Source: Geosiphon pyriformis uo1
Lineage: Eukaryota > Fungi > Glomeromycota
Assembly (NCBI GenBank): GCA_016748015.1
Contig: JAAOMT010000334.1
Coordinates: 12,976 to 76,975 of the forward strand
DNA: 64,000 nt
Direction of reading: 5' to 3'
The position numbers and the translations under genes are program-made. Below are positions 1-64,000 of the stretch, piece after piece. Below the pieces are notes generated by a model. The model was not told where the DNA came from. It did not search any database and was given only the letters and a program-made list of their open reading frames with translations. Every line of letters starts with the position of its first letter. Position 1 is the first letter of the stretch.

Positions 1-2153
1 TAAATAAATAAAAGTTTGATATTTCTTATTATATTTATTACTATTGTAATTATCTAAAATCATTGTAATTATATAATACAGATTTGTTTTTTGTATTAAA
101 GATGACCAATAAAATTTTATGAAATAATAATACTAGATAAAAAAAATAAAAGTAAGCTTAATAATATTCAATATTATTTAAATAAAAAAATTTCATATTA
201 AAATATATATAATAATTTAAATTAGATTGATATCAATATTGATAAAAGATCATATATTAGTTTATTTGTATCAAAAAATTTATTATTAAAGAGGTTGATA
301 ATAAAGAAGTGTAACTGCATAAACAAATAAAAATTTTAATGAATTTTTTGATCTAGATGGTATTTTTATTTGCTAATCAATTTATTATTTTATGAATGAT
401 CTTTTAAAATCAATAGATTTTTGTTAGAATTAATAATCCAGGAAGCTTGGTTTTTTGAAATTATTTCAATTTCATTGTATAAGAAGTCATTAATCTCAAA
501 ATAAAGCTAGATTTATAAAAAGAAGTAAATAATTGATTCCATTCATGATCAAATATTCAAACCAAATTATTTTGACTTCAGGTATCTACTTAAATTCAAA
601 CCATTAAGCAAATTTCATTGATGTGTTGTAATTGAATTTCGAAACTTTTAATAATATTCAAGGCTGAATTCCAAAATACATATTGAATCTGTGAAAATAT
701 TATGGTTGGATTTATGGCCACATTATGGAGAATTTATTATTGAGATTACGTTAAATAGTTGAACTGTCCAAAGATTTCAAATTTAATTTTTAAGAAAAAG
801 GGTAGAATTTATTATTTGAACGAGTAAATCTATAATTCGTTGTGTATCGGAGGATTCGGGATATTTCTTACAATCAGGTAAATTATTTTTAGTATTTCCT
901 TTTAATAGCACATAGAAAAAAATCGAACTTAGAACATTATCCAATTTTAGTTTTGTCCTGTTAGCCATAAAATTAATTGGCATGTATAATTATTCACAAT
1001 ACTAGAGATAAGGTAATCACAGTGAATCTAGATTTTAACGATACAATACATCACCTCCTCAAGGGTTTCAAAAATTGCACTATAGAGCAAAAGTGAAAAA
1101 TCCAAAAATTTTAATTCAAAAGATTAGGATGAGAAGAATAATTGTTTTGTCCAAGGGTTGGGAATAAAGTTTAAAACTAGCACAAAATGCAAAAAGAATA
1201 TATACATTAAAAATTCGTAAATAACAAACATACTTTCATTTTCATTGATCATCCTGTAAGAAACGTTAAAAATAGAAGGCTCATTTTTAAAAGTTTTTCA
1301 TAATTATGGAGCTCTAAACCCTTTTCGTAGGTTATGCCTAAATAAATATCGTAAAGGAAGAGAAATGAACGAAATTCAATAGATTAGTCATCTCTTATGA
1401 TCAAAAACTATTATCCATCTTTACTTATTTGCTAGATCGACGAAACATGCTTCCCCTTCAATTATTAGAGGAAAAATAGTTGTCTCCAAGAGCAATTTTC
1501 ATCATGACAAATCTAGTTGATATCACTTTTGGTGATCATTTTTCTGCCGATACGGAAACCTAAAGCTAATAAAATGAAAATCATCATCCAATTTCATAAT
1601 ACTTGTAAATCTGATCTTGGGAAGCCCGATTTTCAAACAAAAAGGTTCGGATTAAACAGGATATTTTGATAGAAAGGATATCCATAAATATGGTTAGCCT
1701 AAATTTACATGTTGGCGAATTTGTATTTGATTTTCAAAAAGTTAATTGATTCTGCATAAAGTCACTCTGGGATTAAAATGCACGTTACTATAAGATTTTT
1801 CGTATGATTGGATCTTGATCTCAATATGTCAAAGAGGGTTTTGTTTTACTCATCGTCAGATTCTTCTCATCTATTCTATATTTAGAAAAATTTTAGACGG
1901 GAAAGCTGATGAGGTAATATTCGCACGAAATCTTTGAAGCTATTTTCTAATTAAATAAACATTGGAAACATCTAATATCAATTAATGATAGTATATTTAA
2001 AACAATGTAGATAGACTTCCGAACTTTTATTGCTCCCTACATAAAACAAGGGTAGCGTTTTTCCAACAGAAATTGCCAGAGAAGCGTAATTTTCTCTATC
2101 TTTTGATTTCCTATTATTCACCGTTAAAAAGTACTTTATCTCATATAAAAAAA

Positions 2154-3329
2154 ATGTCGAGATCAATTGTTGAAATAGAAAATGGACCGACAATTTATAC
2201 GCCATTACTTCCAAAAGGTCTCACTCGTTTCAGCACATCTTCAAATGTGACTCGAAACATAATAGTACTTGTTTCTTCACTAGTTGTGTTGAACATCGCA
2301 GCATGGTTTGGAGCAGCGGTTGCATTTCAAGATTATCCCTCGCTTATGGGTACCGCTGCATTAGCCTACACACTCGGTTTACGTCATGCAGTTGATGCAG
2401 ACCATTTGGCAGCAATCGATAATGTCACTCGTAAATTACTTCACTCAGGAAAACAACCAATATCAGTCGGACTCTATTTTTCGCTCGGACACTCAACTAT
2501 TGTTATCTGTACTTCTGCAGCAATTGCCGCTACAGCAACCGCAGTTAAGGATAAATTGGATGAGTTCCAAGCAATCGGTGGTTTAATAGGTGCAATAGTA
2601 TCAGCAACGTTCTTATTTGTGATAGGAATCATGAATTTGATCGTGTTCATATCAGTATTCCGTTCTTTCAAAAGAATGAAACAAACCGGATCTTTTGAAG
2701 AAGAAAGTATCGATGAAATTATGAATAATTCTGGAATGCTTGGTAGATTTTTTGCACCCATGTTTCGATTCATCGATTCAAGTTGGAAAATGTATCCGCT
2801 TGGAGTTTTGTTTGGATTCGGTTTTGACACGAGTACCGCAGTTGGCTTATTGGGAATTGCGGCGTTTCAAGCCAATCAAGGGTTACCCATTTGGCTAATC
2901 ATGATTTTTCCTATGTTGTTTACCGCTGGAATGGCATTGATTGATACGGCTGATGGAATTTTAATGCTAGGAACTTATACCTGGGCATACATCAATCCTA
3001 TTCGAAAACTTTATTACAATCTTGTCATCACTCTATTGTCGGTATTGGTTGCATTTATTGTTGGTGGAATCGAATTCTTGAATATTATTGGCGAAAAACT
3101 ACAACTTGAGGGTCCATTTTGGGATTTCTTTTCAGGATTAGGTAAAAATTTTGGGACCATTGGATATTTGATTATTGGGTTGTTTGTTGGCACTTTTCTC
3201 TTGGCGAAAATTTTCTATCAATTTTCCGGCCTTGAAGATTTGGAGCATAAGTTCGATACTCCTGTTGAGGAAGATACTACAAATACGCATAAAATATATG
3301 CTGAAACAGATGATGGGATATCGGGCTAG
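2154..3329 (+). CDS. High-affinity nickel/cobalt permease (NiCoT; HoxN/NixA/Nic1 family), intronless
   Basis: Signature GLRHAVDADHLAAIDN (RHAxDADH), FSLGHSTIV, GFGFDT and PIRKLYYNL motifs; about 8 hydrophobic segments. First ATG is 2154; the ORF-track start at 2073 is a TTG. Confidence 0.95.
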   Translation: MSRSIVEIENGPTIYTPLLPKGLTRFSTSSNVTRNIIVLVSSLVVLNIAAWFGAAVAFQDYPSLMGTAALAYTLGLRHAVDADHLAAIDNVTRKLLHSGKQPISVGLYFSLGHSTIVICTSAAIAATATAVKDKLDEFQAIGGLIGAIVSATFLFVIGIMNLIVFISVFRSFKRMKQTGSFEEESIDEIMNNSGMLGRFFAPMFRFIDSSWKMYPLGVLFGFGFDTSTAVGLLGIAAFQANQGLPIWLIMIFPMLFTAGMALIDTADGILMLGTYTWAYINPIRKLYYNLVITLLSVLVAFIVGGIEFLNIIGEKLQLEGPFWDFFSGLGKNFGTIGYLIIGLFVGTFLLAKIFYQFSGLEDLEHKFDTPVEEDTTNTHKIYAETDDGISG

Positions 3330-5558
3330 TTTTAGAAGAATCGATAATAAGAACGAATGTGCAAATAATTATAGGTTATTACAATTGTGTAAATAGCATT
3401 AGTTTTTGGTAAAATAGCTATTTCTTTTGAAAAAAGAAATTATGCTTGTAAAATTTTCAATTTTAACAAGATCTTTAACATTAAATGTTAAGAAATCCAA
3501 AAAATATCGAGTTAAAATGAAGCAATGAAGTCACAAAAATCGAACCTATTTAAGTTTTCGTTACGCGTCAAAAAAATTTCTTACTGAAAAATCTCTATAT
3601 ATATTATCAAATGATGACATTCAAGCTTTAATAGCGGCCTAATTGATTTATATGAACAATTTCGTTGAGCCTAGTATTGGCTTTTCTTTCTTTTTTACTT
3701 TGTTTATCAAGGGAAAATAACATTTTCTAGGCTGATAAGTATAAAAAAAATAATAATCTCTTTGAAAAAAAAGTTGAATAAACAAATTTCAGCGTTTCCA
3801 ATGTTAAAAGAAAAGTTTTTCCTAAGCTCAAAGCTGTAAGATTTGTTTCACCAAAATTCGAAGATTACTTTCAATCATTTGCTATCTTGGGCAATTACGC
3901 AATCACAACAATAGGGAAAAAAGAAATATAACGCCGATTTTTTTGACAGACATAGTTTACCATACAATGTATATATAGATACATCAAAAATTTATAAAAC
4001 TGGTTTTCGCGTTGGTATAACCTGCCCTTTTTTCCTTTATAATAAAAATTCATATAAGGTTAAATAATAAGACTTACAAAAAAGGTGATTTTATATAATG
4101 ACATATTATTTGCAAATGAACTATTGTTTAAAACCTAAGGTCAAAGAACTATAATAAACTTTTTTTTCATTTGGTTTAAGTAATATTTTAGTTTGAAATT
4201 TAATAGCTTTTTATATTTGATGTTAAATTTGTCATTATAAAAGATAATTTCGAGAGTTTTTGTGACATATTTTATTTCGATTAATTAAGCTTTAATTTAA
4301 AACTTTTCCTTTAAAAAAAAATCCAAAAACGTAAAAATTCATTACGTCAAAGAATAAATAGAATAATAAAGATCTTAAATTTTAATAATTTAAAAATATG
4401 TTAAAAATTTTCATTTTTATATTTTTGCACATCTCAAAAGCGACAAATCTTGTTTGAGGATTGGAATTTTTTATACAATATAAATATTGTTTATGAAATA
4501 CAATATCATAAAACCTTATAAAAATGCTGTCTATTGAGACTTCTAAATATAATGCATAGCGAAAAAAAGTTTGAAAATGCGTATAAATTATTTTTTTCCT
4601 TCCTTCCTTCCTTTAAGGAACTAAAGCGAGCTCATTTAAAGGGACATTTATGTTCAAAAAATATATAAATCATTAACTTTTTCTCCTTCAAAACAACCCT
4701 GGGTGATGCAATTTTTTTCTAAATTCCTTTCCGAGTTTATTTGCTTCAACTCTCAACTTTGAGACTTATCATAATTCTATTTATTAAGCTCAAACAGTTT
4801 TCGGCGAACTTGTTTAGCAGCATCGATGTTCGACAGAATGCTCTCCAAACACTTTTCTATTATTCAAAATAATAAGGTAGAATAAAGTAATTTGAAATAT
4901 TCTTCATGAGGAGCCTGTCATGAGGCTAGTCGTGAAGAGATGACTAAATGTGTACAAATTATAATAATAGAGCGCTTTAACCCTCAATATAACGAGTTGT
5001 TGTCAACTTTCTTTTTAAAAATTTCTAGTGGATTAATAACCAATCCATTTTTAAATATCTTTATTGAACAATATTTCAAAGACATGATTCATTTTGTTTA
5101 ATAAGAACTTTTAATTACTATGGTGAAAAGACAGTCATTAAAAACCCTGGTGCAGAGTTTGGTAAATTATTTAATATAAAATTATTAATGAAAAATGAAA
5201 ATTCGAATTCAAGTAGCCCCTTTACAATTTCAAAGAATCAGGCCTCTACCAAATTTTTACCAAGACTCGAATATTGTTTTGAGCTTACATTTCGAAGATT
5301 TTTAGATATTTAAAGTTTGCCTTAATTAATTAATTTCTATTGTATTTTGAAAATCTATCGTATGAGTAATAACAAAGCCACATCTTGATAATGCTTAAAT
5401 ATACACTATTTGTAAAAGTCTTTCAAGAAAATTTTTTAATTTTGTTTCAAATCACAATTCAAATTTGTAAAATTCTAAACTACATATGAAGCAGCAAAAT
5501 GCTAGAATTTTGTAACTTTATAAAATAATTATTTGAGAATTTCATTATCAAATATCTA

Positions 5559-7177
5559 TCAAGTTAAATATGGGACTTCATCATCATTCGGTGCCATAAT
5601 ATATCCAAAATATGGACCCCAATGTGCGCTCGATTCTTCAGGAATATTTCGAGAGAACCTATTAATGCAATCCTAAAAAAAAAGTATATTTTCGAAAATA
5701 GGAATAGGAAGTTCTATTCACTAAAAAATAAATCAGACACCTTACCGGATGTTCACCTTCAAATCGCATGCCCTGACACACATATACAGTCTCGGAAATC
5801 TTTTTTGGATCTATATCAACACAATCACAGTTAGACTTTCGAGGAATCCAAAATTCCATCATCTCATGTGCATGATCTCTAAAAAATAATGGGACATAAT
5901 CGTCCGCATAAGTTACACGCCAAACCTCTAGCCTTTTGTTAACGAATCGGGCGAATGCTTGATTTCCAATACGTGGTTCGCCGAATGTTACCACGAAAAT
6001 CCTTAAGCGTGGCTTCCTTATACGAAGAGCCAGAGCTGAAAACACGGCAAAAACTGTGGGGGTTGAAAAGGAGGTATTTAAGTTGATAATTCACTTTTTA
6101 AATAATTTCTTTGCATTTTAGAGCATATTTATTTGATAATCTAGATAATTAAAATTTCTAAAAATATAAATACATACCAGCACCTTCACCATGCCCAGTA
6201 AAGGCAAAGAAATGTCTCTTATAAATATTAGCAACCCAAAATCCTAAACTTTCTAAAATCTTTTCTTTCACTTTTGCAAACCTTTTATGATAAAATTCAT
6301 TATTAACTAATAGTGGTTCATCCGAGATTCCATCTGGGTATAAAATTAATTCTCTTGTTTGGGCGAGGCTTAACATTGTAGCATGGTCCAATGAACGACC
6401 TCGAAACGTAACAATTATAAATGGTCTTGACATAAAGGCTGGTTTTAATGGGTCTTGAACCCCATCGATTATTCCTGAAAATAAAGTTTTCCTTTTTTTC
6501 AGAAAATTTCAAAGATCACAGGATTAAATCCGAAACTTTGATGCTTTTTTAATTTTAAACCCACCCCAAACCTCAGGCATAATTAGAGATCTTCTTCGAT
6601 TTTCTCTATAAGGCAATTGTGCATACCGTGCCATTTCCGACAAAAATTGAATTGAATCTTCATGCGTTAACAGATAAGTTTTTGGTTCTGCAGGCTTAAA
6701 TATGAGGTTCGTGACACTATGCCAATAACCAGCAATTAGTCGCCATCCTCTTTTAATTTTCCCGATTAAAGGATCTCTATTATTTTTTTCATTCATTCTT
6801 TTTGTGAAATGAGTTTTTTGAGAAGTGATATTGTTTTTGGAAAGTGTATGTAAGGACGAATTATAATCACTGGATAGAGTAATTACTCGTGTTGAGGATG
6901 ATAAATGTGATTTGGCACCTGGATAGAATTCTTGGAGACTTATCAATGGCGAATAATTAGAGTAATTTTTTTTTGATTTGTTAATGAGATTTTCTGTCAA
7001 TGATAGTAATCTGGACTCTGGTTGTGATTTAAAAAAATCTTGTGATAAGGTTGATGAAATTTTGATAATTAAGCAAATATATAATATGGTGGTCACGATT
7101 GCCAAAAAAAATTTTATAGTTTGGTTCTCAGAACTTCTAAATAAGTGTTGAAACTTTAATGAGAATATTTGACCCAT
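5559..7177 (-). CDS. Class-3 lipase-fold (Lipase_3) protein lacking the nucleophile Ser; 4 exons; N-terminal signal anchor
   Basis: Exons ~7177-6565, 6474-6178, 6053-5746 and 5672-5559 join in frame through GT..AG introns. Motifs VTFRG, FTGHGEGAVFA (GHSxGG position), VTFGEPRIGNQAFA, RVTYADDYVP, HEMMEFWI, AHWGPYFG. Confidence 0.85.
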
Positions 7178-8749
7178 AACCAATTATTTTCGAACCCACC
7201 ACAAAGATTAAAAAAAATTTGGTCAAAAGGAAATTTTAGATCAATTAAGATCGCTTTCTAAACTAGTCTCAAAGGTTTAAAAACTCTAAAATCAAAGAAG
7301 GTTTAATTGCCAAAAAATAGATTCATGAGCAGACAGGGCTTTAAAAGTTCTCAAATAGTTTCTTGACTTACATAAACAAATTGATAAGCATGATCAGCTA
7401 ATTGGCATTGAAAAGCTTAATTGAGAAACATTAAATATTGAATGATAAGAATTTCCGTAAAGTTTATAGAGACCTTTTTACTTTTTTTTGTGATTACTTT
7501 TTTGTGATTATAAAATTGAAAACTAGCAATATCTCAATTGCATCATATATTTTTACTAGTTGAAGTGACATTTATGACTATATATATTTTTTTAACTTGA
7601 TTATAATTTATCAGAAAAAATTATTCTCTAATTCATTTTAAAACTTATTTATTATTTTTAACAAACTTGCTTTTTTTATTGTAATCAAATTAGAATTTTA
7701 ATTATATTATTTTCAATATTAGAATTTAATATATATAGTTAAAACTCTAAGAAGAAATATTCTAGTTAAATTTTTGAAAAAGCTTTTTAACTAAAGTGCT
7801 ATTAAGTATTTGGTTTCACAAATAATAGTCACGATTTAAAAAACCCAACACTTTTTGTATTGTGTGATTTAAAAGCTTTCTTTCAACTGAATAAAATAAA
7901 ATAAAATAAAATAAAAATATGATTAGTGATCCTGGGTTTTCCTTATTCAACTTTGAAAAATACAAAAATCCGTAAAAAAATTATACATGCTTAGTAGCTG
8001 ATAAGCTGTTTTATTTTCTTATCAAGAGTTTTGTATTAGGTTGAAATATGAATTTTTCGTATCAAGCATAATAACATACAGATATTATTCGTTACACAAT
8101 TATGCCCCAAATTAGAATTGTCTTTGAAACAGTTTTTAAAAGACAAAATAGGACCTATTCTTAAGGAATACGAGAGAAGTTGATGTTTATATAGAAAATG
8201 AAATTTTATTTTAGAAAGATAGGTTCGTTATTATTAATATTAATATTAATATTAATATTATTAAGAAACTGAGTAAACAAAATCTTATCTTGCTGAGATT
8301 CGTCTACAATTATGACCTAAAGATAATGGATAAAATTATCATTGGATTGAATCATTTTCATAAAAGGGTTTACCAATCGCTAATGTAGTTTCATTTGCAT
8401 GCCACGAATATGTGCGATCATTTTTTTTTTAGTAGCACAAAAGTTTATTGTGGATATCAAAAATGAAAAGAATAAATTAAATTTAACACATTCTAATAAA
8501 TTGCTATGCTGGAATTATCTCTTATTTTAGAAAAAATATATATCTACTGTAACTTTGTTGAAATGAGAAAAGGTTGCATTTTAAAAAAGTATAAAAAATT
8601 AAATTTTCAATATTAATTTTTCTGATTTAATGACAATTGTATTCAAATGTAAATATTACATAAAGGTGTTTTTCAAAAAAAGCTTTAGAAATTCACATGT
8701 TCCAAAAATTTTGCTAATAAGCTTAGAATAAGTCAAACCTAAATCTTCG

Positions 8750-9290
8750 TTTTTTTGTGTTGCTTTCTCCTGAATCGCTTTATCTCAATGAATAGAGTAA
8801 TCCCGTTTAACAGACTGTACAGAAAAGTTTTTTCACTAGTTCATTTAAAGTTATCATTTTTTATTTCATTTATTAATCCCTAATTTCTCAATACATAAAT
8901 CATCTGTTTACCGAATTAATCAAATTTTGGCAACCATTTCCAAATGATTAACACTTTAAATTCAAATCTTTTACCATTTCATATTTGAAGAACATCTTAT
9001 TAGCCAATATATAGGAAAATCTTATGTTGAAAAAAGTTAAAGGTTAATAAAAATTCGAAAAGATATAAAAAACTCTTTTAAATGACGCTTCACGTAAGAT
9101 GAATGGGAAAAATGTAAGCAGGCTTCTGAAACAAATGCCAGAGTATCTTAAAAACAAACATTCGGTGGCTAAAATTGGCAATTTTCACATTCTTGTGACC
9201 AAGTTCTTTCGCTGTAATTATGCCACCTTTTTGTAAATTTGTGAGATCTTTCGGGCAACCTATTTTTTGGTAAATTTCAAAAAGCATAAT
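8750..9290 (-). mobile_element. Possible decayed Tc1/mariner transposase N-terminal (HTH) fragment
   Basis: IGCPKDLTNLQKGGIITAKELGHKNVKIANF resembles the GRPxxLTxxxRGxI...GxSxxxIA HTH; the reading frame is broken downstream. Confidence 0.3.
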
Positions 9291-9427
9291 TTTGCCAACA
9301 ATTATTAAATTGTCAATATGTAAAAAAAAACGCAGTAACCAATTAGGTACATGTATATGTAAGAATTATGGAAAAATATTAATAAATTATTTAAAAGAAA
9401 GTTTAAATTTTGTTTTAGTACTAAATT

Positions 9428-9486
9428 GATATTATATATTATATATTATATATTATTATATATTATTATATATTATTATTATTATA

Positions 9487-9539
<53 letters not shown>

Positions 9540-9540
9540 T
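9428..9540. repeat. AT-rich microsatellite (ATATATTAT/TAT repeats)
   Basis: Directly visible tandem TAT and ATATT units. Confidence 0.9.
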
Positions 9541-9715
9541 TTATCACTTGATTTTAATTAATCTCAGTTAAATTTCATAAAATGCAATCTGAATTCACTT
9601 ATATGGATAAATCATAGGCTAGCATTTTTTGAAGTATTTACAAAGTTTCTTATAATCAAAATTCAATAATTATAACCTTAATTCAATAAATGTATTGAAT
9701 CTAGCACAACTCACC

Positions 9716-10997
9716 CTAGATTAAAGTTATCGAAACAGAAACGAAACCTAAAATTACAAACCATCCAAAACTCACGACTATTTTAGAGGAAATTCCCGAA
9801 TTTGTTTTAGGAGGTCCGGTGGGGAGTGGATGTTCAGAATCTGATGTTGAAAAACCCTGATCATTACTAATTGTGTTTTTTACAGATGTGTTATAAACTT
9901 GCGGTCCAGTGTAAAACCAATATTTGGCAACAAATGTTTGATTAATTCTTGCCCCTTGTGGTACACTTGGCCTTTGTGGTACACTTGGCTCTTGTGGTAT
10001 GCTTGGATCGCTATTGAATAAAATTTTTTTGATGCGAAAAAGTATATCAAGATTAGTGTTCTAACTTTCAAAGAGAATTTTATCAAATATTTGATTAAAA
10101 ACTTTTTGAAAAATTTAAATACCAAAGATAATTTGGTGGCAGTTGAACATTTTCAGTATCGACTCTTAACACATAGGTGACGTTTGTAAATATCCCTCCT
10201 GGCTTTTTCAGATAAAGAACTTTTGAATTTCTAATACCAAAGTTTTACTTGACATTTTGAATTTAATTAAAAATTGACTGACCTTATTAGCTGTAGCTCG
10301 AGAAATAAACCAATCAATGGTTTCTGAACCAATATTTACTTGTTTGGTGATATTTGTGACAACCTCTGACTTGTCATTGCCTTGCCACGTGGCTCTGCCA
10401 CCGTTGACTCCAGGAAGCTAAAATTATCAATTAGAAACTTTTTTTATGTTTCAATAATAAAATATTTTGATTTTTATATATTTCGAAAAAACTCACAGGT
10501 TGGAAAAAATGTTCTCCAATTATATTTTTTTCTAACAACGTGGAGTTTTTCGAATATTTGTCGAATAAATATGCTCGTGGGCCGACTTTGAGGTAAATCA
10601 AAAAATTATTCATCATTTGGATAAAGTCAATAAATTTTTTTAAAAATTTCAAGTATTTTTTACCAAAAGTCCAGTTCCCTTCCTTCCCCACATTGCCAAC
10701 ATCGCACTGATAGGTCTGATACCCAATTGCATATAAACCAAAAGATAATTTATGTGGTGCTGGTACAATTAAAGCTTCTGGAAGTATTCCGTCTATTGAC
10801 AAAATATAAACGAGTTCGTTAGGTTGTTGTCCATTATTTAATATCTCTAATTATATTGTTAATAATTTTTTAATATTAAAAAACTCACTATTTTGAGTTA
10901 AAGTTAGAATGACACTTGACTCGGCACTCTTCGAGCTTGGTAAAGTCAAAATACTATCTCCAACAAAGAATTTAAGAGCCAGAAGTAAAATTAGCAT
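9716..10997 (-). CDS. Secreted, possibly GPI-anchored DUF3455-family protein; multi-exon
   Basis: Signal peptide MLILLLALKFFVGDS (alternative ATG at 11027). DUF3455-type motifs AIGYQTYQC, WTF.VGPRAYLFD, IIGEHFF, TIDWF, NVTYVLRVDT...PP, FVAKYWFY. Ser/Thr/Pro-rich linker, then hydrophobic tail IVVSFGWFVILGFVSVSITLI*. Confidence 0.75.
9950..10010 (-). repeat. 18-bp coding tandem repeat x3 (PS[I/V]PQx)
   Basis: ccaag(c/t)(a/g)taccacaa units encode PSIPQE-PSVPQR-PSVPQG in the last DUF3455 exon. Confidence 0.85.
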
Positions 10998-12225
10998 TTT
11001 TTTGAAGCTGGAATAATATGAGATCATGTTTAGGGCCCTAAAACAATTTTTTGTTTTCAAAGGTCTTGAATAAAATTTTACGTAAAATAAATTTTAATTA
11101 AAAAATTAGGAATTTGCGTCTATGCCAATTCTTAATTTGTGAAATTGTGAAAATAAAATAATTTAGCAAAACACGATTAAAATAATAAAACATACAAGTT
11201 AATTTCTGGTATTTTTGTTGAAAATTACTTTTCTCTTCTCTCTGCATTATATTTTTCTTGGTGAATTTAAATTTGATAGCATGGTTCCACACTAATGCCA
11301 ATTTGGATTTTCAAGAATTGGAAAAACCATGAAATTTGTTTACAAGACAAATAAAAATATATGTACCATGTAATAGCATATTGTTATCTTAGGAAGCAGA
11401 AATGAATATTTTATTTTGATTATAACAAATTGTTTTTTTTCAACATTTGTAGTTTGAGCCAATCAAAAAGAAAAGAAAAAAGATTTAACTGATACTGTAA
11501 ATTAAGGCACCAAATATTTGTGAATTGTTTTGAACATCGAGATACATTTATATCTATGTTTTGAGAAATGAAAAACGTTAATATTTACTAATAAAGAATA
11601 AAGGATAAACCTTTTAAACCAAAATATTTTTCTTCTTTGAAAGTGTTTTTACGGATTCAATTTTCACACCAAATAATTAGCATTTTTTAAATGACTTGGT
11701 TTTTTTATTTACATTTTCAAGTTCGAAGAAATTAACTTAAAAACATCACGATATTTAATTATATTAATCAATCTTCATCAAAATTAATGCTTGAATTTGA
11801 ACTCATATCCTTAATCCCTTGGTAAATTTAAAGTTATTAGCAATCAGTGAAGCATCAAATTTTTTAAAGAAAACTTTGAAAGGAATGGACCAACTTGCCA
11901 CTATCTTAAAGACTATTAATTAAATGTAGCAACCATTAATTCTTTTGATTTAAGAGCCCTGAATGTCAGGTTGCAAATTACAAAATCCCAATCAAAAATA
12001 TTTTAATTTTATGTGATCAAAACTCTTTAAAGTGAAACAAATTAACCTTTTATACTCCCAAAATTTTGAAATCTATTTTTGCTAAAAAGTTATGTTAATA
12101 TATAAAACTTTATAGAAATTTCCATTTCTGAATTACCAATGATAGATCATGTAAATATATTATATTATCAATTTATCAGCTCGGAAAATTCTTTTCGCAC
12201 ACAAATAACGTATATCCTTTTAACA

Positions 12226-12259
<34 letters not shown>

Positions 12260-12559
12260 ACTAATTCTTTTCCATCTACCAAATGAAAACCATTATGCCG
12301 AAGCAAGGTGCTGTTCTGGATAGAAATTTCTAAAAAAACATCGAAAATGTGGCGCCGGAAATCGAGGTATGCGTTTATTTGATGCATCACGAGGCACCAT
12401 TCCGTTTTGCTTCGATTTATTAATTGAATTGGCACCTCATTTCATTGCTTGCCTAATGAAGGAACTACTGTGAAGACGAGCAAGAACTCGTAAGTGTGCC
12501 AAACATTAGAATAAGCAATTACAGAACAGTTATTGATTAGTGTACTTGACGGTGCAATG

Positions 12560-14560
12560 TACAGGAGATTCTGGATGAAACTGTTCTCCCAGCGACACGA
12601 ACGAAACGAAAATCTCGGCGAAGCTGACAAAGACGGCGAATACGACGAGGACGAAGATGTATATTTTCTAATTAAATTCTGAATTTTTTCAAATTATATT
12701 TAATCCCATTATTTCATGTTGGTTTGCCACCTGTCGAATAATTATGATGAATTTATCTCTTATTTCACGTTTTAGGAAGAGCAACAAGAAGATGAAGATC
12801 CTGTCATAAGTGGGGTTGTTACTGGTCACACAATTTGCTCTTCTACTGATAAAGTAAGTCTTCTCGATAGAGCTATGAAATTGTACTTTGATTCATGGAA
12901 TGGCAATTTTAATCATTTTAATATACGTGCAAAAGCCAGCTCAAGCAGACAATACACTTCTAACGTGGGAGCTTGATTCGTCTATGCCAAGTTGGCTAAC
13001 CAAGCTTGCTCAGAGTCATTTCTCTCTCATATCCAGTGTAAATCAGTGAGAAGCAATGACAAAGTAAGCACTAATTGTTCACTTGCTCTCTGTATCTGTT
13101 CCTGGTGGACTTTATTGTAACTCTCTATTCCTATAACAGAGCTTTGTATTGGAAGATCGTCGATGGATCAAACCCTGCCGTGATCTCCGAGTTTTCACCA
13201 GAGGAGTTTGAAGAATTAAATGCCATGTCTGCCTCCATATTCAAACGTGGGGGCTCGGAAAAAGAAAACTTGGAGCCATCTGCGGAAAGATGCCTCCAAA
13301 TACTTGACAAAGTAAAATGATGACATGAAAGAACCTCTCAATCTTGATAATATCTACTTTTCTCCAGCTTGACTGGAAGCAATTGAAATTTTTTGGTAAC
13401 CTTGTCAAGATTAAAGGGATTCAAGGAGCAGTACAAGAGGTTCGGAAGTTATCGAAGGGTTTTGAAAAGAAATTTGATCATGATCAAGGTTTGTTTTAAG
13501 ATGAAATAGTGATCTACAAGAGGAAGACTGTCTAGAGGATGATGTCGGCTATATTTTTGAATTGCTCCGCTATGCGTAAGTTAATTTTATCAGCGCATTA
13601 TGTGCTCTTATTGATATGCAGAACTTTAGATTAATATTTTTCATTGCCACTTTGATAGATACGAGTGGATCAAGAAATCGATTCCTCAGCGTCATAACTC
13701 TGAGCGGGATGTAGATGTATTTGTCAAAACTCCCATCTTCTCTTGCTTGGATAGTGTTGCGGACCAACACTTGTGAGTGCTATTTCCCTCATTGTGTTTA
13801 TCGATCTTGTAATTGATACTTATATTTTATTTATTTTTTTGACCTGATTAGTGGGGAGATGGTCTCACGGGAATCCCAAAATCGCCGAGAAAGTTCTTTA
13901 GATTCCCCAGATAATGCTGAAGGATAACATTTGGATTGGATGTTCACGGTATGTTCAATACTCAGAATTCTTTTATTTTCTGTGACATCCTGGTTGTTAA
14001 AAGAATTTCTTTGGCAGTGTCATGATCTTTCAAATGAGTCTTGGGTCAAGAATTTTCCATGTGTGAAGTCGCAGGATCCAAACTCGAAAACAAACTAAAG
14101 ATTTTGTCAGACACGCTCAGAGTTCAAAAAACCATGTGAGATATGCACAAGACTTTAATCAAGGATGTTTACACGGCTGAAAATGGAGCAGTCTCAAAAT
14201 CAGTACTGAATACCTTCACGAAACTTTTGCTGCCAAGATTTGTTTCTTCCTATTTTTTATCCGCACAATCCTTGTTGTTTACATCGGTGCCGGATTTTAC
14301 GCATCGATTCAACGGTCGGAATTCAATATTCCTGCTACCTATGACCAACTTGGGTATATTGTCAAAATTGTACGTGAAATAACATTTCGTGGTTTTGTGA
14401 TATACAGAAAATATTCGTTCTACAATATCAGCGTTTAAGGCAATTAATGCAAGAGCGGAGGGAGAAAAATTTGAACCAGGAAGAATACAAATAATCAAAT
14501 GTCCGCTATAATTTGGCACGCAGAGAAAAAAACGCATTGCTAGGAAAGTAAGTTTATTAT
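12560..14560 (+). pseudogene. Decayed intron-containing Crinkler-like / restriction-endonuclease-fold gene
   Basis: GC-richer exon-like blocks with GT/AG boundaries; acidic N-terminal exons; WGEMVSRESQNRR...G*HLDWMFT and EFSMCEVAGSK...DTLRVQKTM*DM segments typical of Mucoromycota PD-(D/E)xK-like C-termini; in-frame stops and frameshifts. Confidence 0.55.
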
Positions 14561-15039
14561 GTCTCATGTATATTGTAATGAATGCATCGAAAACGTTCTT
14601 AATTGTCTTTTACGAATTTTCCCACGCTATCAACGAAAACAGTATCGAAGCCGGGCCTATCCGTAGATCTAGAGAATCCTTTTCTCTAAACAAGTTTGCA
14701 GGTGGAGTTGGGCACGCATTATTAGTACTACGTATTCTTGTAGGGAAGGAAATAGCTAGGTAGGGTTCACAGTGCCATAAAAGCAGGGCTTGGTAGATAG
14801 AACAAAGTGTCGGAAGCCATTTGCAACCTATTTTATTGAATTACCTATGAAATTTACCAACAATTATATGCCACTTCTATTAGAAGAATAAATCCATCTT
14901 ACTAAGAAGATATTTCAGGATAAAGCCAACAAGAATTAAATTATAAGAAACAAGAATTACCAAAACTACCTAAGAACCGAGGAAAAATTGAAAATATCAG
15001 AAGAGAAATATATATAAGCATTCCTTTATATTTTTAATG

Positions 15040-16110
15040 TGCTACGTAGAGGAAATTTTACAAAACAAGGCAAACTGAACATAAAATATATTGTGTGGTT
15101 ATGAAAACTGAATACAAAAAAAAACAATTGAGTTCTTGAAAATAGGCTGTAGTTTTGGTTGCTTTTCCAAAGTTCCAAAGGAAGCATTTGCCTAGATGCA
15201 CAAGGCTTTTCAAGCTCTTTCCAGGGTAGAAGAAGACATCTTATTAATGGCCCAACTCAAAGCTATGGATGGTGGATCCATAAGTGCTAGTCGCTGTCTT
15301 AAGAAAAAAGCTCGTGTTAATAAAAGAATTTATACTGCTGAGACCGTAATACATCTCTTTGCCAAAAAACCTATTTGAATATGCTGGGAATTGGCCATGC
15401 CCATTTCGAAAATATCCGAAACCATTTGCTAAAGAACGGCCTTCTTTCTCGAGTTTATGGCAATATAAAAAGAATGCTGCAATGAAAAACCAAGATGGTT
15501 ATTAGCAATAATATGGCTATCATAGTAAAGAATTTTTTCTTAAATTATGCTAAAATCCATGGGTTACCTAGTCCAGTCAGAAACATCAATTGGATTAGAC
15601 AAATAACAAAAATACAAAGTTGGTATAAGAACAAAGAAAACTCGTCAATTTACACTCACTAGAAAATAATTAAATCCGATATTGCAGCATTGATGCTACC
15701 ACTCATTACAGTTATGATTGAGTCCAAAATTTCCATGTGTCTCATTCAGATCAGCAAATTGGAAAAGTGTATTTATTTGGTATCCAAGATGAAGTGATGC
15801 GTGAGCAAATTTATTATGTTCTTGATAAGAATGAGCTATTTGAAAATGGTTCGAAGCAATTAAATAGAGATAAAAAGTATTTGAAAATTACTTGTGACAA
15901 TACAGGGAGACAAAACAAAAATAACATCACACTTTGATTTTACTTGTATTTGGTAATTTGCAGGTATTATAAAACTATTGAATTGAACTTTATGGTTTCA
16001 GACTATGCTAAATTTAAATGTGATGGTAGTTTGGTTTGATTAAAAGACTTTATTGTAAAACTACAGTGAACTGTATAGACTATGTCACAGAGGTGGTTAA
16101 AAGATCTAGC
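15040..16110 (+). mobile_element. Decayed DNA-transposon transposase (DNxxxQNKN ... FMVxxxxKFxCDxxFG type; Sola/DUF7869-like)
   Basis: Fragments KVYLFGIQDE, LKITCDNTGRQNKNN, IELNFMVSDYAKFKCDGS(F)GLIK; multiple stops. Superfamily assignment is tentative. Confidence 0.6.
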
Positions 16111-17214
16111 ATCACTAATTGAAAAACTTACTCTAATTAGAAAAAGTAGAATTGGCAAAAGAGAAGTAAATATAGAAAATAATGAACAGCACTACTACTC
16201 TGTTGAAAGAATTGATATTATTGATATTTACAATACTGAAAGAGTAGATAATTGGTTACTGGATGAATTATATAAGTTAAATAATAAAAAATTATTGTGT
16301 TAATAAATAAAAAGTTTAATAAGATAATGAGAAAAAGATATGCTCCTTATGAAGAACCAACCGGAAATATATAATTGTGGTTAATGCTCGAGAAGTAAAA
16401 AAAAAACTAATAATTATATGGAAGATTATTTCTAGACCTTTTGCATATACCATTGAGATTTTTTTGTGAGCTTCTGTAGTTTTCTCTTCCACATGATTAC
16501 ATTCACATTCCTTTCTCTTCTCCCGAATATTTCATTCATTATATTTAACAAATTGATAGAAAAGAAGAAAACACAGGAGAAATAATAAATCACTAGCATA
16601 GAAGTTAAAAGCAATTTTTGTTCTAATTATTATGGTAAAGACAATAAGGCTATTGATGAAATAATAACCTGTTATTAGAGGATTGTAGAGAGAAAATTTT
16701 AAATTACGAATTATACAAATGCAAGAGATGTGGATTTGCAAACCAAAATCGATTTAAATTTTTTAGTATACTTGTGGTTGGTGAAGAGGGAAATAGAAGA
16801 AAAAGATCATCTGCTTTATCTCATCTGGAGGAATGGTTGTTTTTATGAGATGTAATAAACGACTTATAAGAACAATTGCCGAAGAAAGAGAAAGATCATG
16901 GAAAGCCTGAAGAGTGAGGTAAAAGACAAAAAACAAGAACTTTTAAATAGAATAAAAGAGTTAGAGAGATGTTGAATGACTAAAAAAACTAATTCCACAA
17001 AAATTAGTAAATAAAATAGAGATCAATTCTCATAGAAGGTTTTAATCTAACAATATTTGAAATTACAGATTTTAATCAATTAGATGCTTATGTGACGTCA
17101 GATGTTCATTTTGTTACAGTACGCCCTATTCTAAAAAAAGAAATGGTAAAAATGAAATCTTCGAGCTGATGCACCAAGTGACATCAAATGTTCACTTTGT
17201 CAGGTTTTGTTACA

Positions 17215-18290
17215 GCATGCCCCATATAAAACTTTCATTTTTTATCCAATTCGAATCTAAATAAAAACTCATTTGATATGGTAAATTTATATTATTCCAA
17301 AGCAAAATTTATTTGCAGCTTTGTTTATAATTTATATTAGTATGAATCTGTTGGTCAAAGAATGTAGTAAGCAAAAGCTAATCTCCTTCTGGAGTGACGG
17401 TGAACGTTCTGGTCTAAAATTAAGTAAAATCACTAAACTACCTATGATACAATTTCAAAAATTGGAAAACTGAGTAAGATTTTAATAATAAAATTACAGA
17501 ACATATGTTGAGAAAAGTTGTTCAATATGTTCATAAGAATTCTTCTTTGTTTTGCAAAAAATTCTTAAACTAGATACAAAGGTGTAGACATTTCATATTA
17601 CACAATTGGCAGACATTTGAAATCACTTGAATAGATGAAAAGCTTGTCAATTATTACACTAATGCTCACCCAAGTTCAAAAGTAGGAACGTACTGAATGG
17701 GCCAATTTCATCTTAATTATAGCTGGAAAAAATCATATTTTCGGATGAAAAAGCATTTCAACTGTTCCCAAATACAATTTAACATCGGTACAAAAGAAAA
17801 TTGTTAATTGTTCCAAGACCAAAAGATTTGTACAAAACATTTGCATGGGAAGTTTTTGCATGAAGGGAAAACCCAGCTTATTTTGTTTTCAGCATGTCAT
17901 GGATGCTAAATTTTATATTGAAAGTTTGCAACAACATGTCGGAGAAATTATTGAAAGAAGTGATGCTTTCAACAGAATAATGATCCCAAACATACGAGTC
18001 GAGTAGTTAAGGTGCTTATCGCGGAAAATGTCCCCAAAGATATTAATTGGCTGTCATATAGCCTGGATCTAAATCCTATTGAAAATCTATGGACAATGTT
18101 AAATATGAAGTAGGAAAACAAATGCTGCAAAATATGGATGATTTGAAGCAATATATAGTTGAAGAATGAAATTCTTTGCTAAAAGACTATGCTAATCAAT
18201 TTAGTAAATTCAATTTCGCGGCGTTGCAAGTTGATTTCCGAGAGTAAAGACAAAAGAATTGCATATAAAATTTTGTATTAATAAAATCAG
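17215..18290 (+). mobile_element. Tc1/mariner (DDE_3) transposon relic
   Basis: WKKIIFSDEKAFQLF, FQQNNDPKHTS, WLSYSLDLNPIENLW motifs; frameshifts and stops; begins at TA|CAG. Confidence 0.85.
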
Positions 18291-19379
18291 TGGCTTTTGG
18301 CCTTTCTAACAATTTATTAATTATATTCGTTTGATATTCGTGGAACTGTGATCAATCAAAAGTTGGAAATTAATTAATTTACAAGTTAAAATAGAAATTA
18401 TCACATATGACTGCAAAAAATAAAAAACTTCATTATTCTTCATTTTTCTTATAAAATCTAGAATTGTTGATATATCATGCAATTAAATTGATTTTCGTCC
18501 TAAAGAAATAGTATTAGAGATGATATGCAATTTGATAAAAATCAAATGTTGTAAATTACATTATGCTTACTCAGGATTAATTTATAACCGAAAGCCTAGT
18601 CGGTGTATGAGTAAATAATAATTGGAGTAAACAATTTACTTTAATAATTGAATCAAGGTCATTTGCAATTTTCATATGATTTTAATTAGACTTATGATAT
18701 TAGTACGATTTCTTTCAACTGGTTGTTAATTTTGTTGAAATCTAAGAAAATTGAATTCAGTCACAAAATTCAACAAACTAATTATGTATTTTAGTTAAAG
18801 AATTAGAATATTTACTATGTTTTAAACAATGAGTATATATACAATATTTTCAAATTATTATTTTACTCTTATTTCAAAATCTTTTAGTTTATTGTTTTGA
18901 ATACCGAATTAAGATGAAGAATAAATCAACAACTTCAGAATAAGATCCTATATTCTTATTTTTAGTGTTATTGAAAATTTCAAAAGACCCTGAACCGTCA
19001 TATGAAAACATAATATTTATTCTTATTTATTTGATCAATGATGATAATATTGGTATATGAAAATGGCTTATAAGATTGAAGTTTACAGAAGTAATGTTTA
19101 TTAGTTTATTCAAATATGTTTATATATATATAATTTTTGATACGGAAACGCTTTACAGCCAATTATCCTCACACTAAAAAATAGAAAATATATAGGATAG
19201 TCTATACTATATTTATAAAGAAACGATTCTTCCCCCAAATTTTTCATCTGTTTCAAGTTAAAGTGCTAACTGATTTTTATCATTACTAACTTAACCAAAC
19301 GCCAAATTCAAATCTTAAAAAAAATAATTATATTAAAAGAATTCTCAAAGATTAAATAATAATAATAAATGAAAAGCTC

Positions 19380-21976
19380 ACCATTTGTAGAAAATGTAGG
19401 TTTCCAAATTATTTGACTTGTATATCTTGTCATATCATGGACCACACCTTTTATCTCTTTGGAATCAAGTTTTTTTCGACGAACAGATTGGTTTAAGTTA
19501 CAATTATCGCGAGCAGCAATAACTCTTTATTGAAGCGCTTCTACACTGTCACGGTAATGTAGATTCTGATTCTAATTTTTTTCCATTACTTCCTGAATAC
19601 ATTGAGGTGTATGCTTTTCGATTATAGGGCTTCTCCCTGAATTATATTCAATTGAATGTACATACGATTTATAACATCATTCCACAGTCTGTCGCCTGAA
19701 ATAATTTCCCAGGAAATGATAGCACAACTATAAATATCGCTGTGCGTGGTATGTGGGGACAGGTTACAAACTTCAGGTACTAGGTATTGAACAACATCAT
19801 AAATTTTGCTCGACTATGGAGCGTTATCGGCAGGACGACAAAACCCAAGATCAGAAATGACAACTTTTAAGGGATTCATTTTCAAAACAAGGATATTTCC
19901 AGGATGTAAGTCCCCATGCACGAGTTTTGGGTCATGTATAAATCTTAGCCCACCAGCGATTTGAAAAAGAATATGAAGTAAAATGTCCCAAGTAAGAGTG
20001 GTTTCGTTCACTTTTAGAAAAGCTCTGAGGTTTTCATATTCTGCAAATGGTAAAACCATAACAAATTCTTTATTTGTAATGTCTTTTGTGATTCCGTAGC
20101 ATTGAAGGATATATTTGCAAGAGGCACAATTAAGATGGGCAATAAACTATTTTTATGCGTTTTTTAGTGTTTGAAAAAGAAAAAGAAAAGTGAATAATAT
20201 AAATCAGAAAAATTGATTAAACGAAATTGCCCCAATTGAATTGACATATTCTATGTTTTGGCTATTTTTAAGAGATTTCAACGCAACTCTGGTAACCCCA
20301 CTTCTCTCATATTTTTGATTTTCCTTGTTCCAAAATAGAATCTTGCCTCTCTCCCATGTACCTTCTCTAACAACACCGAATCCTCCCGTTCCCACCTTTT
20401 CTAAAAATTTGATTTGTTCAGGAGAAATTCACTCTAGACATTCCCTGGAGCTTTCAGAAATATCCTGTGTATGGTATATATAATGACTAATATTTGATAA
20501 TCGTGATGATTCACAAGAGTTACACCAAACTGGATCTTTTAATGTGCGATAACATTCTGGACATTTCGGCAATACATTATTATTACTTTTATCAGGATCA
20601 CAAAATGGACATATAAGAGATCCAGTAATAATTATACCCAAGTTGCCACATTTAAGACACCTGAATTCATCTGAAAGTTGGTCAAAGAAATCTTCAAAAT
20701 CAAAGAACTCTCTTTTAGAAGTACATGGGTATTTTAACCCTCGATTTTGCAATCCCAAAATGAAGCGTTCTAGGTCATTTTGATCCTGTAAAGTGAGTTT
20801 AAGGGCGTTCAAATCAGGAAATTACTTTGATAACTTGAGCTATTTGTCTCTGCTGCTTTCGAATAGATTTCAAATGCTTTTTCTAAGTTTTTCGTGGTTC
20901 ACCATTCATTTTGATAGCACCATTTAAGTTTGTATTTTAAATTTTGATTTCCCGCCTTTGCTGCTTTTAAATAGAATTCGAATGTTTCTTCTAGACTTTT
21001 TATTGTTCCCCATCCATTTCGATAATACATTCGATTATTAGTTTGTGAACTCGAATTTCTCACTTTTTCCAGATCATTCACTGTTTCTAGTCCATTTGGA
21101 TAATATTCTCTGAGACTGAGTTCTCCAAGTAAACCTCCCGCCTCTACTGCTTTTGAATAGAATTCAAATGCTTTTTCATCATTTTTCGTTGTTCCTCGTC
21201 CATTTTGATAACAACTTCCAAGAGCGTTTTGTGCACCTGAATGTCCCGCCTGGGCTACATTTGAATAGAGCTCATATGCTTTTTCTAAGTTTTTCGTCGT
21301 TCCCCATCCATTAGCATAAAATATTCCAAGATTTTATTTTGCCTTTGTATCTCCCGCCTCTGCTGCTTTTGAATAGAGCTCAGATGCTTTTTTCTAAGTT
21401 TTCCGTCGTTCCTTCTCCATATTCATAACAATTTCCAAGAGCTGCTTTTGAATAGAGTTCAAATACTTTTTCTGAGTTTTTTGTTGTTGCTCCTCCATTT
21501 AGATAACAATGTGCAAGATTAAGTTGTGCATCTGAATGTCCCGCCTTTGCTGCTTTTGAATAAAGTTCAATTGCTTTTTCCTCATTTTTCGTTGTTCCTT
21601 CTCCATTTTGATAACAATATGCAAAATTGTATTGTGCTTTTATATCTCCTACCTCTACTGCTTTTTAATAGAGTTCAAATGCTTTTACTCGATCTTTTAA
21701 AGCACCAATTCCATTGTTGTAACAATGGCCTAAAAAGAATTACCCAAAAGAATTTTCTTCATTCGCTGCTTTCTGAATTTCTAAAAACACTTTTTTTAGA
21801 TTAAGAATGGTTCCAATTCCATGTTCTAAAGAAAAGCCGAGCAAAATATTATCTATTCAACGCTTTGAATTTTTCTTATTCAAGAAATTGAACAATTTTT
21901 TTTTGATGACAATTAATGTTCCTTCAAGCCAGTCGAGGGGTAAAGTTGCGTTTTCAATTGAAGAAGTTGAAGACAT
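19380..21976 (-). pseudogene. Sel1-repeat + Cys-cluster + tyrosine-kinase-like kinase pseudogene
   Basis: ~108-bp Sel1 repeats (AQYNFAYCYQNGEGTTKNEEKAIELYSKAA) at ~21900-20830; CxxC pairs; kinase motifs GTGGFGVV, VALKSL, HGDLHPGNIL, ISDLGFC, SDIYS. Many in-frame stops and frameshifts. Confidence 0.85.
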
Positions 21977-22562
21977 GATTTTCAAGCAACACAGAAGGAT
22001 TATCAAACTTTGAAGATTTTAGATGGTTAAGTAAAGATTTTTAAAGAGTTCGTCTTGCTAATAAATAAGGATTTCAACCCATTATTTTGTCAGGTCTCAA
22101 ACGCTAGAATATGAAAATATATATGCTACTTCATAAAGGTTAGGCTCACTCATTTAAATTGCTTAAATGACAAAATGCTTTTCATTATCCTATTGTTATT
22201 GTTAGTTTAAATTAAACCTTAAAATTGAGTTTCAATAGCTCATTAGCAAAATTTTTTTATTTGCATAATTTAGTTCTAAGGTTGCAGATAGCCCTTAAAT
22301 ATTGGTGATAACTTTAGTAACAAGTTTAATATAATTTCCTTGACCCTCGTTTGCATAAGCTCTGATTTAGAAACTGCTTTATAAATTTTATAAATAATTA
22401 ACATGAAAAATCCTAAACCTCGATATTCATTAAAACTTTTAAAGGTTAGATTTCATAATTTATATTACTTAAAGGGGATAATGATCGGAATCAAACTTAA
22501 AATGACTGCGAAGATGTGACTCAAAGTATTATGACTTTGGATTTATGGATATAAACATAAAT

Positions 22563-25500
22563 TCCTTATTTGGTTTACCTGTATGCTATGTGTATCTTTC
22601 AAAAAATTTATTTTCTCTCTTACTGTTAATATTAAAAAAATAACCACTTCTCCATTTAACAAGAATTCTTAAAGTTTGAATGTCTTATTCTTCGAAAGTG
22701 TAAACTGTTACTAACTCAAAGAAGCTTTTGGGACATCAAAACAGGGTATGAATAAATTGTTTTTTACCAACAATTCATTCACAACTATTTTAATTCAATA
22801 TGTGAAAACTTCTTAGCAAGGAAATAATAAAGTATTCAGTAATAATCAAAAAGTATTGTATTTTTATTATTTATATAAAATTAAACTTTAGGCTTAATTT
22901 TTCTGTTAAAAAATTAAAAGTCTATATAAAGTTGTAGCCATTGCATGCTGCATTTTATTTTTGAGTAGTATATTAGAAAGTTATTTTCAAGAAGCCAACT
23001 AGGAAGGTCATCATTTAATTGTTATCTTTGACATTTTGCTGTAATCAAATTTTCATGTATAAATCAATGGAAGCCTTCCCTTCTTTTTAAAATCCTTACT
23101 TTTCCTTTGCCATAAATCACTTGCTTTAATGAAATCACGATAATTTAAAGTGGATATTATCCCACAATTTTTAGAGTATTAATTATTAAATTTCAAATTA
23201 CGGGTTGAAGACAACAATCCAAAACTTTTCTACTTTTAATTACTAATAAATAAGGTTGATTTACATTAAGAATTAAGTTTAATTTTGTTTACCTTCTTGA
23301 GTCTGGGTGAATAATCAGGGAGTAAATGTTCAAATACCTCTAATAATGTTAATCGAAGAAAATCTATAAAACTCCGAAACTACTAAATTTTTGAATACTA
23401 AGAACACTTTTTGATGAATTATTGTAGTTTTTGATTTGCCAAGTTTACATGAACCACATAACCTGTTGAATTGTAAGATAATTTTTATTTAATTCAATCA
23501 GTAAAAAGCAATGAAACCAAACATACCTTAGCAAGATCAGGCATGACGGTACCAAATGTTCCACTAAATGTTGGCTCTTCTTCTGAAGAAAAAGATGCTG
23601 CCTCGCTCGAGGATGAATGTTGAGTATAATATCTGAATTAATCTTATTAGTTGAATATTTTAAAAATGAGCAAGCAGCCAAAGTCAAGAATTTATTTAAA
23701 ATTTACCTGGCCCTCCTACAAAGCAAATGTGCATATCCAACTGGTGTGACCTAAATGGAATTGAACAAAATAGAATAGAATAACATGTTGAAGAAGATGG
23801 GAAACGAAATTTGGTTTTCAAAGTTTACCAAAGAAACTGCTCGCGTGCACCTGTGCGAAATAGTGTGAATAAAGAGTTTCTTTTGAGAAATTTGAAGAGC
23901 TTTGCAAAAAATGATCTGGAAAAAAAATTAAAGTATTCACTCACCTCGCAAATGTATATGTTAAATAATATGTCAAGGTTTGAAGGCTGATAATATTATG
24001 AAATTAAGATGTTGGAAAAGTTTTTACACACAAAAGTTTGAAATATTTGAATATGTGAAAATATTCTACCTATCTGGATCGAATTCATTCTCGTCCCAAA
24101 GAACATGGTAATGCGTTGGACGACTCGTGCCTTGTAAACCGGCATGACTTTGAAGATCTATAAGAAAACGAGTAGAATCAGCTACTCAAAATCTTTCATA
24201 CAACCGTTAGAGATAAACTTACAAAAGTCGAATTCGAAGGGATGGATAATCATAGTCTCGACAACAGTCCCAGGTAAACAATTTCCTGTTCGATCAGCAT
24301 CCTTCCCAATGATAGGGAAAAACCGAGTGTGATGTCTCTTTTGCACGATAACAAATGTAATTGTCGGACGATAAGTTATATCCAAGGATTGGCAGGCTAC
24401 TGGTAAATTAAAAAAAATACAATTGTTATTTTTCTGTAGGAATGATCTCTTGAAACCACATTTACTCAAAGAAATTACCTTTTATCGCCTTAATTTCACC
24501 TTCCATAATTTGAGCAAACTGGCCTTCTGATACACCGTCACGATAAAATAAAATTCTTTCGGGCTTTCGGCCACAAGTCTGGTAAAAATTTTTCAATAAT
24601 TCTCTGACCATATCTGCAAGATCAGAAATAATATCACTTTTCGCAGTTTGGCAGCGAATGGAAGCAGCGTAACGCGAGGCTTTGGCATCCATAGTTGCGC
24701 AAAGAGTAGCGATTGATGGACTTGCCGGGTTATCTATCAAGTTTTATTTTTGAAGTTAGTTGAAAGAAAGTGAAGCATTTTTTTCATTTCCGAACATTAA
24801 AGCTTACTTGGGTTAGAATGAGTGACATCTGCTCCCATGACAATTGTCGGTCTATCGCTAATGAATGGAATATCATTCGATCCCAAAAACCAATTCATTC
24901 CACCGAGCTTCACATTCATTTTTAAACCGACGTTGCCACAATACTGCTTTTTTGCCTGCATCATATGTCGCGCTTGTATACATTGGGTGGCTATCCCGAT
25001 TACAGTATCGCTTACTCGTTTTATCTCTGCGTAAAGCTGCTCTCCAGTATTTGGCAGAACACAAATAATTAATTGTGGTTGAGCATTAGCAGCAGTCCCA
25101 GCACGAAGCCATGCCTGTTTAAGAATCGCATCAATATTTCCTTGAGGATTAGCGTGCAAGATCGGAGGGGCCTTATTTGGTATATTCAAGCCAATTTCTA
25201 TGGCGGTAATAACAAATTCCNNNNNNNNNNNNNNNNNNNNTCCTTATTTGGTTTACCTGTATGCTATGTGTATCTTTCAAAAAATTTATTTTCTCTCTTA
25301 CTGTTAATATTAAAAAAATAACCACTTCTCCATTTAACAAGAATTCTTAAAGTTTGAATGTCTTATTCTTCGAAAGTGTAAACTGTTACTAACTCAAAGA
25401 AGCTTTTGGGACATCAAAACAGGGTATGAATAAATTGTTTTTTACCAACAATTCATTCACAACTATTTTAATTCAATATGTGAAAACTTCTTAGCAAGGA

Positions 25501-27898
25501 AATAATAAAGTATTCAGTAATAATCAAAAAGTATTGTATTTTTATTATTTATATAAAATTAAACTTTAGGCTTAATTTTTCTGTTAAAAAATTAAAAGTC
25601 TATATAAAGTTGTAGCCATTGCATGCTGCATTTTATTTTTGAGTAGTATATTAGAAAGTTATTTTCAAGAAGCCAACTAGGAAGGTCATCATTTAATTGT
25701 TATCTTTGACATTTTGCTGTAATCAAATTTTCATGTATAAATCAATGGAAGCCTTCCCTTCTTTTTAAAATCCTTACTTTTCCTTTGCCATAAATCACTT
25801 GCTTTAATGAAATCACGATAATTTAAAGTGGATATTATCCCACAATTTTTAGAGTATTAATTATTAAATTTCAAATTACGGGTTGAAGACAACAATCCAA
25901 AACTTTTCTACTTTTAATTACTAATAAATAAGGTTGATTTACATTAAGAATTAAGTTTAATTTTGTTTACCTTCTTGAGTCTGGGTGAATAATCAGGGAG
26001 TAAATGTTCAAATACCTCTAATAATGTTAATCGAAGAAAATCTATAAAACTCCGAAACTACTAAATTTTTGAATACTAAGAACACTTTTTGATGAATTAT
26101 TGTAGTTTTTGATTTGCCAAGTTTACATGAACCACATAACCTGTTGAATTGTAAGATAATTTTTATTTAATTCAATCAGTAAAAAGCAATGAAACCAAAC
26201 ATACCTTAGCAAGATCAGGCATGACGGTACCAAATGTTCCACTAAATGTTGGCTCTTCTTCTGAAGAAAAAGATGCTGCCTCGCTCGAGGATGAATGTTG
26301 AGTATAATATCTGAATTAATCTTATTAGTTGAATATTTTAAAAATGAGCAAGCAGCCAAAGTCAAGAATTTATTTAAAATTTACCTGGCCCTCCTACAAA
26401 GCAAATGTGCATATCCAACTGGTGTGACCTAAATGGAATTGAACAAAATAGAATAGAATAACATGTTGAAGAAGATGGGAAACGAAATTTGGTTTTCAAA
26501 GTTTACCAAAGAAACTGCTCGCGTGCACCTGTGCGAAATAGTGTGAATAAAGAGTTTCTTTTGAGAAATTTGAAGAGCTTTGCAAAAAATGATCTGGAAA
26601 AAAAATTAAAGTATTCACTCACCTCGCAAATGTATATGTTAAATAATATGTCAAGGTTTGAAGGCTGATAATATTATGAAATTAAGATGTTGGAAAAGTT
26701 TTTACACACAAAAGTTTGAAATATTTGAATATGTGAAAATATTCTACCTATCTGGATCGAATTCATTCTCGTCCCAAAGAACATGGTAATGCGTTGGACG
26801 ACTCGTGCCTTGTAAACCGGCATGACTTTGAAGATCTATAAGAAAACGAGTAGAATCAGCTACTCAAAATCTTTCATACAACCGTTAGAGATAAACTTAC
26901 AAAAGTCGAATTCGAAGGGATGGATAATCATAGTCTCGACAACAGTCCCAGGTAAACAATTTCCTGTTCGATCAGCATCCTTCCCAATGATAGGGAAAAA
27001 CCGAGTGTGATGTCTCTTTTGCACGATAACAAATGTAATTGTCGGACGATAAGTTATATCCAAGGATTGGCAGGCTACTGGTAAATTAAAAAAAATACAA
27101 TTGTTATTTTTCTGTAGGAATGATCTCTTGAAACCACATTTACTCAAAGAAATTACCTTTTATCGCCTTAATTTCACCTTCCATAATTTGAGCAAACTGG
27201 CCTTCTGATACACCGTCACGATAAAATAAAATTCTTTCGGGCTTTCGGCCACAAGTCTGGTAAAAATTTTTCAATAATTCTCTGACCATATCTGCAAGAT
27301 CAGAAATAATATCACTTTTCGCAGTTTGGCAGCGAATGGAAGCAGCGTAACGCGAGGCTTTGGCATCCATAGTTGCGCAAAGAGTAGCGATTGATGGACT
27401 TGCCGGGTTATCTATCAAGTTTTATTTTTGAAGTTAGTTGAAAGAAAGTGAAGCATTTTTTTCATTTCCGAACATTAAAGCTTACTTGGGTTAGAATGAG
27501 TGACATCTGCTCCCATGACAATTGTCGGTCTATCGCTAATGAATGGAATATCATTCGATCCCAAAAACCAATTCATTCCACCGAGCTTCACATTCATTTT
27601 TAAACCGACGTTGCCACAATACTGCTTTTTTGCCTGCATCATATGTCGCGCTTGTATACATTGGGTGGCTATCCCGATTACAGTATCGCTTACTCGTTTT
27701 ATCTCTGCGTAAAGCTGCTCTCCAGTATTTGGCAGAACACAAATAATTAATTGTGGTTGAGCATTAGCAGCAGTCCCAGCACGAAGCCATGCCTGTTTAA
27801 GAATCGCATCAATATTTCCTTGAGGATTAGCGTGCAAGATCGGAGGGGCCTTATTTGGTATATTCAAGCCAATTTCTATGGCGGTAATAACAAATTCC
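22563..27898. repeat. Direct duplication 22563-25220 = 25241-27898 across a 20-N gap (probable assembly artefact)
   Basis: All ORFs recur at +2678 with identical translations; introns and intergenic DNA also look identical; copy boundaries coincide with the gap edges. Confidence 0.9.
23445..25220 (-). other. Partial duplicate of the Argonaute 3' half (MID/PIWI), truncated at the gap; probably not a real second gene
   Basis: Identical to 26123-27898 and ends exactly at the Ns. Confidence 0.8.
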
Positions 27899-29803
27899 CT
27901 AACAAAAGCTTGGATAGCCTGCATAGGGAAAGCATGCTCCGAACCAAACGCCACAATAACCCAAGATAAAAGTATAGCTCCGGTAGCCAGTTTTTTATCT
28001 CGAAGATTCCAGACGCCCTCACGCGGTTTGAAAACTGCTTCGCGTGAGCTTGGATTATTATTAATAGAGGGAGGGGGTAAGATTCTTGCTGGGATCTGAA
28101 ATAAAACAAAAAATTGTAAATGTGTTTTAGGAAAAATGACTCGAGTTATACCAGAAAAGAAATAGGCAAGTTACCGAGACCATTTCATTTGATATTTTCA
28201 TGTGGAAATTCTGCAAGTATTCATTATCACGATAGTTCAATATTTCAACACCTTGCTTGATTTTGTTTGCACGCAGATGTGGAGGCTGACAAGTAAACAT
28301 GATCATATCGGCGGTTTGTTTATCGTTAAGCTTACGAATATGTCTTTGGCCCTAAAGAACATATATTAATGTTTGAAAATATGTCTGAAAAAATATATCA
28401 AGTTAAAGGAACGAGTTTACCTCAACAACTTCACATACTTCAACAGGAAGATACACATCTTTTCTCACAACCACACAGGGAAGATGGGGAAACTCGAGGG
28501 CCTTACCATAAACACGTTTAAAATATGTGAAAACATCGATTTGTCCTTCATTTGTAGTGAATTTGGTGTTTATAGCCGGGGAATCAGTCAATTTGAAAAC
28601 TTTGAATTGTCGTCTCGAGGTCACATCTCCGCGATGAGTGACACGTATTTTTAAATTTTTAATGGCTTTTTCTATTTTTATTCGATCTCTGTCAGTCAAA
28701 CCACGTCTAAGATCATCGTAGTTTCTAAGGCTGAGTAATTTGACAAACATTTGTAGTAAAGGACCACCCTCGTAAAAAGCCGTTGCACTAAGATCAATAT
28801 TTATCATCATACGACCTATTGTAAAAATCGAAAAATGGATAAGCTCTTTGAAATCCGAAGCTTAATAAGAAAAGACATTAAGAATACCTGGAGTCGGTCG
28901 AGCAGATTGATAATAACCTTGCCTGACTTCGGAACCGCCAAACAATGGTTGAGAACCTTGTGGTGTATAGAAAGAGCGACCAACGGTAGTGTATTTCATC
29001 GAAGGGAGATGTCTAATTAGCACATCCAAAGCCATAATTCCTAAGAAAAAATGAGTGGTAGTGTCCAAGTAAAAAGTGTGATAAGAAAAATATATTAATT
29101 AGACAACTTGGAAATAAATTCAGAAACTAAACACATACCAGTCAAACAGGCAGGTGTTAATGAACCTCTTGCGTTCAAGAAGAAATGCAGATCACGCATG
29201 CTAATTTCACCCGCTTTCTTTAACTTTACTCTGAAAGCACGTGGGGCACGCTTGGAAGGCGTGCCATCTTCTTCAGGAAGAGTAACCTAATTCTCGAGAA
29301 AATAATTCAAAGTCAAAAAGTTGGTCGAAAAGAAATATAGAATAAAAGAATTAAATGAAATTGAACAATTACATCAAACGTAGCGGCATCACCGAGAGGT
29401 AATGATTTTGAAGTAAACATATTTTTACGACCTTTTTTATTTCGATATCAAAAATTGAATGTAAAATTGTTGAGAATTTTTAGGTGGTAAATTTCTTTTA
29501 GAGCGTCACGATGTTTAAAAATTCTAAATTTGATGAATGAATTAACAAAAGCATAAATAAGAAAATACCATCATAAACAGGTCTAGTTCCACCAAGAGCA
29601 CTATAATAATTTGCCCCTTCGAACACTTTAAAAACTTTGCGATTTAATACTGGAGGCACATCAGGTGTGATTGTTATATCGTAGTGATGAATTGCTTCGG
29701 TGGGCAATTCAGTGACTTGGAAAAAATTGGCGCGAACGCGAATCTCTCGCCCCACACGTCCTAAGCCAGGCCTTACGACGAAATCGGTTAGTCGACTTGC
29801 CAT
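26123..29803 (-). CDS. ago: Argonaute (AGO clade), ~15 exons
   Basis: N domain ([18 protein letters not shown]), L1/PAZ ([18 protein letters not shown]), MID ([21 protein letters not shown]), PIWI ([44 protein letters not shown]), C-terminus VMWFM*. Exons join in frame through GT-AG introns. Confidence 0.97.
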
Positions 29804-30879
29804 GCGCGATTAAGATGAGGAAACTGACATGAAAAAATTAGGCTGCTTTTATTTTAGACTTCAAGAGAATTTGAATTTTTCTATTGACATTCGAATGACG
29901 ATAGAACCTTGTAAATATGATAAATTATACTTTGAACTAATTGATAATCATATCGTGGAAAAGTACCAAGACTACAGATCGGACTTGCAACTTTACCCTT
30001 TAAGATCTCGAAGACGATTTATTTAAAAATGAGGTTCAAAAGTTTAAGCTGTGAATTTTCAAAATTACAAGTCATGATGATTTAAACCTGTGAGTTAAAA
30101 GGTTGAAAATTTAGCCTCACCATTAGAAGGCGATTAAAAAAAACCCCATTTAGATTGTTATTTTACACGAATTGTATTTGTTTTTAGGCAAATTTTCAAT
30201 TTAGAAGAATCCCTCTATATTTTTCGGTACTCTTTTGATGCTGTAACATGAGCTATTTACATTTGTAAAAGTTTCTCATAATATAAAGATAAGATGTGAA
30301 ACTATAAGCTCAAAAATTAAAACTTCAAATAAAAGTCGTATATGAAGCTAAAAAATTTGACAGAAAATTCTTCTAATTTTTAATATATTCCAAGACAAAG
30401 TTTTATTAATTGTATCATAAAAATGGAAATTCACAACTTACGACTAAATTATATTTCTGGGAGCATGAAATGGGCAAATACAGTCATTTTGAAAAAGATA
30501 TTTTTAGTACAATATTTAAAAACTTGAGATTTAAAATATAAAGGGGTAAATGATAGGCATAAGAAAGTAACAGCTAATGATTAGTCAGTATCAACGGACA
30601 TCACAAACGGCTATTGTATTTCTCCATCTGGAATCTATTTTAATCAGTATTTCAAATAAAGGAAGATTTTTAATTTGAAATGGTTTGCCAAGATACTTTA
30701 TGGGTGTATATAAATTTTTTTTTATAAAGCTTTACTGATTATTTTATTCATTTATTTAAGAAATGAAATATAATACTAAGAGGAAATGTACAGATCAAAT
30801 TTGCTTTTATCTTGAGAATTTTTTTAAAATTTAATTATTATGCATTTCTTTTTTAATTCCAAGTTCTTTAAAACAGTTC

Positions 30880-31530
30880 ACAGAGAATTACTAAATTGAT
30901 CAACATAGTTTTCGGTAAAGAATTTCTCACCAGATTTTCAATAGGATTTAGATTCGGACTACATGACCATCAGTCAATAACTTTGGGTCACGTTTTCTGC
31001 AAGAAACGCCTTGGCTACTCAACTTGTACCCTTGAGATCCGTTATCATGTTGAAATCGCCACTTATTTCCAAGTAGAAATATTTGTACGAATCTTCTAGC
31101 CTTTGAAGAATTGATGATTTTCCTTGTAACAATGATCAAATGTGTTTGGGAACAGTTCAAATGCTGTCTCATCCGAAAATAAATTTTTTTCCAGTTATCA
31201 TTCAAGATAAAATTTGGCCCATTGAACACCTTCTACTTTTGAACTTAAACGGGCTTATTAATTTGTAGGTTTTTCATATGTCCAAGGTGCTTTTAAATGT
31301 CTGCCAATTGCGGGCGATATAGAATATCTACTCCCCTCTGTACCTAGTTTAATAGCAGAGACAAAGAATAATTTTTATAAACATATTGTCCATGTATGTA
31401 CCATAATTTTCATACAATGACATTCCCTTTTTTTCCGTTGTGTAGTACAGCAGGAGGACAGATTCATTTCTCATGTGATTTATAAGCAAAGCTGCAAATT
31501 TAATTCCGCTTTTGAAATAAAATCTTTTAT
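30880..31530 (-). mobile_element. Tc1/mariner relic, same family as 17215-18290
   Basis: DNWKKIYF.DETAFELF and FQHDN segments; shares non-coding sequence (atttgcagctttg.ttataa...atgaatctgt) with the 17.3-kb copy. Confidence 0.75.
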
Positions 31531-32308
31531 TTGATTGGGTGAAAAATGAAAAATTTTATATGAGCCTGTTGTTATTTCCACAAAATGTAAGTGGAAAGAG
31601 ATACAGCATCTTAAAACTTGAATCATTGTTAAATAGAAATCTTTAGCAGATTTGAGAATTAAGATTGCCATAAATATTAATCTTTCCGAAGCTTCTATTG
31701 TAAAATGGTTACATCGTGGAACTTTAGAGATAAGTTTAGTAATTTTTAGGTAACAATTGTGACACTAAAATTCTTATGCATGATAATAAATCAAAGTTTT
31801 TAGCGAACTTAATATTCCCAAAATAGGTTGTAATTCAGAAATCTAACGTTAAACCCGGGAAATGTTTTTCTCTTGAGTTTTTCGAAAATTCCTTTCTAGC
31901 CTTGAATATTAAAACCTCCTCAAATTTGATTTAGAAGCCTCCTTCTATTTAACATTAATAATAATACAAATTTTTAAAAATAAATTTTATTCAGTAAATA
32001 TGACGGAAATAACGTCTGATAAAAATTTAGGGATGAAAGTATTTAGAAAAGCAAGAAACTATAAATACTCTTTTAATTAGATTCTTTTTGGATGCTAAGT
32101 TTATCAAAAAAAAATTATATATCTCGATCGATATCCTGGTGAGTAAAAGTAATCGAAAAATTACAATTATCATTATAATATATATATTTATATAATATAA
32201 TTTTGATTATCTATAAAGTATTAACGAATTATATGACTATTGAAAGAAAAGTCTCTTTAATAAATGGAATCGTTTTTAACCAAATTTCTGAATAGAAATT
32301 ATGCATTT

Positions 32309-32816
32309 TCATATAATTTGTGTCCGCACAAATGTATTACTTTCTACGTTCTTCACATATATCAAACGCATTGAGAGGTTCTGGGAAATTTTTAAAAGAT
32401 TTTCTGTGCTCTATAAAAATTTAAATATTTTTTGATCAAAATTAAAATAAAAGTTTTTATTAAATAGTTTGTGAAAGAATTAATCAAACTCATCCTACCA
32501 TTTGAAAATAACTCGATTCATGATAATTGAAAGTTTCTTGATTAGAAGAAAGGGATTGAAATTTTTTAGTTACTTGCTCAAGTTCTTTCAATTTTTCTTC
32601 AATGCGATTGAGACTTCCTTGTAAACTTCTCGTATGTTCCGTATATTTTTGACAAGAGTTGCAAAAATAATTTTCAGTATTGATTGGTTTGTTTATTTTA
32701 ACTATAGAGCATTGGTCATTAGAAATTCGAAATTTATGGTTATAACCTGAGTTGGACCTAGTAAAGTATGGATTTATTTTATGACTTTGAATTAAGGTTG
32801 ATTTACAAGAAGGCAT
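32309..32816 (-). CDS. Small uncharacterised coiled-coil protein, paralog 1 (2 exons predicted)
   Basis: MPSCKSTLIQ...KINPYF...CNSC...LNRIEEKLKELEQV; a GT-AG intron (~32498-32411) adds STENLLKIS, matching the motif of the neighbouring genes. Confidence 0.55.
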
Positions 32817-33248
32817 ATTGTTGTTGTTGTTGTTGTTGTTCAAGCTTAAAAGTTTTGAGATGAAAGGTATTTTATACTTTTGAAATAGAAATTACTTCTT
32901 TTAATATGAAAAATATTATGACGAAGAAAATTTTGAATTTTGAATCACTTTTTTTATACTTTTGAAAAAAACTTTGACCTTTTTCCTCTGGATTTTAAAG
33001 TCCTTTATAGAATTCAGAATATTCAAAAAATAGACAAAAGAGTAATGTACGGAGAAAACGGAGAATAGATTATCAGGTAAACACGGGATATCAAAACCGA
33101 TTTTTAGATTAATTGTATCAATGAAAGAATCAATCTTGAAAGAGTTTCATAAAAAAAAAAAATGACATAGTGATTAATTTATTCGGACTTTGTTTAAGAA
33201 ATAAAGTTATTAAATAAATGTATTCATGAAATTATTTAAATTTTTTTA

Positions 33249-33297
<49 letters not shown>

Positions 33298-34770
33298 TCA
33301 AATTTTATTTAATTTACAACAGCATTGAAAAACTTCAATAATCAGAAGATTCTTATCGAGTTTTTCTTTTCTCAAAATATTATTGTAATAAAAATTATTC
33401 ATTGTTTCTTCTTTTTTGAGTGTAAAATTTTGTGAAAATTTGGGTTAAATGATTTCACAAATCTTTTGTTAAAAGAAATAATTTCGATCTGAAAATGAAA
33501 ATTTCCGGAGACAATTGTCCATGACGTGTGATTCTTAAAATTATTAGACAAATATTTAAATTCTTTTGTTGCATATAGAACTTCTTTTTTTTTTAGGAGG
33601 ATAAAGAGCTTATAATCAATGGGAAGATACTTGTCTAGGATCACTATCAGAATTTATTATAATAGCAAAATAAATAATAAAGAGGTGATTATTTAAAAAT
33701 CTTTGCTATTGTTTCCGTAGCATTTGATCCCCTTTTTAATGCAGTGTATAAAGCTGTAATAAAATAAATAATAATATGATAATTTTATTTTCCCCTTAAA
33801 TGATTTGAAAATGGATAAATCGTTCGAAAAAAAAATTATTGTACATTTTAAAAAGATAAAATAATAAGATTTTTAACCATAGCTCTCAACTTTTATGAAA
33901 ACACACTCAATAGAATCTATTTACTTAAAGAACACAAGTCCTCTAGATTTCTTATAATCGGACAAGAATGATGTCATATCACTCAGAAAATTTTCTCAGC
34001 AGCTTTCAAACGCACACCGCTTATGTTAATGATTTTATAAATTCTCGAGATATTTTTATTTAAAGAGAATTTTAGTAACCATATTAAAATAATAATTTTG
34101 ACAGTGACCACTTACTACTATTCTATAAAATGGTAACTCCTATTCAAACCATTACTAATTTTAGCAATTAATTTATTTAATAACAATTATATTATTGCAA
34201 ATTCAAAAAAATTTAAATATATATTAATAGCTTTTATATTAAAAGGTTAGAACATAAAAAAGAATTTTATAGTAAAAGAAGTAATATATTGTGATCAAGA
34301 AATTTTGTGAAGAATTATACTTTAAAGAATATAATATTTTAAAAAAAATTTATTGTTAAAATGATTTTAAATGCCAATTTTGAAAAATTTCATTATTAAT
34401 TCGTCTTCAATTAATTAATTGAAGCTGAAGCTAAAATCCAAAATTAATAGAGTAAAAAACTTTTTAAAAGTATATATATTATTATTATTATTATTATTAA
34501 CTATTTTTCTACTCACTTTTCGAAATCTTGTTCACATCAATTTTCATAATTTACATGTTTTAATAAATTTTTAGATTTAAATTTTTTCCTATATAGGTTT
34601 CATATCTTTCAAAGAAATTTTAACTTCTTGTTTCTTTTTTTACAATTTGGCTATAAAATTTTACCCATTACAACTATAGTAGTAGTAGAAATTAGAGAAC
34701 TCTTTCTAAAATTAATATTAAATTATAATGTTTGTTCTTAATTATAAAGTTTTAAACTTAATTTTTTAAC

Positions 34771-35199
34771 TTAATTTTGAAATTTTATGCTTCCAAGATC
34801 CTCTGTCATTTTTAACAGTTCATCTGTGGTTAAATGGTTAAAATCTAGTTCTTCAATTAAAAACTGACCACCATTCTTTGGAACGTTCGTATTAGATATT
34901 TCTATTATATTATTAAGTTTTTTTTGGGCTTCTTGAATTCGAAGTTGCATCTCGTCGATTATTTCTTCAGGTATATCTTCTTCTTTTTCTTCTTCTTCTT
35001 CTTCTTTTTCATCCTCATATACACAAGGATAACGTTCATTTATATAAGGATTTAATCGTTGAAAATTTGATTTAGGCATTTGATTTTTACGAGCCGTAAA
35101 TGTTTGTTGATTATTATTATTATTATTATTGGAGTTAATTGGTGATGCATTTCGTCTTTTAATCGAGAAAAATATTTTGATTGATTTAATTGGAGCCAT
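34771..35199 (-). CDS. Small uncharacterised coiled-coil protein, paralog 2 (142 aa)
   Basis: ATG-initiated ORF; RLNPY, IQEAQKKLNNIIEI, FNHLTTDELLKM. Confidence 0.6.
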   Translation of the reverse strand: MAPIKSIKIFFSIKRRNASPINSNNNNNNNQQTFTARKNQMPKSNFQRLNPYINERYPCVYEDEKEEEEEEKEEDIPEEIIDEMQLRIQEAQKKLNNIIEISNTNVPKNGGQFLIEELDFNHLTTDELLKMTEDLGSIKFQN

Positions 35200-35841
35200 T
35201 GGTGATTATTGATTTACTTTCAAATCTAAAGAAATTGATAGCTTTGAACTTTTGATATATTTATATATTTTTTTTTCCTATTAGTGTATATTAATAATAA
35301 TTGGGATAAAAATAGGATCTCGGTTATTATTATATCATCTGCAAAGATACGTTATACAAAGCTATTATTAAAAACTTTAGATTTACTACTAACGGAGATT
35401 GTCTAAATATAGATATATTTTTTTTAATTTTAGTGTGTGTTTCACGCTAGGTTTCTCCTAAAGAACTTTTATTCTAATTTTCATATCACTTTTTTTTAAA
35501 AGTAATTTATTATGAGCCGTCGTATCAAAAAAGTAACAGAATTTTAGATTCCAATATCTTTTCCCCAAGTATTAAACAACTTTAGCCAATTTTTTATTTC
35601 CCAGTTTATTTTCATAAAATATAATTTTTTATTATAAAATTCAAATTAATAAGATTACTCTATAATCGATTGCAATCCTCATAAATCTTAAAAGCTTAAT
35701 ATTTGATAAATAATCAAAAATTTTTTTTCATAAGAAAAGATCAATATACAGTCTATATATAGCCTGATTCTATGATATTTGAACGTATTTGAACTTAAAA
35801 GAAAGAAAGAAAGAAAGAAAGAAAGAAAAAATGTGTAGTTT

Positions 35842-36297
35842 CTAAAGGGAATGAAAATCTTGGAAAAATGTTGGCATTTGTAATGATTCTAGCTTATAAT
35901 CTTGATTATCCTTCTTATCAAGTTTACCATATTCAATGTTTATTGATAGCTTTAATAATTCATCTATGCTAATATCTGATAAATTGACTTCTTTATTGGT
36001 AATTGGATCATTATTTACAAAACATTGTAAATTCTTTGTCGAAAGCTCCGTCAAATAATTTAATTTTTGTTCAATCTTGTTAAAACCTTTCTCTAATGTG
36101 TTTATATATTGTTTGAACTCATCGTAATCACAGCAAATTTCCTCATTTTTTTTGACTTCTTTATTAAGTGAATCACGCTTAGAACGATAATTATCGCCTC
36201 TTACTTTAAAGATATGCTTCCGTCCAGTCATATCAAATAAAGTTGAATTGAGGGATTTCCGTGGAGTTTGCGATAGGACTGAGCTCACAGGTGGCAT
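35842..36297 (-). CDS. Small uncharacterised coiled-coil protein, paralog 3 (151 aa)
   Basis: ATG-initiated ORF; FNKIEQKLNYLTEL, LSDISIDELLKL. Confidence 0.6.
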   Translation of the reverse strand: MPPVSSVLSQTPRKSLNSTLFDMTGRKHIFKVRGDNYRSKRDSLNKEVKKNEEICCDYDEFKQYINTLEKGFNKIEQKLNYLTELSTKNLQCFVNNDPITNKEVNLSDISIDELLKLSINIEYGKLDKKDNQDYKLESLQMPTFFQDFHSL

Positions 36298-36994
36298 TTC
36301 GTTTTAATTTAAAAAAAAATTTTTGGTGAACTTTTAAGAGTAGAATAATAGTAAACAGCTTTAGAATTATTTGTATATATATATATATATATATCAACTT
36401 TACACTGCGAAAGTTGAAAAAATTTCTCGCTCTATATATATAGAAAATAATAATAATAATAATACTTGGCTAGATATTCATAATCGCCAATTGTTTCCCG
36501 AAATTAATCATTTTCCTTGGCATAAAAATTATGAATTATCTTATTTTTTTCAATAAAATATAAAACAATATGTAATAGAACTCAAATATTTTGCCATGCA
36601 ACGTCAATACTGCAATAGAAAATTTAATAATAGCTAATATTCTAAAAAAAAAATTTTTTTTTATTCTTCGGATTAGAAAATGGCTTTTTTTTTTCACTTG
36701 AGAGATAAAAAAGGGCCATTTGTATTAGACTTATGATTAATTTCCTTTCCATCCAAATTTAATTAATAAGCTTTTATTAATACTCAATATGATACTTTTT
36801 TCTAAAATTCCAAAAAATCTTGTTTAAAAAAAAGATCTTTTTAAAAAACTAGTCTTGATTCAAAAAAGAAAATGTCCAAAGAACTTCTCAATACAATTAT
36901 GAAATAATAAAAACTTGAAATTTAATTAAAATCTTAAAAGAGTAATTAATATTTTAAAAATTAGAATAAACAAATTACGCATTTATAAATTGAA

Positions 36995-37025
<31 letters not shown>

Positions 37026-38590
37026 AAACCAATGGCAAAGACACTTTTAAACAAAAAATTATTGATTTATAGAATAAAGAATATATATATATATATGTGT
37101 GTGTTTCGATTTTTTTTAATTCCAAAATAAATTGAAAAGTTTTTCGTTGACTTGGTCAAAATGCTTAAAAGTCTGACTTTTTCACAGAGAAAAATTGACT
37201 GTACTTCAGAAACCGGAGAAGTATGTCAAATTGCAAGTAGAATTATCTAAAATTAACAAAGACTTTATCTATCACTTATTATAATTCTTCTTTTAAACGC
37301 TAAAGAAATCAAAATTTTGCTTATATTTCAATAAAGAAGGTGAATGGATTATTTAAAATGTCTCTGTAGTTTCTAAAAACTTTATGGCCATAGCTATCGG
37401 AGAACTGATTGTTTCATGCGACGACACAGTATTTTTTGTAGAGTGTTAACTAAAAACAGGGTTTGAATAATATTATGTTCAAAAAATATCTAAACTAAAA
37501 AATATTTCTAAAGGTTTTTTAAACGAAAGAATAAGGCTCTTATTTCGTGTAATCCGCTTTATAGAATTTTAAATGAAACTCTTTTCTTCAAAATAATCAG
37601 CCATCTTGAAGTTATGAAATGTATTTTTTTTTTTTCGTTTGAAATTTATGTATTCAAAGAGATTTCTAAATGATCAGTGTACATTAGAGAAAAAGCGTAT
37701 ATTTTGATAAGTGCACATTTAGAGAATAAGAATATATTTAATCAATAATGTTAAATTATAAGTCCGTCTCTTGATGTCCGTAACTCGTTAAACTGATGTA
37801 GTCAACAAAATAATAGAGTTAAAAAAAGATGATCTTATATTACAATCTTTTAAAAAGAACAATGGCTTTGGTTTCTTAAATAATGTTGTGCAATTTTTTC
37901 GGACTATTATGGATTTTGTTTGAATCTTCAATAATCCAAAAATTGATTCTAAAACACTTAATATTCGTAAAGAAAAATATTACATGAACAGAAAGATTTA
38001 TTAAAAAAAACTTTTACTTTGTTAATTATATCAATATGACAAGATAACTTAATATTTAAAATATTAAAAGAAAGATTTTTATCTATTGAACATACTATAA
38101 ACAAATTTAGGTTATTTTTTACCATTTATAAAGTACTGGAAAAGTTAATTTACATAATTTTTTATAATGACTCTCGAAATAAAATGGCAAAATAGAGAAT
38201 AAATTTGAATCTCGAAATTTAAAATTGATCTTTTACAGATAATTGTAATTTATTGACTTTCTCGAACAAAATATTATCAGTTATCTCTTATAATAAGTAT
38301 ATTTTCAAAGATATTTTTTAAGATCATAATTAATTAATTGAATTATTCTCAAAATGTGCAAAGTTTAAACTGTCAAAGAAAAATATCTATATTTAAATGA
38401 AAGATAGTTGTTTAAAATAAAACAAAGATCTTCAATAATCATTTTATTTGCTTTGTAGAGCGCAAACTAAAAATTTTTACACTTATGAAATTATAGCAAA
38501 AGAATTCCAATTTTACACAATATAAAGATCCTATGAAACTAAAAGACTGGCATTTTGGGTCAGAAAAAAAAAGACTAAACAACCAAAAAA

Positions 38591-38664
<74 letters not shown>

Positions 38665-38678
38665 CATCATCATTATTA
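38591..38678. repeat. (TAT)n-(CAT)n microsatellite
   Basis: Directly visible; generates the spurious poly-Tyr ORF 38533-38739. Confidence 0.95.
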
Positions 38679-39471
38679 CCAAAAATTTCAACAAAATAAT
38701 AAAATGGAATCCAAATATTTTTTCATATTACAAAAATAAAACTTAAAATAAAAAATAAACTCATATTTAATAATTTCAAGAGATTTTGTAATCAAAAAAA
38801 AATATAAAAACAGTTTTAAAAACATCTTTTAATATTAATAAATAATTAAAAGAAAAAACAGATAAAATAAACACCAAAAATATATATTAAATTTTTAATA
38901 ATCTGATTTGTAATTAATGGAAACAAAAAAGTGATTTTAATAAAACAATAATTTAAAACATAAAAATAATATTTATTAAAGAATTTTTAGGAATAATAAA
39001 GAGAAATTTAGTTAATTCAATAAAATATGAATGTGAATTAAGTATTGTAAATAATGGGAAATATATATATATATTATGAAATTTTCTTTAATAAATTTAT
39101 TCTTTAATAATTCCCAGATAATAATTAATTATTCAAAGACTAAATTATTTTCAAAAGATTGTAAACAATTATTAATTGCGTAATTGAAATCAGTCTTTTT
39201 ATTGTATTGGTAATATTTTATCCCAACTTTATAAACACTTTATTATTAACGTAAAATCAAAATGATATTATAGATCAAATATTTAGAACCTATTAATGCT
39301 CAATATACTTAAAATAAGATAAGGAAGCTTTTAAATGACAAGACTTGTAAAATTTGTTACCTTGAAAGTAAATCATCTTAAAAAAGTTATTTGGAAAAAT
39401 AAGTTATTAAGAATTTCAATTAGATTATATTGTGCTTTACTAATATTTTGCGTTGAAAAGTTCTTTTTGGA

Positions 39472-40954
39472 TCAAAACTTACCACAATAACCCATTATGA
39501 TCCCGAAATATGGACCAAAGTGATTAATTGTACTTGAGTCTGTAATTGATTGTCCAGAATTACATTCCTAAAATTATTTTCCATATAAATGTAATAATAA
39601 TAATAATAATATAAGGTTTAATTACCCTCATAAAAAATTTAAAAAAAAGGACAATTTATTTTCTGCACTAACCGTATTTTCTATAGCTTGATCATTACCA
39701 GGAATCCAAAACTTTTCCTGAATAAATTCTTGCACTCTAATTAACTTTTTTTCTTCATTTTCTTTGAATCGTCCACAATCCCATATAATTTCATTAGAAA
39801 ATATTGTATTTTGAGAGCAATCACAATCATTTGGTCCAATCCATATTTCACTTTCATGATGTTTCATTATTGAGTTCTCATTTTCAATTGGAGGAAAATG
39901 TGGGAAGTAATCATTTTGATGAGTTATTCTTGTGACCTTTACTAGTTCATTCATCATTCTAGCAAACATTATATTTCCAGTTCTTGGTTGACCAAAAGTA
40001 AGAATTGAAATTTCAATTGATTCGTTTAACAGATGGATTGGTGATATAAATACGCGTAAAAGATTCATTATTGCGTATGATAGGCCTGCTATCGCGGCAT
40101 AAGCTGGGTTTTTTTTTCCGATTTAAAAAGAAAAGAGACTTAGAATTAGCAAAATAAATATATAATACTCTAACTCTTCATTATTTGAACTAACCACCAC
40201 CAACACCATGTCCACAGAAAATTATCTTTTTATATCCCGTACGCATAAACAGAAAATTCATTTTGTTTAAAATAGGTCTCATCATAATTGAAACATCAAT
40301 AAACCATTCTTGATCCACTTTTACTAGTTCGTTTTTCTTCATTCCTTCCGTACTAAATGTTACAAGCTGGTTTTTTCTATCTTGCCACTGTGTTTTTGTG
40401 AAATGGGGACCTTTAAAGAATGCAATGATTGATTTTTCATTTTTTTCCACTATCATATCAGCTATTAAATTCGTATAAACAAGTAGACAGTGAAAAAATT
40501 TTAAACGAGGTTACTTTATTTCAAAAAATTCCTGAAATTAAAATTGATTGAAAAATAGTTAATTTCACAAAATACCCTTGATTTTGGTCCCTTGTTTTAC
40601 CCGTTCCCCAATTTGATTGTAAGGTAAGCAATAAGGAATATTAGAAGACTCAGCTATCAATTTTAATCGTTGGTATTCCTGGGAGCTGTTAAAGCTTAAT
40701 ACTCTTTTCTTTGGGTAGCCTTCTTCATTATTATCAACTGATCTTTTAAAAAAAAATTTAATGCTATCATTTTCAAATGATTTCACTGAAAGTGAAAATT
40801 GAGGGATTTCTTGAATTTCATTATAAATTTTTTGATTTCTATTAGTTAAAATATGCTGTGAAAAAGAATATATGTATTCTAAAGAGTTGAAATAATAAAA
40901 TATTTTCGTTAGAAAAATAATTTTAAATATGAATATCAAAAAGAGCTGTTGCAT
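39472..40954 (-). CDS. Class-3 lipase-fold protein lacking the nucleophile Ser; 4 exons; signal peptide
   Basis: Same intron positions as 5559-7177. Motifs IPYC, IAFFKG, IIFCGHGVGGAYA, ILTFGQPRTGN, RITHQNDYFP, HHESEIWI, CDC, NHFGPYFG. Confidence 0.85.
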
Positions 40955-43900
40955 TTTTAGTGTTATCTGTATATTCCTAAATCTACTTGAAAAGATTACC
41001 CTCCGATATCTTGAAAATGTATGCTATGTTATTTAAGTGGGAAAAAACCTACTCACAAGGCAACGTTTTCCTAGGATTCGCTAATGGGCAGTGATGATTT
41101 GATCAAATAAAAGTATTTAAAAAAAATTAGAAATTGAAAAAGAAATCCAACCTCGGTATGAACTTTCAATTTATTTGGTCAAATCCTGTTTTTATTACAT
41201 ATATTAGGTTTATAATAATCATTATTTACTTTTTAGCCACATTGGGTTCCGGAATTTTTGTTGAATAATATTTATAATCAATAGGGTTGGATTAAACCGG
41301 GTAAATCCAATTCGTTAGAGACGTCGGATCTTTCATGTTTGTGTTTTTGATTCAGGTTAATGATTCGACCTACTGTATATTTATTATTTTATGCGTTTTT
41401 TTGTACTGGTCACTTTCTATGTTTATACCTAAAGATAATTTAACACAAATGATTATTGAAATAAAAACAAGTAACAATACGAGTATTTTATCCATCATAA
41501 TTTTTGAAAGTAAAAGGTGAAGTAACAAGCAATCTTTTAACCTTGAATAGTTTATTTGAAAAAGAGAGAAAATTTTGTTCATTACATGTTTTACTTTTAA
41601 GTTGAACTAAAATTTATAATTTTTATAATATAAATTTTCTTTTAATTATAATAGAAAAAAGGGAAAATAAAAGAATAATGATTCATTATTAAAAAATAAA
41701 TTTTGGCATCATTTACCCAAAAATTATTTACAAAAAAGCATCAAAGAGAAACATACAAGTTTTTTATTAATAAAACATTAATTAAAATAATTTTAATATT
41801 ATTTTAATTAAAATGCAATATTAAACTTATTATTGGAAATTTTTATATTACAATTTTTTCATTATTATATTAAAAATTACATAATAATAAAATAATAATC
41901 AATCATTTACAATTATAAAAAATAACTACTTTTAATAACTATCTTAAATGGTGATTTTATGCATCATATTAATGATCTTAAAATAAATTTAACCTTTCGA
42001 ATTTTCATCTAAAAAATTTTGTTTTGATAATTAAACGTTGAAAAAAATTATATTTGTGCTTTCACTATTACAGTCTATTGAAAATACACATTTGGTTGAC
42101 CACCTGATCCTGAGTTGATCGAATAACATTCAATTCGATATTTTCACAAACAATGTCAAATATGCTGTTCCACCAAGTCGGGTGTGCAAGCTGCGTCATG
42201 AGCACGGAAAATACATATTAAGGATCTATAAAGACGTTTAAATATAGTTTTGACAAGCATGTAACAAAAGTCAGTTCTGTGAGTTGAATTTTGAAAATGA
42301 TTTGATGCGACGCTGTAATATGAACAGCTGAAAAAGCAACTCAATATGGTTATCAATTGCTTTAACTCCTTTTGAGTCTTATGCATTACATAATAAAATT
42401 TCCAATTCAAACAATAATTTTTATAACATATTCTTATCTTTCCCAATTCAGATGTTCCAAAAAGGACCAAAAAGTGGTTGCTGTATTCTTAATTGCAGAC
42501 AGAACATCTGAAGCCTAAGTAATCGATTGGTGTGTTGGTTCAATACCTTCCGGGAGGTTTTATAATAAGATTTTTTGCAAAAGCAGCTGGTAAGGCTGTT
42601 TTAAGGGAATTTTGGCTGCTGGAATGTTAGATGGCAATGGAATTTGCCATAACATCTGGTACTTGCAATTGATTTTATTCTCAAAAAGCTTATTATAGCT
42701 AGGTAAAAGAAAATGCAAAAGGAAGGAGGAAAAGGCACAAGTTAGCCAACGCTTTAAACAGGATACCTTCAATATATATTTTTTCCTTCTGTTCTTAAAG
42801 AACTTATGTCAAAAAGCGGCTAATATTTGGGTTACGTCGGCTTTTTCACACTGGTGCATGATTGGTGTGAAACAATAGCTGCCAAAAAGCTCGGACTTAA
42901 TAAAACTTATGAGTGAAAACAGGCAGTACGATTATGACGTGAATGTACTCCCTATCAGAAAGTGTTCTTTAGATGTCGATATCAGCAAAGAATTGCATTT
43001 AAGCATTTTCCATTACTGGTAGAAATGTTCGCCTGACAATTTTTACATTTCAAGCTTTAAAGAATGTGTAACATGAGAAATAGCAAATAATTAATGACTA
43101 GCATATGATTTGAAAAACAATAATTTTGCTTTTAAATAATTTCCATTAAAGAAATGAAATTTAACAATTTAAAACCTATAGATAATATTTTTAATTTATA
43201 AGAAAAATTTATATTGATAGATAATTTTCTTATTTACTTGTTTTATTTATTTCATTTTTATTTAATTATAATTCAAGAATTTTCACTTAATTCATTCATA
43301 ATAATTAATATTTATTATGAGTTAAGTGAATCCAAACTACCAATTTGTTCAATGCCCTACCCAATCTTAGATCTACTACACTCTCAACTCCAATTTTATT
43401 TTATTGACCAAAAAATTCTGCAGCTTTTAAATTGAAATAAATAAATTAATATTTAATAAGAAAACAAAAACATAGTGGTAACTAATCATTCTTAATTTTT
43501 AAATTTTAATTTCTTTTTATAATAAAACATCTTATAATCAATATACTAGATAAAAATTAGAGGTACAGCAATTTTTGTATAATTTTTGCTTGAAAAATAT
43601 GTTTATGTTTTTTCTGTGGTGAAATCTTCTGATTCAAAAATTATAGTTGAATTTTTATTAGCTATTTGGATAATTTAATTTGAGTAATTTTTGAATTAAA
43701 AAAGAATTTTTTCCAAAGAGGCTTTTTTTGTTCTTACACATTTGACCTAGATCAAAATTGCTTAGATAATCATAAATTTCTTTTTTAATCAAAAATTCAG
43801 GTTTAAAAACACTACATTATTAATATATATAAATTATCATGACTATACTCTGCGGCCTTTTACTTTTAGCACACCATTTTGAGAAGCCTTTTATTTCTTT

Positions 43901-44419
43901 TATGGTTTTTTATTATGATCAACTAATTCATGGACTTGCGAAAGTTTGAAATTTTCAGATTGTTATAAATAAAATAATAATAAGGAGTTGGATTATAAAC
44001 TGGAAATCTTAAAGATATCTTGGAGCAAATTAATTTTATTAGGAATCATTTGCTAGTCAGGGTTAGTCTTGTATTTATTTGAAAAACTTTATTCTCAAAA
44101 TGATATCAAAAATGCTAAAGCGAACAAATATTGTCTGGTTGAGAACATTTACTTTTGAATTTAGTTTTGAGTAATTTTTTTAGTACCATAGACTCAATTT
44201 TGTAACGATTTAGACTTTATAAGGATTAAGATTTGGAACTAAAGTCCTGGGAGAAGTTCTTAAATCAATAGGGATGAATTTTCTTATCGCATCTTGATTT
44301 GCATTTTCGATTTTGAAAGCTCAAAGTAGCGTACTTGAGAGACAAAGTAGCTTGACTTTAGCCTGGCAAGAGTTTTCATTAAAAAAAAGAAAAATTAGAA
44401 ATGGTGAAACATTTTGTAT

Positions 44420-44608
44420 TTATAAATTGAACTCGATTGAAAATATCGGGATTTTCGTACCGATTCTCATCAAAAAATTCTAAACCCCAGGAGCCCAACG
44501 AGAAGTTTCTTTAACGAGCAATTGGATATATAGAAGGTAAGTAAAGTCTGAAGTAGTTGGCAAATGTTCATGCCCTACTACTCTATCTAATTCTTCATAA
44601 GCTTTTTG
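44420..44608 (-). pseudogene. Cytochrome P450 fragment (J/K helices + meander)
   Basis: QKAYEELDRVVGHEHLPTTSDFTYLLYIQLLVKETSRWAP* (ExxR motif), then FDENRYENPDIFN; the rest of the gene is not recognisable. Confidence 0.75.
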
Positions 44609-46376
44609 CTAAAAATACCTCAGAAAAAAATTATTGAAAAGCAAAGATTCATTTACTAACCTAAAAGCATTATTTTTCTATACCATTCTTTATATTTTCA
44701 ATACTGTATTAGCAATCTACATTATAATTACTGATGTTTCATGGTTCATTATAGATTTTGAGGATGTGTTTCATACTTCCTCAAATATTCCAACAGACAG
44801 TTGCCTTGCGAAAATCATGCGCTAGAGATTTTTCAATCGGTTCACACAGAGAGTTTTAATATCTGGTCTGTCATATATCTGATTAAGACAGCTTCAGGTA
44901 GGAATTAATCAAATATAAAAGAATAAACTTGATAGTAAAAAATCATCTAGAAATACCATCGGCTGAAGTGACATTACAGTGGCTTTAGAGCAATTATGGA
45001 GATGTTCTCAGAGGACTGAATTATTATTAGAATATAAAATAGCTATGTCCTTATTAATTTCTAAATTTTTATGCTAGAGCTTAAGCTACGACACAAGTAA
45101 TTTGAGTTTTTCAATCCTATCTATTTTCAAGTTCATGACTATAAAAAATTAAGCCTTTTATTCTTATAACGAAAAAACACATATTTGGTTCAACGTCGAA
45201 CCCAAGAAAATTATCATTCAATGTTACTAAAAACACTCAATCCAGAACATTTAAAACTCTTATCATAATGAATACTCTTTTATTTAATAAAATATACTAA
45301 AATATTGAATAATGCATTGCAAAAACTTTAGTTTTAAAACAATATAAAAGAATTATTGGATTTTACTAATATTATTTCCACAACTTTATTGAAATTCAGA
45401 AGAAACAGTAATATGTTTTTATTTATAAAAATACACATCTTAAAGGTGAAAGATGCATAAAATGTATTTATTTTTACAAAAATTTCATATAAAGCAAGTT
45501 TCAAAGTAAAAACCAACTGATCAATCTTTCATTTAAGTTTGAAATCCTCAATTAATAAAAGTATTATTGTCATTACTTGAATTAGCCTTGAATTTGCTAA
45601 TGGTTTTTTATCCATTTGTTTCTTTTGGCCATTTTATTTGCAATAAATCGTTTAAGAATTGAAAAATTAAAGAGGAAGAATGTTAAATCTGTCTATCAAA
45701 GTGAGAGAATATACCAAAATATAAAATTTTCCAGGCAGACCAAACTTGCTTACAACTTGGATTCCGAATTAATTTTGTTAACAAAGCTTATTATCTCAAT
45801 TTTCTTGCTAAAATTTAATAATAAGATGAAAATTGAGTTAAAGAATAATTGATTTAAATCAATCATTGCAAAGCAATTATCTAACAAACAACTAAATAGA
45901 ATATGTGAACATATTCTTTTACCAATACAAATCTATTGAGAGTCTTATGTTTTGTTGTCTTTCTTCTCAAGTAATGCTTTCCAATGAGCTAGCCAACCTG
46001 TTATCAATGAAATTGCTAGTTAAACAATGAAATTTGTGTTATGAACAAAAACATAAGTTAAAACACTTACCAAATAAAACTGGAAACATATCCTATTGCT
46101 TTATGGATATATTCAGAGTAGAAATTAATATTTGTATAAATCAGTAAAAAGATAGCTGCAGATGTATCAAAGACGTTTGCCCTTTTTTTAGTGTTGCATC
46201 GTTAGTTGCCAAAAAAAATTTCGTACACAATCGAAAATTAATCGGTCCATCCGGTCAGGTCCCGTCCAGGATCATCCAAAAGGATGATCCGAAAACAGAA
46301 GATTAGGCCATTAATTTTCATTAGATTGCGTTTAAGACCTCCTTTGAACATTAGTGTTAATAGTTTGTCTATTGTA

Positions 46377-46453
46377 CAGTAGACACTAAAAGTAACGCCC
46401 ACTTTTGTATAGTAATACATATAAAAATCGGACGTTACTTTCAGTGCCTATTG
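46377..46453. mobile_element. 77-bp MITE-like element with Tc1/mariner-type TIRs and TA flanks
   Basis: TA|CAGTAGACACTAAAAGTAACGCCC...GGACGTTACTTTCAGTGCCTATTG|TA: imperfect ~33-bp inverted arms. Confidence 0.7.
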
Positions 46454-47104
46454 TACATATATATTGACGAAACTCAAGCTACTTTATTATTATATGTGCG
46501 CAACAAATATTGCAATTGTATCGGAACATGATACAACAGCATATTTTTTATTCATCAAAGACACCGAAGAGATCTGCTTTACCGAAGCCAATAGCTATGG
46601 GCACCGTCGTTGGTTAATTTCACTTGAGTTATGTTGATTTTCCGATTAGTACCTCTTATATTAACAGAAATGTCTTGTAATAATTTTCAAAGATGAAAAC
46701 TCGATAAATATCGCATCGCACTAAAATTATATTGCTCTAAACAATGAACAACTTTGTAATGAAAAAATGGTATGTTCGAAATTCATAACTAATTCTTTTT
46801 GTGTCACGATCGTTTATAGTATGTCGCGTTCATTTTTTTGTGTTCATGATAAAAATATCACCAACGCTGAACGTTAATCTTTGTATTACTAAATAATAAC
46901 CTATAGAATCATCTGGTTTGTCACATGACTAAAATTACTGCGGGACCGACGATTAACATCCCCTGTCAACTATCTGGGGATAACATATCTAATCAATGAT
47001 ATCAAGTTTGAGCTTAAAATATTTGGTTATTAATCAAACATCTGACGTCCTCAGATCATTTGATATTGAACGTGCTATTCCAAAGTCTTAATAACAACAA
47101 AATT

Positions 47105-49486
47105 ATGGACAACTTTTCTGGTGAAAATAGTAAGTATCAAAGAAGAAAACCTTATTTGGCAAGAGAAATAACTGAACTTGTAACTCTTTATTCCTACTTT
47201 TGACAGTTTTTATCGAGTACTTTAAGAAAACCTCCTCTGAAAAATGGTCATATTGGCATTTCTTGCGATCCAACCAGGCTGAAATCATCACATTGCCACC
47301 TTTTTCAGATGAATGGACCGGTCTTGATGGTGCTTGGCAAAGACGTTTTTTTTACAAGGCTAAAGAGATGCCACAATGGGAGGATTTAAACTGGAAGGTT
47401 ATTATATTTGTTTCTTTGGTTGGGTGGGGAAATTAATTAGCACAAATATTAATCATTATGTTTCAATAATTATAGCTTCCAGAAAATAGCCAGCTATATT
47501 CTTTTTGGGATCACATTATTCAGAGCCGCAAATTCGATGCAATTGATTCGAAAATTTTCAGCCTAGGAAAACGTAGCGTTTTTAATGAGGTAAGTAAATT
47601 AGGGCAGTAAAATGGTTCACATTATTGTACTATTTTTAATATAAGGAAATAGGAAAAGGAAATAAGACAAGATTTCTTAACACAGAAAAAGGTACAAATA
47701 TAAATTTTCTAAGCGTATTATTCTAAATTAAAACAGATTCTTTTAACCAATTTTTTTAATCATTGTTTGTTGATTTGCAGTTAAAGACAAATGTTGATGG
47801 GAAAAAGAAATCTCAAATATATGATAACGAGTTGTTTTCAAGACATAATAAAGAAGAAATGGTATTTAATTATTAAATATTTCTTCTCTTAAGTCAAATT
47901 AGCCTGTTTTTATTATCAGTTTTTTAGACACCCAATTCTCCTCCGACAAGAAAATATTCTACTTGTTTACCACAATTTTCATTACCTTCATCACACCAAA
48001 ATATTGGAAACATTTCTGATGATGAAGCAGACTTTGATTCAGCTACTTCAAGTATACAAGTTAACTGTCCTATCATTATTAATGATATAGTGGAGTTGCA
48101 ATTAGGATCCTTGCCTTGTGAAAAATCTCGATGGATCATAAACAATTTGGATATTTCTAAAAAATGGCATATATTTAAGGGGGAATCCTTGAAATTAGCA
48201 AAGGATAATGGTCTTTTTTTTGAAAGCCATGTTCAGCAGATATTGTATGTTTTAATCTTTTCATTTTGCAATTGGTTTATACTTTTACTTTTTTATTCAT
48301 TTCCTTCTACTATTTTCAAACTCTTCTCTAACTTTATATTATAGATCTTTATCACATATTCTTTTATTAAAGCCCAAACAACATTGCCCTTTAATGGTCA
48401 AAATATTTAGTGCTGAATTATTGGATACGATGCACAAGGATGTTATGCAAAGGCTTACTAAGTGCAAAACAGAGTTTAATGCTGAAGTTTTCTTAAAGAT
48501 TATTCCTATTGTCAAGGTATATTGTTTTTTTTTTTGCCCTTATTTAATGTGAAAAAAAGAGAAAATTTAATTTTATCTCTTTTTTGTTACAGTGCCTGCA
48601 AAGAGAAGAAATTACAAGAAAAAATGCAGTTTTAAAACTACAAATGCTTGCAACTGACTGTGCCTATGGAGAGTGCGCTATTTTACAGGCTATTGAAAAC
48701 ATGTAAGATTGGGCTAAACTGTTGAGAAAGAGAAGTCATTTAATAGTATTAACACATTTTAATTAGTATTCAAAGAGTACCGACAATAACATTAAAATCC
48801 CCTATTGGCGAAGTAGAATTATGTACTGCTTACATAGATCCCGTTCTTAGCCCAATTTTTGGGGATCCTGATCGTGGTGTATTCTTGCGATGGTCCAATA
48901 AAGAGGCGCCGGAATCCAAGAATAGGAAGTCAACAGGGAGGGCCAAGCAACCGGATGCCATCATTAGTGACATTAATCAACTTTCTTGGGGCTCGAGCAG
49001 AGGACATGGCGAGGTAAAAGCGCAAGAAGAAATCAATAATCTCTACAGCCTATGCACTGATCTTGTCCGAGTGGCTGTGCTCAATAAAGATGCTATTGAT
49101 TTTTTTAACATGAATTGTATTCTCGGATTTCAAGTCGTTGGTAAGGTTTTTAACATTAGTTTTTTTTTATCAAAAATCATACTAATAAGAGCTTAATAGG
49201 GCAACATATCACATTTTACCTCACCACTCTTTTATATGATGGCATGTATGTTATGGTGGAGGTTGGTCTTCTTAATGTGCCGATGTCACTTGAGGAGCTT
49301 CCGGCTTTTCTTACAAGTCTTGACACACTTCTCGTTGTCTCCAATGCATTTTGGACCAATTGTGCTATGTCCCGTCCTGCTGCAGAAATGGAGCCAAACA
49401 AGCGCAGCACACTTGCAACACCAAATTTCAAAGAACTGGTTGGGAAAAGCCGTGATCGATATCATTCTTGTGAAATACGATTCTAA
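47105..49486 (+). CDS. PD-(D/E)xK restriction-endonuclease-fold protein (Crinkler-like C-terminal domain type), 10 exons, apparently intact
   Basis: Ten exons splice in frame from MDNFSVFIEYF to HSCEIRF*. C-terminal GEVEL...YIDPVL...QPDAII...GHGEVK...DLVRVA...GFQVVG...DGMYVMVEV. Confidence 0.75.
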
Positions 49487-49859
49487 TAATAATGTTAACG
49501 AGTTAAAGGGAATGTTAGAAAATTTATCTAAGCACAAAAACAAAATATTGTTTATAATATGCTGTGTATCAAATGGGTCAACCGCTTATTTGTTTTATTA
49601 TATGATGGAAAAATTACTTTAAAATTTCAAGGTTTACTCTAAGATCTTTTATTTCCACATATAACGGATGGAATAATTTCTTGTTTTCATTGAGAATGAA
49701 GTAAATTCAAAAACTAAATCCTTTTAATTTTTTAATTAGAAGTTACAGTGGATGAATTAGATCTGGAGCATATTATGTAAGAATAAATTTCGTTGAGGAT
49801 TTCAATTTATTTAATTTGAGAGATTAATCTAAACTCTACTCAAAATTCTTTTGAATTCA

Positions 49860-50626
49860 GATATCCTAGTAAATATTACATATACAATTGTACCCTATGA
49901 CCTTTTTGTACAATCTGGTTCAGGGCTGAACGAAATAATTGGTGGTCATTTGGCGTCCTCTCTTGGAGGGCAAAATGCCAGCTTGGATATTAGCGTTCTT
50001 TATCCCTTGTTTCGCTTTCGGTGCGCTAGCAGTCATGTTTTCTACAGGGGCACGAATCATTATAGCTGCGGTACATTGAGAATATATTCCTTTGTTTTCA
50101 CCAATACTCAGGAAATGGAGTATACGGACATATACTCCTGTAAATGCATTGGTAAGAAATCAAATGGTTTAATGTATGAAAATTTAAGTCTCTATAGCGA
50201 GATCTATAATTTTTTATTTTAGGCGGCCCAAGCTATATGGTGCTTGTTGATTTCATTCTTTGTTCCAACCAATGATCCTTTTAATCAAATACTATCTCAA
50301 CTTTAAAAATTCTTTTGCAAGATATTACGACGAAGAGGAGCGAATAAAAGGTAATTTGTGCCAAAAGCCGTGCTGATTAAATTTTTTCATTTTCACGAAA
50401 TTTATTTTTTTCGCTGCCTTTGTTCCGGATAACAAAGGTCACAATTCGAAACAGAATAATAGCAATACGACTATTATTAGGGGCGACTATATATTGCCCT
50501 TCATACTCTGATAATCAAATCACTCACTACCATTACTATCTTCCATACTTGAAGGGTGTGATAGTAATTGCTATTGGAGCAATTTTTTGGTACTTTTTGC
50601 CCAAATGCGAATCACTTGGAGTTTAA
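49860..50626 (+). pseudogene. Possible decayed MFS (ACS/allantoate-permease-like) transporter
   Basis: Fragments AIRLLLGA, ARYYDEEER, LKGVIVIAIGAIFWYFLPK resemble MFS/ACS motifs; no continuous frame. Confidence 0.35.
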
Positions 50627-51102
50627 ATTTAAAAAATAGTAGCATATTTAGTTTATATTGGTACTTAACAAATAAATTCGGTTTTTAAAGACAGTTAATT
50701 ATTAAAAAGAAGATTTTTGTCTCGAGTCGATAGTAATAATAAAATGAATGAAGCCTTTAATCAAAATTTTAAATTTTTTGGATAATATTGCATGTCAATT
50801 AATGATGAAAATATCGATTTCTAGCTTTTGTACAAGTTTAATTTTCAGATTTTTGCTTTTGAATAAAGTTTTAATAATTAAATTTAGTATTGTGATTGTG
50901 GAATCACAATGACAATTATTTTTTTCAACTTCTTGTAACTGTAAGATTTTTTGGGATAAACATAGAAAAGATGAAAAAATATTCAACATTGATGAAAAAG
51001 TAATAGAAAAATTTATATAAAGGAAACTTTGAATTTTTCACTCATAAACACATTCATATCGAGCATTAATAATTCCATGATAAATCTATTTATTGGCAAT
51101 CG

Positions 51103-51373
51103 TCAAAGATAGCTCACCATAAATAAAAAAGAAATTTTACGATAAGATGATAATATTCGAGAGTTATTTGACATATAAGAAAAATGAAATTTAGGTTCTT
51201 TCAATTCTTCCGTTTTCCTGAAATTATTGTTCTGTTCATTATTTAACTGCTCGATTGGTTGATTAGGAGGGGTGGTTTGACGAATTTCTATCATACCTCG
51301 AATTAATACACTGCTTGTTGAAGGAGTATATGTTCCTTGGTTAGAAAGATAAGAATTTACCGTTTTCTGACAT
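51103..51373 (-). pseudogene. Frameshifted (or N-terminally shortened) paralog of the small Pro-rich ORF at 58524-58772
   Basis: MSENGKFLS / SNQGTYTPSTSSVLIRGMIEIRQTTPPNQP...EELKEPKFHFSYM; one extra T after codon 9 relative to the paralog. Confidence 0.65.
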
Positions 51374-51825
51374 GTTTGAAAAGAATTTTAGTTTTTGAAG
51401 TTATTTGTTTTTTATCTTTTTCTTAACGCGAAATAAAGAGTAATTTATAGAAAATCTTTTTATTTATTGATACTATTTTAGAACGTGAAATGTCTGAAAC
51501 TCTCACGTTTCGGGATTATTAGTTGTAGCCCTTTCCAATGTAATGCAATAATAAAAAATATATGCTCTAATAGCCATGAGATTATATCATTCGAATACTC
51601 TTTTCTTCTGTTCTATTCTGAGGAAGAATCTTTTTCACTGTCAAAGTTTCCGAAGAATCTTGATCAAAAAATTGTAACACATGATATTTTTAGGGAGTTT
51701 ACAGTTGTTGAAAGTTTACAATAGCTACCTTGATCTTCTGAAATATTCTAACTATTCATACAGAAAATTATTGATATATCTTAATAAAGGCAACTTATTT
51801 TAATTGCTTGTATCCTCAACGCAAG

Positions 51826-52376
51826 TTGGCGTTTTAGGTAATTCATAAAGAATCTCTGCTGAGATAATTAAGATTAAAAGTTACACGGATTCATATCACA
51901 TAAACCATAAGGCATTTTAAATGTTTATATAAAAAGCTCTATCAAATATTTTCATGATATTCATCTTTAAAGTTTGTGAAGCTCTTTACACCTTCATTCT
52001 TTTATCTAAAAGCATAAAAAATAAAAGGTAAGATTTATAATTGTATCCTTATCCCTTAAGCCATACATGAAAGACGCTTACCAACATCTCTTCAAGTAAT
52101 ATATTTTCAAAAAATTATTTTAATAAATATAGCTACTTTCCCAACTGAGCTCAAATTTCCGAAAGCTGAAGATATTGTACAACCAAGGAAAACACATATA
52201 GTAAATGCCCCTTCTTTACTTTAGGAGGGAATTCTAAAAAAACGCTCCACGTAAAATAGATAATAATAATTACATTTCTATTCTAGCAGGTAGGACCATG
52301 GAAAAATTTCGACTATGGAATGTTTGAAGAATTTCACAAATAGAAAATAATTTTAAAAAAAACGCCTTTTCTAAAT
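51826..52376 (+). pseudogene. Decayed tandem copy of the HMG-box gene, including its upstream region
   Basis: Aligns by eye with ~53846-54465 (ggcgttttaggtaatt.ataaagaatctc; ttcatctttaaa.tttgtgaagctcttta; atatagctactttccc.actgagct; ctttactttaggag); has indels and stops. Confidence 0.85.
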
Positions 52377-54094
52377 ATTAATATCATATGATTGGTATCT
52401 AATCAACACCACATGATCAATTGTTGGGAAAAAATGTGAATACTAAAAATTTTATTTGACTGTGACATTATCTTTAATCATTAAAATCTATTTTTACAGT
52501 TACATAGAATAAATCTATATAGTAAAATTAATCAGCAAAATATTTTTATTACAATAAAAAATAAATATTAAGAATTTACAAATAAAATTGTGTTGAAATA
52601 TATTTTTTAATAGCACATGTTTATAATTTGCTATAAAATATAATTAGATTAATTTAGACAACTCTTTATTATTATACTTTAAATGATAGGTATTTCAAAA
52701 GAAATTCGATTGTTTTTGTTATAACTAGAGGGTATTTTTGAATAAATTTTAAACGCAAGTTACACAATAGATTGTTCGTAGAGATGACTTCCAAATAAAT
52801 TTTTCGCAAAAATAACAAAAATCGATTAGTAATTCAAAATACTTTTAATAAATAAAAGAATTTTTTTGAAAAAAAATTTGAATGATAAAAGGTTTTGCCT
52901 TATTAAAAATGAAGATTTTTTCATTTGCAATCAAAAACAAAAGAACCAAAGTGTGACAAAGAAATGAGTTCGTTTCATATGAAATTAACAATGTTTAAAA
53001 ATATTAGATAATATTTATGCTGCAAAGCATAGACTATCATCTTTAAATTTTTAAAAAGCGGATATTAAAAAAATCTAGAAGATGAATTTGTAGCTCATAC
53101 TTTTTAGATAAAAATTTTTATTTCCAAATATGTATTATCAAATTTTTGGATAAAACATCAAAAAGTAAGATAAATTAATTTTTAGGTTAAACAACAAAGC
53201 TGCAGTAAAAATAGATATTGCATAAAAAAATTTTGAAAAGCACCAATAAATAAATTTACTGTTTAAAATGAAAGAATATATTCACATGACAGACATATAA
53301 GAAATTTAAAAATTTTTATTTTATTTAAGAAATCCTCTTTTTTTAAGTTTTATTGCAAAAAAACTTTATTGAATATTATCTATCTTACAAATTGGTATTC
53401 TTAAAGTCATATTAATTTCTCTATATTCAGAAGTCTTTGTGATCTAGTTCAATTTCAAAAAATTTAAAAATTTATCTAATCCAATATTTTTGTAAAAAAA
53501 TGCCACGGTATCCAAGTTAGTTGTTATACGTTTCTCATTTATGATCATTCTCATGAAATTTCACACTTATAATTTTCTAATTTTGGGTGAAACGATATTT
53601 TGAAAACAGAAATTAGTATAAACGTTTCAAAATAGTAAGGCAATATTTAAGTCATTTACTCATTCCATGGTAGTACAACAATATGATGTAAATGAAAATT
53701 TTTATATATAAAATTGTACTTTGTATTACCGAAGTTTCTAAAGAAATCGAACGGAATTTTTTTCTTCCGAAATATTTTGGCCATTTATATAGAGAGTCAT
53801 TTATATATACTAATAAAGCTAACTCATTTTGATTGCCTATATTATCGGCGTTTTAGGTAATTTATAAAGAATCTCAGCTGAAAATATTTGGGGATCAAAA
53901 TTCAGATGTCATTTCGGATTCAAATTCCTTGTAATGTCACACAACAATTTTGTATAAATACGAGTTGCTTCTGAATATTCATACGACATTCATCTTTAAA
54001 TTTGTGAAGCTCTTTATACGCTCATTCTTTTATCTAAAAGTATAAAAAATAAAAGGTAGCATTTAAACTTATATCCTCATTCCTCAAAACATAC

Positions 54095-54961
54095 ATGGGT
54101 GACTCTTACCAAAATTACGGTTATAATTATGTTCAATCTATTATACCGAAAGTTCGAGCATCTCTTCAAGTGAAGGATTCTCAAAAAATTATTGTAATAA
54201 ATATAGCTACTTTCCCGACTGAGCTTAAATTTCAATTCCCAATTCCAAAAGCTGAAAATATTGTGGCAGCTTGTACAAAAAAGCAAACACGCACAGGAAA
54301 TGCCTTCCTTTACTTTAGGAGTGAATTCCAGAAAAACACTCCACGTGAAATGAATAATGATGATATTTCTACTTTAGCAGGTAGAGCATGGAAGAATTGC
54401 GACTATGGGGTAACGGAAGAATTCATCAAATTAGAAAATGATGTTAAAATAGCATTTTCTAAAAAGCGAATGTGCATAAAAGAATGGAGCCCTAATCGTC
54501 CAAAATTAAAAACTCGTGGTTCTAGATATGCTCAGCGATCCAAAAAAAAAAATCAAAACGAGATGATGGTGCAGAAAGATGATGAGGCATTCTCTTTACT
54601 GGATCAAGGGCAAAATAGCTTTCAAAGTGAAATATTGTCAGTCCCGTCTCCAGATTCTAATGTATTAACACTCGAAGATAAATTAGATCACAATTTTAGA
54701 AGATCTGATTTATCTGAGAGAACGGGCGTAAGTAATACATTAGACGAGGTTATTTTTGAAACCTCAAACACAGTAATGGCTGAGAATCAAACCAATTTTG
54801 AATCATCAGAAAATATCCTAGACCTTTTCGAATTGGCGGAACCATTTCATTATGATACAGAAATTTTTCATGACTCCTATTACACATCATTTGAAGAAAT
54901 GCTTCCATCACACTCAAACCTCGCTTTAAATGAAAATTACTTCCCTCCCCCCGAATTTTAG
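54095..54961 (+). CDS. HMG-box (MATA-HMG-like) transcription factor, intronless
   Basis: TRTGNAFLYFRSEF...NDDISTLAGRAWKN...EEFIKLE matches the HMG-box pattern; preceded by FPIPKAENIV and followed by an acidic/Ser-rich tail. Confidence 0.85.
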   Translation: MGDSYQNYGYNYVQSIIPKVRASLQVKDSQKIIVINIATFPTELKFQFPIPKAENIVAACTKKQTRTGNAFLYFRSEFQKNTPREMNNDDISTLAGRAWKNCDYGVTEEFIKLENDVKIAFSKKRMCIKEWSPNRPKLKTRGSRYAQRSKKKNQNEMMVQKDDEAFSLLDQGQNSFQSEILSVPSPDSNVLTLEDKLDHNFRRSDLSERTGVSNTLDEVIFETSNTVMAENQTNFESSENILDLFELAEPFHYDTEIFHDSYYTSFEEMLPSHSNLALNENYFPPPEF

Positions 54962-55957
54962 ATTCATTAGTTAAATTGAATTCAAAGAATGGTTTTCTGT
55001 AAATACTTGTGGTTATATTATACATAGAATTAATGGTCTTGGTTTAGGTTGTAGATACTTGATTCATAATAATTTTATTTTTGTAAATAATAGCTTTCAC
55101 TATTTGGTAGGTTTTTTAAGGCATTGAGCACAAAGAAATTTAAAAATGGAATTTTTTTTTTTGAAAAACTCCCAAAAAAAAAATATATATATATAATAGG
55201 GTTTAATAGTTGACTTTATAATAATTATCATTCTTTAATTTTAATATTTTTTCTGTTAGTATAATTTTGATGTAGAATAAAGTGAAATTTCGATTTTTTT
55301 TTAGATAAATGAGATGTTTTTCTTTAGCTAAAATCTTGATCTCTTTTCGATTTTTTTTCCATTCGACCCTTTTTTTGGTTTTTTTTTAATCGAAACAGTT
55401 TAAAAAGATTTTTTTAACATCCCATTACAGTAAAATTATTTCCGGCTAAATTGTTTATTTTCAATAAATCAGCCAAGGTTTCAAAGGAATGATGGTACAT
55501 TTGTTGATAATACACATATCACTAAATAAAAAACTTTGAAAATCTTTAAGCACAACAAAACAAGCCATTTACATAATGGCAACCTTGGATAATACCGGAG
55601 TTTGAATGCATATTTTTAGTACTCCGATTAATTGCGTGTTCAGCTAATTTTTAAGGGTCTTGTGCCACATAACCTTATTGGGTGTTTATAGACCGAAAGT
55701 AATGTTACTAGTGAAATCTTAACACCAATATAGTTTTATTTTCGTATTGAAATTTTTGGTCAGAAAGATTAAGAAAAATAAATAAGTTTCTCAAAGCATT
55801 AAGAATCTAGAACAAAAAAGCATTATAAATCTTAAATTAAAATCATCTTATGACTTGGGGGATGGGGGGTTTTACTGATTTAATAACAGCAGCATCTGAC
55901 AAGTCAGGTGTGTATAATGTCGAACGAAAAGCAGAATCAAATGATTTTACTTTTTCT

Positions 55958-55988
<31 letters not shown>

Positions 55989-56150
55989 AAATGAAACATA
56001 AGTAGTTTAATGATATTTATGAAAAATTGCAAAAATATTCTTTTTTAGAAAGAGCCGAAAATTTAAGTTTAATACACATTTCATTAATTATAAACATGAG
56101 AAAATTTGGTAATGAATAGCTGACAGTTTGGTCAGTTTCTCTTTTACATC

Positions 56151-56182
<32 letters not shown>

Positions 56183-56341
56183 ATTTAAGCCCATTCAAAT
56201 TAATTTTGCTCAAAGCTTAAATGTACAAAGTTTTTGGTACACCAATTTTTGGTTTTACAATAAGAAGGTGTGAAAGGGAATTAGAGCAACACTACATGAC
56301 CATTGAACAAATTTTAAATTAATTTTATAGCTATATAAATA

Positions 56342-56359
56342 CTGTCTCTTATACACATC
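56342..56359 (+). other. Tn5 mosaic-end / Nextera adapter sequence (probable library artefact)
   Basis: CTGTCTCTTATACACATC = first 18 of the 19-nt mosaic end CTGTCTCTTATACACATCT. Confidence 0.85.
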
Positions 56360-56899
56360 CCCAATTTTTGTAAAGGCTGAGAATCAATGCAATGAAAAAG
56401 AAAATACTGATAAAACTGCGTCTGCGTCTGAATCCCTGTGCTACCAAAGGAGTCCTAATTCCAAATGCACTCATTTGATTAGTAATTCATGTACGTGGAC
56501 ATGAACATGAACATGGATGACATTTATTTTAGAAAATCAACAATTAAAAATTATTAAAATCTAGATTTTAAGCGCCCAAAAGACTTTGTATTGATTTCTT
56601 GTAATTTGTTTAATAACGTGTTAGGCAGCTATCATTCATAATTAGGGAATTTTTGCAAACATGGTGAAAATCTTACATAAAAATGCCTTACAAATATTGA
56701 ATATTGACATGATAGTTTAATACTAAAAAATTTTTGAGTCAAATACATGTATATCTTTTACCGTAAAAGAATATATATATGATTTTGTGCCATCCTGTTC
56801 CGATTCGTAGAGATGCTTAATCGGGAATTTTTTTCATTGAATATTCAAAGTTTCAGTAAAACATGTTACATCTATTTTTAGAAAAAAAAAGGAATTTCT

Positions 56900-57190
56900 C
56901 ACAAGACAATTCACAAATTCATATGTTGAAAATTGTACACAATGCTGTCACTACCAGCAAAAAGTTGAAGACCCCCTTTTTATGACCCACCTAGAATCCT
57001 GATTTAATTTTTGGTCAATATTATAGAATATAAATTGCGTAAATATAGTCTATCTACTAACCTCATAGGATTGCAAAAAATGATTCAAGAAGAATGGAGT
57101 TTAATTCCCTCAAAAGTTTCTATACAATTGAGTAGAGGGCATGCTTTGCTGTTATTGAGGCAAATAGTGGTGTAATACATTAAAACTATT
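56900..57190 (+). mobile_element. Tc1-like transposase C-terminal relic
   Basis: *PT*NPDL...LQKMIQEEWSLIP...AVIEANSG matches the eroded WPxxSPDL...WxxIP...AVIxAxGG pattern. Confidence 0.6.
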
Positions 57191-57255
57191 TTATTTATAT
57201 TGGAGTGAATTTATTATTGTAAAATCTATAAAAATTAAAGTGGCGAATTGATTTT

Positions 57256-57258
<3 letters not shown>

Positions 57259-57298
<40 letters not shown>
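57259..57298. repeat. (CT)n microsatellite
   Basis: Directly visible. Confidence 0.95.
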
Positions 57299-57302
<4 letters not shown>

Positions 57303-58523
57303 GTCACTTGAATTTTTTATCATGATCGTAACATCTATAATGTAAAAGTAGGAATAGATAATGCACATAATACTCATAAATTTGACACAATTTACCGTCC
57401 CGAATTGTATTCACCAAATCATCCTACAACTACAACATGCTTGTTGAAAATGACATATGACATTAATGATTGTAAAGTGGTTCTCTTGTGACTTTTTCTT
57501 TTGACAATCATCAATTTGAAATAATCAATTTATATGAAAAATTTTTTTACTTTGATAAATTTTCATTTAAAGCTAACTAATAACATAAATTGCGAGAAAA
57601 GAAACTTTTGATTTACCAGTCTTTTTGAATTATCATAATTGAAAAATATGTAAATCTTTTCTTTGTAAATATTCATTAGTAATACATTCTATATTTATTT
57701 TTTAAATGAAAAGAAAAGAAGGGCATAAATTGGATTTTTAAACTTTGAAAACCTTTTGGACAATATAAAAATCTTTTTTTTTGAAGGTTGTACAATCTGA
57801 AACTCCAAAATTCTTGAATGATATTGTTCCCAATTTTTTGTTTAAATAACAAAGATTTATAAAATTTTTAAAATATTGAAATAATGACTTGTTATTATAT
57901 ATATCTTATTTACTCCTTGCATAAAATTTTTTTCCTATAACAATAAAATATCAAAACTCAAAGACTGAGAAAAATGTGAGCTGAGGATGGCGTAAAAATA
58001 TTCCAATAATATTCATCAAGTGAGCCTCATTTACTAGAATTGATAATGCGCCATGATTGAGCAACCTTTTTAATAAATTAATATAGGATCTATCATTATA
58101 TCAAAGAAATATCGAAGAAATTCATTTTCTGTACTATTGGATTTAATAAATATGAGGAGCGATCAAGAGGTCATCACGCGGACTAAATTTATTCTTTTTT
58201 CATGAGTTAAACATCATGAAAGTAAGCTAGCGGATTAATTACTCATTTGAATGTCATCATTTCAAATTTTAATTTGTAAAATTTTTTAAACTAATAGCTT
58301 AATGCGAAAACTTTATTTTGTTCCACATTCTAAAATCTTCAATGACAATTTCTTCTAATGGCAATTAACTGTTTGTTATGATTGATTCATTACTTGATAC
58401 TTTGCATTTTTTTTTTCAGAAATCTCAACTATAAAATACCTCTCACTATCCCAAATTTTGTCATCTTTGCCTTCCTCAGCTACAAATAGACATCCTAAAA
58501 AAATCAAATTATTATTCAATAAT

Positions 58524-58772
58524 ATGTCTCAAAAAAGTCATTTCTTAAGTTCTAACCAAGGAGCGTACACTCCTTCAACAAGTAATGTATTAATTCGAAA
58601 TGCTACAGAAATTCGTCAAATCACTCCTCCTCCTCCTCCTCCTCCTCCTCCTCCTAATCAACCAACTAATAGGCAACATACAATTCTCGAAGGACAAAAC
58701 CTTAATTTCAATAGAAAAGAGGAATTAATAGAACCAACATTTCACTTTTCATATATGCCACAAACTTCCTAA
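58524..58772 (+). CDS. Small uncharacterised protein with poly-Pro tract (82 aa)
   Basis: ATG at 58524; MSQKSHFLSSNQGAYTPSTSNVLIR...PPPPPPPPPNQP...EPTFHFSYM; protein-level similarity to 51103-51373. Confidence 0.55.
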   Translation: MSQKSHFLSSNQGAYTPSTSNVLIRNATEIRQITPPPPPPPPPPNQPTNRQHTILEGQNLNFNRKEELIEPTFHFSYMPQTS

Positions 58773-59115
58773 TTTACTGCAAGTCGAATTGTGATTTTTT
58801 TATATAATAGGCGGTTTCGAAAAATACACAACGAATTCTGAGACAATTTTATTTACCTTCTCTGTTTTAAATTTTTCTTTTACAATAAAGTTTATTGCTG
58901 TAAGCTATTTCACTTTATTAACTTATTTAAACTTTCAATTTACGCTTCTGTTTTATTGTTGTTCCTGTTGCTGAGTATCTAATTTTCGACGTTTGTAATG
59001 AAAAGGGGAATTCATGTTAAAAAAAACTTTTTCGATGTATAAATATTATGAATATCTGTTAATTTTTGAAAATATGGCTTTTCAGCTAAATTAAAATCTT
59101 TTGAAACCAATATAG

Positions 59116-59146
<31 letters not shown>

Positions 59147-60046
59147 ATATCGAGCCCTTGATTCTTGATCACATTTTATTTTCAGAAAATTAAGAATTCC
59201 TTATTTCTTTTTGCTTTTGTTTTGCTCTTCAAATGATTTTAATTATTTAGTTTTTCAAACATCTTTATCCATTTTTATACTTTAAAGCTTGGCTTTTTTT
59301 AATTAACGTTTCCATTTATCTAATGTAGAGTTAATATTTCATATTATAAAGATTATTTCTTTCCACGAATTTTTATCCCTTTGCTTATAATCTTCATTTT
59401 ATTAACACTTATCTTTAAATGCTCCTTTAAATATTGTTAAATTGATCATGTGCATCCTCTTTTTTTTCCAAATTTCTTTGCTTCTTAATATTTTCACATT
59501 ACAAGAGGGTAGTTCTTAATGCTAGTGAAACCAAAGTAAAAGTTAAGAGTTGCCCTCAAATTTCAACAATATTTGATAAATCACCTTATAATGCACATTT
59601 TTCAGAATGAATTCAACCTTAACAAGCAAATCTATTTCAAAAACGAAATAAAGATCGCAATTTCGTGTATTAATAGAATTTATCGCAGTGGCAAACCTTT
59701 CTGCGCCTAACCCCTGAATTTTAAGGTCCGCATTTTTCAAAGTTTAACTTAATATACCATCGATCAAATCTAAAATTGAGCCCTTCATTTTATGAGGTTT
59801 ATTTTAACAATATAGGCTTCAAGTTTTTTATAAAGACATTGACCCTTTTTTAGGTTTAAAAATCCCCAGTAGTAAGAAGCACAATTGAAGGAGATTAAAT
59901 TTTTGAAATTTGATCATTTTTACCCAGCAGCGTTTCAATAGCAAGTTTAACATTTTAAAGTTTCATTAAATTAAAATCCAAAAGAATTCACTAGAAAATT
60001 TTCTATTCACAAATATATGTAAACATATTAAATTTAGACTAAATAT

Positions 60047-60601
60047 TTACAATTCCTCCTTTTTTTCCTCCGATTTCACATTCTCTTCCTTTGCATCCCG
60101 TTCCTTTTTCAATTTTTGTAAATGAGGACACTTAATTTCGTCACTATCTTCCTTGTCAGATTTATTTAAATAAGGACATTTGGAAACATCCCCACCATGA
60201 GCTTTTTGATACTCCTTCAAATAATCCTCACTGAACTTTCCTTCTTTCCCATCCTTACTACTCTGGAAATGTGGACACTTTTCAATATAAGGACATCCAC
60301 TACCAGCAGTAACACCATCTACACCTGCCAACTCTAATTTCCCATCATTTGCTTCTGCTCGTTTTTTTAATTCTTCAAAGTAAGGGCATTTCCCATTTGC
60401 CATAGGACATTTGGTGGTGGACCAATCTACCGGATCAGGTGTTTCACCAGCTTGGATTTTTGCAATGTACGGACATTTTTTGGCGTGTGGGCAACCCTTA
60501 TCAGTTGTTTGTTTATCTGGTGTTGCTAACGTGAAAGATGACAACGCAAGAAGTGTGATAATTATAATGAATAAACAAAAAAAATTTCGCTTTTGTTTCA
60601 T
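60047..60601 (-). CDS. Signal-peptide protein with eight Cys-Pro motifs and C-terminal KEEL (putative ER-lumen heme/metal-binding protein), 184 aa
   Basis: ATG at 60601; MKQKRNFFCLFIIIITLLALSSFTLA signal peptide; CPH/CPY/CPM x8; ends ...EEKKEEL*. Confidence 0.8.
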   Translation of the reverse strand: MKQKRNFFCLFIIIITLLALSSFTLATPDKQTTDKGCPHAKKCPYIAKIQAGETPDPVDWSTTKCPMANGKCPYFEELKKRAEANDGKLELAGVDGVTAGSGCPYIEKCPHFQSSKDGKEGKFSEDYLKEYQKAHGGDVSKCPYLNKSDKEDSDEIKCPHLQKLKKERDAKEENVKSEEKKEEL

Positions 60602-61125
60602 TTTAAAATTATAATTTTTTTGTTCAAGTGTGTGTGAGTGAAAAAAAAACGGCAAAGAGGATTATTCATTCAATTTATACAAAAATCCCCCAATTTTATT
60701 CAAAAATGCATTGAGAGTGTACGACAGCAATTAATGATAACATTTGGAGTTACCGCCTGTTGTACCTACCTGTTAGTGAATGTTACATCTTTTACTCCGT
60801 ATTATGAAATTTGGATTTTACATTTCATATTATTCCCCTTATTAGGAATGTGAATCAAAGGCTCTCGTTACGGGTAAAGCTTTTAGAAATTTATTTATTT
60901 ATTTATATATTTATTGAGGTTTCGTTTGCCAAACTATTGATATTATACATATGATTATGTGCTATATGCTGCATTTTTTTGGCGGGTAATTAGATCAAAA
61001 CAGAGATATTAGAATGATAATTTTTAAGTTATTGTCAGTCAAGGTATTTTTTTATTAACGATTTATACAAAAATGTCTTTTAATTCGAATCTTTATTCCC
61101 TTGATTAATCAAAAATTTCGTCTAA

Positions 61126-62436
61126 CTATTTATCAACAATAATAAAATCGTCTTCGCTTTCTAAATTGTTTATTATTTTATTATCTTGTTTGATCACATA
61201 CTCTGTATTTTTTTCGCTATCTTGGATAGGTTCTTCGTCTTGATCTTCAATCATAGTATCTGGAGATTGTGGTTCTAGTGATTTCTCGCTAATTGCGCTT
61301 TGTGCGCTTTGTTCTGATAGTTCAGTATTTTCATTGTTGGTCGAGAATAAATTTTCAATTTTAGTGCTTTCTTCCGCCATTTCGATATTTTCTTCATTGA
61401 CTGATAATGAAGTTTCGGCCTCCATTTGAGTATCTAGTGTCATTTCTTGCTCAGCTATCTCGACATCTGGTTCGATCGAATTGAGAATAGTATACGGTTG
61501 AATAATTGCCTCCTCAAGTTTTTCTGATGTCGCCGTGGTCAGAGTGGTCGTCTTTATAGCTTCAGAATCGATTTTTAATTGAGCCTGCATAGCTTCAGAT
61601 ATTTGATCTTCTTGCTCATCTTGAACATTGAGTTTCTTCCATTGCGAATCTTTAATTAAATCTAAATCACTCAACATTTTCTGAGCAGTTCTCACAATTT
61701 GTTTTCGTCGTTCTCGTATGACTTCAACGTTATTGCTATCAATACGATCCAACTCGTCAAAGATCTTCAATACGGATTCTTCTTGAGTGAGAAAAGTGCG
61801 ATTATCTGGTGTAGAAGGAAATATTTGTTTTTCGTGTTCAGTGTGAAAAGTCAGCACAACTTCTGAATTAAACTGTTTTTGTAACGCATTCAAATGCCGC
61901 TCGATTAAACCAAGTTGATGAAGCTTATGTAAAGTACGACGTGTTTTTTGATTTGCATTTCGGTGACGAAGAAATCCTACAATCCGTTCAGCTGCTTCTT
62001 GACGAGAGATGTTGCTTTTACCACTCTGGATCGGAATTTTTCGGGTTTTGCTAAAATTACTACCTTCGCCGCTTTTTGATTGGGAAGCATTCTGACGTAA
62101 CTTTCCTCCGCAAAAATTAGTTGCATCACGTTCACGTTCTTGATCCAATACCCATTGACGAAAGGCCTGCTGCTGAAGAAAATTTTCTTGCTCAGCTTGA
62201 ATACGACGTCGACGTTCTTGTTGGGCTGATTCGATAGCTCGTCGTCGTTCCAAGTTTTGAAGTTCAGAGATTACATCATGAGCTCTATTTCGCGAGTAAT
62301 ACCCTTCATGATAACGAGGATTTGGGAAACAGCGATTTGCCTGGGCGTAATGACAGCCTCTTGTTGGTTGAGAATAACGTGAATTCGAGGGAGTAAAGAA
62401 AATGTATTCGGAATCGGGTGGGAAATATGCGAACAT
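61126..62436 (-). CDS. BAG-domain Hsp70 co-chaperone with upstream IQ-like motif, 436 aa
   Basis: QEAAERIVGFLR (IQ-like); NRTFLTQEESVLKIFDELDRIDSNNVEVIRERRKQIVRTAQKMLSDLD (BAG helices 2-3); acidic disordered tail. Confidence 0.85.
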   Translation of the reverse strand: MFAYFPPDSEYIFFTPSNSRYSQPTRGCHYAQANRCFPNPRYHEGYYSRNRAHDVISELQNLERRRAIESAQQERRRRIQAEQENFLQQQAFRQWVLDQERERDATNFCGGKLRQNASQSKSGEGSNFSKTRKIPIQSGKSNISRQEAAERIVGFLRHRNANQKTRRTLHKLHQLGLIERHLNALQKQFNSEVVLTFHTEHEKQIFPSTPDNRTFLTQEESVLKIFDELDRIDSNNVEVIRERRKQIVRTAQKMLSDLDLIKDSQWKKLNVQDEQEDQISEAMQAQLKIDSEAIKTTTLTTATSEKLEEAIIQPYTILNSIEPDVEIAEQEMTLDTQMEAETSLSVNEENIEMAEESTKIENLFSTNNENTELSEQSAQSAISEKSLEPQSPDTMIEDQDEEPIQDSEKNTEYVIKQDNKIINNLESEDDFIIVDK

Positions 62437-62559
62437 AATGTGAAGTTTTTATGGTTGTAGTATGTTTAGCAGATTTAAAAAAATGAACTTTGTTTTAAAA
62501 GCTTAGTGACTTTGAAGTTTTGGATTTTATTTTGTAAATTGATCAATCCGACAGGATCA

Positions 62560-62697
62560 TTTTATACATGTTGGCATAGCCTGTCGTAATTGCTTAGTTA
62601 CTTGCTTACATTGATGCCTGTCGACATGAATATTCAGGAACTCTCTCGAATAATACAAATATTTTGCTATGATAATGAGAATGTTCCCGAACGTTCT
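62560..62697 (-). promoter_or_regulatory. TATA box plus two heat-shock elements upstream of the BAG gene
   Basis: TATAAAA on the minus strand at 62560-62566; tGAAtaTTCagGAActCTCtcGAAt (62627-62651); perfect 4-unit aGAAtgTTCccGAAcgTTCt (62678-62697). Confidence 0.85.
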
Positions 62698-63119
62698 CGG
62701 GTAAAAATCTCGGCATTCTGGGTATCTTTTATCCGTGACTATCCCATAATGCATATCAAACTAATAAGATCACCTATACGCCCGTGTTTCTAGCGCCAGG
62801 ATCTCTGGTGACAAAAGTGGACCCTCCTTTCTCGATTCCGACCTACGAACTTCTCAGCCATATCGGCTCAGAATATGTGATTACCCATCGCGATCGTTTC
62901 TGCCGTTCTCTTCGACGATTAGACCTCCGACGAGCACAAACTTTCCCAGGATATTCTAATAATTAACATTGTTTTCAAGGATGACGAGCAGCTAGATACA
63001 GAAGAGAGTCCCAGAACAAGCAGAAAGCGTAACACGAAAACCAGAACAACAGTAGCATGTAACAAGTGACGACACTAGAGAAAAACTGTGTTAGTTTGTT
63101 TTGAATTTATTTCCAAATA

Positions 63120-63640
63120 AAGATTGTGGTACTTTTAAAAAAATAATTTGGTAATGTGATTTTTATCTGTTAATTACAAAAAAGAATTGCAATTGTTGTA
63201 TTAAATTCAGATATAAACAAGAATAAAAAATTAAGGTGAAAAATAAAAGCAAATAAAGACAATTTTTTTTTGGTTTAACAATAGATAGAATGTAATAAAT
63301 TGGCTTATAATATAACAGCTATTTAAGAAAACATATTTGATTAATTAATATATATAAAAACTATTTTTGATTAATAAACATTTAATATTATTGGATTGTT
63401 AATTTTCCATAATATACAAATGTGAAAGAAAGAAGATTAAACAAAAAAATTTATAAAATGTAATTTGAGCACATCCAAGATTCTGTAAACATCTCCAATT
63501 GAAAGTAGAAAGATATGGCAAAATTGTGATAAGAGAATTTGGATGGAAGTAAAGTGTTTAAATGTGATAGATGTGAACTTCATATTAATCAGGATGTAAA
63601 TGAAGCTTGATGAATGTTTTATAAGCATTTGCTTGATAGA
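63120..63640 (+). mobile_element. Decayed Fanzor2/IS607-TnpB-like RNA-guided nuclease gene
   Basis: Ordered eroded motifs: IVVLNSDI (RuvC-I IVALDPGI), FNIIGLLIF, RRLNKK...*AHPRFCKHLQLKVERYGKIVI, NLDGSKVFKCDRCELHINQDVNEA* (NLGGSKVFKCxxCxLxIDRDVNGAR). Confidence 0.75.
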
Positions 63641-64000
63641 ACTCTAGTTATGTAAAAATAACTATGCCAATTGATTATAATTAACTAGTTCTAGCTACAG
63701 TTGATCAATTTAATCTATCCGCTAATTCCAGAATGCTCAGGAAAATTGAGATAAACCATTTTGAACTCCTATCTTTAGTATGGTGTGAAATTAAACGAGA
63801 ATAAAATTTCGAAGTTATAATTTTCAAGAAAGCAAAAGTCAACAGAGAACTTTTGTCGATTAATGAGTGTTAAACGGTACAAATATGTGAATTATGAAAG
63901 CTAATTCAAAAATGTCATCAACTTTAAATTCTACTACTCTGAACACTATTGGGTTTGCTTTATTCAATTAAATAATCAAAAGATTTTGTTTTTCTCTTGA

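What the first reader, a model, noticed from the sequence alone, without database searches (positions are those of the whole stretch)
60047..60601. ER-retained protein built from eight Cys-Pro (heme-regulatory-motif-like) units
Seen: signal peptide; every Cys in the mature chain is in [GK]CP[HYM]; three closely spaced pairs (GCPHAKKCPY, KCPMANGKCPY, GCPYIEKCPH) plus two single motifs; charged low-complexity linkers; C-terminal KEEL. Established: CP dipeptides followed by a hydrophobic/aromatic residue bind heme in HO-2, ALAS, Hap1 and holocytochrome c synthase; KEEL is a functional KDEL variant. Inference: an ER-lumen heme buffer/chaperone or redox-metal sensor. How heme reaches secretory-pathway hemoproteins is poorly understood, and I know no named family with this architecture.
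Basis: partly seen in the sequence, partly recalled or inferred. Interest (0 to 1): 0.8.

Follow-up and report, generated by a model that had tools for sequence, protein, structure and literature searches.

The report
ER-resident Cys-Pro repeat protein, zinc-transporter kin
This is a real gene for a small protein kept inside the endoplasmic reticulum, one of an unnamed family of early-diverging fungi that is related to the lumen-facing end of the ER zinc transporter Yke4/ZIP7, so it more likely handles zinc or another metal than heme, though neither was tested.

Summary
Window 60047-60601 (minus strand) is a single-exon, 184-aa gene with a signal peptide, eight [GK]-C-P-[HYM] motifs holding every mature Cys, and a KEEL end. 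The genome is Geosiphon pyriformis.

It belongs to an unnamed family with no Pfam or PDB match, and every named member is "hypothetical". I collected about 110 members from Chytridiomycota, Glomeromycotina outside Glomeraceae, and Basidiobolus. In them, 91% of Cys outside the first 25 residues are Cys-Pro. Sixty-four end in x-[DESTN]-EL, mostly HDEL, KDEL or RDEL. In this genome BiP ends HDEL and PDI ends HEEL.

New here is a link to the ER zinc transporter Yke4/ZIP7:
- In Saitoella and one unnamed organism, the whole repeat array forms the transporter's lumenal N-terminus, within one uninterrupted ORF.
- Geosiphon's own Yke4 N-terminus is homologous to the C-terminal half of this protein (hhalign 90-94%; above all 2000 CP-preserving shuffles).

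His-rich linkers in relatives, and odd Cys counts in 29 of 41 complete members, argue for free thiol ligands rather than structural disulfides.

Best reading (about 0.45): a lumenal zinc or other metal buffer, or hand-off partner of Yke4. Heme binding (about 0.2) is not excluded. Nothing biochemical was tested.

The parts
60047..60601 (-). Complete single-exon coding sequence, 184 codons plus a TAA stop
   Evidence: ORF list and translation. It aligns over its full length with the 182-aa and 177-aa Ambispora orthologues.
60524..60601 (-). Signal peptide, residues 1-26: basic N-region, hydrophobic core, TLA|TP site
   Evidence: Hydropathy profile. 59 of 111 family members, many of them fragments, have an N-terminus of this kind.
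60467..60496 (-). Twin Cys-Pro unit 1, residues 36-45 (GCPHAKKCPY)
   Evidence: C37, P38, C43 are conserved in at least 90% of 39 aligned members.
60380..60412 (-). Twin Cys-Pro unit 2, residues 64-74 (KCPMANGKCPY), preceded by the conserved D-W
   Evidence: C65, P66, K71, C72 are invariant in 39 members. This is the most conserved part of the family.
60269..60298 (-). Twin Cys-Pro unit 3, residues 102-111 (GCPYIEKCPH)
   Evidence: C103, P104, P110 are invariant and C109 nearly so.
60170..60181 (-). Single Cys-Pro unit, residues 141-144 (KCPY)
   Evidence: Conserved in Glomeromycotina orthologues.
60122..60133 (-). Last Cys-Pro unit, residues 157-160 (KCPH), which opens the long C-terminal K/E-rich helix
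   Evidence: C158 and P159 are conserved in at least 90% of members. The AF2 helix 159-182 begins at the Pro. This unit aligns with the juxtamembrane CPYIQELN motif of Yke4/ZIP7.
60092..60400 (-). Residues 68-170: the half that is homologous to the lumenal N-terminal ectodomain of Yke4/ZIP7
   Evidence: hhalign gives 94.2% (E 1.1e-7), or 90.3% (E 1.5e-6) without the fused proteins. The family HMM scores 26.5 bits on the own-ZIP N-terminus, against a maximum of 19.8 in 2000 CP-preserving shuffles.
60050..60061 (-). C-terminal KEEL, an ER-retrieval (KDEL-receptor) signal variant
   Evidence: 64 family members end in x-[DESTN]-EL, and the Ambispora and Acaulospora orthologues end in REEL. In the same genome BiP ends HDEL and PDI ends HEEL.

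Best explanation
The gene encodes a soluble protein that is translocated into the ER through its signal peptide and kept there by KDEL-receptor retrieval through its KEEL end. It is a member of an undescribed family of early-diverging fungi. The family is built from short helices, each opened by a Cys-Pro, usually in twins of consensus G-C-P-L-x-x-K-C-P-Y-Y. The module is the same one that forms the lumenal N-terminal ectodomain of the ER zinc transporter Yke4/ZIP7. In Saitoella and one other organism the whole array is fused to the transporter. In Geosiphon the transporter keeps three such motifs, and the soluble protein looks like a free-standing, expanded ectodomain in which KEEL stands where the first membrane helix would be. 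Inferred mechanism: the helix-capping Cys thiolates, helped by neighbouring His or Tyr, bind Zn2+ (possibly another soft metal). The protein would then buffer lumenal zinc or pass it to or from Yke4, shielding the ER thiol-oxidation machinery from free zinc. Shown here: gene structure, motif conservation, the ER-targeting signals, the fusions and the homology to Yke4's ectodomain. Inferred only: metal binding, which metal, and any interaction with Yke4.
For: The gene and motifs are real. The profile search found 66 relatives in 1.84 billion representatives, and a second search found 77. In 111 members, 91% of Cys outside the first 25 residues are CP. 64 end in x-[DESTN]-EL and 41 have both a signal-peptide-like start and that end. 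P0041 (Saitoella, 572 aa) and P0016 (709 aa) combine signal peptide, CP repeats and a Pfam ZIP domain, each in one uninterrupted ORF. The Geosiphon ZIP orthologue is named YKE4, zinc transporter 7 or KE4 in relatives and carries the HEIPHEIGD signature. Its lumenal N-terminus holds CAHLKEL, GCPHF and CPYIQELN. Homology of that N-terminus to this family is supported by hmmsearch (26.5 and 28.8 bits against maxima of 19.8 and 21.1 in 2000 CP-preserving shuffles) and by hhalign (90-94%). A juxtamembrane CP motif is conserved in Yke4 of Glomeromycotina and Pezizomycotina. In Mortierellomycotina it sits in a His-rich stretch. The family is His-rich at 5.7%, with up to 19 His in chytrid members of about 200 aa, and His recurs six residues after the second Cys of a twin. 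29 of 41 complete members have an odd number of mature Cys, so not all Cys can be in internal disulfides. Yke4 is an ER zinc transporter (PMC7711662). Excess lumenal Zn2+ blocks Ero1-PDI (PMC13287676), which gives a lumenal buffer a rationale.
Against: No metal binding was tested or can be computed here. The Geosiphon protein has only 4 His. The near-absolute Pro after every Cys is not a usual requirement of zinc sites, and it is the hallmark of heme-regulatory motifs. The ER lumen is oxidising, so twin Cys may be disulfide-bonded. Domain fusion shows shared compartment and context, not shared ligand. In animal LIV-1 transporters the comparable CPALLY cysteines are thought to form disulfides (PMC9861476). 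The AF2 model is of low confidence (pLDDT 64.8, pTM 0.31) and shows no defined site. Expression of this particular gene was not shown.
Confidence: 0.45

Rival explanations
1. ER-lumenal heme binder, buffer or chaperone. Each Cys-Pro followed by a hydrophobic or aromatic residue would act as a heme-regulatory motif, ligating ferric heme through the thiolate, with nearby His or Tyr as second ligand.
For: CP followed by L, Y, H, V or F is exactly the HRM core. There are weak Pfam matches to the ALAS presequence, which carries HRMs (E 0.42 for this protein, 0.0061 for P0041). AF2 suggests a largely flexible chain, as HRMs usually are. An odd Cys count leaves free thiols. No ER-lumenal heme carrier is known.
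Against: There is no reason for 9-15 heme motifs to form the ectodomain of a zinc transporter. Known HRM proteins act in reducing compartments, and the HO-2 HRM pair oxidises at -200 mV (PMC2742820). The Pfam matches are far below threshold. Nothing else in the family points to heme.
Confidence: 0.2
2. The protein is a thiol-redox or protein-protein regulator and carries no ligand. The Cys at each helix start would have a low pKa, as in the CPYC site of glutaredoxin or the CPHC site of DsbA. The protein could act as a lumenal thiol-disulfide buffer or sensor. It could also act as a soluble mimic of the Yke4 ectodomain, docking on or forming mixed disulfides with the transporter to gate it.
For: In the AF2 model, helices begin at the Pro of CP at residues 44, 73, 104 and 159. 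CPY and CPH are the first three residues of the Grx and DsbA active sites (my own knowledge, not tested). The protein is homologous to the Yke4 ectodomain. Most Yke4 orthologues have a single lumenal CP Cys, which cannot form an internal ectodomain disulfide. The CPALLY motif of LIV-1 transporters has been proposed to gate the pore through a cysteine (PMC9861476).
Against: There is no second Cys at +3 and no thioredoxin fold. The His-rich linkers of relatives are not explained. This reading is entirely inferential.
Confidence: 0.2
3. The protein is a purely structural, disulfide-knotted ER protein, and the Cys-Pro pattern only serves folding.
For: The ER lumen is oxidising. The Geosiphon protein has an even number (8) of mature Cys, arranged in pairs.
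Against: 29 of 41 complete family members have an odd number of mature Cys, typically 11 or 9. AF2 finds no compact fold even with 39 sequences. Repeat number varies from 6 to 44.
Confidence: 0.07

Closest known systems
Lumenal N-terminal ectodomain of fungal Yke4 / animal ZIP7 (SLC39A7, KE4 group of LIV-1 ZIP transporters)
   Same: Same compartment, the ER lumen behind a signal peptide. The same Cys-Pro-helix motif is present (CP[YH][ILF]xxL[KN]xxK). Homology is measurable. In Saitoella and in P0016 the full repeat array is that ectodomain.
   Different: This protein has no ZIP membrane domain and ends in KEEL instead. It has eight motifs against one to three in most Yke4 orthologues. Human ZIP7 is described as His-rich and lacking the CPALLY motif (PMC9861476).
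CPALLY / PAL motif of plasma-membrane LIV-1 ZIPs (ZIP4, 5, 6, 8, 10, 14)
   Same: A Cys-Pro followed by hydrophobic residues and Q or N (CPALLYQ, CPAIINQ, CPAVLQQ) lies just before TM1 on the non-cytosolic side (PMC9861476). The fungal Yke4 motifs CPYIQELN, CPLVESLN and CPVVQQLN sit in the same place.
   Different: The resemblance rests on motif and position only. I had no referenced LIV-1 ectodomain sequence to align, and the PDB sequence search with the family profile found nothing. The CPALLY cysteines are thought to be disulfide-bonded.
Prion protein as a freed ZIP ectodomain
   Same: This is a precedent for the ectodomain of a LIV-1 ZIP becoming a separate protein without the transporter (PMC9861476, PMC3203146).
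   Different: It is a different ectodomain fold, lineage and anchoring (GPI at the cell surface, against soluble with KDEL-type retrieval). The direction of the event in fungi is not resolved here.
Heme-regulatory motifs (HO-2, ALAS, Hap1, Bach1, IRP2, heme lyase)
   Same: A Cys-Pro dipeptide followed by a hydrophobic or aromatic residue, several copies per protein, in flexible regions. HO-2 pairs act as a thiol/disulfide switch (PMC2742820).
   Different: Those proteins are cytosolic, nuclear or mitochondrial. There is no sequence homology beyond the dipeptide. None is a lumenal repeat protein or part of a metal transporter.
CCCH zinc fingers
   Same: UniRef labels the Batrachochytrium member a 'C3H1-type domain-containing protein', and one CCCH protein is a weak profile hit (P0051, E 1e-5). 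The recurrent C-x5-C-x5-H spacing in twins resembles zinc-knuckle spacing.
   Different: No family member matched the Pfam zf-CCCH models. The spacing differs from C-x8-C-x5-C-x3-H, and the compartment differs.

Membership tests
Soluble ER residents retrieved by the KDEL/HDEL receptor | Cleavable N-terminal signal peptide and no other membrane segment | tested here: met
   Hydropathy shows one hydrophobic core at residues 6-21 and none elsewhere. No dedicated signal-peptide predictor was available.
Soluble ER residents retrieved by the KDEL/HDEL receptor | C-terminal tetrapeptide of the type [KRHQSA]-[DENQ]-E-L (PROSITE ER_TARGET pattern, from my own knowledge) | tested here: met
   The protein ends in KEEL. 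Family ends include HDEL 17, KDEL 13, RDEL 10, REEL 4 and HEEL 4. In the same genome BiP ends HDEL and PDI ends HEEL.
Soluble ER residents retrieved by the KDEL/HDEL receptor | Actual ER localisation that depends on the tetrapeptide | not testable with these tools
   This needs a tagged protein with and without KEEL.
Heme-regulatory-motif proteins | Cys-Pro dipeptide followed by a hydrophobic residue | tested here: met
   All 8 mature Cys are CP followed by H, Y or M. In the family, the residue after CP is Y 36%, L 30%, H 14%.
Heme-regulatory-motif proteins | Reversible heme binding through the Cys thiolate | not testable with these tools
   This needs a hemin titration.
Heme-regulatory-motif proteins | Located in a compartment where the Cys stays reduced (cytosol, nucleus, mitochondria) | tested here: not met
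   The signal peptide and KEEL place the protein in the ER lumen. HO-2 HRMs oxidise at -200 mV (PMC2742820).
ZIP (SLC39) transporters, KE4/Yke4/ZIP7 group | ZIP membrane domain (Pfam PF02535) with the HEXPHEXGD signature | tested here: not met
   There is no Pfam ZIP match and no membrane segment. The protein is not a transporter.
ZIP (SLC39) transporters, KE4/Yke4/ZIP7 group | Homology to the lumenal N-terminal ectodomain | tested here: met
   Fused forms P0041 and P0016 have E 4.6e-8 and 4.8e-22 to the family profile. The own and Ambispora Yke4 N-termini score above all shuffles. hhalign gives 90-94%.
CCCH zinc fingers | Match to the C-x8-C-x5-C-x3-H models | tested here: not met
   Pfam scans of this protein and ten relatives gave no zf-CCCH hit.
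Metallothioneins | Very high Cys content with C-x-C or C-C clusters | tested here: not met
   Cys makes up 5% of the mature chain. There is no CxC or CC, and the Cys are 5-38 residues apart.
Thioredoxin-fold CxxC oxidoreductases (Grx CPYC, DsbA CPHC) | Second Cys three residues after the first, within a thioredoxin fold | tested here: not met
   No CPxC occurs anywhere in the protein. There is no thioredoxin Pfam match and no fold match.

The most novel reading that the evidence does not exclude
Early-diverging fungi have a dedicated soluble metal (zinc) buffer or chaperone in the ER lumen. It would have arisen from the ectodomain of the ER zinc transporter Yke4/ZIP7 (or given rise to it), a fungal parallel to the origin of the prion protein from a ZIP ectodomain. 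It would use a helix-capping Cys-Pro unit as a ligand motif not described before. The same unit, as the single juxtamembrane CP motif of most fungal Yke4 proteins, would be the receiving site on the transporter.
Probability: 0.3. Interest if true: 0.8.

Novelty: new variant of a known kind. Interest (0 to 1): 0.62.

Why it matters
How metals and heme are held and moved inside the ER lumen is poorly known. ZIP7/Yke4 loss raises lumenal zinc and poisons oxidative folding (PMC13287676), yet no dedicated lumenal zinc-binding partner of the transporter is described. This family offers a concrete, small, soluble candidate that can be expressed and titrated. It also points to an overlooked Cys-Pro motif in the lumenal N-terminus of fungal Yke4, resembling the CPALLY motif that human ZIP7 and ZIP13 are said to lack. 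It further gives a test case for whether Cys-Pro 'heme-regulatory' motifs can serve other ligands. The family is present in Batrachochytrium and in most arbuscular-mycorrhizal lineages, so the question is not confined to one odd fungus.

Tried and rejected
- **Pfam:** scans of this protein and of relatives gave only sub-threshold noise (oligo_HPY, Preseq_ALAS).
- **ESM Atlas:** the feature search gave no usable hit.
- **PDB sequence searches:** searches with the protein, with the 39-sequence profile, and with the Geosiphon ZIP all found nothing.
- **AlphaFold2:** 3 sequences gave pLDDT 52 and 39 sequences gave pLDDT 64.8 with pTM 0.31. The model shows short helices after each CP and no compact fold. 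Foldseek against the PDB found nothing. I did not run the other structure libraries on so weak a model.
- **Expression:** the one run found holds a single 211-nt contig identical to 60213-60422 and is probably DNA, so expression is neither shown nor excluded.
- **Literature:** there were no papers for the locus tags of five homologues. None combined heme-regulatory motif, ER and KDEL.
- **Weak profile hits:** P0047-P0052 are ankyrin, LRR, kinase, CCCH and HSP20 proteins, and I discarded them as motif-level noise. P0013 (Ulp1 protease + repeats), and, from their precomputed Pfam domains alone, P0099 and P0108, look like merged gene models.
- **Rejected readings:** metallothionein, CCCH finger, thioredoxin-like oxidoreductase and MANF-like protein. 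MANF was rejected from memory only; it resembles this protein merely in size, eight Cys and a KDEL-like end.

Full report
**1. The observation**

The feature is a minus-strand ORF at window 60047-60601, 184 codons plus a TAA stop.

- **N-terminus.** It has a basic start, a hydrophobic core (residues 6-21, Kyte-Doolittle up to 2.95) and a small-residue site near residue 26. No other hydrophobic segment exists.
- **Cysteines.** They sit at 9 (in the signal peptide), 37, 43, 65, 72, 103, 109, 142 and 158. Each of the eight mature ones is preceded by G or K and followed by Pro, then H, Y or M.
- **C-terminus.** The chain ends in KEEL.
- **Chance.** The probability that all eight Cys are followed by Pro is about 3e-11, and only 154 of 200,000 shuffles reached even four CP.
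- **Gene model.** The gene is a single exon. The Ambispora orthologues (182 and 177 aa) align from the first Met to the last residue.
- **Copy number.** The assembly holds a second copy on another contig, but the two loci are identical over all 3552 nt compared. They count as one gene.
- **Organism.** It is Geosiphon pyriformis, because an ORF of the same assembly is 100% identical to a named Geosiphon protein. The AT-rich composition (about 28% GC) fits.

**2. It is a family, and its defining features are conserved**

A word-based search found only two relatives. A profile search of 1.84 billion representatives then found 66 at E<=1e-3, 31 of them at E<=1e-10. A second search with a 19-sequence profile listed 77.

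- **Taxa.** Named members come from many orders of Chytridiomycota, including Batrachochytrium, Spizellomyces, Chytriomyces, Rhizoclosmatium and Rhizophlyctis. They also come from Glomeromycotina (Ambispora, Paraglomus, Acaulospora, Entrophospora, Diversispora, Gigaspora, Dentiscutata, Racocetra) and Basidiobolus. No Rhizophagus, Funneliformis or Glomus member appeared.
- **Annotation.** All are annotated as hypothetical or uncharacterised. None has a Pfam domain for the repeat, and the family profile matches no PDB sequence.
- **Cys-Pro content.** Across 111 members, 1150 of 1268 Cys outside the first 25 residues (91%) are followed by Pro.
- **ER signals.** 64 members end in x-[DESTN]-EL: HDEL 17, KDEL 13, RDEL 10, REEL 4, HEEL 4, KEEL 1 and others. 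41 have both a signal-peptide-like start and such an end. Most of the rest are fragments or run off contigs.
- **Repeat number.** It ranges from about 6 to 44.
- **Basic unit.** It is a twin, G-C-P-L-[AK]-x-K-C-P-Y-Y-x-x-[H or hydrophobic]-K, plus single units of the type K-C-P-[YH]-L-K-K.
- **KEEL in this species.** Within Geosiphon, the BiP orthologue ends in HDEL and the PDI orthologue ends in HEEL. An x-E-E-L end is therefore used by a bona fide ER resident of the same species.

**3. The link to the ER zinc transporter**

Two profile hits are fusions. P0041 (Saitoella complicata, also in S. coloradoensis; 572 aa) and P0016 (an unnamed organism from a public run; 709 aa) each have a signal peptide, then 9 or 15 CP motifs, then a full Pfam ZIP domain (E 1e-55 to 1e-60). 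The CP region includes the family's D-W...CPLA-x-CP signature. In both cases the gene is one uninterrupted ORF of exactly the protein's length (L003:3001-4719 and L004:3001-5130). The fusion is therefore not a gene-model artefact.

The ZIP part carries the HNFTDGLA and HE-x-PHE-x-GD signatures. Its Geosiphon orthologue (L005:1099-2562, 487 aa, single ORF) has relatives named 'Zn(2+) transporter YKE4', 'zinc transporter 7' and 'histidine-rich membrane protein KE4'. Yke4 is the ER zinc transporter of yeast (PMC7711662, citing Kumanovics et al. 2006). ZIP7 exports zinc from the ER lumen (PMC13287676).

The Geosiphon Yke4 has its own signal peptide and a lumenal N-terminus. That N-terminus contains CAHLKELIKEG, GCPHFSQSLKK and, about 25 residues before the first membrane helix, CPYIQELNRQK. 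These resemble the units of the soluble protein (CPYFEELKKR, CPHFQSS, CPHLQKLKKE).

The similarity is more than motif-spotting:

- **HMM scores.** The family HMM scores 26.5 bits on the Geosiphon Yke4 N-terminus and 28.8 bits on the Ambispora one.
- **Shuffle controls.** The maxima were 11.8 and 17.3 in 2000 plain shuffles, and 19.8 and 21.1 in 2000 shuffles that keep every CP intact.
- **Profile-profile comparison.** It gives 94.2% probability (E 1.1e-7), or 90.3% (E 1.5e-6) when the fused proteins are left out of the ZIP-side alignment.

The aligned part is residues 68-170 of the soluble protein. Its last CP unit lands on the juxtamembrane CP motif of the transporter. KEEL therefore sits roughly where the first membrane helix would follow.

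Looking across 120 Yke4 orthologues:

- **Glomeromycotina and Pezizomycotina.** The juxtamembrane motif is conserved (CPY[IV]..L, and CPLVESLNEHK or CPVVQQLN).
- **Orbiliomycetes.** The Pro is replaced (CEVVQELN).
- **Mortierellomycotina.** The motif lies in a His-rich stretch (CPFH with 7-17 His).
- **Mucoromycotina.** The N-terminal extension is absent altogether.

In form and position the motif resembles the CPALLY motif of plasma-membrane LIV-1 transporters (CPALLYQ, CPAIINQ, CPAVLQQ). A review states that human ZIP7 and ZIP13 lack that motif (PMC9861476). I could not test this resemblance by alignment.

**4. What it most likely does**

The evidence shows a soluble ER-lumen protein that shares its building block, and measurable homology, with the lumen-facing end of an ER zinc transporter. 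From there on I am inferring.

Points in favour of metal binding:

- The fusion and homology place the module where animal ZIP7 carries its His-rich, presumably metal-binding N-terminus.
- The family is His-rich (5.7% overall; 9-19 His in chytrid members of about 200 aa). His recurs six residues after the second Cys of a twin, giving C-x5-C-x5-H.
- 29 of 41 complete members have an odd number of mature Cys, so free thiols must exist.
- In the AF2 model each helix begins at the Pro of a CP (residues 44, 73, 104, 159). A Cys in that position caps the helix. From general protein chemistry this is expected to lower its pKa and favour a thiolate.
- Micromolar lumenal zinc inhibits Ero1-PDI, and steady-state labile ER zinc is about a million-fold lower (PMC13287676). 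A lumenal buffer therefore has a plausible job.

My best reading is a lumenal Zn2+ (or other soft-metal) buffer, or a donor and acceptor for Yke4, at about 0.45.

**5. Rivals**

- **Heme, about 0.2.** CP followed by a hydrophobic or aromatic residue is the core of heme-regulatory motifs, the chain is flexible, and no ER heme carrier is known. But the only sequence support is two sub-threshold matches to the ALAS presequence. Known HRMs work in reducing compartments, and HO-2's pair has a midpoint of -200 mV (PMC2742820). Heme motifs as the ectodomain of a zinc transporter would also need a special explanation.
- **Redox or protein-protein regulator, about 0.2.** CPY and CPH are the first residues of the glutaredoxin and DsbA active sites, although no second Cys or thioredoxin fold is present. 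A free ectodomain copy could dock on, or form mixed disulfides with, Yke4, as has been speculated for CPALLY and the pore (PMC9861476).
- **Purely structural disulfide protein, about 0.07.** The odd Cys counts and the lack of any predicted compact fold argue against it.

All of these can be separated by simple biochemistry; see the next steps.

**6. Comparison with what is known**

The protein works like, and is related to, the lumenal ectodomain of Yke4/ZIP7, but it is not a ZIP transporter because it has no membrane domain. It carries the formal signature of heme-regulatory motifs but fails the compartment criterion, and heme binding is untested. It meets every sequence criterion of a KDEL-receptor cargo. 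It is not a CCCH finger, a metallothionein or a thioredoxin-like enzyme. The origin of the prion protein from a LIV-1 ZIP ectodomain (PMC9861476, PMC3203146) is a useful precedent for a ZIP ectodomain living on as a separate protein. Which form came first in fungi is open.

**7. Novelty and verdict**

The family is undescribed as far as Pfam, the PDB, source annotations and the searchable literature show. Its tie to Yke4/ZIP7 and the conserved CP motif in fungal Yke4 N-termini appear in none of the searches run here. I rate it a new variant of a known kind, a ZIP-ectodomain-derived ER resident, rather than categorically new, because no function has been shown. Interest is 0.62. It is a clean, conserved, easily testable candidate for an open question, lumenal metal or heme handling, but the mechanism is inferred.

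**8. Limits**

- No signal-peptide predictor was available.
- No eukaryotic genome collection beyond this assembly was available.
- No usable RNA data were available.

Noticed in passing
window 61126-62436 (-): The neighbouring 436-aa ORF carries a BAG domain (Pfam PF02179, E 2.2e-7, residues 183-260), which marks an Hsp70 co-chaperone. Its tail is long, acidic and of low complexity.
   Followed up: no
G000 contigs C430 and C496 (L001, L002): The locus is present twice in the assembly, in opposite orientation and 100% identical over all 3552 nt compared. This is probably redundant contigs rather than a true duplication.
   Followed up: partly
L005:1099-2562 (Geosiphon Yke4/ZIP7) and P0122-P0240: Fungal Yke4/ZIP7 orthologues carry a conserved Cys-Pro motif about 25 residues before TM1 (CPYIQELN, CPLVESLN, CPVVQQLN; CEVVQELN in Orbiliomycetes). 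It resembles the CPALLY motif that a review says human ZIP7 and ZIP13 lack. Mucoromycotina orthologues have no N-terminal extension at all, and Mortierellomycotina have a His-rich one with CPFH.
   Followed up: partly
L006 and L017 (own genome): The Geosiphon BiP orthologue ends in HDEL, whereas the PDI orthologue ends in HEEL. This fungus therefore uses more than one retrieval tetrapeptide.
   Followed up: partly
one search hit list: No member of the soluble Cys-Pro family was found from Rhizophagus, Funneliformis or Glomus, although many of their proteins are in the database and their Yke4 orthologues were found. This may be a loss in Glomeraceae.
   Followed up: no
P0004, P0007, P0009 (chytrids): Some chytrids have giant versions (487-668 aa, 29-44 CP motifs) made of three or more tandem copies of the whole ~160-aa module. 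They still have a signal peptide and an HDEL or TDEL end.
   Followed up: no
window 58458-58772 (+): A mechanical ORF contains a run of 11 prolines. I did not examine it, and it may not be a gene.
   Followed up: no
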